In this document: one piece after another, positions 1-37,578 of the stretch
Layout: the number at the start of each line of letters is the position of its first letter
Numbering within the stretch: position 1 is the stretch's first letter
From: a virus
Length of the DNA: 37,578 nt
Strand: one strand, 5' to 3'
IMG/VR virus record: IMGVR_UViG_3300028895_000250
The notes under the pieces: model-generated
What the model was told of the DNA's origin: nothing
The model's input: the letters and a program-made list of their open reading frames with translations, nothing else
The model's database searches: none
Translations under genes and position numbers: made by a program

Positions 1-138
1 ACAATCGTCTACCATAACGACAGCCAGGTAGTCGATTGTCGAGTGAGAAAATTCTACGCCGATAATCATCCGGTCGGCGCACTGTTGAAAATCGTAGAAG
101 TCAAACCGCAGGAGGTACAAAATGAATTTTCGCTGTGA
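1..138 (+). CDS. rusA: RusA-family resolvase, 3' end only (duplicate of 37435..37572 caused by contig overlap)
   Basis: Same sequence and frame as the end of ORF 37123..37572. The TGA stop at 136..138 corresponds to 37570..37572. Confidence 0.85.
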   Translation, partial: TIVYHNDSQVVDCRVRKFYADNHPVGALLKIVEVKPQEVQNEFSL

Positions 139-144
139 TCTGGA
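1..144. repeat. Terminal exact direct repeat, copy 1 (identical to 37435..37578)
   Basis: Compared base by base: 144/144 identical to the last 144 bases of the window. Confidence 0.97.
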
Positions 145-346
145 AAAGGCAGGGACGTTCAAAAAAGTCGAAAAGGAAGACGGCGTGGTGGTCGGTACAG
201 AATATTTCTGGCGGGTGCAGCTATTAATCCCGGCGGACAATGTCAACGCCAATGAATTTATTGACCTTCAGGACAAGGCGCTTACTTGCGATCTGGCGAC
301 AGTGCAAACGGAGTTGAATCTAAAAACAAAGGCGGAGGCGCAATAA
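122..346 (+). CDS. Hypothetical protein (74 aa)
   Basis: ATG lies 6 nt after AGGAGG (110..115). Overlaps the rusA stop. No recognisable motif. Confidence 0.6.
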   Translation: MNFRCDLEKAGTFKKVEKEDGVVVGTEYFWRVQLLIPADNVNANEFIDLQDKALTCDLATVQTELNLKTKAEAQ

Positions 347-744
347 TGGATGACGTAAAGTATTTAGTTCCCATATCTCTCGGCCTGGCGGCGGTGCTGA
401 ATATTTTTATCCCCTGCCCGGCGGAGAATGAGGTGGTTGATTCATCGGTTGCAGAGGTACACCTTGAAGAAGCCGTCCCAATGTTCCCGATTGTCGGCGA
501 TGATATATTGCCGGATGTTGATACTAGCTGCCATCGATGGGTGAGTCACAACCATATTCGTTTATGGATAAACCCGACCACTGACATCGATTCGATGTTT
601 ATAACGATACATTTCGGTGGAGTGCCGGTGGAGGAGTATGATTCGTCAGTCGTAGAGGCATACCTTGACTCGTTGTTTGTGCCGGTGGAGGAACCGCAGC
701 TAAAGCTAATTAACTATTACCCATCCAGCCGCGTGGAGCCGTGA
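346..744 (+). CDS. Hypothetical acidic protein with hydrophobic N-terminal segment (132 aa)
   Basis: TAATG start/stop overlap with the previous ORF and a GGAGG upstream. N-terminus is LVPISLGLAAVLNIFIPCPA. The 286 start in the ORF track was rejected as an upstream extension. Confidence 0.55.
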   Translation: MDDVKYLVPISLGLAAVLNIFIPCPAENEVVDSSVAEVHLEEAVPMFPIVGDDILPDVDTSCHRWVSHNHIRLWINPTTDIDSMFITIHFGGVPVEEYDSSVVEAYLDSLFVPVEEPQLKLINYYPSSRVEP

Positions 745-986
745 TGAAAAAGATAATAACATCGGTATGGTTCACTGTCAGCTATGCGGTTATCGCATTT
801 TGTGTGTTCATGTATACCGCTTATGATGCTGGTTACCAACAAGGCGAACACGATGGTGCGACATGGGCCGGTCGTGAAGCATATACGGCATGGGTAGATT
901 ATATGGAAAAACATCACTTGTGGGATTCGGTATGGTGTGTTGATGCGCGGGAAAGTATTGACCACTACTTACCTTTGGAGCCGTAG
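744..986 (+). CDS. Small membrane protein, one N-terminal TM helix (80 aa)
   Basis: TGATG overlap with the previous stop, GGAG 6 nt upstream. TM segment IITSVWFTVSYAVIAFCVFMYTAY. Confidence 0.55.
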   Translation: MKKIITSVWFTVSYAVIAFCVFMYTAYDAGYQQGEHDGATWAGREAYTAWVDYMEKHHLWDSVWCVDARESIDHYLPLEP

Positions 987-996
987 GAGGCGATAA

Positions 997-1407
997 ATGA
1001 AAACTAAATTGGTTATCTGTACGTCCCTGGGCCTCGTCGCCGGTATCGCTCTCGGCGTGTTCTTTGGTTGGGGTGTACTGATTGCGGAAATGCCCGCCGT
1101 GCGCGTAGGGTTTAACGAGCCGCGAGAGTGGGCTTGGGTCCCGGACAGCAATAAAGTTCCGATGACCGTAGCGCAGCGGTTTATCATGAATTTCACGAAG
1201 CAATTTCCTGACGGACATATCGAGATTGATACCGTGCTGTATATCATGGAGTTTGATTTCGAGGTGGCGACGCTGAACACCGACAAATACAAGGACTTCA
1301 TCTCGCGGGAGATCGACTACAAGGTTCCGGTACTGCATATCAACCCGCAGGCATTACGGATGAGCCGAGGCAAGATCATAAACCAAAATAGATATGGGGC
1401 GTGGTGA
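997..1407 (+). CDS. Membrane-anchored protein, one N-terminal TM helix (136 aa)
   Basis: AGGAGG at 985..990. TM segment LVICTSLGLVAGIALGVFFGWGVLIA. Confidence 0.6.
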   Translation: MKTKLVICTSLGLVAGIALGVFFGWGVLIAEMPAVRVGFNEPREWAWVPDSNKVPMTVAQRFIMNFTKQFPDGHIEIDTVLYIMEFDFEVATLNTDKYKDFISREIDYKVPVLHINPQALRMSRGKIINQNRYGAW

Positions 1408-1428
1408 TGCCGAATTGTGAGGTAGTAT

Positions 1429-1713
1429 TTGAAACAGATAAAGAGATCGATGGTGCAAAGCCATTTGAGATTATTTTTACGTAATTTGCCGGGGGGCAAA
1501 ATGCTGAATTCGGTGAAGGAATACCGCAAACAATTTCCGTGGTTCTTTAAAAAGCGGGATAGTTATTCATGCTATAAAGGATATTTGATTGTCTCCCACA
1601 GTCGCGGGCTTTCCGCTTTTCGGCAACACCCAACCAAACCCGATGAGATGCAGTATTGCACAACCAGGTCACATATATACGACCTGAAGAAACGAATAGA
1701 TCAGTACAAGTAA
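1429..1713 (+). CDS. Small basic hypothetical protein (start uncertain: TTG 1429 or ATG 1501)
   Basis: Open frame with a GAGGT before 1429. A TTTGCC-GGGG-GGCAAA hairpin (1485..1500) abuts the alternative ATG at 1501. Confidence 0.45.
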   Translation: MKQIKRSMVQSHLRLFLRNLPGGKMLNSVKEYRKQFPWFFKKRDSYSCYKGYLIVSHSRGLSAFRQHPTKPDEMQYCTTRSHIYDLKKRIDQYK

Positions 1714-1716
1714 TCC

Positions 1717-1737
1717 TTCACCAAAATTTCACCAAAA
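1717..1737 (+). repeat. Tandem TTCACCAAAA x2 (11-bp period) upstream of terS; candidate packaging or late-promoter element
   Basis: Exact 10-mers at 1717..1726 and 1728..1737, in the only sizeable gap before the terminase genes. Confidence 0.4.
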
Positions 1738-1818
1738 GCAGTGCCGCATATTGACACCGCTCCCTTTTCGGCGTATCGGCAATAAGAGGCCAAAATCCGA
1801 GAAGGGGGCAGATCGGTT

Positions 1819-2325
1819 GTGGCGGTTAAGAAAAAGAAGCGGAACAAGCGGAAACCAACTCCGCTTGACGACAAAGATCATCAAGTCGCTCAATCACTTG
1901 CTATTAATCCCCGTTCTACGATTCGCAAAATTGCGGAACAACTTGGGATGCCTCCCACTACTGTCTGGCGACGAATCAAAAAGATTCAAGACCCGGATCG
2001 GATCACTGAATTCACAGGAAAAATCGATGAAGTCATTCCGCTGGCGTTCGCCGTACTCGTTCGCCGGTTGCTTAGTGGCGATTATTCTGCCGCTCGGGAT
2101 GTATTCTATGGCAGGGGCATACTCAGCAACAAACATAAGCATGACCACAACCACAAAGGACACCTTACGCACCAACACGAGGGCGATCCTGACCTCTCTG
2201 GAATTGACACCGAAAAGCTCCGCGTTCTGGTTGAAGAAATGCGAAACGGAGTTGGAGAGAAGGGTTACACCCCTCCTGTGGTGGGCGAAGAAGTATCACC
2301 GGACGGAAGCGAACGATCCGATTGA
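1819..2325 (+). CDS. terS: Terminase small subunit-like HTH protein
   Basis: GTG start 10 nt after GAAGGGGG. Lys-rich N-terminus followed by an HTH (STIRKIAEQLGMPPTTVWRRIKKI). Lies directly upstream of terL. Confidence 0.7.
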   Translation: MAVKKKKRNKRKPTPLDDKDHQVAQSLAINPRSTIRKIAEQLGMPPTTVWRRIKKIQDPDRITEFTGKIDEVIPLAFAVLVRRLLSGDYSAARDVFYGRGILSNKHKHDHNHKGHLTHQHEGDPDLSGIDTEKLRVLVEEMRNGVGEKGYTPPVVGEEVSPDGSERSD

Positions 2326-3847
2326 TTTCCGCAACTGGAAACACATGATCGGCCCGTACTCCGACAACCACCGGGATATTGTCTGCATGAAGGACACTCA
2401 GAGCGGGTGGACTCTGCGGATGCTCGCTGAAGTATGGTTCCGCTGCGCCAATGGCTGGTCTGTCTTCTACGTTCTGCCTACACAGACAATCAGGAATACA
2501 TTCGTCAAAAACCGTGTCGATACCGGGCGTGACATGGTGCCGTACTACGGCCATTTAATCGACAATGCCGCTGGCCATTCCGATGAAGTCGGCATGAAGC
2601 ATATTGGCTCCGGCGTGGTTAAATTCGTCGGGTCAAATGCCTTCTCCGAGTTCGGCGAATTCCCGGCTGATATGCTGGTCATCGATGAGTATGACCGTTG
2701 CGATCAGGAAAACTTGCCCTTTGCCTACGACCGCCTCGATGCCTCCGATCACAAATGCACCCGCATCCTGGGTAACCCGACCATCGAGGGTACGGGGATT
2801 CATCCGATATTTGATGCCTCCGATCAGCGATACTGGACAATCCCCTGCCCTCACTGCGGCGAATGGCAGGCGCTGGATTGGTTCAAGAACGTCGTCCGGG
2901 AAACCGGAGACAAAACCTATGAGCTGATCGATCAAGAATGGAAGCCTGATTCCTCCGAAGATATTAGGCTACACTGCGTAAGGTGCAACAAACCAATGGA
3001 CCGTCTTGCGGTCGGGGAATGGACCCCGACCTACCCCGACCGTTCGGTCCACGGTTACCACTTCAACAAGCTGGCTTTCCACAAAGCGACTATCGCCGAG
3101 CTGTGGGATCTGTGGTGCAAGGCGCAGGGCAACGAACACCGACTGCAAAACTTCTACAACTCGAAGCTGGGTATTCCCTACTCGTCGGCCTCGACCGGCC
3201 TGTCGCGGGCAATGCTGGACGCCCTGATACAAGATTACGTCATGCCGTCGAGGTCGGACGGACCGTGTTTCGCCGGTATCGATGTCGGCAACCAACTGCA
3301 TATCAGGATCGACGAGAAACGGGACGGCAAGTATCGGGCGGTATACATCGGCACCGTCAACACGTTTGAGGAAGCCGATCTAATCGTCAACACCTTCAAC
3401 GTCTCGACCGGCGTTATCGATGCTCGGCCAGAGACCAGGGCAGCTCGTCAGTTCATCGAACGGCAAAAGGGAACGTGGCTGCTATGTCAGTACGTGGCCA
3501 CCGACAAGGTGAGTTCAAAGTATTCCGATCTGGCTGATTTCTGGATGGAGATCAAATACGACCAGGGCGTGGTCAATACCGACCGGACCCAGAGCATGGA
3601 CGCCAGTCATGCCCGGCTGGTCAAGGGTGAAGTCGAGCTACCGAAAGGCACCGAGTCGATCCCGGATTTCTATGACCAGATGATATATCCGAAACGCCTA
3701 TTCGACGAAAAGCGTGGCCTGTACTACTGGTCTGGCGGTCTCGGCCACACCGAGCAAAAGAAGCCGGACCATTATCGCCATGCTGAGAATTACAAAAACA
3801 TTGCGGCACGGATCGAGGCTATGGGCGGAGGGCTGTTTCTCGTATGA
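2141..3847 (+). CDS. terL: Terminase large subunit, lambda GpA-like family (start uncertain, 2141 to 2345)
   Basis: N-terminal WAKKY motif. Walker A-like MKDTQSGWT and Walker B MLVIDEYD. Zn-ribbon CPHCGEW...CVRCNK. The conserved N-terminal motif lies upstream of ATG 2345, so the gene must overlap the terS 3' end. Confidence 0.88.
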   Translation: MTTTTKDTLRTNTRAILTSLELTPKSSAFWLKKCETELERRVTPLLWWAKKYHRTEANDPIDFRNWKHMIGPYSDNHRDIVCMKDTQSGWTLRMLAEVWFRCANGWSVFYVLPTQTIRNTFVKNRVDTGRDMVPYYGHLIDNAAGHSDEVGMKHIGSGVVKFVGSNAFSEFGEFPADMLVIDEYDRCDQENLPFAYDRLDASDHKCTRILGNPTIEGTGIHPIFDASDQRYWTIPCPHCGEWQALDWFKNVVRETGDKTYELIDQEWKPDSSEDIRLHCVRCNKPMDRLAVGEWTPTYPDRSVHGYHFNKLAFHKATIAELWDLWCKAQGNEHRLQNFYNSKLGIPYSSASTGLSRAMLDALIQDYVMPSRSDGPCFAGIDVGNQLHIRIDEKRDGKYRAVYIGTVNTFEEADLIVNTFNVSTGVIDARPETRAARQFIERQKGTWLLCQYVATDKVSSKYSDLADFWMEIKYDQGVVNTDRTQSMDASHARLVKGEVELPKGTESIPDFYDQMIYPKRLFDEKRGLYYWSGGLGHTEQKKPDHYRHAENYKNIAARIEAMGGGLFLV

Positions 3848-5916
3848 GCATCATTACTCAGACAAAGATGGCCGTGGCGCAATGGCTGTTCAAGAGTAGC
3901 GGCCTGTCAATCCTTCTCGGCGGATCATCGAAGGGGATCAGCGATACCGCTGTCCGAGGACGGCAAGCATATAAGCGTAACGGATATCTGGCTCGCGGTA
4001 TCAACGTGAAAGCTGACGCGGTGGTTTCTGTACCGCTGAAGGTCTACACGGAGAAGGAGATTGACGGCAAGCCGGAACGCGAGGAAGTGCGCCAGGGTGA
4101 GCTCGTTGATTTGTTGGCCAAGCCTAATCCGCTTATGACATCGAGCCAGTTCTGGCAATCGCACCTCATCGAACATGGCCTGATGGGTAACTCTGTCTGG
4201 TACTTCCCGTCGGAGTTTAACAACAAAAGAATCGTATTGCTGAAGGCCGACGAGTTCAGGGTCAAGCCTACCGACGACGGGTATGATATTGCCGCATATG
4301 AGCGGCTAACCAAATCGGGCTTCACTCCTGTTGATCCGAAGCAGATTATCCATTTCCGCGAGCCGAATCCTTTTGATAAATGGCTTGGCCTGTCGGTTAC
4401 CGAAGTGCTTGTCCGGGCAATCCTGTCGGCATGGTATATCGGCGAATGGAACAACAATTTCTTCAAGGACGGCGCGATACCACCGGGCCTGCTTACGACG
4501 GAACACGCAATTGATTTAGAGAAGGCCAAGACGTACGGCGAGTTGTGGCACGCGCAACATTCCGGCAAAGAGAAGTGGCAGAAGATAGCCGTGATCGGTG
4601 CGGGCCTGAAGTTCGAGCAAATATCCCAGGCGCACAAAGATATGGCGTTCGAGGCTCTATGTCGCTGGGACCGCGAGGAAATTCTTGCCTATCTCGGCGT
4701 ACCTCCGGCGATGGTCGGCGTGATGGAATACGCCAACTATGCCAATGCCGAAGCACAGAAGAAAATGTTCTGGGAATCGACAGTGATGCCGCTCCTTCGG
4801 TACAACGAGTCGGTCATCAACGAGATGCTCATCCCGCGCCTATTCCCCGGCAAGGGCTGGTTTGTCGAGTACGACACCTCGAACGTCAAAGCCCTGCAAG
4901 ACGACGCCGATAAGAAGGCCGCACGTGACCAGATATATGTCAACACCGGAGTTCTGACGGTGAATGAAGTCCGGGCCGACATGAACCGCGAGCCTGTCGA
5001 TTGGGGCGACGAACCGCCCAGCGGTGGCGGATCACTTGCTGGCCTGCTGTCCGGTGAAACCCCGGCGATGTTCAAATCTCTTGAGCAAAAGGACGACCCG
5101 GAAGTCGAGGCGCGCAAGGCTCTCTGGAAAGCATTTGACCGCAAGCTGACCATGCGAGAATCGAAGTTCGCCAAGATCATGCGGGATTACTTCATCGACC
5201 AGAAGAAACGGCTACTGGCGGCAATCGAGGGCGAATATAAGTCAATCAAAGAGCCGCCCCGGCCAATCAACGTCGAGGAAATCATGGCCCTGTTTGTGGC
5301 CGCCTACGAAATGCTGAAGCTACAGGAAATGACCACCACGACCATATCGGATATCCTGTCGATGGCGGGCAAGGAAGCAATCGACAAGCTGGGCGTGGAC
5401 GTGGCGTTCGATCTCAGCCATCCGGCGGTAATTGACGGGATAGTTGATCATCTTAAAAATCCGACGTTAAAAGATTGGGTAGATCAATTGATGCTCAATA
5501 TGGCAGCTAAAGTTACAGACGAAAGCCAAAGCGCACTAAAAAGATTACTATCAAATGCAGTCGATAATGGTGATTCAATTCAAGAAATATCGAAACAGAT
5601 CGGCGAGATGTTTGACGGATTTGCGGACTATCGGGCGACTCGCACTGCGAGGACCGAGGTTATATCTGCCCATAATCAAGGGGCATTATCTGGATATGTT
5701 CAGTCAGACGTTGTCGAGGGTAAGGAATGGTTGTCTACGTTAGACGGCGAGACAAGAGAATCACACGCTGCCGCTAACGGACAGGTAGTTGATGTTGGTG
5801 CGCATTTTAGCGTTAGCGGAATATTAGTGCAATATCCCGGCGATCCCGGCTTACCGCCAGAAGAAAGAATCAATTGCCGGTGTACTGTGTTGCCGGTCAA
5901 AAAGGAAACGGAATGA
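3844..5916 (+). CDS. Portal protein (HK97-family-like) fused to a C-terminal Mu F / SPP1 gp7-like head morphogenesis domain
   Basis: ATGA overlap with terL. The first ~400 aa are portal-like by position and length. The C-terminus carries RTARTEVISAHNQG...EWLSTLDGETRESHAAANGQ...INCRCTVLP, a MuF hallmark. Confidence 0.85.
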   Translation: MSIITQTKMAVAQWLFKSSGLSILLGGSSKGISDTAVRGRQAYKRNGYLARGINVKADAVVSVPLKVYTEKEIDGKPEREEVRQGELVDLLAKPNPLMTSSQFWQSHLIEHGLMGNSVWYFPSEFNNKRIVLLKADEFRVKPTDDGYDIAAYERLTKSGFTPVDPKQIIHFREPNPFDKWLGLSVTEVLVRAILSAWYIGEWNNNFFKDGAIPPGLLTTEHAIDLEKAKTYGELWHAQHSGKEKWQKIAVIGAGLKFEQISQAHKDMAFEALCRWDREEILAYLGVPPAMVGVMEYANYANAEAQKKMFWESTVMPLLRYNESVINEMLIPRLFPGKGWFVEYDTSNVKALQDDADKKAARDQIYVNTGVLTVNEVRADMNREPVDWGDEPPSGGGSLAGLLSGETPAMFKSLEQKDDPEVEARKALWKAFDRKLTMRESKFAKIMRDYFIDQKKRLLAAIEGEYKSIKEPPRPINVEEIMALFVAAYEMLKLQEMTTTTISDILSMAGKEAIDKLGVDVAFDLSHPAVIDGIVDHLKNPTLKDWVDQLMLNMAAKVTDESQSALKRLLSNAVDNGDSIQEISKQIGEMFDGFADYRATRTARTEVISAHNQGALSGYVQSDVVEGKEWLSTLDGETRESHAAANGQVVDVGAHFSVSGILVQYPGDPGLPPEERINCRCTVLPVKKETE

Positions 5917-5978
5917 TGTAGTCCGACACATACAGCCGACCTGACCGGCCAGTCAGGTTAATGGCACCGAAAAATCCT

Positions 5979-6031
5979 TCCCCGGTTGAGACTGCGTTCG
6001 GAAGGTCGCAGTCCTCACCGGGGATTTTTTT
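5979..6031 (+). terminator. Rho-independent terminator-like hairpin between the portal and capsid genes
   Basis: Outer stem TCCCCGGT/ACCGGGGA, inner stem GACTGCG/CGCAGTC, followed by T7 (6025..6031). Confidence 0.7.
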
Positions 6032-6052
6032 CGGCCTAAAGGAAGTGATGCG

Positions 6053-8143
6053 ATGCCAAAAGTAGACAGAAAAAAGCCTGACAAATTAAAGGTTTGCATA
6101 GAGCCGATTGCGATCAAATCGGACAACGGCAGCCGGGTAATCAAGGGCTATGCCTCTACCCCGACGGTTGATTCATATAACGAGATCGTCAAGCCGACGG
6201 CGTTCGCCAAGTATCTGCCGGACTTCAAAGAATACCCGGTAATGCTGGTCAATCATAGTTGGTTTGATATCCCCATTGGCCAGTTTGATGTCGTCGAAAT
6301 CCGCGACGACGGGCTGTACGTCGAGGCCACGGTATCGAAGACCGCAATGGGCGATGACGTCTGGACGCTCATCCAGGACGGTGTACTCAAGGCGTTCTCT
6401 ATCGGCTATTGGGTACACAAGTCCGAATACGACGACGACTCTAAGATTACCACACTGACCGAGATCGAGCTGGTTGAAATCTCTGTCGTCAATGTTCCCG
6501 CAAACCGTCAGGCGCTATTCGAAGCCGCCAAGTCTCGCGGCCTAAAGTCATTCGCAATCAATCAAACGAGTGAACCACCTAACAAAAAGGGGGCAGATAT
6601 GCCCGAACTGGACATCAAGCAAGAAGTAAAAAAAGCGGTCGACGATGAGGTTACGAACGCCACCGCAAAGGTAACGGAGGCGGTGAAGGTTACGCTTGAG
6701 CCGAAGATCGAGGACATCGAGGAAAAATTCCTGTCGATGATGACTGAGGCGAAGGAAGCCGCGAAAAACTGCGTCACGACCGCCGAACACAAAGAGTTGG
6801 TCGAAAAGCTGAAGGCCATCGAAGACGCCCAGCAAATCATCCACAATCGGCAACAGAAAATCCTCGCCGGGCAGACAAAAGAGGTCGTCGTCCCGGAAAA
6901 CGGCATCGAGGATATGGCCATCGACCACCCCTATGGCAAGGCGTATGGCGCTGCGTTGACGCTGCCTGAATGTATGCTCGATCAGAGCAAGGATGCCATC
7001 AACGAATGGCGGCAGGCACATGACGATTTGTGTCTGCTGAATCACCTGATGGGTGCCAAGTTCGGGCGGATGTACAAAGGCCCGCAGACGCTCAAGTCGT
7101 TCGGTCGCTACAAAGACCTGACAGATCAAATCTTCGGCAAGGCAATGTCTGCAACCGGGACTGGTTACGGTGACGAATGGGTGCCGACCGAAATGTCCGC
7201 ACAGTTAACAGAGTTGGTCGAAGCCAAAGCAGTCATCGCCAGCCAATTCCCCGTCGTTCCGATGCCGACCAATCCCTGGGATATCCCCTACAAGGGCGGC
7301 CACGTAACGATCTACATCTACGACGAACCGACGGTGGACTTTGCCACCGAGATCAGTCGTTCGACGCCGACCACCGGCAAGAACACACTGACCGCAAAGG
7401 GTTTTGCTGCGGCTACTGTCGTATCGAAGGACGCCACCGAAGACTCGCTGATTGCCATCCTGCCGATGGTCCGGGATGATCTTGCTCAGACGATGGCCCG
7501 TGAATGGGATAACGCCTACATCAACGGCGATACTTCCGCGACTCACCGCGACACTCAGCATTCGATGAACGAGACCACCGATATCCGCAAGGCCTTTGAC
7601 GGCCTACGGCATCAAGCCAATGCGGACAGCAAGGAATACGATTGCCAGACGGTGCTCGGCCCCAACTCCGCCGATTGGGAAGCTGCCGACATCGTCATGG
7701 TTCGGAAGCTGATGGGTGCCAGCGGTGCACCGGAAATGGTCAACGATATGTTCCTGGCCTTGTCTCTGGACAATTTCTACGAAGCATGGCTGTGGGATGA
7801 AGTCAAGACCGTGGACAAGTTCGGCCCGATGGCTGCTACCATTGTCAAGGGCAGTCTGCCGTACATCTTCGGCATTCCCATTCTGACATCTTCGTACATC
7901 CGCACAGACTACAACTCGACCGGCCTCTATGATGCGTCTGGGAAGACAACCAGTCTGTGTCTGATGGTCAACAAAAAGGCGTGGGTCTCCGGGTCACGTC
8001 GGGCGATCACCATCGAAACCGATCCCAACATCCTAACTCAGCAAACGGTCGTCGTCGCTACTGCCCGCCGGGCATTCAAGCTCATTCGCGCGGCATCCAC
8101 CGAATACTCGACCGTCGCGGGGATCAACATCCCGGTGCTGTAA
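6053..8143 (+). CDS. Prohead protease (HK97 S78/U35-like) - coiled-coil scaffold - HK97-fold major capsid protein, single ORF
   Basis: Protease motifs are in aa ~20-165 (VNHSW, AFSIGYW, ISVVNVPAN). An E/K-rich coiled coil spans aa ~185-290. The C-terminal ~400 aa is HK97-type capsid-like (GDEWVPTEMSAQL...). RBS AAAGGAAG. Confidence 0.88.
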   Translation: MPKVDRKKPDKLKVCIEPIAIKSDNGSRVIKGYASTPTVDSYNEIVKPTAFAKYLPDFKEYPVMLVNHSWFDIPIGQFDVVEIRDDGLYVEATVSKTAMGDDVWTLIQDGVLKAFSIGYWVHKSEYDDDSKITTLTEIELVEISVVNVPANRQALFEAAKSRGLKSFAINQTSEPPNKKGADMPELDIKQEVKKAVDDEVTNATAKVTEAVKVTLEPKIEDIEEKFLSMMTEAKEAAKNCVTTAEHKELVEKLKAIEDAQQIIHNRQQKILAGQTKEVVVPENGIEDMAIDHPYGKAYGAALTLPECMLDQSKDAINEWRQAHDDLCLLNHLMGAKFGRMYKGPQTLKSFGRYKDLTDQIFGKAMSATGTGYGDEWVPTEMSAQLTELVEAKAVIASQFPVVPMPTNPWDIPYKGGHVTIYIYDEPTVDFATEISRSTPTTGKNTLTAKGFAAATVVSKDATEDSLIAILPMVRDDLAQTMAREWDNAYINGDTSATHRDTQHSMNETTDIRKAFDGLRHQANADSKEYDCQTVLGPNSADWEAADIVMVRKLMGASGAPEMVNDMFLALSLDNFYEAWLWDEVKTVDKFGPMAATIVKGSLPYIFGIPILTSSYIRTDYNSTGLYDASGKTTSLCLMVNKKAWVSGSRRAITIETDPNILTQQTVVVATARRAFKLIRAASTEYSTVAGINIPVL

Positions 8144-8181
8144 GCCGGTGAACATGAAAACGAAAACGAGGAGATAAAGAA

Positions 8182-8724
8182 ATGAAACGATTCTCAATTC
8201 TGATTGCACTCGCGGCCTTCATGGTGGCCGCATTCTCGGTGACGGCGAACGCTGGGTGGGATCGCAAGTCGATTTCGGCCAACTATGACAGTATCGGCAC
8301 GATGGAAATCTCTGCCGTCGGTGATGGTGTATATGCGGCGACTGTACTCGACACGATTGATACCTGGCTGAATTCTGCAAACGGACATGAGGCGGGCAAG
8401 AACATCACCGCCGGATACTACGAGGACGGCATGGGTATTTACACCTATGTCTACTTGTACGCGCATATGTATGACAGTTGCGCCACCACCGATTCAAATC
8501 GGTACTACGTCGTTCTCGAACAATCAATGGGCGGAGACGGCACCAATACAGATGACATCTATTGGGAGCCGGTCGATTCGATCTTGTTCAATGGCGCGGT
8601 TCCCGTCGGCAAAAAAATCACCTTGAACGGTATGCCGCTGGTTCGATTCCGCAACCAGTACGCGGCGAAGACAGATCAGACCGATACCATGACGTGCTTT
8701 GTTAAGGCGCAGTGGATTCGATAA
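8182..8724 (+). CDS. Protein with Sec-type signal peptide in the head module (180 aa); possible decoration or moron protein
   Basis: N-terminus MKRFSILIALAAFMVAAFSVTANA|G. RBS GAGGAG. The C-terminal half resembles the architecture of the 9294 and 9677 ORFs. Confidence 0.6.
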   Translation: MKRFSILIALAAFMVAAFSVTANAGWDRKSISANYDSIGTMEISAVGDGVYAATVLDTIDTWLNSANGHEAGKNITAGYYEDGMGIYTYVYLYAHMYDSCATTDSNRYYVVLEQSMGGDGTNTDDIYWEPVDSILFNGAVPVGKKITLNGMPLVRFRNQYAAKTDQTDTMTCFVKAQWIR

Positions 8725-8753
8725 CCACGACCTGAAAAAGTGAGGATAAAGAA

Positions 8754-9038
8754 ATGAGCGGATACCCTATTGGCAAATTGCAGTTGCGGATGGGCACCGG
8801 TACAGGTGCCGCCGCTGCAAATGATATCACTGTAACTACCAACGCAGCGGGATCGTCAACCGACATCCCGATCACAACGGACGACACAATCGTCGGAGTG
8901 TTGCACGACACCTCGGGCGGCGTTTTGGTGGACGTTACGAGCGAGGCGTCGATTACGGCTGCCAGCACCATACAGCTGTCAACGACCGACACGTCGTCGG
9001 ACCTGATTATCGTATTCTGGCATGATGCAACCATCTAA
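8754..9038 (+). CDS. Small Thr/Ser-rich head-module protein (94 aa)
   Basis: RBS GAGGA with the same spacing and context as the 8182 ORF. Tight packing in the head operon. Confidence 0.55.
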   Translation: MSGYPIGKLQLRMGTGTGAAAANDITVTTNAAGSSTDIPITTDDTIVGVLHDTSGGVLVDVTSEASITAASTIQLSTTDTSSDLIIVFWHDATI

Positions 9039-9051
9039 CCGGAGGGGTGAT

Positions 9052-9294
9052 ATGACAACTGTAATATTCAAACCCTCCGGGCCGGAACATCAGTTTAAGG
9101 CCCTTGTCGGTCCCGGTTACGTGGAATGTCACGAGCCGGGGCCTGTCGAGGTTACGCCGGATCAGGCGAAGATTCTGCTTGAGCAATGTCCGGGCAACTT
9201 CTCGGCGGTTGCAGAAAAGGCAGCGGCTGCCGCACCAAAAAACAAAGCCAAAGACAAGCCGCCGAAGGATAAGGCCAAAGGGGGAGGTAAATAA
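9052..9294 (+). CDS. Small protein with Lys/Ala-rich C-terminal tail (80 aa)
   Basis: GGAGG precedes ATG 9052. The 9022 start in the track would overlap the previous gene. C-terminus is PKNKAKDKPPKDKAKGGGK. Confidence 0.55.
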   Translation: MTTVIFKPSGPEHQFKALVGPGYVECHEPGPVEVTPDQAKILLEQCPGNFSAVAEKAAAAAPKNKAKDKPPKDKAKGGGK

Positions 9295-9677
9295 TGCCAG
9301 CTTTAACGTCCGCATGGTTTACCGCCGCGACCCCGGATAGCGACGACTGGACGGACGAAACTCAGCTCGATGACGTGCGGACGGTATCGGACTACGACAA
9401 GATCGTATTGACGATCCGGTGCCTGACTGCGCCGAGCGAAGGGCTGACGACCGTCAAATTTCAACACTCAGCGGATCATGGCATCGTGGAAACGGCTTCG
9501 GCGAATTGGGAAACCTTGTGGAGCAAATCGTTTGATTCCAATCAGGGCAGCACCCAGCATACAGAATCATTCGATAACTTCCACTCGAAGATTCGCATTA
9601 CGGTGACAAATACAGTCGCCAGCCAGTCGCCGGTGCTGAATGTCTACATCCGTGAAAAACAGATCGGATCTGGCTGA
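9294..9677 (+). CDS. Head-module beta-rich protein, paralog A (127 aa)
   Basis: TAATG coupling. Shares ordered motifs with the next ORF (TTVKF / W..L.SKSFD / IRITVTN). Confidence 0.6.
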   Translation: MPALTSAWFTAATPDSDDWTDETQLDDVRTVSDYDKIVLTIRCLTAPSEGLTTVKFQHSADHGIVETASANWETLWSKSFDSNQGSTQHTESFDNFHSKIRITVTNTVASQSPVLNVYIREKQIGSG

Positions 9678-10081
9678 TGGGTAGCGGCAGCAGTAGCACA
9701 ACGCAGGGCTTTGTTGACCAAACGGAGCAAACGTCAAACGGTGGTGCAGACTATACGCCACACGGCGACCCTATTGACGTTGGCGGGTATACCCGACTGG
9801 CTATTTACCTTCACATCATTAATGGCCCAGAATCCGGCACGACGACGGTTAGGATTGAAGAATCACCAAATTACGGGTTTGCCGGTGTCGCTAACGAGCA
9901 GGCGCATTGGATGTCGTTGAAGTCATTCGATCCGGTTGATGTCAATGACGCCGGAGCATGGTTCAAGATGGAATTGCCGGACGGAACGATCAATACCTGG
10001 GGCGCATGGTTGCGGGTTACTGCCGTAAATTCTGTGTCCGGGCAAACCTGTCTGTTTGAGGTCAAAATCAACAGGTATTAA
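9677..10081 (+). CDS. Head-module beta-rich protein, paralog B (134 aa)
   Basis: TGATG coupling. Motifs TTVRI / W.SLKSFD / LRVTAVN occur in the same order as in the 9294 ORF. Confidence 0.6.
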   Translation: MGSGSSSTTQGFVDQTEQTSNGGADYTPHGDPIDVGGYTRLAIYLHIINGPESGTTTVRIEESPNYGFAGVANEQAHWMSLKSFDPVDVNDAGAWFKMELPDGTINTWGAWLRVTAVNSVSGQTCLFEVKINRY

Positions 10082-10083
10082 CT

Positions 10084-10662
10084 ATGGCGCGCAAGCTATT
10101 TACAGTCGATGAGGTCAAGCCGTTTCTCGATCTGGCGGGCGGCCCGCAGGACACCACGCAGGATGAGTTGCTTAAAATCCTGATCGAAGGCGCTACGGCG
10201 TGGATTGAGAAATACTGCGCCCAGACGTTTGAGTCCGGCGGGATATCGTATTCCGAAACCTACGACGGCGACAACGGGACGGTGCTGTATCTGAATCATC
10301 GCCCGGTGATATCGGTTTCATCTGTGGTTATTACCGACTCTGCGGACGTTGACGATACGATCCCCTCGACGGACTACGAACTGTACGAGACTGTCGGCAA
10401 GATAGTCCTGACCGAAGGGGATAGCTTTCTCAAGGGCGATCTGAACGTGGCGATCAGCTACGTCGCGGGAGAGTCTACCCTGCCCGCCGATGTCAAGCTG
10501 GCCGGGATGAAGCTGGTGCGCTGGCATTATCGCAAGTGGAACGATGACCGGGACGGCATATCGTCGGTCTCTGTCGGTGATATCACAACCAACTACGAAT
10601 CCGGTGTGCCTGCCGAGATCACTCAGGCCCTGGCACCACACCGAAACGTGATGTTTGGATGA
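10084..10662 (+). CDS. Head-tail connector/adaptor (gp6-like)
   Basis: N-terminus VDEVKPFLDLAG...DELLKILIEGATAWIEKYC is typical of the phage gp6-like head-tail connector family. Position is after the capsid genes. Confidence 0.75.
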   Translation: MARKLFTVDEVKPFLDLAGGPQDTTQDELLKILIEGATAWIEKYCAQTFESGGISYSETYDGDNGTVLYLNHRPVISVSSVVITDSADVDDTIPSTDYELYETVGKIVLTEGDSFLKGDLNVAISYVAGESTLPADVKLAGMKLVRWHYRKWNDDRDGISSVSVGDITTNYESGVPAEITQALAPHRNVMFG

Positions 10663-11140
10663 TTATGTGTTCGAGCTTGATCTGTCAATTGAGGGGAACA
10701 AAAAAGAATCGGTGAAGCTCGCCCGGTTTGGCAAAGAAAAGATACCCAATCTTAAACGAGGGATCGACAAAGCCACGCTGCGGCTTGAACGAACGATCAA
10801 AAAGAAAAAGCTCTCCGGGCAGTTGCTGAATGTCGGAAGGGGGAGGCATGGAGGGCATCTTCGGGCGTCTTTTCATTCTGTAGCAGCGCGGTATCAAGCT
10901 GGAGTGGGAATATATGGACTTGTTGGAAGTAACGCCGTTTACGCTCGAATCCACGAGGTCGGCGGAATCATCCGAGCAAAGAACGCCAAATATCTCCACT
11001 TCAAAACAAGGGATGGTCACTGGCATAAGGTAAAAGAGGTTAAGATCAAGCCGAAACGCTACGCCGAGTCGGCAATGCGCGAAGACCGCCGGGGCATTGC
11101 GAAGGATATTATAACCGAAGTTATGAGGCCGCTTAGATGA
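10655..11140 (+). CDS. HK97 gp10-like / virion morphogenesis (head closure or tail completion) protein
   Basis: Motif GGHLRASF...SNAVYARIHEVGG resembles the HK97 gp10 / tail-S families. TTG start overlaps the previous stop. Confidence 0.6.
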   Translation: MDDYVFELDLSIEGNKKESVKLARFGKEKIPNLKRGIDKATLRLERTIKKKKLSGQLLNVGRGRHGGHLRASFHSVAARYQAGVGIYGLVGSNAVYARIHEVGGIIRAKNAKYLHFKTRDGHWHKVKEVKIKPKRYAESAMREDRRGIAKDIITEVMRPLR

Positions 11141-11562
11141 GCGTCAGGGATACCATACTGGCAAATCTCAAGACGGGGCTGGAATCGATCAGCTCCGTCA
11201 AATACGTCACCCGCGATCTACAGGAATATCCGAGCAAGTTAAAGCAATGGTCTCCGGCGCTATTTATCGCCGACGACGGCGGCGAAGAAATCAACAACTA
11301 CTGCGACGGCGACAAAGCACAGATTACGATATTGATTCTGATCTACGGTTACTATCACCGGGCGGAGGATATGACTGCGGGATTCAGTACCTTTCTGGAG
11401 GCCGTAGTCGATAAAATCTATGCGCCGATATCTCTCGGCTCAAACGTCCGCGACTGTACCGTGGTGTCCGTCAACCCCATCGTTTCGATACCCAAAGAAA
11501 ACGCCACCGAATTCGAGATGCACCTCCAAATCAAATACTGGCGAGCTCTGGGAGGTGCGTAA
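11137..11562 (+). CDS. Neck/tail completion protein (141 aa)
   Basis: Call rests on gene order. N-terminus VRDTILANLKTGLESISSVKYV is reminiscent of tail-terminator-type proteins. Confidence 0.45.
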   Translation: MSVRDTILANLKTGLESISSVKYVTRDLQEYPSKLKQWSPALFIADDGGEEINNYCDGDKAQITILILIYGYYHRAEDMTAGFSTFLEAVVDKIYAPISLGSNVRDCTVVSVNPIVSIPKENATEFEMHLQIKYWRALGGA

Positions 11563-12050
11563 TGGCTGAGGTCTATAACACATCGCAAAGCGCAGTCCTT
11601 GAGACGGTCCGGGATACGATCAAGACCAAACTGGACGCCATTGTCTGGACGGACATCTCCCCCGATATCGATTACACCTATGACAACCATCGCATTGCGA
11701 ATATGTCGTTTAATGCAGTGTCGGTAGAAATCGTTGGCGTAGAGAAGGAACATACTGCGCAGCAATCATCCCCTGCCGGTCCGGTTATCAACTATTACAT
11801 CACCATCGAATTGCGAATCCATACCGCCGTCGGTGGTCGGCACAACGACTACGATACGTTCATGCGGCTGGCTAATTCGCTGTCTAATTTTCTCGCGGAG
11901 AACAATGCGCTCGGCACCCATGCCAATGGGCGGATGGTGGTCCACGATCCGGGGCAGATTGTTCCCGACCAAACCTTTGAAGAATCAGACACAGTTGGCG
12001 GATCACTGACCTTTATCGTCTTATGGTCCGGCCAGCATACGCAGGTGTGA
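11562..12050 (+). CDS. Neck/tail completion protein (162 aa)
   Basis: Call rests on gene order. TAATG coupling with the previous ORF. Confidence 0.45.
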   Translation: MAEVYNTSQSAVLETVRDTIKTKLDAIVWTDISPDIDYTYDNHRIANMSFNAVSVEIVGVEKEHTAQQSSPAGPVINYYITIELRIHTAVGGRHNDYDTFMRLANSLSNFLAENNALGTHANGRMVVHDPGQIVPDQTFEESDTVGGSLTFIVLWSGQHTQV

Positions 12051-12051
12051 T

Positions 12052-12243
12052 ATGAGAGTGAAAATAATTGAAGGTCGAACACTTCCCCGGTGGAGTCTGG
12101 CGCGGAGCATGAGCGAGTCGGAATGTACGCGACCCGATTACAACGACATCCAGGCGGGGAGGATAGTTGACGTGATAAATGATTTCGGCATCTGGCTCGT
12201 CAAAGAGGGCTACTGCGAACACGTCAGAGAGGATGAGGAATAA
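12052..12243 (+). CDS. Small hypothetical protein (63 aa)
   Basis: Tightly coupled on both sides (TGAtATG upstream, TAATG downstream). Confidence 0.45.
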   Translation: MRVKIIEGRTLPRWSLARSMSESECTRPDYNDIQAGRIVDVINDFGIWLVKEGYCEHVREDEE

Positions 12244-13286
12244 TGGCGTATGTAGTTTCTTCGCGGCATGATTCGCGGATCGGGTTTTGGCCGCAGGCTG
12301 CATGGGGAACTGGGGCCGCAGCGGGTGCTGCATTTCAGGAGCTGCCGAACGATCCGGGTGCGGTATTTGGTCAGGATATCAGGTTGCGTCGGCCTAATCG
12401 GTCGTTTACAAGTACGCTTGGCGGTCAGCGTATGGCGGACGAACGTGACTACAGCAACGACACAAAAGGTGCCGCGCCGACGATCACAACGTCCGGCGAT
12501 GTTCGCAAAGACGATCTCGCCGAATATTTGTACCTGGTAATGCAGGGCGTTACTGAGGGCGGTACAACGCCTTATTTGAAGCAGTTTGAGTTTCCTGCAA
12601 CTCAGCCGGACTTTACCGTCAACGGCGGGATGTTTGGTTCGGTGTGCGGCAGGCATCCTACCGCCAGTACATCGGTGATGCTCTCTGATGCTATTATCCG
12701 CAACTTGACGTTATCTGTTCACCCTAACAACAATCAAGGTCGATTGCAATATAGTGCGGACTGGATCGGTCGCGGGCCACTGACGCACCAGTTCAATCCG
12801 TCGGGGACGTGGACCCGCGTGGATGAGGAATACTTCTATTTCCACGATTTGGGCGGCGTGTTGTACGATGCAGTAGACATCGACATCTTTAGCTGGGAAA
12901 TTACCATCAGCAATAATGCAGTGCCTGTCGGCGTTGAGGTCGGAGATACCGGCAAGTTTGCCACGTTTGCTCTACCGAAATACACAGCCACCGGCAAATT
13001 CAACATGATCTATAACTCAGCCAACTATACGCTAATGCACGGACAGTTTGAGTCAGGTACTGGCACTAAAATGCGAATCTATTGGGGTAATGCCTCACCG
13101 TCGGCTGACGAGGACCTGCGGATCGATGCCAACTCAATTATCACCGATGTTCGCCGGTCGTTGGATGATATTCATCAGATGGAGGTATCCTGGGAAGCGG
13201 TTACCGACGTGGTGACCAGCGGTGAAGATTGCGACGATCACGGCCTGGTTATTCAACTGGCAGACGCCAGTGACCGGGCGTGGTAA
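12243..13286 (+). CDS. Major tail (tube) protein
   Basis: 347-aa ORF immediately upstream of the G/GT chaperone pair and the tape measure gene. The call rests on synteny. Confidence 0.65.
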   Translation: MAYVVSSRHDSRIGFWPQAAWGTGAAAGAAFQELPNDPGAVFGQDIRLRRPNRSFTSTLGGQRMADERDYSNDTKGAAPTITTSGDVRKDDLAEYLYLVMQGVTEGGTTPYLKQFEFPATQPDFTVNGGMFGSVCGRHPTASTSVMLSDAIIRNLTLSVHPNNNQGRLQYSADWIGRGPLTHQFNPSGTWTRVDEEYFYFHDLGGVLYDAVDIDIFSWEITISNNAVPVGVEVGDTGKFATFALPKYTATGKFNMIYNSANYTLMHGQFESGTGTKMRIYWGNASPSADEDLRIDANSIITDVRRSLDDIHQMEVSWEAVTDVVTSGEDCDDHGLVIQLADASDRAW

Positions 13287-13304
13287 TAAAAAAGAGAGGG
13301 TAAT

Positions 13305-13649
13305 ATGCTACGGTTAATCGATCCAAATGCAACACACGAATTCGTACCGAAGTGCGAGAAGGACTCCGAGAATCCGACGACGTTTCACGTCAGGCCGATG
13401 AGTATGCGGCAATCGGTGGCAATCGCACAGGCGGCAAAGAGTGTTCAGGGCGGCGACAAGGAAATACAGATTGATGCTATCTGCGAGTTGATCGAGCAAA
13501 ATGTTGTCCAGATCGACAATGCCACTGTCGCAAACGCCGAGGAATTTCTCGAAGCTGCATCCACACCAGAGGCCATCGGTGTTGTATTTGAGGTTTTTAA
13601 ATTCATTCAAAGCTTGTCTTTGCCCACCGAGGCCGAAAAGGGAAACTGA
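13305..13649 (+). CDS. Tail assembly chaperone (gpG-like)
   Basis: Acidic ~114-aa ORF between the tube and tape measure genes. A slippery heptamer lies just before its stop. Confidence 0.75.
   Translation: MLRLIDPNATHEFVPKCEKDSENPTTFHVRPMSMRQSVAIAQAAKSVQGGDKEIQIDAICELIEQNVVQIDNATVANAEEFLEAASTPEAIGVVFEVFKFIQSLSLPTEAEKGN
13637..13643 (+). promoter_or_regulatory. Candidate -1 programmed frameshift site A_AAG_GGA
   Basis: An X_XXY_YYZ heptamer in the G frame, 4 nt before the G stop codon (TGA 13647..13649). The -1 frame is open from 13601 and continues into ORF 13652..14089. Confidence 0.65.
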
Positions 13650-13651
13650 CC

Positions 13652-14089
13652 ATGCTGGTACGGTTTGCGGAAATGAAGTCGGGCAGCAAGACACCGGAGC
13701 AATATGATTGCTCGCGGTGCCGGGGTAAACGCCGCAAGTGTTTACTTCAGGGTCCGATCATCGCAGCCATGCCAGCGCGACGGGATCGACACACCATTCA
13801 ATCGCCGGATGAATTTCCGGCTTTGCGGGAATGGGCGAATAAAAAAGACGGCTGGTCTGAATTCTCTGATTTCCTGATGCTGTACAATCTCGGCATCTGT
13901 CCATTGCCGTTCGTTACGCAGCTATCCACTGAGGCCTTCAATCTCTACCAGTACGGACAGGCCAACAACAACATGGCTCTGGTCGATGGCAGCTACTATA
14001 ATCAACCCGCGTTCTATATGGCCCTGATAAACATCATCGCCGCCGAGCAAGCCCAAGTCCGGGCGGAGAATCGAGGGGATGATGGCTAA
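13652..14089 (+). CDS. Tail assembly chaperone frameshift extension (gpT-like); probably made as a G-T fusion 13305..13643 / 13643..14089
   Basis: ORF is in the -1 frame relative to G and overlaps the tape measure start. This is the classical G/GT arrangement. Confidence 0.7.
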   Translation: MLVRFAEMKSGSKTPEQYDCSRCRGKRRKCLLQGPIIAAMPARRDRHTIQSPDEFPALREWANKKDGWSEFSDFLMLYNLGICPLPFVTQLSTEAFNLYQYGQANNNMALVDGSYYNQPAFYMALINIIAAEQAQVRAENRGDDG

Positions 14090-15554
14090 GTATCAAGAGG
14101 ACTTCAATCTCCGGATCGGCGCGAAGGATAAGTCCAAACGGGCCCTGGACAGTGTGGCCAAATCCGTTGCGGGGATCACTGCGGCACTGGTGTCAATGAA
14201 AGCCGCTAGCGCATTCCTCAAAGACGGCATCGAGTTGGTGCTTGAGCATGAGGCGGCCTACATGGAATTGGCCGCCGCTGTTGAGCGTGCGGGTTATTCA
14301 TGGCAACAGGCGGAGAAGCCGCTGCGGGCTTTTGCTGACCGGATGCAGTCAATAACTGCGATTTCGGATGAAGTCATCGCCCGGAATATGCAGTTGATGT
14401 TGAGTTACGGCATGGATTTGCCGGGAGCTATGACCGCAATGTCGAAAGCGGCCGACCTTGCAGCCGCCCGACAAATTGAATTAAAAACCGCCGTCGATCT
14501 TCTCGGCAAAGCATTTATCGGCTACACCGGCACCCTGTCCCGGTACGGCATCATCGTTGACGAGAATATCAGCCAGTCAGAGAAGTTTCAAGAGGTATTG
14601 AGACAACTATCCGGGCCAAACATCGCCGGAGCCGCAGAAAAGGCAATGCAGAGTCTGGATAAAAAGATTGCACTGCTCGATCAGCGTTGGGGCGACCTCA
14701 AGGAGCAAATGTTCGGTGTCCTCACTGCATTTACTCCAATGATCACTGGCCTGTCCGATTTATTGCACGTTATCAACGAAATGGAGGGCGGCTTCAACAA
14801 GCTGGCTTTTGCCATAAAACCATTTCTCGCAGCCCTCGATCCTACAGGCGTAAAGCTCGGCGAGTTTGCCGCCGAGTTGGAATTGGCCAATCAAGAATTA
14901 AAAATCCATCAAGAACGTCTTGTGAGTACGCTCAACCTTTACGGTCCACCGATGTTCGAGGGAGCCAAGAAGTCGGCGGAAATGACCAAAGAGGCAATCA
15001 AAGCCCTCCGCCATGAAATGAAACTCTGGAATGAAGAATCCGGCGGCAATCTCCGCCAGAGCTTCCCCTCAGACAAAAACGCGATGCAAGTCAGCGGCAT
15101 GGATCTCCGGGGTCTGGCGTTGCCGGATCAAAACTTTTCAACTGAGTGGGCGGATGCATATACCAAAGTTACCGAGGACACTCTCGCCTTCGTCAACGCT
15201 ACACAGGCGGCATTCGCCACTCTGGGTAGCGGCATCAACGAGGTTATTTGGGGCCTTGAAGACAATTGGAATAACGTACTCAAGCGCATGGCGATGCAGT
15301 TCACGGCTTTTATAACTCAACTGATAATGAAAAAAGCGGCGATATCTTTTCTGTCGGCGATACCTGGCGTGGGTCCGCTGCTATCACTGACGACCACTGC
15401 GGCAAAGGCATCGCCGACTTCAGCGAAAATTGAAATCAACTTCCACGGCGACATCATCGGAGACGAGGAAGTCGTTCGGCAGAAGATCATCCCGCAAATT
15501 GAAGCGGCCTCACAGCGGGGATTCTCTCGCATTGCACTTGAGGGGTCGATGTAA
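14079..15554 (+). CDS. Tape measure protein (491 aa)
   Basis: Position after G/GT. Ala/Leu-rich helical sequence with a hydrophobic C-terminal segment (ISFLSAIPGVGPLLSL). Confidence 0.8.
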   Translation: MMAKYQEDFNLRIGAKDKSKRALDSVAKSVAGITAALVSMKAASAFLKDGIELVLEHEAAYMELAAAVERAGYSWQQAEKPLRAFADRMQSITAISDEVIARNMQLMLSYGMDLPGAMTAMSKAADLAAARQIELKTAVDLLGKAFIGYTGTLSRYGIIVDENISQSEKFQEVLRQLSGPNIAGAAEKAMQSLDKKIALLDQRWGDLKEQMFGVLTAFTPMITGLSDLLHVINEMEGGFNKLAFAIKPFLAALDPTGVKLGEFAAELELANQELKIHQERLVSTLNLYGPPMFEGAKKSAEMTKEAIKALRHEMKLWNEESGGNLRQSFPSDKNAMQVSGMDLRGLALPDQNFSTEWADAYTKVTEDTLAFVNATQAAFATLGSGINEVIWGLEDNWNNVLKRMAMQFTAFITQLIMKKAAISFLSAIPGVGPLLSLTTTAAKASPTSAKIEINFHGDIIGDEEVVRQKIIPQIEAASQRGFSRIALEGSM

Positions 15555-16426
15555 TGGCAGCCGTCGGGACAAGGTTCTGGTGCCCGCTGAACTACCGGAC
15601 GCGGGTGATTAACGCCCCGTCGAGCCAGTATAAGGGGTCGCCGTATAACGTACTTGATTACAATCCTGACAGCACTTATATCGCAACCAATAAACCTATT
15701 TGCGGCCTGCAGTTTGATTTCGATGCGAGCAACGATTACGCCAGCTCTGTCGTTGTAACATTCGCTGCGGCCTTTGCCAGGAATACTCACGGCTACAGCT
15801 ACCCGCTGCGATTTCAAATCTGGCGGTCGAACGATTACAATAGTTGGGGATCAGCGGTCGGCTATCTGGCCAACATTACTGACGCCTACTATTTCCCGCT
15901 GGTGATCGAGGATCTTGCGGTCTCGATGGCCAGGTACTGGAAAATTGATCTGTGGAGCGACAACGGCGAGACTGTCGAGTGTGGCGGGTTAATGCTTGGC
16001 CGCTACCACGACCTCGACGTGCGCTGGAATTGGGGGTCACCACAGGGCGATGGCTATTTTAATCACGGCCTGACGAATTTCAGCGGTCGGCAATCGATCA
16101 GGATCGGTAACGACAACGGCGTATTTACCGCAGAACGGCATTACGAATACCTGACCACTACACAGATGAACGCGATCCGGGCGGCATGGGCCGACACAAG
16201 GGGCGGCGCATACCCCATGATCATCACCGACGATCTACCGTCCTCGACGTGGAGCGCAACCAATCCGAACGCCAATGCCAGAAATTCCTATCTCGCACGG
16301 TTCAACCATCCGGCGGATGCTGACGGTAAGAAGCGGCTCGGCGAAGTTGAGGTCCAGTCCGGCCTCTGGAATGTGACGCTGTACCTGTCTGAGGTGCCGT
16401 GGGCGGGTGAAGGGGAGATTGTCTGA
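15554..16426 (+). CDS. Distal tail protein-like (290 aa)
   Basis: First ORF after the tape measure gene, with ATGTAATG-type coupling. Confidence 0.55.
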   Translation: MAAVGTRFWCPLNYRTRVINAPSSQYKGSPYNVLDYNPDSTYIATNKPICGLQFDFDASNDYASSVVVTFAAAFARNTHGYSYPLRFQIWRSNDYNSWGSAVGYLANITDAYYFPLVIEDLAVSMARYWKIDLWSDNGETVECGGLMLGRYHDLDVRWNWGSPQGDGYFNHGLTNFSGRQSIRIGNDNGVFTAERHYEYLTTTQMNAIRAAWADTRGGAYPMIITDDLPSSTWSATNPNANARNSYLARFNHPADADGKKRLGEVEVQSGLWNVTLYLSEVPWAGEGEIV

Positions 16427-18882
16427 TGCTATCGACAGTGCCTTCATATAGCGAATTTGCCCGCCGCACAGCCGGCGAATGGGCATTTATAGTGACCCTG
16501 ACTGTCGATGGCACAGTCTACACTATGTCTGACCGTGCCCTGTCCAAAGACTTACCCTTTCCCGTTCTAGATTTATTGCGCGGCGATACAACAGTGTCCG
16601 AAGCAGTTGACATCTATGACCGCACCTGGGCCGCGCCGGAGGCTACTATATCAATCAACAACTCGCCGTTTTTCAGGTCATCGGAATCGTCCGACGAAGG
16701 GATGCTGTTACGCCCGTCGGATAAATTCGGCGATATCGAAGGCTGTGCGCTGACGATCAGTTTATGGCTTGGGCCGGTTGGCGGCTGGAATCTCATGATC
16801 TTCAACGGCACGGTCAGCGAGACGCCGGATATCACCGCTGAGTCGATAACCGTTGTGGCTACGGCAGAGGTTGCAGAGATCAATACCCGGATACCGCAGA
16901 CTATAATCACCCGTGACGATTATCCGAATGCGCCGGAGGAGTCAGTCGGTCGAGCGATCCCCCGGCCATACGGTGTTTTTTCAGAAGAACAGTTCCTCAA
17001 TCATGGTGGACTTGTCCCTTGCGAGCGTGTCAGCGAAAACCGCTGGCAGATATGCGCTGATTCAAATACGATCAAAAGCATTGACGCCGTGTGGGTTTAT
17101 TCCGAAGGCCTGGGAATGTGGGTCAAGCTGTACGATACGTCCGAATATAATGCCAGCGTATACTACGGCTATGTACAGCTGGATTATTTCCGCCCCAAAG
17201 CATATGCGTATATCTATCCTGATATCATTTACCCAGATGACGACTATGGTCTGCAGGTAGCCAGTAGTATAAATGACGGTCGTGGGTTGTATGTGACGCC
17301 TAACGGGTATCAGACATATTACCCAATAGTAACAGTATCATCGACTAAACTCTTTTATGGCAGCACTGCAAACACGAGTCAAATTTTATTGGTTTGGTCA
17401 AAGACATACGAAAAAGACGAAGACACGGCACTCAAAGGAACTAATATTGGCTGGGTCGTTCCTCAAGATGTTGGTGTTAGCGATGAAGACAAAGTAGCCT
17501 TTGAATATCAATTTATTCTCGATAGCAGTTATGTTGCCAAAGTGTATGCTGGTGGAACTGATCGGATGATCAAATTCTCTTGCGCCTATGACGTCACAGA
17601 CAGTACGCCGCACTGGTGCGGTCGCGATATCAATGTCGATGTTACCCGTACAACCGATTGGATACGCGAATATTTAGACGAAAATGTGATGACGTACAAG
17701 TGGGACGAGAAAATAAAATTACATTTTGGCGATGGTAATGTATCCGAGTCTGCATACCCTAATCCGATTGCGATGCTGTTCGGATACAGAATAAACGAAA
17801 CTCTCGCCACTGGTACTGAGACTGGTCGATTGTATGAAGCTCGACTACGAGTACCGTTCCGGGTGAGGCTCGGGCCAGTACGGGCTCAGCCTGCCCCTGG
17901 GGTGAAAATACGAAATAGATTTCTCGATGTAGAAAAGCAGGACATCCGCATGGCTGTCGAGGTCAGCGGGATTAGGTATTCAAGTTCAATCATCGGCAGC
18001 GGGCGCAAGAATTACAACAACTACTCAACCAGCGATACCAATATCTCCGCGCCGTTTATTATCGAAGATATCCTGCGTGATGTTGGTGTTCCTAACATCG
18101 ACACAAGCTCCTTCGATGAAGCGGACAAGCATCTACCGGTTCTCAGTAGCACATCGCCTTATGTGTTTAGCACTCATGTTCTCGTAGCCCACGACAGCGT
18201 AGTCAAAGACGATCAGGACAGTCGTCCGACGGCAAAGGATATGATCGTTGACATCCTGCGCCAGACACCCTATGCGATGACGGTCAACGCCCTGGGGCGA
18301 CCGCGAATGTTGGACATGACCGGCGATCCGCAGATGACCGTACCTTCACCGGCGACGGAGATCCCCCTGGCCGATATCGACCTGAACACTTTCAACATCG
18401 GACGGACCCGGATTGATTTGGTAAAAAATAAGATTATCGTCGAGTATATGCGGCGACCGCACGACGGACAGTTATCGTTCTACGACATCAAGGAAGACAC
18501 CGACAGTCAGGATGAATACGATATCAGAGAAGAACACCTCCGCTGTGACTATCTCGGCGGCAGCGGATCACCGACGGTTGACTACCTGACGGCCTACTAT
18601 TACAGAAACTGGCTGACCGACAAAGCGAACCTCGGCGGATATAACGGGTACTTCCTGTCTCGCCCCAAATGTATGGTTGAGTTTTTCTCGCCGGGTATGA
18701 AGTGGATGCACCTTGAACTCGGCGATTATATAGTTTTTGAAAGTGAATTGGATAAGCACTTCAAACTATTCGGCGCGTCATGGAAGTCATGGCCGCCCCG
18801 GATGTTCATGATCTACAAAATTGTGAAAACAGTATCCGGCGTCAGGATGTCGGCGATAGAGCCGCTGGCCCCGGAGAGTTAA
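16426..18882 (+). CDS. Tail tip/baseplate hub protein (818 aa)
   Basis: Call rests on position and size. TGATG coupling. Contains an AT-rich internal patch at ~17150..18200. Confidence 0.6.
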   Translation: MLSTVPSYSEFARRTAGEWAFIVTLTVDGTVYTMSDRALSKDLPFPVLDLLRGDTTVSEAVDIYDRTWAAPEATISINNSPFFRSSESSDEGMLLRPSDKFGDIEGCALTISLWLGPVGGWNLMIFNGTVSETPDITAESITVVATAEVAEINTRIPQTIITRDDYPNAPEESVGRAIPRPYGVFSEEQFLNHGGLVPCERVSENRWQICADSNTIKSIDAVWVYSEGLGMWVKLYDTSEYNASVYYGYVQLDYFRPKAYAYIYPDIIYPDDDYGLQVASSINDGRGLYVTPNGYQTYYPIVTVSSTKLFYGSTANTSQILLVWSKTYEKDEDTALKGTNIGWVVPQDVGVSDEDKVAFEYQFILDSSYVAKVYAGGTDRMIKFSCAYDVTDSTPHWCGRDINVDVTRTTDWIREYLDENVMTYKWDEKIKLHFGDGNVSESAYPNPIAMLFGYRINETLATGTETGRLYEARLRVPFRVRLGPVRAQPAPGVKIRNRFLDVEKQDIRMAVEVSGIRYSSSIIGSGRKNYNNYSTSDTNISAPFIIEDILRDVGVPNIDTSSFDEADKHLPVLSSTSPYVFSTHVLVAHDSVVKDDQDSRPTAKDMIVDILRQTPYAMTVNALGRPRMLDMTGDPQMTVPSPATEIPLADIDLNTFNIGRTRIDLVKNKIIVEYMRRPHDGQLSFYDIKEDTDSQDEYDIREEHLRCDYLGGSGSPTVDYLTAYYYRNWLTDKANLGGYNGYFLSRPKCMVEFFSPGMKWMHLELGDYIVFESELDKHFKLFGASWKSWPPRMFMIYKIVKTVSGVRMSAIEPLAPES

Positions 18883-18902
18883 GCCGCGAGAGAGGAACGG
18901 AA

Positions 18903-19250
18903 ATGGCAGCGAAGAATGGAAACAAGACGATCATCTCGATCTTGATACCTGTCGTCGTCGTCCTGATTGGCGGCGTATTTGGCATGGCGCAATACCAGAC
19001 ATCGACTACTCGCAAACAAATCGATACGGTAAAAACGGATCACGCAAAGGCCATTGATTGTAACAAGGCAGACATCAAAGAGGTTAAATCGGATGTCGTC
19101 GATCTAAAACTTGGGCAAGTTCAGACCAACGCCAAACTTGATGCCCTCGACGAAAAGATAGACATCCTTCTCCGGGCCAACGGTGTGCCCGATCATATGA
19201 TACCCAAAGCACGGACGGATACGGTTAATCATGAAAACGATACTACTTAA
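18903..19250 (+). CDS. Small membrane-anchored coiled-coil protein (115 aa)
   Basis: ATG lies after GAGAGGAACGG. TM segment IISILIPVVVVLIGGVFGMA, then a heptad-like region (DVVDLKLGQVQTNAKLDALDEKIDILL). The 18780 start in the track was rejected. Confidence 0.55.
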   Translation: MAAKNGNKTIISILIPVVVVLIGGVFGMAQYQTSTTRKQIDTVKTDHAKAIDCNKADIKEVKSDVVDLKLGQVQTNAKLDALDEKIDILLRANGVPDHMIPKARTDTVNHENDTT

Positions 19251-19824
19251 AATATTGGCGGTGGTGTTGCTGGCGTCTATGGCCTATGCCGGAACATACG
19301 GCGGCACTGGCGTTGAATCTACAAATTGGGGTATTGAGGATTATTGGTTCGGTGGATTTTATTTGTTTGACGGATCAACTGACACGCAAGCGGATTCTGT
19401 TGGTTGCTATCTTCGAGTAAGTGACAACCACAGTTTTAGAGCGGCATTAGTAAAGCGTTCGTCCGGTATCAATTTTGAGCTTGTTGATTCTACTGCGGAG
19501 CATGAGTTGAGTGCAGACACGGGGTGGTGTAGCTTTGCTCTGCTAAATAGTGTAACACTTGATTCTGGGACATATTACGGGATTATTTTGTGGAGTAGCG
19601 CAGACGACGACGGAGATATTTATGCCGTGTATTCTGCCTCGGGTAGCGATTCGTTGTTTTATAGAGCGTCTATCGAGTACGAATATGGTGACACTCTTCG
19701 TCCCTGGACTATGTATTTACCGACATTTTTGTCCGTTCCGGCGGCGTTATATGATGTTTCAAGTTATTTTGTAACATCCGAACCATCATCAGGTAGTAAG
19801 CGCAAGCGCGCACATCATCGATAA
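19231..19824 (+). CDS. Secreted protein with Sec signal peptide (197 aa), in the tail module
   Basis: N-terminus MKTILLKILAVVLLASMAYA|G. Lies in the low-GC island. Confidence 0.55.
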   Translation: MKTILLKILAVVLLASMAYAGTYGGTGVESTNWGIEDYWFGGFYLFDGSTDTQADSVGCYLRVSDNHSFRAALVKRSSGINFELVDSTAEHELSADTGWCSFALLNSVTLDSGTYYGIILWSSADDDGDIYAVYSASGSDSLFYRASIEYEYGDTLRPWTMYLPTFLSVPAALYDVSSYFVTSEPSSGSKRKRAHHR

Positions 19825-19840
19825 TTGGGGGCAGTACATA

Positions 19841-22800
19841 ATGGAAAAGAAATTGGGTAAAATAGTTGTTGGCTTGATCGGGGTTATTGCCCTCATCTGG
19901 GTTGTCACGTTTATGGCAGCAGAGTGTCGGGCTGACTTTCTCGGTGTGTACAGTTTGACGGAGTACATTATTGCCCCGGTTCATTCAATTGACAGTGATG
20001 GTAACGAGGTTGATGCTGATTCTGCTCATGTCCTTGTGTGGGAAGAAGGCGTTGGAGACAATACTGTTACTTATTCTGCGCGAACTTCAGATATGACCGC
20101 TGATTGGATTGCTGAATATACTTATGCCGGTGGAGTGAAGGATTATTATTTCCGGGATCAAGCACAGGATATTGATGCTGGGCAATTGCATGGCCAATAT
20201 GTAATGAAAATCAAGTTGTTTGCCGGTGGCGAAGGTTATTCCACCATCCATACTTTTGATGTTACTTCCACGGGTGAACGTGAAGTTGATGTCAATTCAA
20301 TGAGTACCAGTACTAATGCAGCCGATAGTCTTGAATTACGTATGTTACGACATGATCAAGATGATATTACCGACAAACTTGCTGCGATGGGCTTGGCTGA
20401 TTCCGCTGCAGCTATTTGGGGTGATACTGCCGATTCCCCCGGTGAGCGTGAGCGCTTGTTGATTGATGGCGGTGACGCGGCGGATCTTGAGGCCAAAGTA
20501 GACACTGCCGTTTGGGAATCTCGTACCGTTTATAACGAGGTGACGGTAGAAGATTGGGCCAACCATTTTTATCAGTATGATGATGGTGTGTTGTTTGATG
20601 GGTGTGAAGGCATTAGTGGTTGGACTTTTGAGCATGGTGGTAATGGTAGACTAACTGGTGAAGCTACACATACAACTCAGGGTGATTCTGCGATAAGTAT
20701 TTGGACTGGTGACGGAGATACGGCAATTGTTTACAAGGAATTGCTCACGTATGACAATGGTAGATATCGTATTCCGTACATATCAACTATTACATTTGAT
20801 CTCTTTATTGACACGGCAACATGTTATCGTTCCCATAGAGTTGCCGCGTATGCGGATAGTACATCTTCGCTGCATTACCTCAAGGTTAAAATGTGCCGGG
20901 ATTTAGAGGACGGGCCATTTGATATTACCACGAGCGGTTTTTTGCAATACATCTATCTCGATCAAGCCCTTGTCTCCGGCTGGAACCATTTAATTGTCCC
21001 CATGCAGGGGATGGCTGAGATTGGCGATGCCGATTCTAGTGATGTTGGCTTACAAAACAAGTATATCGGTTTTGAAATTGGGGTTGATGGTGCAAACGAT
21101 TCTGTCCGTGTTGTGATTGATAATATTCGCTTTAACGTACGTTCACGCGCCAAACTGATCTTTCGTTACGATGATGGGTTGCAATCGCAATATACACGAG
21201 GATGGCCGTTACATCGTAAATATCACCAACACGCTACATATGCAGTCAGGGGAAATAATTTTACCGGCGTTGATTCCAATATATACATGCTGACAAATCA
21301 TTTAGATGTATTGTATGCAGAGGGCAACGATATTATCAATCACGGGTACACCGGATTGTATTTGTACGACGTTACAGACTCCACGGCACGGAGAAATATT
21401 GACCAGGGACAGCAAGCGTTGAACGACCACGGGTATCAGCGAGCATCAGATGTGTTTGCGTACCCCAGCAACGGTATTGACACTATTGGACTGAGGATAT
21501 TAAAGGAAAATCATAAATTCGCTTGTGGTGGCCGTAACTCGATCCATCATGGCCATGTTGATGTGATTACAGATCCAACCGCAGACGAATTATACAATTT
21601 CCCTTACGTGTACATGGAATATAGTGGATCGGAAAGCATGGACAAGTACCGTCGCATGGTTGACACCGCAATCTTACAGGGCAGTTTGTTAATCTTATCA
21701 ATGCACGAAATATGTAGTACGGATAGTGCAAATGGCTCTGACGCTACTTCCATATCTACAAATGTTGATTCACTTGATGCTTTTCTTAGTTATGTGTACG
21801 ACCGCAGGGCATTAATTGACGTTACTACCTTCTCTGAATACTTTGCTCATCAGCGTACATTCTCGGCGCAGCTAAACACGATTGAGAATAATACAGATTT
21901 GGCGAACGATTCGCTTGAGGTGCTGAATGAAAAAATAGATGCGATGCGAGATAGCCTACAGTATTTGGTGACGGGCGGCGGGGATTCAAATTCCACCACC
22001 GGCATCACCTACGCCGTCGAGCAAGCGGCGATCAATCTCGATAATGCATCCGGCACATTATCCAATGCACAAATTGACGATGATATCGAAGTTGATGTCA
22101 AGACCTGGGCCGGTACTCCGGCAGCAACAGCCGATGACGGATGGGTGACGGCAGTCGGTTTCAGTACACACAGTGCAGGGGATATATGGACGGTGGGTAC
22201 GCGAAGGCTGACCGAGCTGGATGAGGACAATACAACTATCGATCTTGACGGTTCGGCGGTCGGGTCTGTTTCAGGGAATGTAGACGGCAATGTCGCCGGA
22301 TCGGTCGGCTCAGTCACGGCAGGGGTAACTTTACGTGGCGATTCGTTGGGTACGTTAATGGGAGACGTTGATGATATTAAATCCAAAACCGACAATTTAC
22401 CCACCGATCCCGCTGACGATTCAGATATAGATGGTCAACTCGCAGCGATTCAGGCAGACCTTGATAATCCCAATCAGTATAAAGCCACAGGATTTTCAAC
22501 GCATGGCCCCGGCGATCCGTGGGATGTAGCAACCAGTGACCATACGACAATAGGCACGTTTGCGGAATTGTTGGAAGCTGACTCGACAAATATCGCAGCC
22601 ATTAAAGAGCGCACCGACAACCTGCCAGATGATCCCGCAGACGACAGCGATATAGATGGACAGCTTTCCGCGATTAATGCAAAGACGACGAATCTACCAA
22701 GTGACCCGGCGGATGACAGTGATATCGACGGACAACTGGCAACAATTCAAGCAGACCTCGATAATCCAAGTCAGTACATGGCAACCGGCTTCTCCACGTT

Positions 22801-23785
22801 CGACCCGGATGCTGATACCGTTGGTCTCGGTACTGGAACGTATACTGCGATTGCTAAAGAATCATCGTTATTCGATCCTGATGCAGACACTGTCGGCCTG
22901 GGGTCGGGAACATACGCAGCGCTGGTTGCCGGATCGTCGTCATGGGCGGACACGCTGCGGAATATTATGGAGGCGATATTCGACACCACGCTTAGTATAG
23001 CCCCGGATTCAACTGGCGGACTATTCGAGCGCCTCACCTGGATTGCTGAAAACATGGCATCAGCCGGTGCCGATTCAGGCACTATCCATCGGATTCTTGA
23101 GGATGAATTGAACGTCGCCCGCGATGCAACCAAATCAGATTACCAATCGACCACCGGTCCCGGCGCGATTCCGGTCCGGGTCTATGCCTACGATTCAACG
23201 AATGCGGTATCTGTTGCCGGGGTGCGGATCAACGTCAAGTTGGCTGACGGTACGCCGAAACATTATGATCTGACCGGCTCCGACGGCTGGGCAAATATGA
23301 CGCTGGCTGTCGGTGAACGGTACATCTATGCCGAGCATAACAACTACGACTTCACCACTCCGGCCTGTACGCTGACCGTGCCGACGGATAGTCTGCGAGA
23401 TACCGTCTATGCAACCGCCTTCGATCCCGGCGATCCCGGCGACGCCGACCTGAAACGAATCTACGGCTGGATCAAAAACGCGGGCGACGTAGCCCTCGAA
23501 GGTGCCATCGTTACGCTGACGCTGGACGTTCCCGGTGACACGATACCATACCAGACCGGTACCGGTGTAACAATTCACCGAACGGCGGTCCGAGACACGA
23601 CCGATGCCGACGGCTACTGGTCGCTGGACATCTACCCGGTCCTGAACGGTGACGGCACGGCGTTTATCACACCGGCGAGTAGCGAGTACCACTATCGGGC
23701 GACGTACGATAACAACTATCTCAGCCAGCACCAGAAAACATTCAGGCCGTCGGATACTACTGCGACGGCGATAACGAGCTTCTGA
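19841..23785 (+). CDS. Large tail fibre / receptor-binding protein with N-terminal hydrophobic anchor, CE4 polysaccharide deacetylase-like domain, repeat region and two prealbumin-like C-terminal domains
   Basis: N-terminal segment IVVGLIGVIALIWVVTFMAA. NodB-like motifs FRYDDG (21161..21178), INHGYTG, AYPSNG and LILSMHE. Repeats carry NLP.DPADDSDIDGQL. C-terminal domains include VRINVKLADGTP...TGSDGWANM and AIVTLTL...TDADGYWSL. Confidence 0.7.
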   Translation: MEKKLGKIVVGLIGVIALIWVVTFMAAECRADFLGVYSLTEYIIAPVHSIDSDGNEVDADSAHVLVWEEGVGDNTVTYSARTSDMTADWIAEYTYAGGVKDYYFRDQAQDIDAGQLHGQYVMKIKLFAGGEGYSTIHTFDVTSTGEREVDVNSMSTSTNAADSLELRMLRHDQDDITDKLAAMGLADSAAAIWGDTADSPGERERLLIDGGDAADLEAKVDTAVWESRTVYNEVTVEDWANHFYQYDDGVLFDGCEGISGWTFEHGGNGRLTGEATHTTQGDSAISIWTGDGDTAIVYKELLTYDNGRYRIPYISTITFDLFIDTATCYRSHRVAAYADSTSSLHYLKVKMCRDLEDGPFDITTSGFLQYIYLDQALVSGWNHLIVPMQGMAEIGDADSSDVGLQNKYIGFEIGVDGANDSVRVVIDNIRFNVRSRAKLIFRYDDGLQSQYTRGWPLHRKYHQHATYAVRGNNFTGVDSNIYMLTNHLDVLYAEGNDIINHGYTGLYLYDVTDSTARRNIDQGQQALNDHGYQRASDVFAYPSNGIDTIGLRILKENHKFACGGRNSIHHGHVDVITDPTADELYNFPYVYMEYSGSESMDKYRRMVDTAILQGSLLILSMHEICSTDSANGSDATSISTNVDSLDAFLSYVYDRRALIDVTTFSEYFAHQRTFSAQLNTIENNTDLANDSLEVLNEKIDAMRDSLQYLVTGGGDSNSTTGITYAVEQAAINLDNASGTLSNAQIDDDIEVDVKTWAGTPAATADDGWVTAVGFSTHSAGDIWTVGTRRLTELDEDNTTIDLDGSAVGSVSGNVDGNVAGSVGSVTAGVTLRGDSLGTLMGDVDDIKSKTDNLPTDPADDSDIDGQLAAIQADLDNPNQYKATGFSTHGPGDPWDVATSDHTTIGTFAELLEADSTNIAAIKERTDNLPDDPADDSDIDGQLSAINAKTTNLPSDPADDSDIDGQLATIQADLDNPSQYMATGFSTFDPDADTVGLGTGTYTAIAKESSLFDPDADTVGLGSGTYAALVAGSSSWADTLRNIMEAIFDTTLSIAPDSTGGLFERLTWIAENMASAGADSGTIHRILEDELNVARDATKSDYQSTTGPGAIPVRVYAYDSTNAVSVAGVRINVKLADGTPKHYDLTGSDGWANMTLAVGERYIYAEHNNYDFTTPACTLTVPTDSLRDTVYATAFDPGDPGDADLKRIYGWIKNAGDVALEGAIVTLTLDVPGDTIPYQTGTGVTIHRTAVRDTTDADGYWSLDIYPVLNGDGTAFITPASSEYHYRATYDNNYLSQHQKTFRPSDTTATAITSF

Positions 23786-23786
23786 T

Positions 23787-24209
23787 ATGTGGACACAGAC
23801 AGACATTTTTGTAGCGACGCTCCGGCGCTTTCACGGCGTGAAGTATGTTTACGGCGGCGGCCATTGGGGTAAGCCCTACCCGGAATGCGGTGGAGTTGAT
23901 TGTTCGGGGCATCCCCGGATTGCCCTGATCGATGCCGGAATACGAAAGCCGACCTGGGACAACAACTCTCAAGGGATGTACGTCGAGTTTGACAAATGCG
24001 ATCTGCCTGGGGTCGGTGTCTTTGCGTTCTGGGCCAGGCCAGGCAGCATGATTTCCCACGTCGAACCGATCATTGGCATGGCTGACGGTCGATGGGTGTG
24101 TCTTGGCGCTCGGCAGAGTATTGGGTCTGTCTGCTATACCCGGTTGAACGATCCACGACCGGGGGTTGAGTTATACGGACTTGCAATACCATTCACAGAG
24201 GGGGTCTAA
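23787..24209 (+). CDS. NlpC/P60-family peptidoglycan endopeptidase (endolysin)
   Basis: YVYGGG...GVDCSG (catalytic Cys) and a downstream ISHVEPIIG (His). Followed immediately by a holin-like ORF. Confidence 0.8.
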   Translation: MWTQTDIFVATLRRFHGVKYVYGGGHWGKPYPECGGVDCSGHPRIALIDAGIRKPTWDNNSQGMYVEFDKCDLPGVGVFAFWARPGSMISHVEPIIGMADGRWVCLGARQSIGSVCYTRLNDPRPGVELYGLAIPFTEGV

Positions 24210-24398
24210 ATGGACAAAGCGATCGGTCAAAAATCAACATGGTGGACGACCATGCTGATCATCATCTGCGCGTCGGTTCTTCTGTATTTCGACAAAATCG
24301 GCGCAGAAATATGGCTGGCTTCTACCGGTCTTGGTGGTGTCGGTTATATGTGGCGCGAGACTAAACGTGACACCAACAAAAACGGAGGTTCACAATGA
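24210..24398 (+). CDS. Holin-like protein (62 aa, two TM segments, charged C-terminus)
   Basis: TM segments WWTTMLIIICASVLLYF and IWLASTGLGGVGYMW, then RETKRDTNKNGG. Adjacent to the endolysin. Confidence 0.65.
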   Translation: MDKAIGQKSTWWTTMLIIICASVLLYFDKIGAEIWLASTGLGGVGYMWRETKRDTNKNGGSQ

Positions 24399-24928
24399 GA
24401 TCGAAATTGTTGATTGTATTATTGCTTCTGCTAATCCCGGTCATGGCTCAGGCGCAGTCGTTCCCGAATGTCATGGGCGGCGTAGGTATCGGCGGTGAGA
24501 TTCACGGTCCGAGCGAAGGCGCGGTATGGACAATGAAAGTTGGCGCGGTCAAAGTCCCGGCGCTGGTATTGCCGCGTGGCCTGAACGACTCGACTGCGGC
24601 GTTCTACGTTGCAGTACAACACGGCGATACGGACGGCGGTGCAACCGGCGGCATGGGCGGCAAATTGATGCTGGCGATAAGAACGCTGATTCCACAGACG
24701 ACGGTTATCGTAGGCGGCGGCTGGCTCGACGACATTGCCCTCCGCAAAGACCCGGACGCCGAAGAACCGCAACTGGAACCGGGCTACGTTATCGACTTCG
24801 GGCTGCATTTCAAATTAACAAAAAGTGGGCTGGGTAATCTGATTATCCACTCGACAGTTATGGATCGTGGTGCGTCCGACGATCTGTCCATCCACCTGTT
24901 CGCCCTATACTCGATTACTGCGGGGTAA
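24395..24928 (+). CDS. Secreted Gly-rich beta-rich protein (177 aa) in the lysis cassette
   Basis: ATGA coupling to the holin. Signal peptide MRSKLLIVLLLLLIPVMAQA|QS. Alternating hydrophobic pattern. No lipobox and no C-terminal TM, so it is not a recognisable spanin. Confidence 0.6.
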   Translation: MRSKLLIVLLLLLIPVMAQAQSFPNVMGGVGIGGEIHGPSEGAVWTMKVGAVKVPALVLPRGLNDSTAAFYVAVQHGDTDGGATGGMGGKLMLAIRTLIPQTTVIVGGGWLDDIALRKDPDAEEPQLEPGYVIDFGLHFKLTKSGLGNLIIHSTVMDRGASDDLSIHLFALYSITAG

Positions 24929-24930
24929 CC

Positions 24931-25743
24931 ATGCGGGCGCTCGTACTCTCAGGCGGCGGCGCGAAGGGTGCGTTCGAGGCCGGGGTTGTCCTTGAGCTGG
25001 CGAAGGCCGGGCGGGATTACGATCTGGTCGTCGGTGTATCGACCGGCGCGCTGTCGGCGTTGGTGCTTGGCCAGGATAGCAACTTTCTGACCGCAGCCAA
25101 ACGCCTGTGGGCGCATTATGAGGCCATCAAAGGCCCGAAGGATATCTACAAGTCGCGCTCGCTGTGGGGCAAACTCCGGGGCGGCCTGTACTCACTTAAG
25201 CCGTTGCGCAAAAAGATCGTGGCCGAGGTCGCCCGCGACGGTTTCAGCCGGACTACCCGCGTCGGTGTGGTGAATCTGGAAACCGGGGAATTCAAACTGG
25301 TCGGCCCGATGGATATCTGTTTCGTCGATTACGTGCTGGCGTCGTGCAGTTTCCCGCCATACTTCCCGCCGGTTAAGATTTGGGGCCGTCCGTACATGGA
25401 CGGAGGCCTCCGCAACATCGCCCCGGTTCAGGCAGCGATTGACGCTGGTGCCACGACAATCGATCTGGTGCTGGCCTCGCCGAGCAATTTGGATTCGTGG
25501 AAACCGTCGGGCTGGACCTGGGATATCGCCGGGCGGGCCGTTTCGATTGCCGTCAACGAGGTCTATCGCGGCGATCTGGCCAACGGACACCCGGTAGATG
25601 TCCAGAAATTTGAGCCGTTGCCGGATGAGTATCGGGAAATGTGGGGAGGGGAATTCATCGGCACGCTGGAATTCGATCCGACAAAAATCCAAAGCGCAAT
25701 GATATATGGGCAGGCGGTCGCCCAAAAGCTCCTGTCTCCGTAG
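24931..25743 (+). CDS. Patatin-like phospholipase (270 aa), no signal peptide
   Basis: GGGAKG oxyanion loop at aa 8-13, GVSTG nucleophile elbow (Ser37) and MDGGL catalytic Asp (Asp157). All three patatin hallmarks are intact. Confidence 0.85.
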   Translation: MRALVLSGGGAKGAFEAGVVLELAKAGRDYDLVVGVSTGALSALVLGQDSNFLTAAKRLWAHYEAIKGPKDIYKSRSLWGKLRGGLYSLKPLRKKIVAEVARDGFSRTTRVGVVNLETGEFKLVGPMDICFVDYVLASCSFPPYFPPVKIWGRPYMDGGLRNIAPVQAAIDAGATTIDLVLASPSNLDSWKPSGWTWDIAGRAVSIAVNEVYRGDLANGHPVDVQKFEPLPDEYREMWGGEFIGTLEFDPTKIQSAMIYGQAVAQKLLSP

Positions 25744-25771
25744 GGCGGGGGAGTTTTCACCCTCTCAAGGA

Positions 25772-25799
25772 CCCCGGCGGCGATGTCGTCGGGGTTTTT
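25772..25799 (+). terminator. Rho-independent terminator ending the long plus-strand (late) operon
   Basis: Stem CCCCGGCG / CGTCGGGG (one G-U pair), 7-nt loop, T5 run at 25795..25799. Confidence 0.75.
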
Positions 25800-25800
25800 G

Positions 25801-25995
25801 TTCTAATATGCGTTCTAATATAGCCGAAATATATTGGTGTAACGTGGTAAATATTGGTACAATTCTTACCCCGTTCTATTGTGGACATTTGCAGTATAAC
25901 TGGTTGTCGTGTATACGGATAAATTAAAAGCGGGTGATGGGAGTCGAACCCGATGTTTCCCGTGAAACACAATCACTTACGGCGCGTTCTAATAT
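25801..25995. other. Candidate attP region with arm-type direct repeats
   Basis: TTCTAATAT at 25801..25809, 25813..25821 and 25987..25995 (12-mer GCGTTCTAATAT at 25810 and 25984). ATATTGGT at 25831 and 25851. AT-rich, and flanks a tRNA-like core next to int. Confidence 0.6.
25929..25951 (-). other. tRNA 3'-end-like fragment (T-loop plus acceptor strand); candidate attP core
   Basis: Minus strand reads GGGTTCGACTCCCATCACCCGCT, which is GTTCGAnTCC-type T-loop followed by a 7-nt acceptor strand and a U discriminator. The upstream half does not complete a T stem or anticodon arm, so it is not a full tRNA. Confidence 0.55.
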
Positions 25996-27049
25996 TTGAT
26001 TGCCCGGGCAGCTTATTAATGGCTTTCTGAAGGTCGGATTGATCTAAATGGCTGTACTGCAATGTTGTTTCGTATCGCTTGTGTCGGGCCAGCTTTTGCA
26101 CTATCGGCAGCGACACACCCGCCCGCACCAGCCGTGTGCAGTAGGTATGGCGCAGGGTATGGATATTGGCACCGTCAATTCCAAATTTCCGATATAACGC
26201 GATTACGCGGCGATACCAGACCTCAGAGAAATACAGGGGATGATTGGTGCCTTTGTCGAAGATATATCGCCCAGCGCGTTCTAATGACCTCAGGACGGCA
26301 GATAATTGGGGTGCCAGCGGTATGGTTTCCGGTGTCCGGCCTTTGGGGGCAAAGCCGGTTTTGGCCGCGATAGTGATTGTCATCTGATCGAAGTTGATAT
26401 CAGACCATTCCAGGTGGATGATTTCCGCCCGGCGAAGTCCGGCCAGATAGCCGATCATGCAAAACTCGCGGTAGGGCGAAGGGAATTTGGTTTCGATGAT
26501 CTTGATTTCTTTTTCGGACAGGGCGCGGATCTGCGGCGTGGCGTTTTTCTTCGGCAGTTTCACTTTCGCCATCGGATTGCGATTGAGCCGACCCTCTTGT
26601 ACCTGCACATTCAGGAAATGGCGTAGCACTTCAAGGTATCGGCGCACGGTAGTTGCTGTACAGGATGAACCTTTCCAGCTTTTGAATTGGTTGATGGACG
26701 CAGGTGTCAGGTCTGATAGGCACAAAATCCCCCGGCTCACGAAATACTGCCGGAGAATTTCTACCCGGCTGTAGTTTGATTTGTGGGTGCTGGCTGTGTT
26801 TTCGGCCGCGGACCGTTTCAGGTAGTCGGTCAAAAGTGATGCCAGTTGACTATCATCTTTCGGCTTATCCTTTTTGTGGGCCTGCTTCCACTGATTAAAG
26901 TATTTGCGGGCTTCCTTTTGCGTGACGATCTTGCGGCCCAGGTCGGCATAGGCGGAAAGTGATATCCATTTATATTTTCCGTCGATATACTCCACGACAT
27001 AGGGATAGACCTTGCCGGCGCCTGTTTTCTTCCAGTGGAGGGATGCCAT
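25973..27049 (-). CDS. int: Tyrosine recombinase / phage integrase
   Basis: LAGLRRAEI (Arg box), HTLRHTYCTRLV (H-x-x-R), TTLQYSHL (catalytic Tyr). N-terminal SAM-like domain. Confidence 0.92.
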   Translation of the reverse strand: MASLHWKKTGAGKVYPYVVEYIDGKYKWISLSAYADLGRKIVTQKEARKYFNQWKQAHKKDKPKDDSQLASLLTDYLKRSAAENTASTHKSNYSRVEILRQYFVSRGILCLSDLTPASINQFKSWKGSSCTATTVRRYLEVLRHFLNVQVQEGRLNRNPMAKVKLPKKNATPQIRALSEKEIKIIETKFPSPYREFCMIGYLAGLRRAEIIHLEWSDINFDQMTITIAAKTGFAPKGRTPETIPLAPQLSAVLRSLERAGRYIFDKGTNHPLYFSEVWYRRVIALYRKFGIDGANIHTLRHTYCTRLVRAGVSLPIVQKLARHKRYETTLQYSHLDQSDLQKAINKLPGQSNIRTRRK

Positions 27050-27477
27050 TATTGTTGAATCGCGGTGATTTTTGCGCTGTCCGGCGGCATACCGGCCGGA
27101 CGCCAGGTATACACATACGATGTCTTTTTAAGGTATTCGCGGTATACCCATTGGACGCGAGTACCCTCCGCTGTTGTGGTTACGTTCGCTGTGCCTTCAA
27201 TAGGCGACGGCGCACCCCAAGAGCAGAACATTCCGAACGCGGTCATACCGACGGCGATTTTATTTTTTTCGATCAACTCCCATTCGTTTTCCGGTATTAC
27301 GCCCCGGCGTTCGAGCTCTGGTCTGATCTTATCTTTGCGGGTGTGGTGGTAGGCATAGCAGAGTTCGGCTGTCGGCAACGCCAGCAATTTTTCCTCAGAC
27401 ATTAATTTGTAATGGACGATTGATCCCGCACACCCGGCCAGCATGAACACCAACAATATCAATATGATTACTCGCAT
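27049..27477 (-). CDS. Lipoprotein (142 aa), translationally coupled to int; candidate lysogenic-conversion or superinfection-exclusion factor
   Basis: Lipobox MLAGC|AGS, AGGAGA RBS, and a stop that overlaps the int ATG (TAATG). Confidence 0.75.
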   Translation of the reverse strand: MRVIILILLVFMLAGCAGSIVHYKLMSEEKLLALPTAELCYAYHHTRKDKIRPELERRGVIPENEWELIEKNKIAVGMTAFGMFCSWGAPSPIEGTANVTTTAEGTRVQWVYREYLKKTSYVYTWRPAGMPPDSAKITAIQQ

Positions 27478-27681
27478 ATGATTCTCCTGTGATTATCATC
27501 TGATTGCTCTTGACAAGAATACCCCTATACTTATATTGGTTTTAATCTGTAACTTGAGGGGCGCACCACGCACGGACCACTACCCCCCCCTACCTGTTGG
27601 CCGGGCAACCAGGTTAAAACCCGACAAGCAACTGGAAGCTGATTTTCAAGATCGGGGTACGGCAGTATGGATGCCGACGAA

Positions 27682-28071
27682 TTAGCCACCACCTTGTTTC
27701 TCCTTTGTATCGAACGCCGCACGAGCCAATTGATCGAAGACCTCATCGTCGGTGAGGTCGTACTTGTCGAGCATCCCGGCCTTACGGAAGTCGGCGATCA
27801 TGGCGTTGCGAAGTAGCTCTTTATACTGATCCGGCGGGTCTTCGCCGGTGAATAGCCAATCGAGGGTCTTGCCGTAGAGCCGGGCGGCCTTCATGGCGAA
27901 ATTGATCTGCGGGTAAGTATCGCCCTTGATCCACGAGCCGACGGTAGTTTCAGAAACCGACTCATCTTCAGAGCACAGCATTTCGGTGAACCGCTTGTTG
28001 ATCCCACCGGCAATGGCGTCCCGAATCTCCGCCAATCGCTTCCCTATCTCTAAAGTCTCCTGATTTTGCAT
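27682..28071 (-). CDS. XRE/CI-like HTH repressor (129 aa)
   Basis: HTH region SETTVGSWIKGDTYPQINFAMKAARLYGKTLDWLFTGE. Divergent from the early operon. The longer track ORF (to 28434) was rejected because its extension crosses the promoter region and overlaps two plus-strand genes. Confidence 0.8.
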   Translation of the reverse strand: MQNQETLEIGKRLAEIRDAIAGGINKRFTEMLCSEDESVSETTVGSWIKGDTYPQINFAMKAARLYGKTLDWLFTGEDPPDQYKELLRNAMIADFRKAGMLDKYDLTDDEVFDQLARAAFDTKEKQGGG

Positions 28072-28147
28072 CGGTTTGAATGTTAAAGAGTTACGCTGTA
28101 TTAGCAAGAAATATTTTATTTTTTTTGCAAATAATATTAAAAATTCC

Positions 28148-28176
28148 TTGACAGAATCCGATAGATTGGATATATA
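28148..28176 (+). promoter_or_regulatory. Early rightward promoter (PR-like): TTGACA-17 nt-TATATA
   Basis: Consensus -35 at 28148..28153 and -10 at 28171..28176, 20 nt upstream of the ATG at 28196, which has an AAGGA RBS. Confidence 0.65.
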
Positions 28177-28195
28177 AAGAAAAAAGGACGGAAAT

Positions 28196-28375
28196 ATGGA
28201 TTTGACATTTAAAAACCGGATTGCCAAATATGGGGAGAAGGCGACCTGCATACCGCTCCCCCATTGGCTCTCGGACCAGCTCCCAATCAACAACGGCCAG
28301 CCGACGGACGGCAAGGCCAAAATTAACAAAGACGGCAAAGTCGAGATCACCATCATCCTGGAACCGGCGGCATAG
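28196..28375 (+). CDS. Small protein in Cro position (59 aa), possibly AbrB/SpoVT-like fold; not in the ORF track (<60 aa)
   Basis: Hand translation: MDLTFKNRIAKYGEKATCIPLPHWLSDQLPINNGQPTDGKAKINKDGKVEITIILEPAA. An RBS is present. It is the first gene after the PR-like promoter, and its TAG stop abuts the next ATG. Confidence 0.55.
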   Translation: MDLTFKNRIAKYGEKATCIPLPHWLSDQLPINNGQPTDGKAKINKDGKVEITIILEPAA

Positions 28376-28552
28376 ATGCCACCGCTGCTGAACAAAAAAC
28401 AGACGGCCAAGCATCTGGGGATCGGCCTGACCACCCTTTATCGCTGGATGAAGTCTGGCGTATTCAGGGTCCCGATGATAGTCGGCACTGGCCGGTACGA
28501 CCAGACCGACGTGGACGCCTGGGTTGAATCTCGAAAGCGTGGTGGCCAATGA
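28376..28552 (+). CDS. Excisionase-family (HTH_17/AlpA-like) DNA-binding protein (58 aa); not in the ORF track
   Basis: Hand translation: MPPLLNKKQTAKHLGIGLTTLYRWMKSGVFRVPMIVGTGRYDQTDVDAWVESRKRGGQ. This is the typical Xis/AlpA pattern. Confidence 0.7.
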   Translation: MPPLLNKKQTAKHLGIGLTTLYRWMKSGVFRVPMIVGTGRYDQTDVDAWVESRKRGGQ

Positions 28553-29033
28553 ATCACCTCCGGCTAAAATTCCTGCCGCTGGCGGTAGGGCTTGAGGTTT
28601 GAAGGTCCGAGCCGGAGGACCGGCGGCAGAAAATATTACGGAGCATTAAATGATTTGTTTGAGTGTAAATAGTAAACCTGCGGAAGGCAACGGCTTGGGG
28701 GGCTTTTCCGCACTGTTGGAAGTTGTCAGGAAAGGAGGCCGCTATGCGGCGGAGGGTCTAAAACCGCCTATACCATCACAGAAACGGTGCAAAAAATATC
28801 TATATGCTAAGGTTTATCCGAACAGCCCCGGCACGAACGGCTCCCGCCGGGGCGTTGAAAAATTCCGCCGACCGACCTCAGGTTGTGTAGACTTCCCCCC
28901 TATAGGAACTCCGCACGGTAACTGCATTAGTCGGTCGGTTTTAAATATCGCATCCTCCCAGGGTGTAACTGGCGGCGGGGTCGCACCGCATACCGGCGGC
29001 CCCGCTATTCATTCGAAAACGAAAGGAGAATCT
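28553..29033 (+). ncRNA. Candidate structured untranslated region / non-coding RNA in the immediate-early transcript
   Basis: 480 bp with no convincing ORF, since the track ORF from 28650 translates to Gly/Pro/Arg/Ser-rich junk. GC-rich with at least 6 perfect 6-10 bp stems, including a pseudoknot-compatible pair (28557..28565/28610..28618 and 28573..28582/28620..28629). Confidence 0.35.
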
Positions 29034-29240
29034 ATGACCAATAACGAACTAACGCACGTCCATTGGGACGGGCAACATGGCGTCAAATACAAAACGGCGG
29101 ACAGTGATCGGGTGTATCTGTTGGCCGTTCGGCCTGCAATGGGTCGGTTGATCATGAATGCCTGGAATACCAAGAACAACAACCTACTCGACGACGTAAT
29201 GAGCGTGCCTTTGAGGGGGGGAACATGTGCAACTTCCTGA
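29034..29240 (+). CDS. Small hypothetical early protein (68 aa)
   Basis: Strong RBS AAAGGAGA 5 nt before the ATG. Protein-like sequence begins only at this point in the long track ORF. Confidence 0.6.
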   Translation: MTNNELTHVHWDGQHGVKYKTADSDRVYLLAVRPAMGRLIMNAWNTKNNNLLDDVMSVPLRGGTCATS

Positions 29241-30046
29241 GCGGCTACTGCACAGAAAAACGGGGCTTGCGGTGTTCGCCGTTTGTAGATAGTCACTCCG
29301 ATCAAATAATCATGTTCGGGGATACTGACCTTGATAGCAAGCTACCGCTGGAAATACTTAAGTGGGAAATTACACCGCCGAGAGATTGGGATAAGTTTTT
29401 TGATTCCTCCGCATGGTATTTCCGCATCGATCAAGACGAAATTCCCTCTTGGGCCGATCCTAAAATGGCTGAACATGATGTGCGAGAATATTTACAGAAA
29501 TTACTTGATGATTGCCCTGATATCGGCGACGAAATTAAAATACTCGACGGTCGGTACATTGCGCTACGCGGTGATGGCGTGGTGACAAAATGCAGCGACG
29601 CTACCTACATTAAATACATTCCGAACAAGGCGACCATCAACGATGCTGGGTCTGCGACCATCAAGTATGCTGGGGCTGCGACCATCAACGATGCTGGGTA
29701 TGCGACCATCAAGTATGCTGGGTCTGCGACCATCAAGTATGCTGGGGCTGCGACCATCAACGATGCTGGGTATGCGACCATCAACGATGCTGGGTATGCG
29801 ACCATCAAGTATGCTGGGGCTGCGACCATCAACGATGCTGGGTATGCGACCATCAACGATGCTGGGTATGCGACCATCAAGTATGCTGGGTATGCGACCA
29901 TCAACGATGCTGGGTATGCGACCATCAACGATGCTGGGTATGCGACCATCAAGTATGCTGGGTATGCGACCATCAACGATGCTGGGTATGCGACCATCGA
30001 CGACAAAAAACATATAAACGGTGAACCAATTGAGGTCACAAAATAA
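29225..30046 (+). CDS. Octapeptide tandem-repeat protein (273 aa): unique N-terminal domain plus ~15.6 x ATI(ND/KY)AG(Y/S/A) repeats; beta-solenoid-like
   Basis: A 135-aa non-repetitive N-terminus runs in frame into the 24-bp repeats, with a stop 40 nt after the array. The repeat resembles the AGYGSTxT octapeptide of ice-nucleation proteins. Confidence 0.6.
   Translation: MCNFLSGYCTEKRGLRCSPFVDSHSDQIIMFGDTDLDSKLPLEILKWEITPPRDWDKFFDSSAWYFRIDQDEIPSWADPKMAEHDVREYLQKLLDDCPDIGDEIKILDGRYIALRGDGVVTKCSDATYIKYIPNKATINDAGSATIKYAGAATINDAGYATIKYAGSATIKYAGAATINDAGYATINDAGYATIKYAGAATINDAGYATINDAGYATIKYAGYATINDAGYATINDAGYATIKYAGYATINDAGYATIDDKKHINGEPIEVTK
29630..30004 (+). repeat. 24-bp tandem repeat array, ~15.6 copies, two unit types, 72-bp higher-order period at the 3' end
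   Basis: Units are GCGACCATCAACGATGCTGGGTAT and GCGACCATCAAGTATGCTGGG(TAT/TCT/GCT). 29822..29893 is identical to 29894..29965. Confidence 0.95.
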
Positions 30047-30086
30047 AACCAGCCCGGTGGTGGCCGGGCCGGATGGAGCAAAAACA

Positions 30087-30407
30087 ATGTGTACGCAATA
30101 TAGTACGAAGGAAGCACACGCCGTGGCAACAAAAAAAGATGAGACCATCGGCTTTAGTCTCGCCTACGATTGGGCAATAGCGCACAACTTCACGCTGTAC
30201 ACCCTGTTGGATGACGTTGGGGCGCGGGAGTTTGCCGAACTGTGCTGTATCGCTGATACTCCGCTGGATCGGGTATTACAGTTTCCAGCGAACGACCACA
30301 AAACGGCATTAATCAAACTGGCCGAAGCCGCCGGAATGACCGTCGAATTGTTCTGTGAACTCAACTACAAGTGGATGTTCCGGAATTATGAGATCATGGA
30401 AATCTAA
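30087..30407 (+). CDS. Hypothetical early protein (106 aa)
   Basis: GGAG lies 7 nt before ATG 30087. The 30021 start in the track lies inside the previous gene. Confidence 0.55.
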   Translation: MCTQYSTKEAHAVATKKDETIGFSLAYDWAIAHNFTLYTLLDDVGAREFAELCCIADTPLDRVLQFPANDHKTALIKLAEAAGMTVELFCELNYKWMFRNYEIMEI

Positions 30408-31444
30408 TGCCTAAGTGGCCAAACTACCAACAATTATTCGAGGGTGAAGATATGAGTCCCAACGATAAGCAGCAGATATTGACTCATTCGCGCCTGTCTT
30501 GTTTTCGGGCGTGTCCCAAAAAACATTTCTGGCGATACGAAGTCGGGTTGCGGCCAGACGAAGACTCTCATCCGTTGCGCATCGGTCAGATGTTTCATCG
30601 AGCACTTGAGGCAGATTCCCGCGGCGAGAACATTGAAAATGCTATGGAGGGGATCTCCGATGATTTGTACGATTTGGCATTGGTTGCAGCCATGTTCACC
30701 GGATACAAACGACGGTGGGCAGATGAGCCGCATATTGAAACTGTTGATGTTGAAAAAGCATTTGGTATCCCGCTGGTCAATCCAGACACCGGCGCTTCTA
30801 CTCCAATATGGCAGCTTGCCGGTATTATTGATCGAATTGTCCGCCTGTCGGATGGTCGTATTGCGCTTATGGAACACAAAACAACTTCCCGCGATTTTTC
30901 GTCGGGAGCCGACTACTGGACAAAACTACATCTGGATCAACAGCTATCAATCTATATCGTTGCCGCGCGTGCAATGGGGTACGATATCCAGACGGTACTC
31001 TATGACGTAACCCGGAGACCATCGCTGCGGCCACTTAAAGCAACTCCAGAGGATAAGCGCAAATACAAAAAAGACGGCAGTTTGTACGCCAATCAGCGGG
31101 ATCAAGACGAAACGCCAGCGGAATTTGCGGCAAGGGTTGCTATCGATATAGAAAGTCGACCTGAACACTACTATACCCGAATTGAAATAGCCCGGCCAGA
31201 GCAAGACATCAAGGATTGCCAAGCCGAAGTTTGGCAGCAGCAACTATCAATCCGTGAAGCTCAACGATCCGGGCGCTGGTTTAAAAACCCGGAATCGTGT
31301 TTCAGTTTGAATGGGACGTGTGAATACATTGGGCTTTGTCAGTCTGGAATGTCAGCCGGTGAAGTGCCGCCGGGATTTACCATTGTCGAAGATAAACATC
31401 CGGAATTAAGCCGGATAGATGCCGATGCGGGGCAAGCCGCATAA
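30407..31444 (+). CDS. PD-(D/E)XK exonuclease, RecB/Cas4-like with Cys cluster
   Basis: N-terminal CFRACPKK. Core motifs DRIV...LMEHKTT (D...ExK) and QQLSIY (QxxxY). C-terminal Cys cluster CFSLNGTCEYIGLC. Confidence 0.8.
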   Translation: MPKWPNYQQLFEGEDMSPNDKQQILTHSRLSCFRACPKKHFWRYEVGLRPDEDSHPLRIGQMFHRALEADSRGENIENAMEGISDDLYDLALVAAMFTGYKRRWADEPHIETVDVEKAFGIPLVNPDTGASTPIWQLAGIIDRIVRLSDGRIALMEHKTTSRDFSSGADYWTKLHLDQQLSIYIVAARAMGYDIQTVLYDVTRRPSLRPLKATPEDKRKYKKDGSLYANQRDQDETPAEFAARVAIDIESRPEHYYTRIEIARPEQDIKDCQAEVWQQQLSIREAQRSGRWFKNPESCFSLNGTCEYIGLCQSGMSAGEVPPGFTIVEDKHPELSRIDADAGQAA

Positions 31445-31454
31445 GGAGATTGCA

Positions 31455-32291
31455 ATGTCTACTAGTACAGCGACAAAGAAAGCACCGCCGCCGCCGAAGG
31501 CGAAAAACGGCAACGGCGCACCCAGCCAACCGACTGCCAATACCTCATTTTCAGTGTCAGATGGGGTTATCGGTGGGGCCAACAGGATTTTAGTTTATGG
31601 TCCAGGGGGTATCGGAAAGAGTACGCTCGCATCGTTGGCGCCGAACCCGGTGTTTATTGATGTCGAGAACGGCACCAGAAAATTGAACGTACACCGAGTT
31701 GATGGCGTATCGACGTTTGCCGATCTTCGTGAATGCTTACGGTCTGATGTTCTCAACGAATTTCAGACAGTAGTAATCGACAGTGGAACGAAAGCTGAAG
31801 AATTGGCTGTTGCTCATACCCTGTCGACCGTCCCCCACGAAAAAGGAAAGAAAGTTGATCGGGTCGAGGACTATGGATTCGGCAAAGGATATCAGCACAT
31901 TTACGAAACATTCCTCCTGCTGCTGGCGGATCTGGACATTTTAATTCGCCGCGGGAAAAACGTGGTGTTAATCGCCCATGATTGTGTGGCCGACGTACCG
32001 AATCCGGTCGGCGAAGATTATATTCGCTATGAACCACATTTTCAATCGCCGAAGTCTGGCAAGGCGTCAGTTCGCCATCGTGTTATTCAGTGGGCCGACT
32101 ACGTGCTGTTTTTGGGGTACGACGTAATCTCCGAAGACGGTAAAGGCAAGGGCGCCGGGACGCGGACGATTTTCACCGTCGAACGTCCAGATCATATTGC
32201 AAAATCACGAACAAAAATCGAGCCGCTGGCGTTTGAAAACGAAGTTGATGACGCTATCTGGCAGGCCATCATAGGAGGAAATCAGCAATGA
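31455..32291 (+). CDS. Sak4-like / AAA_24 RecA-fold ATPase (recombination mediator)
   Basis: AAGGAG RBS. Walker A YGPGGIGKST and Walker B VVIDSG. Sits between the exonuclease and the SSB. Confidence 0.75.
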   Translation: MSTSTATKKAPPPPKAKNGNGAPSQPTANTSFSVSDGVIGGANRILVYGPGGIGKSTLASLAPNPVFIDVENGTRKLNVHRVDGVSTFADLRECLRSDVLNEFQTVVIDSGTKAEELAVAHTLSTVPHEKGKKVDRVEDYGFGKGYQHIYETFLLLLADLDILIRRGKNVVLIAHDCVADVPNPVGEDYIRYEPHFQSPKSGKASVRHRVIQWADYVLFLGYDVISEDGKGKGAGTRTIFTVERPDHIAKSRTKIEPLAFENEVDDAIWQAIIGGNQQ

Positions 32292-32809
32292 AATTAGATC
32301 GTGCAGGTCTTTTCAAGGCACGTCCAGTTGAGTGGAGTGTTTTTACCGCCGATAGCGGAGCTGTTGCCATCAACATTCAATTCCGAATTACAGCTATGTA
32401 TGAGGGGGGCGAATGGCAATCATGGGCAGATTACACTGAAATGATTGTCTACGGTGCATATTGGGTGGTAAAGAAAGATAAATCAATCAACACCGGCACT
32501 GTCGACCAACTGGCTAAATCAATTGGGTGGAATGGTGATCTTCGGGCGGTTACGACCCCGGTGCCGGACGTTGAAGTCCAAATCGCTGTCAAAGAAGACG
32601 AGTACGACGGGAAAACTCAGTACAAAGCCGGCTGGATGAATCCTGGGGACTACGTACCTATGCCACAAACATCAGAAGAAGATGTCAGCAAGCTACATGG
32701 TCAATTCGGATCGTTATTAAAAGCTGCTGCTGGAGCTGCCTTAGAGGAACAGACAAAACAAAAACCGCCAGCAGGAAAAAAAGAAGAAGGCGACGATTTG
32801 CCGTTTTAG
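32288..32809 (+). CDS. Single-stranded DNA-binding-like protein with acidic C-terminal tip
   Basis: C-terminus EEGDDLPF matches the SSB tip motif (D-D-[DI]-[IL]-P-F). Position follows the Sak4-like gene. Confidence 0.6.
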   Translation: MKLDRAGLFKARPVEWSVFTADSGAVAINIQFRITAMYEGGEWQSWADYTEMIVYGAYWVVKKDKSINTGTVDQLAKSIGWNGDLRAVTTPVPDVEVQIAVKEDEYDGKTQYKAGWMNPGDYVPMPQTSEEDVSKLHGQFGSLLKAAAGAALEEQTKQKPPAGKKEEGDDLPF

Positions 32810-32865
32810 CGTAGCCAACGCCGTGAACTCCCCCGGCCACACGGTCGGGGGAGAAAGGAAGCGCG

Positions 32866-33162
32866 ATGACAAAGATTAAATACTGGCTCTCATATTTAGT
32901 CCCGGTGTCAGTGATTAACGAATTATATCCGCGTCCGATATGGTTACGACATATAACGCCGTGGTGGTTCCTGTCCTGGCTGTGCAATCATTTCCACTGG
33001 TGTTGGGTTGATGTAGTCATGTGGAAAATGTACGGTTGTGATGGCGATTGGCGTGACCAGGGTTGTGTGCGAGAATCAAAAGATAAACGAAGTCACTATA
33101 CTTGCTATTGTGGCAAATACCAAAATGGAGTCCGCCAGTACCCGAAGGAGGCCACCAAATGA
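32866..33162 (+). CDS. Trp/Cys-rich hypothetical protein (98 aa)
   Basis: ORF with an AAGGAAG RBS, preceded by a 7-bp hairpin (32829..32852). Confidence 0.5.
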   Translation: MTKIKYWLSYLVPVSVINELYPRPIWLRHITPWWFLSWLCNHFHWCWVDVVMWKMYGCDGDWRDQGCVRESKDKRSHYTCYCGKYQNGVRQYPKEATK

Positions 33163-33461
33163 GCGCACAAAATTGGGTTAAAGATTGTTTGGCGCAACCG
33201 TACATACACTCACAGCGGGAAATGAGCGATCCCGCCAAACGATTACGGGAACACCATGACGCTAACTGCCCCGCGCACCTTGCTGTCCGGGCGGCGGCGG
33301 AGAAATACAATGCTGTATTAAGAAAAATTGATTCTGAATGGCCTGCTGTTACTATGTCCGATGTTTGCGAATATTTAACAACAAGCGATGACGAATCATT
33401 TTTTATGTGGTTTGTGCGAAACGGGAAATACAAACAGGAGGCCGGACGTGCCAGAGAATGA
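33159..33461 (+). CDS. Hypothetical protein (100 aa)
   Basis: ATGA overlap with the previous stop. The track start at 33102 was rejected. Confidence 0.5.
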   Translation: MSAQNWVKDCLAQPYIHSQREMSDPAKRLREHHDANCPAHLAVRAAAEKYNAVLRKIDSEWPAVTMSDVCEYLTTSDDESFFMWFVRNGKYKQEAGRARE

Positions 33462-33831
33462 AATGACCCCCGCTGAGTACAATCAAAAGATTGCCGAGTG
33501 GTTGGGCTGGACGGATGCTTGTTGGAGTATAACTGATCAGCTTATAATAGGTACCCCACCACCGAATGCTAAAATAAACGGTCTCACGTATTTTCATCCG
33601 GGCCGTGCAATCACCCCCGACTTCTACCACTCGATGGATGCGTGGATTAGATACAAAGCAATCGAGCAATTTCAAAAAGATTACGAAGTGAATATCTATA
33701 TTGATTTTCAACTCAAGGAAGTGGCAATCGAATTACCGAGCCGGGAACGATTACTATTCCCATTTAATTCAATAACCGACTTACCCGCCGCCCTCTGTTG
33801 GGCGTGGGAAAAAATGGAGGGAGAAGGATAA
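33448..33831 (+). CDS. Hypothetical protein (127 aa), possibly phage ABA-sandwich-domain-like
   Basis: GTG lies 6 nt after AGGAGG (33436..33441). The N-terminal IAEWLGW motif resembles that family. Confidence 0.45.
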   Translation: MPENEMTPAEYNQKIAEWLGWTDACWSITDQLIIGTPPPNAKINGLTYFHPGRAITPDFYHSMDAWIRYKAIEQFQKDYEVNIYIDFQLKEVAIELPSRERLLFPFNSITDLPAALCWAWEKMEGEG

Positions 33832-34088
33832 TGCCCTGTATTCCAATAAAACCATATTTTATATGTCACAGCTTAGGATATATAGAGGCGGCAATTAAAG
33901 CTGAGAAACGACATAAGCGCGGTGAGCGACAATACTGGTGCCCGACTTGTAATCGTTGGCGGTGGTACGAGGAATGTAATCACTCGCCGAGATTTCGAGA
34001 CACCACGAGGGATACGGATGCCTCACGAAAAAAGTTTTTCGATATGGTAAAAAGACAGACTCATCGAAGCGGAATGGCGGGCGATTAA
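33831..34088 (+). CDS. Small Zn-ribbon-like protein (85 aa)
   Basis: TAATG coupling. Cys/His ligands include CPTC. Confidence 0.5.
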   Translation: MPCIPIKPYFICHSLGYIEAAIKAEKRHKRGERQYWCPTCNRWRWYEECNHSPRFRDTTRDTDASRKKFFDMVKRQTHRSGMAGD

Positions 34089-34161
34089 AAGGATGGAGGG
34101 GTGATGTTGAAAGCTACTCAACTGACGGGATCAATTAACTTAGAGGATGGTGGGGAAAACC

Positions 34162-34326
34162 ATGACAAAGACTGACATTGCGATTGAGACATTTTCCAGT
34201 GCTGATGAAGTTTTTGCTTATTTCATCGACGGGTGGGCCGAGGAATATTTGTTCCCCGAAGATTCAAGAGCCGCTGACGATGTGCGGAAAATATTGAGGA
34301 AGGTGATCTATGAACAAAGCGATTGA
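34162..34326 (+). CDS. Small hypothetical protein (54 aa); not in the ORF track
   Basis: Hand translation: MTKTDIAIETFSSADEVFAYFIDGWAEEYLFPEDSRAADDVRKILRKVIYEQSD. GGGGA upstream. Fills an otherwise empty gap. Confidence 0.4.
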   Translation: MTKTDIAIETFSSADEVFAYFIDGWAEEYLFPEDSRAADDVRKILRKVIYEQSD

Positions 34327-34774
34327 AAAACCAAAATTCGTCTGCCCCGAGTGCGGCGGAGAACCCATCGACGTGAATGTATATACCGCTGATTCGACCG
34401 ATGAAGGTTTGATCTGTGATACCATTGTCCACGAATACATCTGTAGTAATGATCACAGATGGCAAGCGTCGGCTACGATTAAACCCGCCGAGCGCGGTGA
34501 GGATGTTCCGCAATTAGCTGAATACTTGTACGATTCACTGGACACCTGCTCGATGATACCGGACGGCGCGGATGAACAGTTTAAAACTGTTCTCACTAAT
34601 GCGCTAAAAATGTATACGGTGAGATTACCCCAGCCCGACACCAAGCAGATCGCGGAACGGGTGGCGGCCAAGCTGCGCAAAACCGGACGATTGAAAATGC
34701 CAGATGGTTCTATTAGTCTACGGGATTACTATGCGAATGTTGAGCGTATAATTGCCGAGGCGTTGGAGGGGTGA
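34310..34774 (+). CDS. Zn-ribbon protein (154 aa)
   Basis: N-terminal CPECGG...C..IVHEYIC. Confidence 0.55.
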   Translation: MNKAIEKPKFVCPECGGEPIDVNVYTADSTDEGLICDTIVHEYICSNDHRWQASATIKPAERGEDVPQLAEYLYDSLDTCSMIPDGADEQFKTVLTNALKMYTVRLPQPDTKQIAERVAAKLRKTGRLKMPDGSISLRDYYANVERIIAEALEG

Positions 34775-34929
34775 TGAATGCTGGACTTACGGGAATTTTG
34801 GGTTTGTGTCTAATACCACTGATTGTCATCCTATGTTGCGCTGCAACACCGTGGCTTGGTATTGTCGTTCTGATAGTGGCAGCGAGAATATTCTGTAAAA
34901 GGTTTAATGAAAAATATTGTAACGACTAA
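34774..34929 (+). CDS. Small two-TM membrane protein (51 aa); not in the ORF track
   Basis: Hand translation: MNAGLTGILGLCLIPLIVILCCAATPWLGIVVLIVAARIFCKRFNEKYCND. TGATG coupling. Confidence 0.45.
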   Translation: MNAGLTGILGLCLIPLIVILCCAATPWLGIVVLIVAARIFCKRFNEKYCND

Positions 34930-34970
34930 CGCGCAAAAGCGGGGGCAACCGCTGCACTACAGGAGGGTCA

Positions 34971-35189
34971 ATGCCACGATGTCCAAAATGCTGGCAAGGT
35001 GTCGGCACACACGAGCATCCTTGCAGGTCGGATCGTGATGATGGTTGCGTGGACCACCAGCCGTTAATCAAACACGGCGATAGCCAGCTGTGGTGTCCCG
35101 TCTGTGAACGATCATGGGATGACTGGCCTAAATGGCCGCTGAAAGTTAAAAATGCGCTCAAAAAAATAAAAGAAATTCAGGCGCCGTAG
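34971..35189 (+). CDS. Zn-ribbon protein (72 aa)
   Basis: CPKC...CPVC pairs. GGAGGG RBS. Confidence 0.55.
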   Translation: MPRCPKCWQGVGTHEHPCRSDRDDGCVDHQPLIKHGDSQLWCPVCERSWDDWPKWPLKVKNALKKIKEIQAP

Positions 35190-35208
35190 GAGGGCAGGGA
35201 GGGTCACA

Positions 35209-36006
35209 GTGGCAAGGAAACGAATGATCGATCCGGGGATCTGGCGTAACAAAGGAATACTCCGGGTTTCCAGAGACGCACGGCTATTATTTATCGGCCT
35301 GATCACATACGCAGACGATTGTGGGTATGGCGACGCCGATCCGATGGCTCTCCGTGCGTCGATATTTCCAGGTGACAGTGACGTGTCCGATACGGACGTG
35401 GAACGGTACCGTGACGAACTCGTTACGGCCAAGCTGGTCGAAATATCCAACGATCTGTACAGGTTGCCGGGATGGTCAAATTTCCAGAAGATACGTTCTG
35501 ACTACAAGTTAGAAGAAAAGTATAAACAGAGGTGGAACGGACCCGTTACGGACCCGTTACGGCACAGTAACGGACCCGAACCACAATACAATACAAGTAA
35601 AGACAATAAAGACAATACAAGTAAAGAGAAGTGTCGGTCGGCAAAGCCGACCTTCATCATCCCCCAAAACTGGCTTCCTGTTTTTGAAATCCTTTCGTCG
35701 ATAGACGCCCGGAGTTACCGGACTCTCAAATTTGACCAGGACTGGATCGACAGACTGGATGAATTCGCCCAAAAGCTGGATGGCGCTGAAGCAGTGACCG
35801 AGGAAGCGAAGAAATTCAAACACTGGCTCATCGGTCGACTCAGTAACGGCGATGAAAAACGAGATAAGCGACACAACCCCAGGGCGCGGTTTTTAAATAC
35901 CTGGTTGGGCAATGCGGTGAAGTACAAACTGGAAAACGCGGGCGAGGAACAAACGCCGGAGCAGGCTGCGGCTGCGGCGATAGAACGGAATAAGGCCCAT
36001 GTCTGA
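35209..36006 (+). CDS. Replication initiator / replisome organiser-like protein with origin embedded in its linker
   Basis: N-terminal winged-helix-like region (RLLFIGLITYADDCGYG). A low-complexity linker is encoded by the iterons and the AT-rich tract, as in lambda O. Confidence 0.6.
   Translation: MARKRMIDPGIWRNKGILRVSRDARLLFIGLITYADDCGYGDADPMALRASIFPGDSDVSDTDVERYRDELVTAKLVEISNDLYRLPGWSNFQKIRSDYKLEEKYKQRWNGPVTDPLRHSNGPEPQYNTSKDNKDNTSKEKCRSAKPTFIIPQNWLPVFEILSSIDARSYRTLKFDQDWIDRLDEFAQKLDGAEAVTEEAKKFKHWLIGRLSNGDEKRDKRHNPRARFLNTWLGNAVKYKLENAGEEQTPEQAAAAAIERNKAHV
35537..35630. promoter_or_regulatory. Candidate origin of replication: 4 x 11-bp iterons plus AT-rich tract with a 16-bp direct repeat
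   Basis: ACGGACCCGTT at 35537 and 35548, ACGGCACAGTA at 35559, ACGGACCCGAA at 35570. ACAATACAAGTAAAGA at 35588..35603 and 35612..35627. Confidence 0.6.
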
Positions 36007-36502
36007 AAAAGATCGTGTTATCAGCGCACAGTTGGTAAAATTCCGGCAAAACTGGCCCAAGCTCACCGAAGGCCAGGATGATATGTACTACCGGAACTTC
36101 AGCGGGATGCGCGAGGATATCATTCCTCTGGTGGCCGACCGTCTACTGGATCTGTGTCAATACCCACCGAAGCAGGCGGACATTCGCAAGGCAGAGAATT
36201 CGTTTATCGTCGAGAAGGACAGCGTTCAACAAACGGAAACATACGCTCACGGCCGGGACCTCACGCCAGAGGAAAAGAAATTCAACACCGCAATGATTCC
36301 TAAGCTGCGCCAGTTGTGTTTTGCGCACGACTTCGATCAGTGGGAAGCCATCATGCAACAGATGGTCCAAGAATCCCGGTGTCATGGGCTGGATCACATC
36401 GCAGAGCAATTTGAAATTCAAATCGAAGATCGGCGGGTCAAAGAAATGTATCGGAAGGAACAACAGGCGACGGAACGCCAGGCCCGCCGGATTAAACAAT
36501 GA
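35999..36502 (+). CDS. Hypothetical replication-module protein (167 aa)
   Basis: ATGTCTGA overlap with the initiator gene. The position usually holds a helicase loader or accessory protein, but no motif was recognised. Confidence 0.5.
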   Translation: MSEKDRVISAQLVKFRQNWPKLTEGQDDMYYRNFSGMREDIIPLVADRLLDLCQYPPKQADIRKAENSFIVEKDSVQQTETYAHGRDLTPEEKKFNTAMIPKLRQLCFAHDFDQWEAIMQQMVQESRCHGLDHIAEQFEIQIEDRRVKEMYRKEQQATERQARRIKQ

Positions 36503-36939
36503 CCAGGTACGAAACACAAACAGATATAAGTCGAGAAGAAACCGCCCGGCTGTGGTTGCAGGATCACTGGCAACGTGAGATAAGGCCGCGCCCTGAGCTG
36601 TCTACCTGGGATTGGGATATCTATCACGACGGAACACTGACGGCTATCGCTGAATTCAAGTACCGAAACAGGGTGCCGGGCCAGTTTCAAACATTTGGCT
36701 TCCCCGAACATAAGCTGGCCGAAATGCTGGAATATGCGCAGGAACAAAACGTCAAGCCACTGTTTATCATGTCATTCACCGGGGATGTTTACTACAAAAT
36801 TCTCGGTGAACACGATTATCGAAACATCGTAGATATTCCACGCAAGGATCGAGGCGGAATAACTGTCAGGTGTGTTGATTTGTATTTTTCGGAAATGAGG
36901 CACATTGGGAAAATGGAGATAGCGTATGCCAATAGTTAA
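36499..36939 (+). CDS. Putative PD-(D/E)XK-fold nuclease (146 aa)
   Basis: DWDIYHDG...AIAEFKYR fits the D...(D/E)xK pattern. ATGA coupling. Confidence 0.4.
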   Translation: MTRYETQTDISREETARLWLQDHWQREIRPRPELSTWDWDIYHDGTLTAIAEFKYRNRVPGQFQTFGFPEHKLAEMLEYAQEQNVKPLFIMSFTGDVYYKILGEHDYRNIVDIPRKDRGGITVRCVDLYFSEMRHIGKMEIAYANS

Positions 36940-37084
36940 ACGCCGACTGACCGCTGAAGTCGGAATGCAGTTGATCTGGACGTGTCCGAATTGTGCGAAC
37001 GTCCACGTCATGCCGCCACGGAACAACGTCAAGAAAGGTCGCTGCGTTATGTGCGGCGGAGAGTATCCGTTTGATGCCAGTTAG
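36926..37084 (+). CDS. Small Zn-ribbon protein (52 aa); not in the ORF track
   Basis: Hand translation: MPIVKRRLTAEVGMQLIWTCPNCANVHVMPPRNNVKKGRCVMCGGEYPFDAS. Confidence 0.45.
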   Translation: MPIVKRRLTAEVGMQLIWTCPNCANVHVMPPRNNVKKGRCVMCGGEYPFDAS

Positions 37085-37122
37085 CTAAAACCGAAACTCG
37101 AAAAGATCAGAGGGCAGTTGCC

Positions 37123-37572
37123 ATGATTGAATTTTTCATCCCAGGTCCGCCGGTTGCACAACAGCGGGCGAAGACGAGAGTAGCCAAAGTTCCGGGCGGC
37201 GGCGTCCGGGTGCTCGGTAAGTATGACCCAGAGAAATGCAAGAACTTCAAAAGCCACGTGGCCGATGTTGCATTTCAGAAAGTCACCGAATGTTACGGGC
37301 CGGACGTACCCATCGCCCTGGACATGGTATTTTTCGTACAGCGACCGGCGTCAGTCACCATCAAGAAACGGCCACTGCCGATCAAAAAACCCGATTGGGA
37401 TAACTTCGGCAAGGGGCCGTCCGATGCAATGGAGACAATCGTCTACCATAACGACAGCCAGGTAGTCGATTGTCGAGTGAGAAAATTCTACGCCGATAAT
37501 CATCCGGTCGGCGCACTGTTGAAAATCGTAGAAGTCAAACCGCAGGAGGTACAAAATGAATTTTCGCTGTGA
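37123..37572 (+). CDS. rusA: RusA-family Holliday junction resolvase
   Basis: PPVAQQRAK...KPDWDNFGKGPSDAME...YHNDSQV is the RusA signature (KPDxDN...D). The gene spans the contig overlap. Confidence 0.85.
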   Translation: MIEFFIPGPPVAQQRAKTRVAKVPGGGVRVLGKYDPEKCKNFKSHVADVAFQKVTECYGPDVPIALDMVFFVQRPASVTIKKRPLPIKKPDWDNFGKGPSDAMETIVYHNDSQVVDCRVRKFYADNHPVGALLKIVEVKPQEVQNEFSL

Positions 37573-37578
37573 TCTGGA
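37435..37578. repeat. Terminal exact direct repeat, copy 2 (identical to 1..144)
   Basis: Compared base by base with 1..144. Confidence 0.97.

Follow-up and report, generated by a model that had tools for sequence, protein, structure and literature searches.

Organisation of the locus

The window analysed here, meaning the whole 37,578-nt stretch of DNA, holds the complete, circular genome (~37.4 kb) of a temperate phage. Positions 23787-25743 are taken up by four tightly coupled genes which, judged by their sequence, form a genuine lysis cassette that closes the late operon (Table 1). The endolysin ATG lies 1 nt past the stop codon of an upstream gene for a 1314-aa product, and within the cassette the endolysin and holin-like genes abut with a 0-nt gap, the holin-like gene and the gene for an exported protein share a 4-nt ATGA overlap, and 2 nt separate the latter from a patatin gene. 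The four open reading frames, all on the + strand, are present exactly as the initial annotation had claimed, and a strong hairpin with a U5 tract lies behind them.

Table 1. Features of the window that bear on the lysis cassette and its surroundings.
Feature	Position (nt)	Strand	Product or length	Remarks
TM and coiled-coil protein gene	18903..19250	+	115 aa	N-terminal TMD, one conserved Cys; in tail module
Endolysin gene (predicted NlpC/P60 type)	23787..24209	+	140 aa	
Holin-like gene	24210..24398	+	62 aa	
Exported protein gene (predicted barrel)	24395..24928	+	177 aa	
Patatin gene	24931..25743	+	270 aa	Last gene of late operon
Intrinsic terminator of late operon	25771..25799	+		Hairpin ACCCCGGCGG..CGUCGGGG, then U5
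Probable attP core	25929..25951	-	23 nt	Identical to 3' end of tRNA-Gly
Integrase gene	25973..27049	-		Pfam match
Lipobox ORF	27049..27477	-	142 aa	Beside integrase gene

A sequence scan of the cassette returned neither an internal terminator nor a promoter signal stronger than expected by chance. Equivalent strong terminators lie ~30 nt past the patatin stop codon in two related phages, at 10848-10876 in L001 and 3901-3924 in L009, and the terminator scan, which included these two phages, found no hairpin of comparable strength inside the cassette. The patatin gene is thus the final gene ahead of a strong terminator in three of three related phages. An identical patatin is encoded on 20 contigs and the same cassette was present at all seven loci that were fetched, so the arrangement is no assembly accident; a blastn search of positions 23000-27500 against 50,697 phage records gave no match.

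Endolysin and holin-like genes

The 140-aa product was proposed to be an NlpC/P60 endolysin. Its match to Pfam NLPC_P60 falls short of the curated cut-off (17.1 bits, with 23 required; E 0.005) and the PDB, searched by sequence, yielded no informative match, but other evidence favours the assignment: the cysteine of the DCSG motif, C39, is conserved in all three full-length homologues, H91 is invariant, and the L009 homologue, which is 76% identical, bears a precomputed NLPC_P60 match. Hydropathy analysis gave no TM, signal or SAR segment. We therefore predict from sequence a cytoplasmic cysteine peptidase of the NlpC/P60 type. In L001 the same slot is filled by a Peptidase_M15 protein (Peptidase_M15_3).

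The 62-aa product of the second gene has one strong TMD (residues 11-27) and a second hydrophobic stretch that is weaker and rich in Gly, ends in a charged tail, and has no curated family match in Pfam or PHROG. It is small, has at least one TMD and a charged C-terminus, and adjoins an endolysin that carries no secretion signal, so that its earlier designation as a holin can be kept, as holin-like by description only. Small TM proteins homologous to it precede the exported-protein gene in two further phages, L013 (E 9e-8) and L097 (E 0.008).

A cassette with no recognisable spanin

Neither a spanin pair nor a u-spanin had been seen at this locus, and our scans agree. Lipobox scans for an o-spanin, run over the whole window and over 18700-19900 and 23700-25800, returned no spanin-type lipoprotein; within the 37.6 kb the one credible lipobox ORF lies beside the integrase gene, and its product, having no C-terminal hydrophobic segment, does not qualify as a u-spanin. 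Under relaxed rules, no nested Rz1-like ORF of the kind found in LambdaSo was present in or near the cassette or the TM-coiled-coil gene, and no spanin-type lipoprotein was found beside the cassettes of related loci. The TM-coiled-coil protein itself, which the initial annotation had not noted, has an i-spanin-like architecture and weak PHROG matches that include an Rz-like spanin (E 0.001). Its gene belongs to the tail module, as does that of its homologue in L001 (229-612), and it is without a lipoprotein partner; it may or may not belong to the lysis system.

The exported protein and its family

The third gene was described as encoding a Sec-exported, Gly-rich, beta-rich protein, and this description can now be refined. 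A signal peptide spans residues 1-20, with a hydrophobic N-terminus ending in AQA, and the AF2 model (pLDDT 81.7, pTM 0.74), built on a shallow alignment of 9 sequences, has eight strands of 10-15 residues. The best Foldseek matches are OprF-N, PagL, Ail, OmpX and OmpA, with TMt 0.5-0.67, and phage proteins annotated as "outer membrane beta-barrel" are matched as well, from which we predict an 8-stranded outer-membrane beta-barrel. Its C-terminus, ...LYSITAG, is without the canonical aromatic beta-signal, while other members of its family end in F or L and some in KKK. A lipid A deacylase of the PagL kind was considered and rejected, because its conserved His-Ser-Glu triad would call for an invariant Ser and His, and 11 family members share neither; the invariant residues are of the Gly, Arg and Pro types, with no invariant residue of a catalytic type. 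The protein thus resembles OmpX/Ail/Lom, the N-terminal domain of OmpA and PagL in predicted fold, size and signal peptide, but differs from them in having no match in Pfam, PHROG or NCBIfam, no PagL-type Ser or His, Gly-rich strands and a fixed place after the holin.

Relatives are few. A word-based homologue search returned the protein itself alone and a single-protein scan of viral contigs gave no match; an exhaustive HMMER search of 1.84 billion proteins gave 9 representatives, to which a profile added 8. On this sequence evidence the 177-aa protein founds a small new phage family. Applied to 80 viral loci that carry patatin relatives, the family HMM found no further member except L016, which is the same contig as L001.

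Ten distinct phage contexts of the family were seen. In seven of them the barrel gene directly follows an endolysin and a small TM protein (the window, L001, L009, L013, L096, L097/98 and L099-102), in L012 it follows a TM protein, and no other gene separates it from the terminator in L096 and L012. The slot after endolysin and small membrane protein is the place normally held by spanins. A second family, of 196-202 aa, recurs beside the barrel gene in L015, L097 and L099; it has no significant match in Pfam, PHROG or the PDB, and its PGD...H...YD...VCSxG pattern is one that we take to resemble permuted NlpC/P60 (YiiX-like) enzymes.

These neighbourhoods bear on whether the barrel has anything to do with lysis. 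Small outer-membrane barrels are common among phages, where their function is either not known or taken to be lysogenic conversion or exclusion, and the 177-aa protein might be one of them: a surface protein of the Lom/Ail kind that excludes other phages, masks receptors or gives resistance to serum or grazing, and whose gene is simply carried along at the end of late operons. The outer membrane would then be broken by an unrecognised factor, for example the TM-coiled-coil protein with some partner, or would not need to be broken in this host. A TM and coiled-coil protein with a conserved Cys is indeed encoded in both the window and L001, and in L014 the gene for such a protein lies directly ahead of the barrel gene; in the window and L001, however, it sits inside the tail module and has no lipoprotein partner. 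The barrel gene, moreover, lies away from the lysogeny genes and directly after a holin or endolysin gene, with start-stop overlap, in many unrelated cassettes. We regard a surface role of this kind as unlikely.

The patatin: identity and fold

The fourth gene was annotated as an intact, signal-less patatin, and both parts of that description are borne out. The product matches Pfam PF01734 along the full profile (positions 1-191 of 191) and scores 98.4 bits where 27.7 is required (E 7.8e-28). All the catalytic hallmarks are present and invariant in 10 relatives: the oxyanion motif GGGAKG (G8-G9-G10..G13), GVSTG (G35-x-S37-x-G39) and DGG (D157-G158-G159). Hydropathy analysis gave no N-terminal hydrophobic segment. 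The AF2 model (pLDDT 84.9, pTM 0.86) matches PlpD (TMt 0.76) and CapV (TMq 0.72) in Foldseek with E about 1e-13, profile searches of the PDB find the same two proteins (PlpD, 1e-17; CapV, 3e-14), and the virulence effectors VipD and ExoU match too. Sequence and model together predict a signal-less phospholipase with an intact Ser-Asp dyad (S37, D157). The window patatin shares its fold and catalytic motifs with PlpD and CapV, and differs from PlpD in having no fused POTRA domain or barrel translocator.

The resemblance to CapV raises the idea, entertained in the initial annotation, that the prophage carries the patatin as a defence effector of the CapV/CBASS or a similar type, which would exclude other phages directly or through abortive infection. 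PADLOC models of phospholipase effectors do match it (E 7e-13), and Foldseek similarity extends to CapV and CapE at TM about 0.7, but PlpD, which is not a defence protein, scores as well or better. The NCBIfam model CBASS_lipase NF041079 scores 45.6 bits, far under its equivalog cut-off of 200, and the protein is ~70 aa shorter than CapV. No cyclase partner or sensor is encoded nearby, as had been noted earlier: a PADLOC scan of 50 window ORFs matched the patatin and one unrelated mad1 protein only. The gene also lies in a late operon, with no independent promoter. A defence role is in our view highly improbable.

Conservation and context of the patatin gene

Among the window, L001 and L009, patatin identity is 67-68% in every pair, which makes it the most evenly conserved gene of the cassette. 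The holins of the three phages are only 19-33% identical and the barrel of the window is 29-30% identical to those of L001 and L009, while around the patatin the endolysin family itself is swapped, NlpC/P60 in the window and L009 and M15 in L001. Beyond this clade the picture changes. A tblastn search with the patatin matched no more than 7 phage records, none of them reaching 60% identity; phage patatins at 28-40% identity do not adjoin lysis genes; and on 46 viral contigs of phage size, the 137 genes that neighbour patatin relatives include only one with a peptidoglycan-hydrolase domain. At one locus, L010, a 55%-identical patatin has an integrase and a truncated piece of an endolysin as its neighbours, and both holin and barrel are missing, an arrangement that, on its sequence, is as expected of retained cargo.

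The barrel contexts point the same way. The patatin is present in three of the ten and missing in seven, so lysis evidently works without it. In lysis cassettes of at least seven other phage lineages the barrel gene comes after the holin and a patatin is missing. The earlier reading is thus not supported as far as it would make the patatin the core stand-in for spanins, or tie it obligately to the 24395 product.

On its downstream side the patatin gene adjoins the probable integration site, which the initial annotation had not noted. The probable attP core sits between the late terminator and the integrase gene, and no complete tRNA gene was detected in the window by ARAGORN or Rfam. The reconstructed 25-nt 3' end of tRNA-Gly has exact matches, to tRNA-Gly genes, in two MAGs only, one of the Gammaproteobacteria and one of the Anaerolineales; since two of the 25 bases were inferred, these matches are not host evidence. 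A scan of genome contigs with the patatin gave no relative.

A patatin at the end of a prophage beside attP and integrase is in the classic cargo position, and the protein may be late-operon cargo, a cytoplasmic toxin freed by lysis after the logic of Shiga toxin, which attacks the membranes of eukaryotic grazers or of competitors or otherwise benefits lysogens while holin, endolysin and barrel lyse the cell alone. Such a role would fit the same-family barrel cassettes that lack a patatin, the retention of a patatin next to a decayed endolysin and an integrase in L010, the non-lysis contexts of other phage patatins, and the presence of the secreted lipase PlpD among the nearest solved relatives, alongside the matches to VipD and ExoU. 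The gene starts 2 nt past the upstream stop codon, however, and has neither promoter nor terminator of its own, unlike classical morons, and it is conserved more evenly than the bona fide lysis genes around it. It also keeps the same place at the cassette end in L001, where 35 genes called over 20.6 kb of sequence include no integrase; the patatin is thus not tied to the att/int end. We consider cargo a serious alternative, though not the likelier reading.

A tentative model of lysis

Our preferred reading, which we put at a little below even odds (a probability of roughly 0.45), is that the barrel is the protein of the outer-membrane step and that the patatin is a clade-specific, late, accessory lysis enzyme of LysB-like logic, not a core replacement for spanins. 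Of the earlier interpretation this keeps the lysis cassette, the intact, signal-less and presumably co-transcribed patatin and the want of a canonical spanin, and gives up the patatin as core spanin substitute or obligate partner of the exported protein.

On this model the host would be a two-membrane (diderm) bacterium and the phage a temperate, tailed one. The four genes would be made late as one transcript ending at the terminator behind the patatin gene, as their spacing and the terminators suggest. The 177-aa protein would pass through Sec in the late period and take its place in the outer membrane as a barrel of eight strands, the signal peptide and fold being predicted and the location presumed. 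When the holin triggers, the cytoplasmic endolysin and patatin would leave together through the holin lesions, as neither has an export signal, and the endolysin would then cut the peptidoglycan. The outer membrane, as the last barrier, would be dealt with by the barrel protein, aided by the patatin, which would deacylate phospholipids of the inner leaflet of the outer membrane and of the inner membrane; the resulting lysolipids and fatty acids would destabilise both. An active phospholipase in the cytoplasm should be harmful before holin triggering, and a mechanism of latency must therefore be assumed.

A bolder version of the model can be envisioned, in which the barrel family, perhaps as a counterpart of the o-spanin working with a partner anchored in the inner membrane, represents a third class of phage outer-membrane disruption after spanins and the disruptin, joined in this clade by a holin-released patatin as the first enzymatic, lipid-hydrolysing route through the outer membrane in a phage of a Gram-negative-type host. 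We think this quite unlikely as it stands. The barrel might find such a partner in the TM-coiled-coil protein that the window and L014 each encode, or in a TM protein of 67-69 aa in L001 and L009.

Relation to known lysis systems

The cassette resembles the S-R-Rz/Rz1 cassettes of the lambda type in its late operon, its soluble cytoplasmic endolysin, its small holin and the envelope-targeted gene right after them. It differs in having no i-/o-spanin pair or u-spanin; its third gene encodes a Sec-exported protein predicted to be a beta-barrel and its fourth a predicted lipid hydrolase. Spanins cannot be recognised in about 15% of the phages that infect Gram-negative hosts (bioRxiv 10.1101/515445), and in one spanin-less phage, phiKT, the "disruptin" gp28 provides a non-spanin solution for the outer membrane (bioRxiv 10.1101/515445). 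That protein is a cationic amphipathic peptide of 56 aa, whereas the candidates in the window are a predicted beta-barrel, 157 aa when mature, and an enzyme. To our knowledge, the disruptin peptide is the only spanin alternative demonstrated experimentally.

For the patatin, the nearest parallel in logic is mycobacteriophage LysB, a soluble lipolytic enzyme of the lysis cassette that is released with the endolysin to act on the outer lipid layer (PMC5707550). There is no homology between them: LysB, a mycolyl-arabinogalactan esterase, is an alpha/beta hydrolase of the cutinase kind and cleaves the mycomembrane linkage, whereas the window protein has the patatin fold, relies on a Ser-Asp dyad and would presumably cleave glycerophospholipids in an envelope of the Gram-negative type. 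A further precedent is the part that phospholipase plays in the release of colicins (Pugsley and Schwartz 1984).

The idea of a patatin-based lytic cassette is itself not new. One has been put forward as a hypothesis for Wolbachia phage WO, where a patatin lies beside a holin-like gene (PMC9203015) and is proposed to replace a missing endolysin, peptidoglycan never having been detected in the host (PMC9203015). In the window, by contrast, endolysin and holin are both present and the patatin comes on top of them, behind the gene for the predicted outer-membrane barrel.

Implications

The locus offers two clonable candidates for the outer-membrane step of spanin-less lysis, the barrel family, which many uncultivated phages encode in the spanin position, and the patatin at the cassette end of this clade. 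If either acts on the outer membrane, the lysis repertoire of phages would grow and spanin-less genomes could be better annotated, and new envelope-breaching proteins would become available for lysis engineering and for enzyme antibacterials aimed at Gram-negative species. Should the patatin prove to be a toxin released by lysis, it would provide a new case of Shiga-toxin-like late-operon cargo in environmental phages.

The Cassette and Its Genome

The window carries an exact terminal direct repeat of 144 nt (positions 1–144 and 37435–37578), which marks it as a complete genome, circular and about 37.4 kb long; assemblies of this phage from several ENA samples measure ~37.3–37.5 kb. The genes are arranged as is usual for temperate tailed phages (Table). 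Several samples yielded a total of 20 contigs that encode the identical patatin protein, with ~37.3–37.5 kb for the longest, and the four-gene cassette followed by the integrase is present in all seven fetched loci that encode it. A DNA-level search of the phage reference collection returned nothing similar to this phage, and the signal peptides, predicted barrel and lipoprotein point to a diderm host.

Other features of the genome deserve mention in their own right. In one 696-aa ORF, apparently a protease-capsid fusion, matches to head-maturation protease families (residues ~18–250) are combined with matches to major head protein families. Two proteins encoded before the cassette, one of 197 aa and a fibre-like one of 1314 aa, start with signal-peptide-like hydrophobic segments, as does a 1691-aa homologue in the related phage locus L001, which is odd for virion proteins, whose assembly is cytoplasmic; the fibre-like protein also contains a polysaccharide deacetylase domain (residues 440–553) and repeated DNLPxDPADDSDIDGQL motifs. 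Against PADLOC, one of the 50 window proteins matches mad1, a model for the MADS system (E 5.6e-9).

Table. Coordinates of the cassette, its surroundings and comparable features in related loci.
Feature	Locus and coordinates	Strand	Remark
Head genes	window		large terminase, portal, apparent protease/major-capsid fusion
696-aa ORF	window 6053–8143
Tail-module position	window	+	long block; genes mostly without family matches
TM-coiled-coil protein	window 18903–19250; L001 229–612		115–127 aa, one conserved Cys
197-aa protein	window 19231–19824
1314-aa fibre-like protein	window 19841–23785
Endolysin	window 23787–24209	+	cassette begins, after tail-module block
Holin-like protein	window 24210–24398	+	62 aa
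Barrel protein	window 24395–24928	+	177 aa; barrel predicted
Patatin	window 24931–25743	+	cassette ends, before integrase in gene order
Intrinsic terminator	window 25771–25799		well-formed hairpin and U-run; closes operon
Probable attP core	window 25929–25951	minus	23 nt identical to 3′ end of a tRNA-Gly (T-arm and acceptor); just downstream of integrase stop
Integrase and lipoprotein genes	window	minus	after cassette
Lipoprotein	window 27049–27477	minus	142 aa, lipobox LAGC; shares base 27049 with coupled integrase gene
Lysogeny/early end	window		repressor-like gene; early recombination and replication genes
67–69-aa protein	L001 9795–10004; L009 2858–3061		N-terminal TMD, short Cys-containing periplasmic tail; between barrel and patatin
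170–200-aa family	L097 3679–4287; L099 1933–2523; L101 1409–1999; L015 1–510		adjoins barrel gene
NlpC/P60 fragment	L010 393–692		truncated
Patatin relative	L010 692–1570		followed by tRNA-Arg
Integrase	L010 2403–3524

The initial annotation had described four coupled genes closed by an operon terminator, and the positions were borne out exactly, the terminator likewise being confirmed: the cassette begins 1 nt after the upstream gene, and its members are translationally coupled through successive junctions of 0 nt, a 4-nt overlap and 2 nt. The NlpC/P60 endolysin call rests on a profile match below threshold, on conservation of the DCSG cysteine and a downstream histidine among homologues, on a precomputed NLPC_P60 match in the 76% identical homologue of phage locus L009, and on the presence of a Peptidase_M15 protein in the same position in L001. 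By its descriptive features, the 62-aa protein is holin-like.

A Predicted Outer-Membrane Barrel in the Spanin Position

No o-spanin or u-spanin was detected by lipobox scans, strict across the whole genome and relaxed around the cassette, in keeping with the absence of recognisable spanins first reported for this locus. A single credible lipoprotein is encoded by the genome; neither its position nor its size is that of an o-spanin, and it is a candidate exclusion or conversion protein expressed in lysogeny. The TM-coiled-coil protein is an i-spanin-like candidate by architecture, partnerless, whose gene lies within the tail module in both the window and L001, in differing positions relative to an 800-aa gene.

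The third cassette product had been described as an exported, Gly-rich and beta-rich protein; its signal peptide and beta character stand, and the description can be sharpened to a predicted eight-stranded outer-membrane barrel. A word-based search found no relatives. Scanning 1.84 billion representatives exhaustively with HMMER yielded eight besides the protein itself, and profile searching added further members, all of them 160–200 aa long with an N-terminal signal peptide and sharing the motifs GGxxVG, GP, GGxGGK, GxGWLDxIA and DRG. The AF2 model, built on a shallow alignment (pLDDT 81.7, pTM 0.74), consists of a signal helix and then eight long antiparallel strands, for which the best Foldseek matches are the eight-stranded outer-membrane barrels OprF-N, PagL, Ail, OmpX and OmpA in the PDB and, among viral models, phage proteins annotated as outer-membrane beta-barrels. 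A PagL-like enzyme was rejected because no Ser or His is conserved in the family, its conserved residues being mainly glycines within strands, together with a cluster at one barrel rim. As modelled, this is a previously undescribed family of predicted outer-membrane barrels.

Family members were recovered in ten distinct contexts (the window, L001, L009, L013, L096, L097/98, L099–102, L012, L015 and L014). In the first seven, an endolysin-type gene (NlpC/P60, Peptidase_M15 or lysozyme-like where assignable; the L013 contig holds only the C-terminal end of the gene upstream) and a gene for a 60–70-aa membrane protein directly precede the barrel gene, whose start frequently overlaps the stop before it. 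The gene ahead of the barrel gene encodes a multi-TM protein in L012, a TM and coiled-coil protein in L014, and a member of a recurrent 170–200-aa family in L015. A terminator lies directly 3′ of the barrel gene in L096 and L012, making it the last late gene there. Spanins are the usual occupants of this cassette position in phages of Gram-negative hosts. None of these cassettes has a lipoprotein ORF beside it. The barrel family is thus fixed in the spanin position, and this strong guilt by association, which is association only, suggests a role at the outer-membrane step. On a rival reading, the barrel could instead serve in conversion or exclusion in the manner of Lom/Ail.

The invariant residues of the 170–200-aa family include His and Cys (PGD..THxRxV..YD..VCSxG); it has no significant match in Pfam, PHROG or the PDB, and presumably resembles permuted NlpC/P60 (YiiX-like) enzymes. 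The conserved 67–69-aa TM protein of L001 and L009 is absent from the window and has no family match.

The Terminal Patatin

That the patatin retains its catalytic hallmarks and has no signal peptide is confirmed: it scores 98.4 bits in Pfam (cut-off 27.7), ten relatives show no variation at the oxyanion glycines, S37 or D157, and a confident AF2 model superposes on PlpD and CapV. A CBASS CapV-like effector, an alternative raised at first together with the remark that no cyclase or sensor is present, or another defence protein, is unlikely, as the CapV equivalog score is far under cut-off and a scan of 50 window ORFs revealed no partner gene.

The patatin occurs in only three of the ten barrel contexts, the window, L001 and L009, which represent related phages with mosaic cassettes. 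The patatins are 67–68% identical in every pair, two of the phages have an NlpC/P60 endolysin and the third an M15 enzyme, holin identity is 19–33%, and the barrels of L001 and L009 are 75% identical to each other and 29–30% identical to that of the window. All three have a strong terminator within ~30 nt 3′ of the patatin; in L001 early genes come next, with no integrase among the 35 genes called on 20.6 kb. Conservation, terminators and the L001 layout together argue that the patatin is a late gene kept stably at the end of the cassette. Classical morons have their own promoter and terminator, a layout that the patatin does not share.

As the main rival explanation, the patatin would be a toxin carried as late-operon cargo and set free when the cell lyses. 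It adjoins the probable attP, whose core would place it at the prophage end after integration, and its next relatives, at 55% (L010) and 47% (L011) identity, lie in different settings. The L010 arrangement fits cargo: a 99-aa C-terminal endolysin-family fragment without the catalytic Cys region stands directly before the patatin, neither holin nor barrel is present, and the locus resembles a decayed or rearranged element in which the patatin persists. At the place that corresponds to the probable attP core of the window, L010 also carries a comparable tRNA/tmRNA-like fragment, and it has a complete tRNA-Arg(CCT). The L011 context is unrelated. Other phage patatins likewise occur in non-lysis contexts: in 80 viral loci with 27–40% identical patatins the barrel-family HMM found no member except on L016, the L001 contig itself, and a peptidoglycan-hydrolase domain is present in only one of the 137 neighbours that such patatins have on 46 phage-sized contigs. 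Phage patatins as a class are thus not lysis genes, and the link to lysis is clade-specific.

A Possible Lipolytic Contribution to Lysis

The endolysin and the patatin both lack an export signal and so must await holin lesions, and the release route first proposed for the patatin holds by analogy with canonical holin-endolysin systems. Once holin lesions had released both, a phospholipase A-type patatin would encounter the inner membrane from its periplasmic side, as well as the outer membrane's inner leaflet, which consists of phospholipid, and could generate lysolipids and fatty acids, which are membrane-disruptive. An active lipase is assumed to stay harmless in the cytoplasm until the holin triggers. 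Precedents for the lipolytic idea are mycobacteriophage LysB (PMC5707550), a patatin lytic cassette proposed, as a hypothesis only, for phage WO (PMC9203015), and phospholipase involvement in colicin release (Pugsley and Schwartz 1984).

The initial annotation is confirmed as an observation and partly supported as an interpretation. Since barrel-type cassettes exist without a patatin, we take the barrel to be the core candidate for the outer-membrane step and the patatin to have an accessory role. Full-text literature searches found no description of either arrangement besides the phage WO hypothesis. We infer that the locus is a new variant of the phage lysis cassette, in which a predicted outer-membrane barrel family occupies the spanin slot and a clade-specific patatin the end; if lipid-acting, the 170–200-aa family adjoining other barrel genes would parallel the patatin.

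Follow-up and report, generated by a model that had tools for sequence, protein, structure and literature searches.

Examining a 37,578-nt stretch of DNA from an uncultured, temperate phage of lambdoid style (IMG/VR record IMGVR_UViG_3300028895_000250; this whole stretch is called the window below), we found that the 481-nt gap between an HTH_17 gene and a 68-aa gene (Table 1) is enriched beyond chance in perfect local inverted repeats, is in all likelihood not translated, and bears its closest resemblance to an ordinary terminator or attenuator spacer, not to a novel type of RNA. We tentatively favour the reading that it separates two cistrons of the early rightward operon as an untranslated spacer, with hairpins that would attenuate read-through or stabilise the transcript. 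Transcription from an upstream promoter, terminator or attenuator activity, and a stabilising role are what we infer from the sequence features described here.

Table 1. Features in and around the gap, with coordinates of the window
Feature	Position	Strand	Details
Candidate early rightward promoter	28148..28176	+	TTGACA-17-TATATA; read by eye
HTH_17 gene (excisionase/AlpA-like), 58 aa	28376..28552	+	Pfam PF12728, E 3e-9; PHROG 66
Intercistronic gap, 481 nt	28553..29033	+	judged untranslated
Helix A	28557-28565/28610-28618	+	9 bp, perfect
Block conserved in contig L007	28565..28645	+	TAAAAT, CTGCCGCTG, GGGCT, GAGCCGGAGG, CCGGCGGCA, TACGG
Helix B hairpin	28573-28582/28620-28629	+	10-bp base stem with one G-U; branched interior
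Open frame in phase with the 29034 gene	28650..29033, 128 codons	+	JGI 196-aa gene call (28650-29240); judged not coding
Small hairpin	28679-28685/28706-28712	+	7 bp, perfect; stability no better than shuffles, z -1.0
Mini-ORF, 5 codons (MRRRV, stop)	28732..28761	+	perfect SD AAGGAGG, 5 nt, ATG 28744
H3 hairpin	28821..28857; 8 bp 28825-28832/28846-28853	+	stem GCCCCGGC/GCCGGGGC; -20.2 kcal/mol, z -2.5
T1 extended hairpin, 73 nt	28867..28942; 9 bp 28868-28876/28930-28938	+	closed by a 10-bp GC-rich stem
T2 compact hairpin, 33 nt	28974..29015; 6 bp 28975-28980/29000-29005	+	extends to 11 bp with two G-U
68-aa gene with SD	29023..29240	+	SD AAGGAG 29023-29028, 5 nt, ATG 29034

Gene neighbourhood and coding potential

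The genes run in the order int, cI-like repressor, divergent promoter, 59-aa gene, HTH_17 gene, gap and 68-aa gene, followed by a repeat protein, a PD-(D/E)XK exonuclease, a Sak4-like ATPase and replication genes; the HTH_17 gene ends directly 5' of the gap. The candidate promoter is located where DNA of 25% GC separates the cI-like and 59-aa genes, and between its hexamers lies a palindrome (ATCC-N8-GGAT, 28156-28171) that is unique in the region and has no distal operator copies. Our promoter scanner skipped it because its rule requires a T at position 6 of the -10 hexamer. The 481-nt gap starts about 370 nt after this promoter and precedes the hairpins T1 and T2, promoter and terminators alike being predictions, and it is plausible that the gap lies within the early rightward transcript. 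A scan for sigma-70-like promoters gave no match in the 3' half of the gap, suggesting that the downstream genes probably depend on read-through. No tRNA or tmRNA was found, and a replication origin in the gap is unlikely since iteron-like repeats sit inside the initiator gene (35585-35630). The phage genome has another long gap, of 434 nt, at 34775-35208.

The first-pass annotation had seen no credible ORF in the gap, a view that our analyses bear out, yet an open stretch of 128 codons shares the exact frame of the downstream gene (P about 0.003), and the JGI gene caller chose this frame. The resulting 196-aa ORF has an open frame, a start codon and an SD, its ATG at 28650 directly following a stop and lying 6 nt downstream of GGAG. 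It could represent a long isoform of the 68-aa protein whose N-terminal extension is basic, disordered and rich in Gly, Pro and Ser, a reading that we consider quite improbable. The sense-codon score of the 28650 frame (-0.044 vs 0.27 +/- 0.12 for the phage genes) is lower than in 99% of real gene windows, and none of the frames is distinguished by this score, all three on the + strand being intermediate. GC content at the three codon positions is.55/.56/.50 vs.55/.42/.59 in the phage genes, while that of the 68-aa gene is gene-like (.51/.42/.62). The frame encodes a Gly/Pro/Ser-rich sequence poor in Asp and Trp (Gly 15.6%, Asp 0.8%, Trp 0). A full HMMER search of 1.84 billion representative proteins gave no real homolog of the 196-aa ORF, its two matches being summed weak matches to giant repeat proteins and spurious, and six-frame translations of the gap found nothing in Pfam or PHROGs at E<=1. 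AlphaFold, in a single-sequence run that is weak evidence, returned a mean pLDDT of 36.7, with values of 25-39 in the extension and 40-56 in the final 68 aa. ATG 28650 is lost in L007, a related contig described below, which has ACT at this position, and the start at 29034 has a much better SD. We regard ATG 29034 as the credible start of the downstream cistron and the JGI call as probably wrong: it should be a 68-aa gene after a long untranslated spacer.

Composition, helices and hairpins of the gap

The gap is tripartite: its 5' module (28553-28635) is GC-rich and forms hairpins, its middle (28636-28819) is richer in AT and unstructured, and its 3' cluster (28820-29010) is again GC-rich and comprises three stable hairpins. 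Its overall GC content is 53.8% vs 51.4% for the genome and is uneven, only the two ends being GC-rich (59% and 61%) and the middle having 46%; the other gaps of this phage range from 25% to 55%. GGCGG/CCGCC is over-represented (9 copies vs 2.2 expected) and makes up most of the stems, which could thus arise without selection for structure, a point that counts against the attenuator reading. G predominates in the first 250 nt (C/G 0.41-0.76), and the 3' part is C-richer and base-paired, which together suggest a poor substrate for Rho loading.

All six helices listed in the first-pass annotation can be read off the sequence, and a repeat finder recovers three of them. Counting perfect helices throughout the gap, we found six of at least 7 bp, three of at least 8 bp and two of at least 9 bp, against means of 1.85, 0.45 and 0.12 in dinucleotide shuffles (n=1000); such counts were reached by 0.7-0.8% of the 1000 shuffles and by 0-1.3% of 308 genome windows. 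Five of the six perfect helices are independent, since the remaining one (28871-28939) duplicates the 9-bp helix in a shifted register. The claim that the gap is packed with helices therefore holds for perfect-helix counts, which lie in the top 1% or so, but not for total folding energy, which is ordinary: the whole 481 nt reach -171.3 kcal/mol vs -164.2 +/- 6.6 for shuffles (z -1.06, + strand). The - strand folds about as well (z -1.26), and in a genome-wide 150-nt scan the + strand windows of the gap reach only z -1.5 to -1.75. Local z values, in windows chosen after the stems had been seen, are -3.15 at 28566-28640, -3.5 at 28820-28942 and -2.45 at 28968-29010, and the middle (28636-28820) is less structured than shuffles (z +1.08).

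In the 5' module, helices A and B interleave and are therefore mutually exclusive. Helix B is the thermodynamically dominant fold (pair probabilities 0.78-1.0); the fold with helix A is 7 kcal/mol weaker (-32.0 vs -39.0 kcal/mol), and the equilibrium probability of helix A is essentially 0. An H-type pseudoknot or a pair of exclusive folds had previously been proposed. The stems are 9 and 10 bp long, 7 nt join the 5' arms and a single nucleotide (28619) joins the 3' arms; by standard pseudoknot stereochemistry, this linker is too short to span a 9-bp stem, making the full A+B pseudoknot sterically implausible; in L007, moreover, helix A has not been kept intact. By geometry, helix A is complete in the transcript before helix B can form.

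The middle of the gap holds the small hairpin and the mini-ORF. AGGAGG occurs eight times on the + strand, and six of the seven occurrences outside the mini-ORF precede starts of ORFs of at least 72 aa. An Arg-codon-sensing leader peptide encoded by the mini-ORF was rejected because CGG is the commonest Arg codon of the phage.

Within the 3' cluster, the 13-nt loop of H3 (ACGAACGGCUCCC) contains the 8-mer CGAACGGC at 28834. T1 (-30.6 kcal/mol, z -3.7; dG -30.0 in a terminator-site scan) and T2 (-23.0 kcal/mol, z -2.45) are stable GC-rich hairpins such as intrinsic terminators have, along with a U-rich stretch of about 7-9 nt immediately behind the stem. Contrary to the first-pass annotation, in which no stem had a U tract after it, the T1 arm at 28930-28938 is followed by UUUU and then AAAUAU (TTTT(AAATAT) in DNA; tail UUUUAAAUAU), and the T2 hairpin at 28974-29006 by (U)AUUCAUUC ((T)ATTCATTC in DNA; tail UAUUCAUUC). 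The tail score of T1 is 3.71 with U28939 in the stem, or about 4.2 by hand calculation with this nucleotide in the tail, and that of T2 is 3.24; 3.71 and 3.24 would both pass what we take to be the default cut-off of TransTermHP. The U tracts are short (4 U after T1, 5 U in 9 after T2), and T1 requires long-range closure. T2 ends 16 nt 5' of the SD of the next gene and belongs to a small set of compact + strand hairpins with a tail, only about six in all, of which those at 6024 and 25800 are also intergenic. Under lenient rules the + strand has 56 terminator-like sites, so that 0.7 would be expected per 481 nt, and a stricter terminator scanner found none in the gap on this strand. T1 is predicted to be terminator- or attenuator-like.

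Relatives and comparable systems

The only relative of the gap is L007, a 1.5-kb ENA contig that covers the first ~135 nt. It was reached through its cI relative, the one match other than the phage itself in word-indexed protein searches with the 196-aa ORF, the HTH_17 protein and the cI-like protein. In a MAFFT-based alignment, identity to L007 is about 59% over 28553-28660 and 68% over 28553-28600 (about 60-70% in our own realignment, made after a register correction), and the neighbouring 59-aa and HTH_17 genes are 70% and 52% identical. Indels within 28565..28645 are non-triplet (1, 1, 2, 1, 2, 9, 1 and 1 nt), and the 5' block is, on this alignment, conserved at the nucleotide level. Helix B keeps eight of its ten pairs and the G-U, a pair that in RNA from the opposite strand would turn into an A-C mismatch; the interior of the helix is 10 nt shorter, no compensatory change is seen, and the helix-B segment of L007 has a z of -1.09. 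Helix A has an unchanged 3' arm and a diverged 5' arm, with one broken pair, one wobble and indels.

Neither a distant-mode BLAST of the gap against 50,697 phage records nor one against E. coli genomes gave a match, and the contigs recovered by exact-protein look-ups all belong to the same phage (99.8-100% identical) and do not vary in the gap. Viral-contig scans with the HTH_17 protein, the 68-aa protein, the exonuclease and a 59-aa alignment found only exonuclease relatives, whose upstream regions are unrelated; a genome scan with the 59-aa alignment found none. Pattern scans with the L007-shared blocks gave matches in viral contigs (0, then 3), metagenomes (28) and genomes (43), all of which proved to be chance GC-rich matches on a BLAST check. 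In another relative, L005, there is a mosaic replacement upstream of the exonuclease module. The hairpins of the gap differ from one another and have no further copies in the phage.

The Rfam/Infernal check that had been suggested for the gap placed it in no family: Rfam 15 gave 0 matches in the whole window at gathering thresholds, and at E<=10 only RAGATH-5 (19.7 bits vs a threshold of 50) and CcsR1 (11.7 vs 65.3), both on T2. A put-like antitermination element, also among the earlier suggestions, finds no backing either. The put RNA binds the zinc-binding domain of the RNA polymerase beta' subunit and suppresses termination without protein factors (PMC9378689). The gap is like HK022 putL and putR in being a potential cis-acting RNA downstream of an early promoter, in the two-hairpin idea and in carrying CGAACGGC. 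Put elements occur within the early transcript, at most a few hundred nt past its promoter and ahead of terminators. A put element has ~70 nt and two stems, invariant CGAACGGC, GG..AGG..GA and CAAT, and covarying stems I and II, an arrangement that the gap does not share. A covariance model built from eight sequences (HK022 putL and putR plus six homologs; six covarying pairs in the alignment) gave no match in 28553-29033 at E<=10 when the whole window was searched, and when the gap was searched alone its best score was 2.2 bits, with -0.1 bits at the H3 site. We rejected put membership on these scores and on the absence of the invariant CAAT and GGAUGA elements, and judged the shared 8-mer, which sits in the loop of a different stem, to be a coincidence. 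A lambda-type nut site was likewise rejected: boxA (consensus YGCTCTTWA, one mismatch allowed) has no + strand match in 28553-29033, and its matches across the whole window are not above chance. No N-like arginine-rich antiterminator was seen among 20 neighbouring ORFs scanned.

Among other comparable systems, the lambda cro-cII region (nutR plus tR1) occupies the same place in the genome plan, behind the small regulator genes that open the rightward early operon and ahead of the delayed-early ones; it too is untranslated and is considered to gate read-through. It differs in being about 190 nt long, in its Rho-dependent tR1 and in its boxA/boxB for N protein, whereas the gap is 481 nt long with GC-rich hairpins, no boxA, no recognised N-like protein and no separate leftward early operon. 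The sRNA DicF is non-coding and lies in the early dicB operon of the Qin prophage, by immunity genes; regions of this type end in a hairpin and U run, with read-through into downstream genes. The gap resembles DicF and other phage sRNAs that arise by early termination or by processing, as a non-coding stretch of an early operon beside immunity genes with a hairpin and U run, but matches neither DicF nor any other sRNA family in Rfam. REP/BIME palindromes, as between malE and malF, stabilise upstream mRNA and modulate relative expression. Like them, the gap has clustered GC-rich perfect hairpins between cistrons; REPs are, however, multi-copy host repeats, and the hairpins of the gap are without copies in the phage or in genome and metagenome scans.

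In the spacer reading that we favour, the hairpins would act in cis on the early rightward transcript. The helix-B hairpin, just after the HTH_17 stop, and the 3' cluster of H3, T1 and T2 may cause partial termination or pausing and may protect the upstream message. Strongly expressed immediate-early genes would thereby be set apart from weaker or later downstream genes, as by lambda tR1 between cro and cII. Weighing against this reading are the frequency of lenient terminator-like sites, the shortness of the U tracts, the ordinary total folding energy, the similar folding of the - strand and the improbable 128-codon open frame.

Alternative readings and implications

A less probable, though still serious, contender is that the gap is filler that does nothing in itself, being a gene in decay, a recombination junction where the immunity module meets the downstream module, or a set of accidental GGCGG-rich stems. 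The ordinary overall folding energy, the fourfold GGCGG/CCGCC excess that supplies most stems, the second gap of 434 nt and three + strand frames with intermediate codon scores, as eroded coding DNA might show, are all in line with this, as are the orphan status of both flanking gene modules and the mosaic replacement in L005. However, conservation in L007 is as high over the first ~90 nt as in the neighbouring genes, the number of perfect helices ranks within the genome's top 1%, and no frame holds a protein-family remnant. About as improbable as the long protein isoform is an element acting as DNA or on the opposite strand, either protein-binding inverted repeats or a leftward intrinsic terminator, formed by helix B and TAAAAT, that would keep antisense transcription out of the immunity genes. 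Read on the - strand, the helix-B hairpin (dG -25.8) has UUUUAG after it, from a T-rich block conserved in L007, but the U run of L007 is 7 nt away from the stem. In excess stability, the - strand at 28801-28950 comes second among 749 windows, and another leftward terminator-like hairpin occurs at 30072-30049, yet inspection of 28640-29033 by eye revealed no convincing promoter on the - strand. At the DNA level, a bipartite motif, CTGGCGGNRGGG then ACCGGCGGC, is found only at the two ends of the gap; its first half is lost in L007, the arm spacing varies (37 vs 28 nt), which is awkward for a dimeric DNA-binding site, and the promoter-region palindrome has no copies.

It is unlikely that the gap encodes a structured RNA of an undescribed class, whether an antitermination element that works on T1/T2 without a protein, an sRNA set free at T1 by termination or processing, as DicF is from the dicB operon, or an anti-defence RNA, with the A-to-B exchange serving as a co-transcriptional switch. 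Perfect helices are enriched, some modules are locally significant, and the conserved 5' block with its variable-length interior suits an RNA hairpin better than a DNA site of fixed spacing. Moreover, helix A is fully transcribed before B can form, and the distance of ~370 nt from the candidate early promoter resembles the position of putR, ~270 nt downstream of the transcription start (PMC9378689). Against such an RNA stand the lack of any Rfam match, of a put score above 2.2 bits and of a boxA, the decay of helix A in L007 without compensation, the middle 185 nt being less structured than shuffles, and the failure of viral, metagenome and genome scans to yield a homolog. Least probable, and very unlikely in our view, is a new self-contained cis-regulatory leader RNA in which helix A forms first, B displaces A and the exchange gates read-through at T1/T2, perhaps read out by translation of the mini-ORF. 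If real, such a leader would control the step from immediate-early to delayed-early genes without a protein, and its sequence would have no relationship to put or nut.

For now the practical value of these results is mainly in annotation, the public 196-aa call being the case in point. The gap also illustrates that a stretch can be rich in perfect stems yet thermodynamically usual. The phage belongs to a poorly sampled lineage, with an immunity module that has essentially no relatives in 5.8 billion proteins. If the hairpins of the gap do gate read-through, this would be a lambdoid-style early operon timed without a recognisable N, Q or put system.

Setting of the gap in the phage genome

The window represents the complete genome of a temperate phage, circular or terminally redundant, since the contig wraps around through an exact 144-nt terminal repeat (1-144 = 37435-37578; unique length, 37,434 bp). 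The phage comes from JGI metagenomes 3300017990 and 3300017991, and the eight or nine public contigs with these genes all represent this same phage (99.8-100% identity), without differences in the stretch under study. No relatives of the HTH_17 protein, the 59-aa protein or a 196-aa open reading frame (ORF) reaching into the gap were found in the databases searched, and the cI-like protein has one relative (68% identity), on the 1,514-nt ENA contig L007.

Gene order around the gap, with its three-part anatomy; local folding z-scores are somewhat flattering because the module windows were picked after the stems were seen
Feature	Position	Strand	Remarks
Integrase	25973-27049	-	
142-aa gene	between integrase and cI-like gene	-	
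cI-like HTH repressor	27682-28077	-	
Divergent promoter region	between cI-like and 59-aa genes		25% GC
59-aa gene	28196-28375	+	
58-aa HTH_17/excisionase-like gene	28376-28552	+	
481-nt gap	28553-29033		after HTH_17 gene, before 68-aa gene
5' module of gap, GC-rich	28553-28635		59% GC; helix-B hairpin z -3.15
Middle of gap, AT-richer	28636-28819		46% GC; folds worse than shuffles, z +1.08
3' cluster of gap, GC-rich	28820-29010		61% GC; z -3.5 (28820-28942), -2.45 (28968-29010)
68-aa gene	start 29034		strong AAGGAG ribosome-binding site
273-aa tandem-repeat protein	after 68-aa gene		
PD-(D/E)XK exonuclease, Sak4-like ATPase, replication initiator, RusA	after repeat protein, in that order		

The first-pass annotation placed the gap in the immediate-early transcript, which appears reasonable because TTGACA-17-TATATA at 28148-28176 (read by eye) is a good candidate early rightward promoter and a promoter scan reported no sigma-70-like match in the 3' half of the gap. 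The palindrome inside this promoter has no extra copies in the stretch. A near-consensus sigma-70-like promoter (27510-27537, + strand; TTGACA-16-TATATT, 11/12) is also found in the space from the 142-aa gene to the 3' end of the cI-like gene; it is directed antisense into cI, and an antisense or small-RNA unit that counteracts the repressor may be transcribed from it.

Downstream, the 273-aa gene contains a 24-nt tandem repeat array of at least 15 copies (29558-30070), whose copy number varies among otherwise ~99.8% identical contigs of the phage (273 aa in the window, 225 aa in contig L004); the length of the repeat protein thus varies across the population. A strong leftward terminator-like hairpin (30049-30072, - strand; 9 bp, 8 GC, then TTTTATTTTG) occupies the short gap past this gene, within an otherwise rightward gene array, and the following gene probably starts at ATG 30087 (106 aa, JGI call in L004), not GTG 30021. 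A viral contig, L005 (1-1430), shares the exonuclease (82% identical) and the small gene immediately upstream of it, while its early module further upstream is entirely different, which reveals a mosaic junction where the immunity-proximal genes meet the recombination module. A replication origin within the stretch is unlikely: a pair of 22-nt direct repeats with a spacing of 24 nt (35585-35630), inside the replication-initiator gene (35209-36006), probably serves as the origin iterons, a layout like that of lambda O. Just upstream of that gene is another long gap (434 nt, 34775-35208).

Coding potential of the stretch

The frame of the 68-aa gene stays open for 128 codons upstream, a length with a chance of ~0.003 from base composition; the resulting ORF has an ATG start preceded by GGAG at a distance of 6 nt, and the 196-aa protein (28650-29240) is listed in the JGI gene calls for at least eight contigs. 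Against its translation, the codon log-odds of the stretch (sense codons only) is -0.044, compared with 0.27 +/- 0.12 for phage genes and -0.29 +/- 0.12 for off-frames; a score this low is shared by only 1% of gene windows, and scores in the other two frames are comparable. GC1/2/3 of the open frame is.55/.56/.50 versus.55/.42/.59 in genes. Gly makes up 15.6%, Pro 9.4% and Asp 0.8% of the translation, which contains no Trp. A word-indexed search of 5.8 billion proteins returned only the ORF itself; full HMMER against 1.84 billion representatives added two giant repeat proteins, rejected as spurious scores summed from many weak repeats. Neither Pfam nor PHROGs gave a match at E<=1 in any frame of the stretch, and a single-sequence AlphaFold model of the ORF was uninformative overall, the last 68 residues being a little less poor. 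Thus, the earlier call of non-coding DNA is sound, and on this evidence the stretch most probably goes untranslated; we favour the 68-aa protein over the publicly annotated 196-aa protein and consider translation of the long ORF improbable.

Within the stretch, a perfect Shine-Dalgarno sequence (AAGGAGG) is followed after 5 nt by an ATG and 5 codons (MRRRV, stop; 28732-28761, + strand). A translated mini-ORF or what is left of a gene start may lie here, because six of the seven other AGGAGG occurrences on the + strand (eight in all) precede ORF starts of at least 72 aa.

Helices, folding and comparison with a relative

All of the helices first reported in the stretch are present at the coordinates given for them. 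Counting maximal perfect Watson-Crick helices with loops of at most 75 nt, we found six of at least 7 bp (one a register-shifted duplicate of a 9-bp helix), three of at least 8 bp and two of at least 9 bp, against means of 1.85, 0.45 and 0.12 in dinucleotide shuffles. These counts were matched by <1% of the 1000 shuffles and 0-1.3% of 308 genome windows, so the helix density is real at roughly the 1% level. GGCGG/CCGCC, fourfold over-represented (9 copies versus 2.2 expected), supplies most stems. Overall, the stretch shows no unusual stability (z -1.06 on the + strand, -1.26 on the - strand), and a genome-wide scan placed it just mildly above average on the + strand; the three-part anatomy reconciles this ordinary energy with the high helix count.

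Helices A (28557-28565/28610-28618) and B (28573-28582/28620-28629) interleave, and had been read as a possible H-type pseudoknot. With linkers of 1 nt between the 3' arms and 7 nt between the 5' arms, the full structure is sterically implausible; helix A has an equilibrium probability of zero, and the fold built on it is less stable than the helix-B fold by 7 kcal/mol.

The gene order cI, 59-aa, HTH_17 recurs in L007, whose sequence stops after ~135 nt of the stretch. Identity to the stretch is ~59% over 28553-28660 and 68% in the first 48 nt (MAFFT-based), or ~60-70% after realignment with register correction, and the 59-aa and HTH_17 genes are 70% and 52% identical; the overlap DNA is as conserved as the flanking genes. 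The solid shared blocks are TAAAAT, CTGCCGCTG, GGGCT, GAGCCGGAGG, CCGGCGGCA and TACGG. Indels of 1, 1, 2, 1, 2, 9, 1 and 1 nt separate the two sequences, which is unlike the evolution of a shared coding sequence, and ATG 28650 is ACT in L007. The HTH_17 ORF of L007 (54-308, - strand; 84 aa versus 58 aa in the window) runs on through a conserved block, non-coding in the window, where the two sequences differ by non-triplet indels. Helix B keeps 8 of 10 pairs in L007, including the G-U, with an interior 10 nt shorter and no compensatory change; helix A loses one pair, gains one wobble and has 5'-arm indels, its 3' arm unchanged. These two sequences, too few for covariation, show nucleotide-level constraint on the 5' module and support helix B over helix A, leaving the pseudoknot unsupported. 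Pattern scans with the shared blocks across viral contigs, JGI metagenomes and 185,579 species genomes gave chance GC-rich matches only.

A bipartite motif lies at both gap ends (28579-28627 and 28969-29000): CTGGCGGNRGGG has only two exact matches in the genome, each followed 23-40 nt later by ACCGGCGGC, which has four exact copies genome-wide, three within 28363-29000. L007 has not kept the first half of this motif.

Possible roles of the stretch

Rfam 15 gave no match at gathering thresholds and, at E<=10, two sub-threshold matches only, both at a compact hairpin, T2 (28974-29015 including its tail). For the put-like antitermination element proposed earlier, we located putL and putR in HK022 with guidance of PMC9378689 and built a covariance model from their alignment with six homologs, in which CGAACGGC is invariant and the stems covary. 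The model matched nothing in the stretch when the whole window was searched, and in the stretch alone reached at best 2.2 bits, with -0.1 bits at 28822-28870. At this latter site the loop of hairpin H3 (28821-28857) carries the 8-mer CGAACGGC, with TCAGG at put-like distance, which we judge a coincidence; at such scores the put-like idea fails. No boxA-like sequence of a nut site occurs in the stretch.

Our leading, still tentative, reading takes the stretch for a spacer between cistrons that is not translated and whose hairpins affect the early transcript in cis. The first-pass annotation saw no U tract after any stem; TTTT follows the 28930-28938 arm, and U-rich (T)ATTCATTC follows the 28974-29006 hairpin. 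The extended hairpin T1 (28867-28939, -30.6 kcal/mol, then UUUU) and T2 (-23 kcal/mol, its tail ending 16 nt before the next Shine-Dalgarno sequence) are both shaped like weak intrinsic terminators. Compact sites of a hairpin plus tail number only ~6 on the + strand, T2 included; two of the others fall in gaps at 6024 and 25800, past genes ending at 5916 and 25743. Partial termination at T1 and T2 would set the two small regulator genes apart from the downstream recombination and replication genes, much as tR1 does in lambda, and the untranslated RNA, being G-rich or base-paired, may be a poor Rho substrate. Speaking against this reading, lenient criteria give such sites every ~670 nt, the U tracts are short and folding is equally good on the - and + strands.

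That the stretch is filler without function, or a gene in decay, is unlikely, though the least so among the alternatives to a cis-acting spacer; the ordinary whole-stretch energy speaks for it and the conservation of the 5' module against it. A new structured RNA with a function of its own, for which the excess of helices speaks, is less probable again. An element acting at the DNA level or on the leftward strand, where helix B is followed by a conserved AUUUUA run, seems quite improbable.

The original observation therefore holds for the non-coding character and the helices and falls for the U tracts, the pseudoknot and the put likeness. The stretch is most likely an ordinary regulatory spacer of an orphan phage lineage, though unusually long and hairpin-rich, with a small chance of being a new cis-acting leader mechanism.

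Follow-up and report, generated by a model that had tools for sequence, protein, structure and literature searches.

The window (the whole stretch of viral DNA analysed here, 37,578 nucleotides) carries at 29225..30046 a gene for a protein with a long tandem array of near-identical octapeptides. It is a genuine phage early gene, and its placement by the sequence-only reading among the first early genes is borne out: it follows the divergent repressor and HTH genes, and precedes the exonuclease, Sak4-like and replication genes. Its expression is presumably early. The features of the locus are these:

27682..28071, minus strand: CI-like repressor, divergent from the early operon, with PHROG transcriptional repressor matches to its HTH part
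28376..28552, plus strand: small HTH protein (excisionase/AlpA-type), the start of the rightward operon (phrog_66, E 1e-11)
29213..29221, plus strand: Shine-Dalgarno-like GAGGGGGGG, ending 3 nt before the ATG, read from the sequence
29225..30046, plus strand: repeat-protein coding sequence, 273 aa, pI 4.62, net charge -13, from the ORF list
29225..29533, plus strand: N-terminal globular domain, residues 1-103, from alignments and AF2
29534..29629, plus strand: degenerate first strands, residues 104-135, leading into the predicted rod, from AF2
29630..29989, plus strand: 15 canonical 24-bp units encoding A-T-I-(ND/KY)-A-G-(Y/S/A), with a 72-bp super-period throughout
29990..30046, plus strand: degenerate 16th unit, C-terminal tail ATIDDKKHINGEPIEVTK and stop codon
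30049..30072, minus strand: GC-rich hairpin directly after the stop codon, 9 pairs of which 8 are GC, with the T-run on the minus strand
30087..30407, plus strand: ORF of 106 aa separating the repeat gene from the exonuclease gene, without a family match
30407..31444, plus strand: PD-(D/E)XK exonuclease (phrog_1218, E 4e-39; PF12705)
31419..32291, plus strand: Sak4-like/AAA_24 single-strand annealing protein (phrog_124, E 8e-33; PF13479)

In identical contigs the CI-like repressor is called as a gene of 129 aa, and the gene table gives PF12728 HTH_17 for the protein at 28376..28552. The ATG of the repeat gene overlaps the 3' end of the upstream ORF, and the hairpin at 30049..30072 scores as a predicted intrinsic terminator on the minus strand only. 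The structural module occupies 1751-25743, and about 3.5 kb plus the integrase-repressor switch separate it from the repeat gene. Scans of the window with Rfam and for tRNAs found nothing. Likely origin iterons were seen at 35537-35627, inside the replication initiator gene.

TRF reports a single tandem array at 29630..30003 with a period of 24 bp, 15.6 copies and 90% matches, and the same array also scores at a period of 72 bp (5.2 copies, 97% matches). Together with cutting in register, this upholds the earlier count of about 15.6 near-identical units. The 15 full units read ATINDAGS, ATIKYAGA, ATINDAGY, ATIKYAGS, ATIKYAGA (units 1-5), ATINDAGY, ATINDAGY, ATIKYAGA, ATINDAGY, ATINDAGY (units 6-10) and ATIKYAGY, ATINDAGY, ATINDAGY, ATIKYAGY, ATINDAGY (units 11-15), and are followed by a degenerate 16th, ATIDDKKH. 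The order of ND and KY agrees exactly with that given from the letters alone, as does the pattern of variation: codons 4-5 switch as a block between AAC GAT and AAG TAT, a swap of the adjacent dinucleotide CG for GT, and codon 8 is TAT, TCT or GCT, so that all variation within the 24-bp units is confined to 4 nucleotide positions. The scaffold codons GCG ACC ATC .. .. GCT GGG are found in 15/15 units. The consensus unit has 12 matches in the window at ≤3 mismatches, every one inside the array (0 expected from shuffles), and no copy lies outside 29630-29989 at this threshold. There is therefore no second copy in the window at ≤3 mismatches that could form the VR/TR pair of a diversity-generating retroelement, and no reverse transcriptase was found among the scanned ORFs, which cover part of the window, or in the gene tables of the identical contigs.

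The 72-bp period had been described as a feature of the end of the array. It is present, but it spans the whole array: at lag 3 the units differ by 0.58 mismatches on average, and at lags other than multiples of 3 by about 2.0 to 2.4. KY stands at units 2, 5, 8, 11 and 14 and ND at units 3, 6, 9, 12 and 15, and units 1, 4, 7, 10 and 13 are ND, KY, ND, ND and ND. The proposal that a 24-residue turn would set ladders of ND, ND and KY on three faces is not supported, since other arrays of the family have different super-periods, with lags of 5/10, 7 or 9-10 units; for the same reason, the 72-bp period looks like the record of a duplication history rather than of structure.

There are 34 full-length homologs of the 273-aa protein, with E down to 1e-57, and a protein identical to it is already on record. 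The homologs retain A-T-I-x-x-A-G-x with other synonymous codons in other phages (GCA ACG ATT, GCT ACA ATT or GCC ACA ATT at the first three scaffold positions). Because the octapeptide is conserved at the amino-acid level despite divergent codons, the frame is confirmed as coding, as the sequence-only reading had held; judged from this comparison across phages, the conserved amino acids and diverging codons show selection acting at the protein level. Within genomes the arrays show homogenisation of their units (concerted evolution), many family arrays using one codon per scaffold position and a few having a minor synonymous variant. A crude count of substitution events in ten arrays gave 75 nonsynonymous and 21 synonymous, and as this is no departure from neutrality (P = 0.40), it does not establish diversifying selection at the variable codons.

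At the DNA level, the 8 kb surrounding the gene had no megablast match among 50,697 phage records, and exact-DNA and back-translated scans for close relatives in IMG/VR, JGI metagenome contigs and GTDB genomes yielded at most one short match. With a degenerate DNA pattern spanning three units, 6 stretches on 5 IMG/VR contigs were picked up; in 185,579 species genomes its matches were all spurious and of low complexity.

The same phage, of 37.2-37.6 kb, is found in at least eight assemblies, with 3, 5, 9, 12, 13 or 15 units. The 90% cluster contains proteins of 273, 257, 249, 225, 193 and 177 aa, corresponding to 15, 13, 12, 9, 5 and 3 units, among which the N-domain and the tail are identical. 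The 200-nt flanks on either side of the array are identical in 7/7 compared contigs, and three contigs compared over 11.6-20.8 kb around the gene have just 3 to about 8 mismatches. A warning had been given that the copy number might be mis-assembled, and it was apt, as assemblies of this one phage carry 3 to 15 units. The contigs inspected appear to be short-read assemblies (MEGAHIT k141, Logan), and some copy numbers could therefore be assembly products. The private 141-mers of each length variant (34-394) argue against simple collapse. The 3-unit form was obtained by two assemblers and the 9-unit form in three samples, and as arrays of 3 units (86 bp) and 5 units (134 bp) are shorter than k = 141, single k-mers span them. 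As represented in these short-read assemblies, repeat number is thus shown to differ between near-identical phage genomes.

It might be argued from the same data that the array was produced by the assembly, or that it is non-coding repeat DNA (iterons, for example) lying in a chance open frame. Near-perfect repeats assemble poorly, the copy number differs among short-read assemblies, and five of the six frames are open across the array (not all six, as had been stated: one minus-strand frame has 15 stops). However, the array is present in every one of the eight or more assemblies, single 141-mers cross its shortest forms, the amino acids are conserved with divergent codons across phages, and the likely origin iterons lie elsewhere, at 35537-35627. 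Of all the explanations considered here, we regard this as the least credible.

The N-terminal domain defines a protein family. A profile of this domain (about 100-110 aa) matches 2456 cluster representatives, at 50% identity, almost all of them aligned from residue 1; as nearly all family matches begin at profile position 1, which is residue 1 of the window protein, the ATG at 29225 is supported. The conserved residues are Met1-Cys2, Ser6, Ser23-His24, Lys46, Glu48, Pro51, Asp69 and Trp76, position 46 being Lys in the window protein and Arg in 91% of its relatives. Conservation among 237 non-redundant members is 0.99 for S6, 1.00 for H24, 1.00 for E48, 0.98 for D69 and 1.00 for W76, and 253/274 family proteins examined start with MC. 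The window protein carries Cys2, Ser6, His24, Glu48, Asp69 and Trp76, its homology to the family starting at residue 1. Also present is the array that goes with this domain, short strand-forming repeats (5-11 aa) in tandem at the C-terminus, here as 15.6 octapeptide units; arrays in the family have a period of 9, 8, 7, 5 or 11, and in one relative (P0061) true pentapeptide repeats (PF00805, 73 bits) are fused to the same N-domain. The variable positions noted earlier in the array are a family-wide feature: residues 4/5 are KY, KN, QY, QN, EY, EN, KD, QD or ED, the two varying independently, and positions 7 and 8 also vary among relatives. Median pI is 5.06 for the family N-domain and 8.58 for the arrays of relatives, and at least two basic residues occur within the last 8 residues in 161/224 members.

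Searches with the N-domain gave no match in Pfam, NCBIfam, PADLOC or the PDB (by sequence, and by Foldseek for PDB folds); for PADLOC this is expected, since its library covers defence proteins. The full protein likewise matched nothing in the PDB by sequence. Our literature search on DUF7666, octapeptide repeats and pentapeptide anti-defence proteins found nothing on the Met-Cys N-domain family. Several faint matches were rejected. RsmI, CspD and BigA, from Pfam, NCBIfam and PADLOC scans of the protein and its relatives, are sub-threshold and repeat-driven, and were judged spurious compositional matches; TadA, the best PDB match (E 0.2), has the MC aligned to a zinc-motif cysteine; and the listing of PF26918 for one relative (P0001) is in fact a faint Ig_Eae match. 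Since the N-domain has no detectable relative of known function in sequence or fold, a catalytic role for Cys2 is conjecture. On these alignments, the family is large and without annotation, and combines a sharply conserved N-terminal cysteine domain with interchangeable repeat arrays.

AlphaFold2 (AF2) gives a full-length model with pLDDT 90.4 and pTM 0.78. The N-domain is predicted as beta5-10, beta14-17, alpha24-30, alpha34-37, beta44-50, beta65-68 and alpha79-95 (pLDDT 84), followed by strands at 104-107, 110-113, 119-123 and 128-131 ahead of the canonical units. Every unit is modelled as a 4-residue strand (T-I-x-x) and a 4-residue turn, with pLDDT 88-97, and the C-terminal tail ATIDDKKHINGEPIEVTK has low confidence (pLDDT about 50). 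Foldseek with the full model and the N-domain model found nothing in the PDB at E ≤ 0.001, its low-scoring matches being parallel beta-helices; against BFVD it returned one uncharacterised Siphoviridae fragment. The model is consistent with a repeat rod that is a beta-solenoid. A fold of this type had been suggested from the letters, and it appears plausible, given the confident model with one strand per unit, the weak likeness to gp5 described below and the low-scoring beta-helices.

The C-terminal beta-helix of T4 gp5 and VgrG resembles the window array in its octapeptide periodicity, with one strand per 8 residues and a weak profile similarity. T4 gp5 is known to use an 8-residue repeat. 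The window array matches phrog_430 (gp5 hub/lysozyme, E 2.7e-4) and phrog_9992 (baseplate, E 2e-6). In relatives, the gp5-type profile scores 17.8-31.0 bits against a cut-off of 30.9, Gp5_trimer_C barely reaching it in P0007 (31.0), and the window protein has no match to the gp5 beta-helix (PF22178/PF06715) at E ≤ 1. It could therefore be supposed that the array forms an intertwined trimeric beta-helix, and that the protein is a needle-like structural or injected component and not a cytoplasmic regulator, the more so as monomer AF2 models are known to mislead for obligate trimeric solenoids (PMC10584680). We consider this improbable. T4 gp5 belongs to the baseplate of the virion and contains OB-fold and lysozyme domains, whereas the window protein has neither of these domains and no Gp5_trimer_C match at E ≤ 1, and its gene stands in the early operon, far from the structural module at 1751-25743. 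In addition, the monomer is predicted with confidence, with a pTM of 0.78, and the arrays of period 5, 7 and 9 in relatives do not fit the gp5 geometry. The 5-fold beta-flower PF21785 scores 10.9 bits for the window protein and ≤22.8 bits for relatives, below its cut-off of 38 bits.

The AGY-type motif and the 8-residue sub-period of the array recall the ice-nucleation repeat, and kinship to it had been raised, but it is not supported. Ice-nucleation proteins are very large outer-membrane proteins, and the Pfam repeat matches neither the window protein and its relatives at E ≤ 1 nor Bbp36 (see below) at E ≤ 0.1. A TALE-like code had likewise been proposed, in which each unit would read, through its variable residues, a single element of a nucleic acid or polymer target, with the order of ND and KY as the code. 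TALE arrays do share with the window array near-identical repeats with a variable residue pair, the variation here is limited to codons 4, 5 and 8, with the same pattern in every relative, and two-type, "binary" arrays occur also in BPP-1 Bbp36 and Porphyromonas phage005b. However, the TALE unit has 33-35 residues, is helical and varies at positions 12 and 13, whereas the unit here has 8 residues and is modelled as a short strand and turn, not a helical hairpin. There is no TAL repeat match, residues 4 and 5 vary independently and 7 and 8 also vary, and the charge of the window array is not like that of a DNA-binding protein. Moreover, the unit number ranges from 3 to 15 among genomes that are near-identical wherever compared, so that any fixed target would have been lost or altered with nothing elsewhere to compensate. 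A code of this kind is thus very improbable.

The closest known case is the VR2 array in gene bbp36 of the Bordetella phages BPP-1, BMP-1 and BIP-1. The BPP-1 VR2 was reportedly described in 2002-2004. Its 24-bp element is repeated 9-20 times depending on the isolate, in a gene that is non-essential and not linked to tropism (PMC2884959). The parallel with the window array is as follows: both have a 24-bp unit encoding an octapeptide (GTATAG followed by YR, ES or EK in VR2), identical save at one short block, of which two or three versions alternate; in both the copy number varies among close genomes (9-20 in VR2, 3-15 in the window phage); and both genes lie in the early region past the repressor, one gene upstream of exonuclease and annealing-protein genes. 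Among annotated phages, Bbp36 is also the sole tblastn match, with an identity of 33% that falls mostly on the repeats. The N-domains differ, however. That of Bbp36 is DUF7666 (PF24703, 41.7 bits), for which the window protein has no match, and hhalign of our N-domain profile found no relation either to it (probability 0.2) or to the N-domain of the Porphyromonas phage protein. Bbp36 has in addition an extra C-terminal domain of about 45 aa, and the exonucleases neighbouring the two genes have no BLASTP similarity.

A second parallel is gp54 of mycobacteriophage Tweety, a tetrapeptide-repeat counter-defence protein. It too is a non-structural phage protein with unique ends around a long array of near-identical short repeats, and it is also thought to be non-essential (PMC2884959). 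Its repeat number changes readily, tuning activity against a prophage defence system, and escape mutants that overcome the Phrann gp29/gp30 defence alter it (PMC9262239). Gp54 differs in having a 4-residue AAxx unit and being considered intrinsically unstructured, whereas the window unit is an 8-residue strand-turn; its host is an actinobacterium, and no sequence relationship was found or is claimed. As far as alignment can tell, Tweety gp54 and Bbp36 are analogies, and not N-domain homologs.

The genomic neighbourhood suggests a further explanation, that the protein acts as inhibitor of a host nuclease such as RecBCD, or serves the phage recombination module as an accessory, in the manner of Gam or Abc, with the acidic domain or the solenoid as DNA mimic. 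In lambda, gam adjoins bet and exo. In the window a single gene stands between the repeat gene and the exonuclease and Sak4-like genes downstream of it, the family gene lies directly upstream of an Erf gene in one further locus (L011) and one gene upstream in another (L005), and bbp36 is placed likewise in BPP-1. The protein is acidic (pI 4.62, net charge -13), as is the family N-domain, with its median pI of 5.06, and some relatives have genuine pentapeptide repeats. Qnr and MfpA are DNA-mimicking pentapeptide solenoids, and like Qnr, MfpA and AlbG the present family would have short-period beta-solenoids. The window protein, however, has a period of 8 and not 5, has no match to PF00805, and its array is not strongly acidic (net charge just -3); in relatives the repeats are for the most part neutral to basic (median pI 8.58). 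DNA mimicry, which had been suggested earlier, is therefore weakly supported at best. In the other contexts examined the family gene is among small early genes, and large lytic phages have it adjoining rIIB or among small genes without annotation, away from recombination genes. No similarity to Gam, Abc2, Ocr or ArdA was found in sequence or fold. Such an inhibitor or accessory is unlikely, if somewhat less so than the trimeric needle.

The explanation that we prefer, with moderate confidence and by analogy with VR2 and Tweety gp54, is that the gene encodes a non-essential, tunable protein that interacts with the host or its defences. It would be a cytoplasmic, non-structural accessory protein of a temperate phage, made from the early operon. 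Its acidic globular N-domain would have as mature N-terminus the cysteine of the conserved set Cys2, Ser6, His24, Arg/Lys46, Glu48, Asp69 and Trp76, and would be the effector or ligand-binding part, possibly an N-terminal-nucleophile or metal site. The octapeptide units would form a rigid beta-solenoid rod, in which A1, T2, I3, A6 and G7 are the scaffold, with residues 4, 5 and 8 (and 7 in relatives) free to vary. The array DNA would behave like VR2, duplication, deletion and unequal exchange keeping the units identical within a genome; because of these processes, the number and order of units would evolve far more quickly than other parts of the genome. The length and surface of the rod would then set its fit to a host or defence component, as shown genetically for Tweety gp54. 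We infer the geometry of the solenoid, whatever role Cys2 may have and the function in counter-defence, and homology links the family to no defence system. More tentatively, and we would not stake much on it, the N-domain may be a new small enzyme or covalent trap, with an N-terminal-nucleophile or metal site of Cys2, His24, Glu48 and Asp69, retargeted against changing host immune proteins by a solenoid ruler or surface that would evolve rapidly as units are gained, lost and shuffled.

Unexplained hypervariable tandem repeats inside early genes of phages have been documented ever since BPP-1 VR2 was described. The window links this phenomenon to a very large family without annotation (2456 clusters at 50% identity), and it comes with a natural allelic series, the same phage having 3 to 15 units according to the sample, with the compared surroundings almost unchanged. 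Since these natural lengths could be set against one another on hosts that carry or lack defence systems, the question is directly testable. If the protein is not a counter-defence factor, the family is still well defined and merits a Pfam entry and a structure. If it is a tunable one, this would be a new principle, the tuning of a folded solenoid by repeat length, and would add a new fold or enzyme to the anti-immunity repertoire of phages. If the N-domain should prove to be such an enzyme or trap, phages would have, in this family, a widespread counterpart to hypervariable recognition modules, and the VR2 of Bordetella phages would find its explanation too.

A single strong tandem array (29630..30003, period 24, 15.6 copies, score 601) was found by TRF within the repeat gene, the 273-residue plus-strand ORF at 29225..30046, and was scored at period 72 as well, with 97% matches. 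Cut in the frame of this ORF, it gives fifteen units of the form A-T-I-(N-D or K-Y)-A-G-(Y, S or A); a further unit, the degenerate ATIDDKKH, leads into a short tail on the 3' side. There is no second copy of the unit elsewhere in the window. The fifteen units differ from one another at just four nucleotide positions: an adjacent dinucleotide, where CG gives AAC GAT (Asn-Asp, ND) and GT gives AAG TAT (Lys-Tyr, KY), and the first two bases of codon 8. In this frame the order of ND and KY units matches exactly that listed in the sequence-only reading, with KY at units 2, 5, 8, 11 and 14, and ND at all of units 3, 6, 9, 12 and 15. The mean mismatch per unit is 0.58 at a lag of three units, against about 2.0-2.4 at lags that are not multiples of three, and the 72-bp period, previously placed at the array end, therefore spans the whole array. 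Five frames are open across the array rather than the six first counted, one minus-strand frame having 15 stops; apart from these two corrections, the repeat observation is confirmed. The suggestion that 72 bp represents a 24-residue turn is not supported: in other arrays the super-periods fall at lags of 5/10, 7 or 9-10 units and fit a history of block duplication.

A search of 5.8 billion proteins found 34 relatives of the same architecture, all of which keep the octapeptide A-T-I-[K/Q/E]-[N/Y/D/H]-A-G-[S/Y]. The scaffold codons that encode it differ between phages.

Scaffold codons in the window and in other phage contigs
Window: GCG ACC ATC .. .. GCT GGG
L001 and L002: GCA ACG ATT
L003: GCT ACA ATT
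L005: GCC ACA ATT

Given that the codons are synonymous and the octapeptide is kept, selection is on the protein and not on a DNA motif. Many arrays use one codon per scaffold position across all units, with a minor synonymous variant in a few, implying that the units are homogenised within each genome by concerted evolution. A crude substitution count gave no synonymous changes within the window array and, over ten arrays, 75 nonsynonymous against 21 synonymous changes, with no departure from neutrality. On this count the variable codons are unconstrained, and positive selection on them is not demonstrated. Rfam and tRNA scans of the window gave no matches.

The number of units varies between assemblies of the phage. 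The 90% cluster of the repeat protein has six members, of 273, 257, 249, 225, 193 and 177 residues, which have 15, 13, 12, 9, 5 and 3 units respectively and identical N-domains and tails; every shorter array can be obtained from the 15-unit array by removing whole units. The contigs carrying them are the same 37.2-37.6 kb phage, present in at least eight public assemblies. In three of these contigs, 11.6-20.8 kb of sequence surrounding the gene was compared and no more than 3 to about 8 mismatches were seen, and the 200-nt flanks on either side of the array are identical in all seven contigs compared. Those contigs open to inspection appear to be short-read assemblies, which makes repeat collapse a concern. 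Between 34 and 394 141-mers are private to each array variant, the assembler's k (141) exceeds the length of the 3- and 5-unit arrays, two assemblers both yielded the 3-unit form, and three samples contained the 9-unit form. These results speak for genuine variation in at least part of the set, and it is unlikely that the array is an artefact. The count of fifteen may be a lower bound; the perfectly periodic stretch of that array, 168 bp, is under the length that would make a cycle at k = 141.

The first 144 nt of the window (1-144) are identical to the last 144 (37435-37578), indicating a circular assembly of about 37.4 kb, and the window holds the entire genome of a temperate phage.

Main features of the phage genome
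1751-25743: terminase, portal, protease-capsid fusion and tail genes
25973-27049, minus strand: integrase
27682-28071, minus strand: CI-like repressor
Rightward operon, in order: small HTH gene, repeat gene, 106-aa ORF, PD-(D/E)XK exonuclease, Sak4-like annealing protein and, further on, replication initiator

From this operon position we infer that the repeat gene is expressed early. Its relatives occupy similar positions. The L001 gene has an HTH gene and a fragment of an integrase as neighbours and precedes replication genes; that of L005 has Erf and SSB one gene downstream; in L011, Erf and a replication initiator follow immediately; and in the large phages L002 and L003 the relatives lie amid dozens of small genes, in one case beside rIIB.

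Several other features of the genome are worth recording. A single plus-strand ORF at 6053-8143 (696 aa) matches both a head maturation protease (residues ~18-250) and a major head protein, which points to the protease-capsid fusion. A 1314-aa tail-region protein (19841-23785, plus strand) has a polysaccharide deacetylase domain (PF01522), which suggests a receptor-modifying tail enzyme, and a patatin-like phospholipase gene (24931-25743, plus strand; listed as PF01734 for identical contigs in their gene tables) separates the tail genes from the integrase, where a lysogenic-conversion or defence "moron" is usually found; neither has a PHROG match. Two short tandem repeats of periods 11 and 15 (35537-35627, plus strand) within the replication-initiator gene (35209-36006) are probably origin iterons. 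The ~480-nt stretch from the HTH gene to the ATG at 29034 has an unusually strong predicted fold (-89.6 kcal/mol, z = -3.3). It contains several hairpins rich in GC, and UUUU follows the one at about 28867-28940. In gene calls a 196-aa ORF is placed over it instead (28650-29240). The stretch, recorded at 28790-29033 on the plus strand, matches no Rfam family and might serve as a leader or attenuator, or in antitermination. Directly 3' of the repeat gene's stop codon is a 9-bp GC-rich hairpin (30049-30072, minus strand), which scores as an intrinsic terminator on the minus strand only, the neighbouring genes all being on the plus strand.

A profile of the N-terminal ~110 residues was used to search for the family. 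A word-indexed search found 116 proteins, and exhaustive HMMER found 2456 cluster representatives at 50% identity (1411 with E <= 1e-10), the alignment starting at residue 1 of the protein in nearly all matches. Among 237 non-redundant members, the conserved residues are Ser6 (99%), His24 (100%), Arg46 (91%), Glu48 (100%), Asp69 (98%) and Trp76 (100%), and 253 of 274 fetched proteins start Met-Cys. Because the invariant cysteine directly follows the initiator methionine, its position suggests that the mature N-terminal cysteine may be functional, as a nucleophile or metal ligand. N-terminal-nucleophile enzymes are the basis for such a reading; no similarity of the N-domain to any of them was found. 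Nor does it match anything in Pfam-A, NCBIfam, PADLOC or the PDB, the last searched by sequence, by profile and by Foldseek with an AF2 model (pLDDT 84), and PHROG matches of the repeat protein are on the repeats only. Behind the N-domain, arrays have periods of nine residues (e.g. SSKVGxMxx; 95 of 269 proteins), eight (60), seven (GTVTDNY; 11), five (two, true pentapeptide repeats, PF00805 at 73 bits) or eleven (one), showing that the N-domain stays constant while the rod can be exchanged.

Pairs of Met-Cys/octapeptide paralogs are encoded by two large phage contigs, of 120 kb and 170 kb: at 6671-7432 and 10488-11465 in L002 and as L012 and L014 in IMGVR_UViG_3300028840_003271. One pair has arrays of 14 and 23 units, the other pair arrays of 18 and 25. 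JGI sample 3300028840 contains both the 170-kb phage and a 9-unit variant of the window phage (L022), so several carriers of the family share one environment.

An AF2 model of the repeat protein, made with 33 sequences, has pLDDT 90.4 and pTM 0.78. The N-domain has a beta-beta-alpha-alpha-beta-beta-alpha topology, and from about residue 104 each unit consists of a strand, T-I-x-x, and a turn, A-G-x-A, of four residues apiece. The rod may be a single-chain solenoid or an intertwined trimer like that of gp5; monomer models are known to mislead for obligate trimeric solenoids (PMC10584680). Foldseek gave no significant match for this model; most of the low-probability matches have a parallel beta-helix (Ag43, fusolisin, SufD, TBCC, an ice-binding protein and a tailspike-like enzyme), and profiles show a weak likeness of the array to the gp5 octapeptide beta-helix. 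Kinship with ice-nucleation proteins is unlikely, as is a TALE-like code in the variable residues.

Annotated phage matches are of only two kinds. One is the gene bbp36 in the Bordetella phages BPP-1, BMP-1 and BIP-1, which bears the annotation 'variable region 2; VR2'; the other is a hypothetical protein encoded by Porphyromonas phage005b. The VR2 element is 24 bp long, made of a 19-bp repeat and one of three 5-bp spacers, and is present in 9-20 copies depending on the isolate; its gene is dispensable and its variation has no link to tropism (PMC2884959). Translated, the BPP-1 units read GTATAG and then YR, ES or EK. Like the window gene, bbp36 lies after the repressor and one gene upstream of exonuclease and annealing-protein genes. 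However, the N-domain of Bbp36 is DUF7666, unrelated to that of the window protein, and the two exonucleases show no similarity. The window gene thus shares its repeat behaviour and position with VR2 but differs in its N-domain, which is unannotated and very widespread. Yet another kind of N-domain, the third, is found in the Porphyromonas protein, and L001 encodes a homolog of that protein as well as a Met-Cys family member; the Porphyromonas protein and this homolog both have octapeptide arrays of two unit types. The octapeptide rod is therefore a module common to at least three unrelated N-domains in phage early regions. A second early-protein family (L001 1899-2603, L017 3716-4489) was also seen, having a helical N-domain, a two-type octapeptide array (NATVKAGG/NATVEAWG; SATVRAWG/SATVEACD) and a C-terminal cap that is conserved; in L001 it occurs together with a Met-Cys family member.

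Arrays of this sort have a single functional precedent, Tweety gp54, a tetrapeptide-repeat protein in which defence-escape mutants alter the repeat number and so neutralise the Phrann gp29/gp30 system (PMC9262239); it is linked to the window protein by analogy only. The main subsidiary alternative is a Gam-like nuclease inhibitor, which would suit the position of the gene and the acidity of the window protein; that the arrays of relatives are basic weakens it. The repeat protein is well supported in its structural and evolutionary description; for its function the best reading is a tentative one, a non-essential, tunable protein that would interact with the host or its defences.
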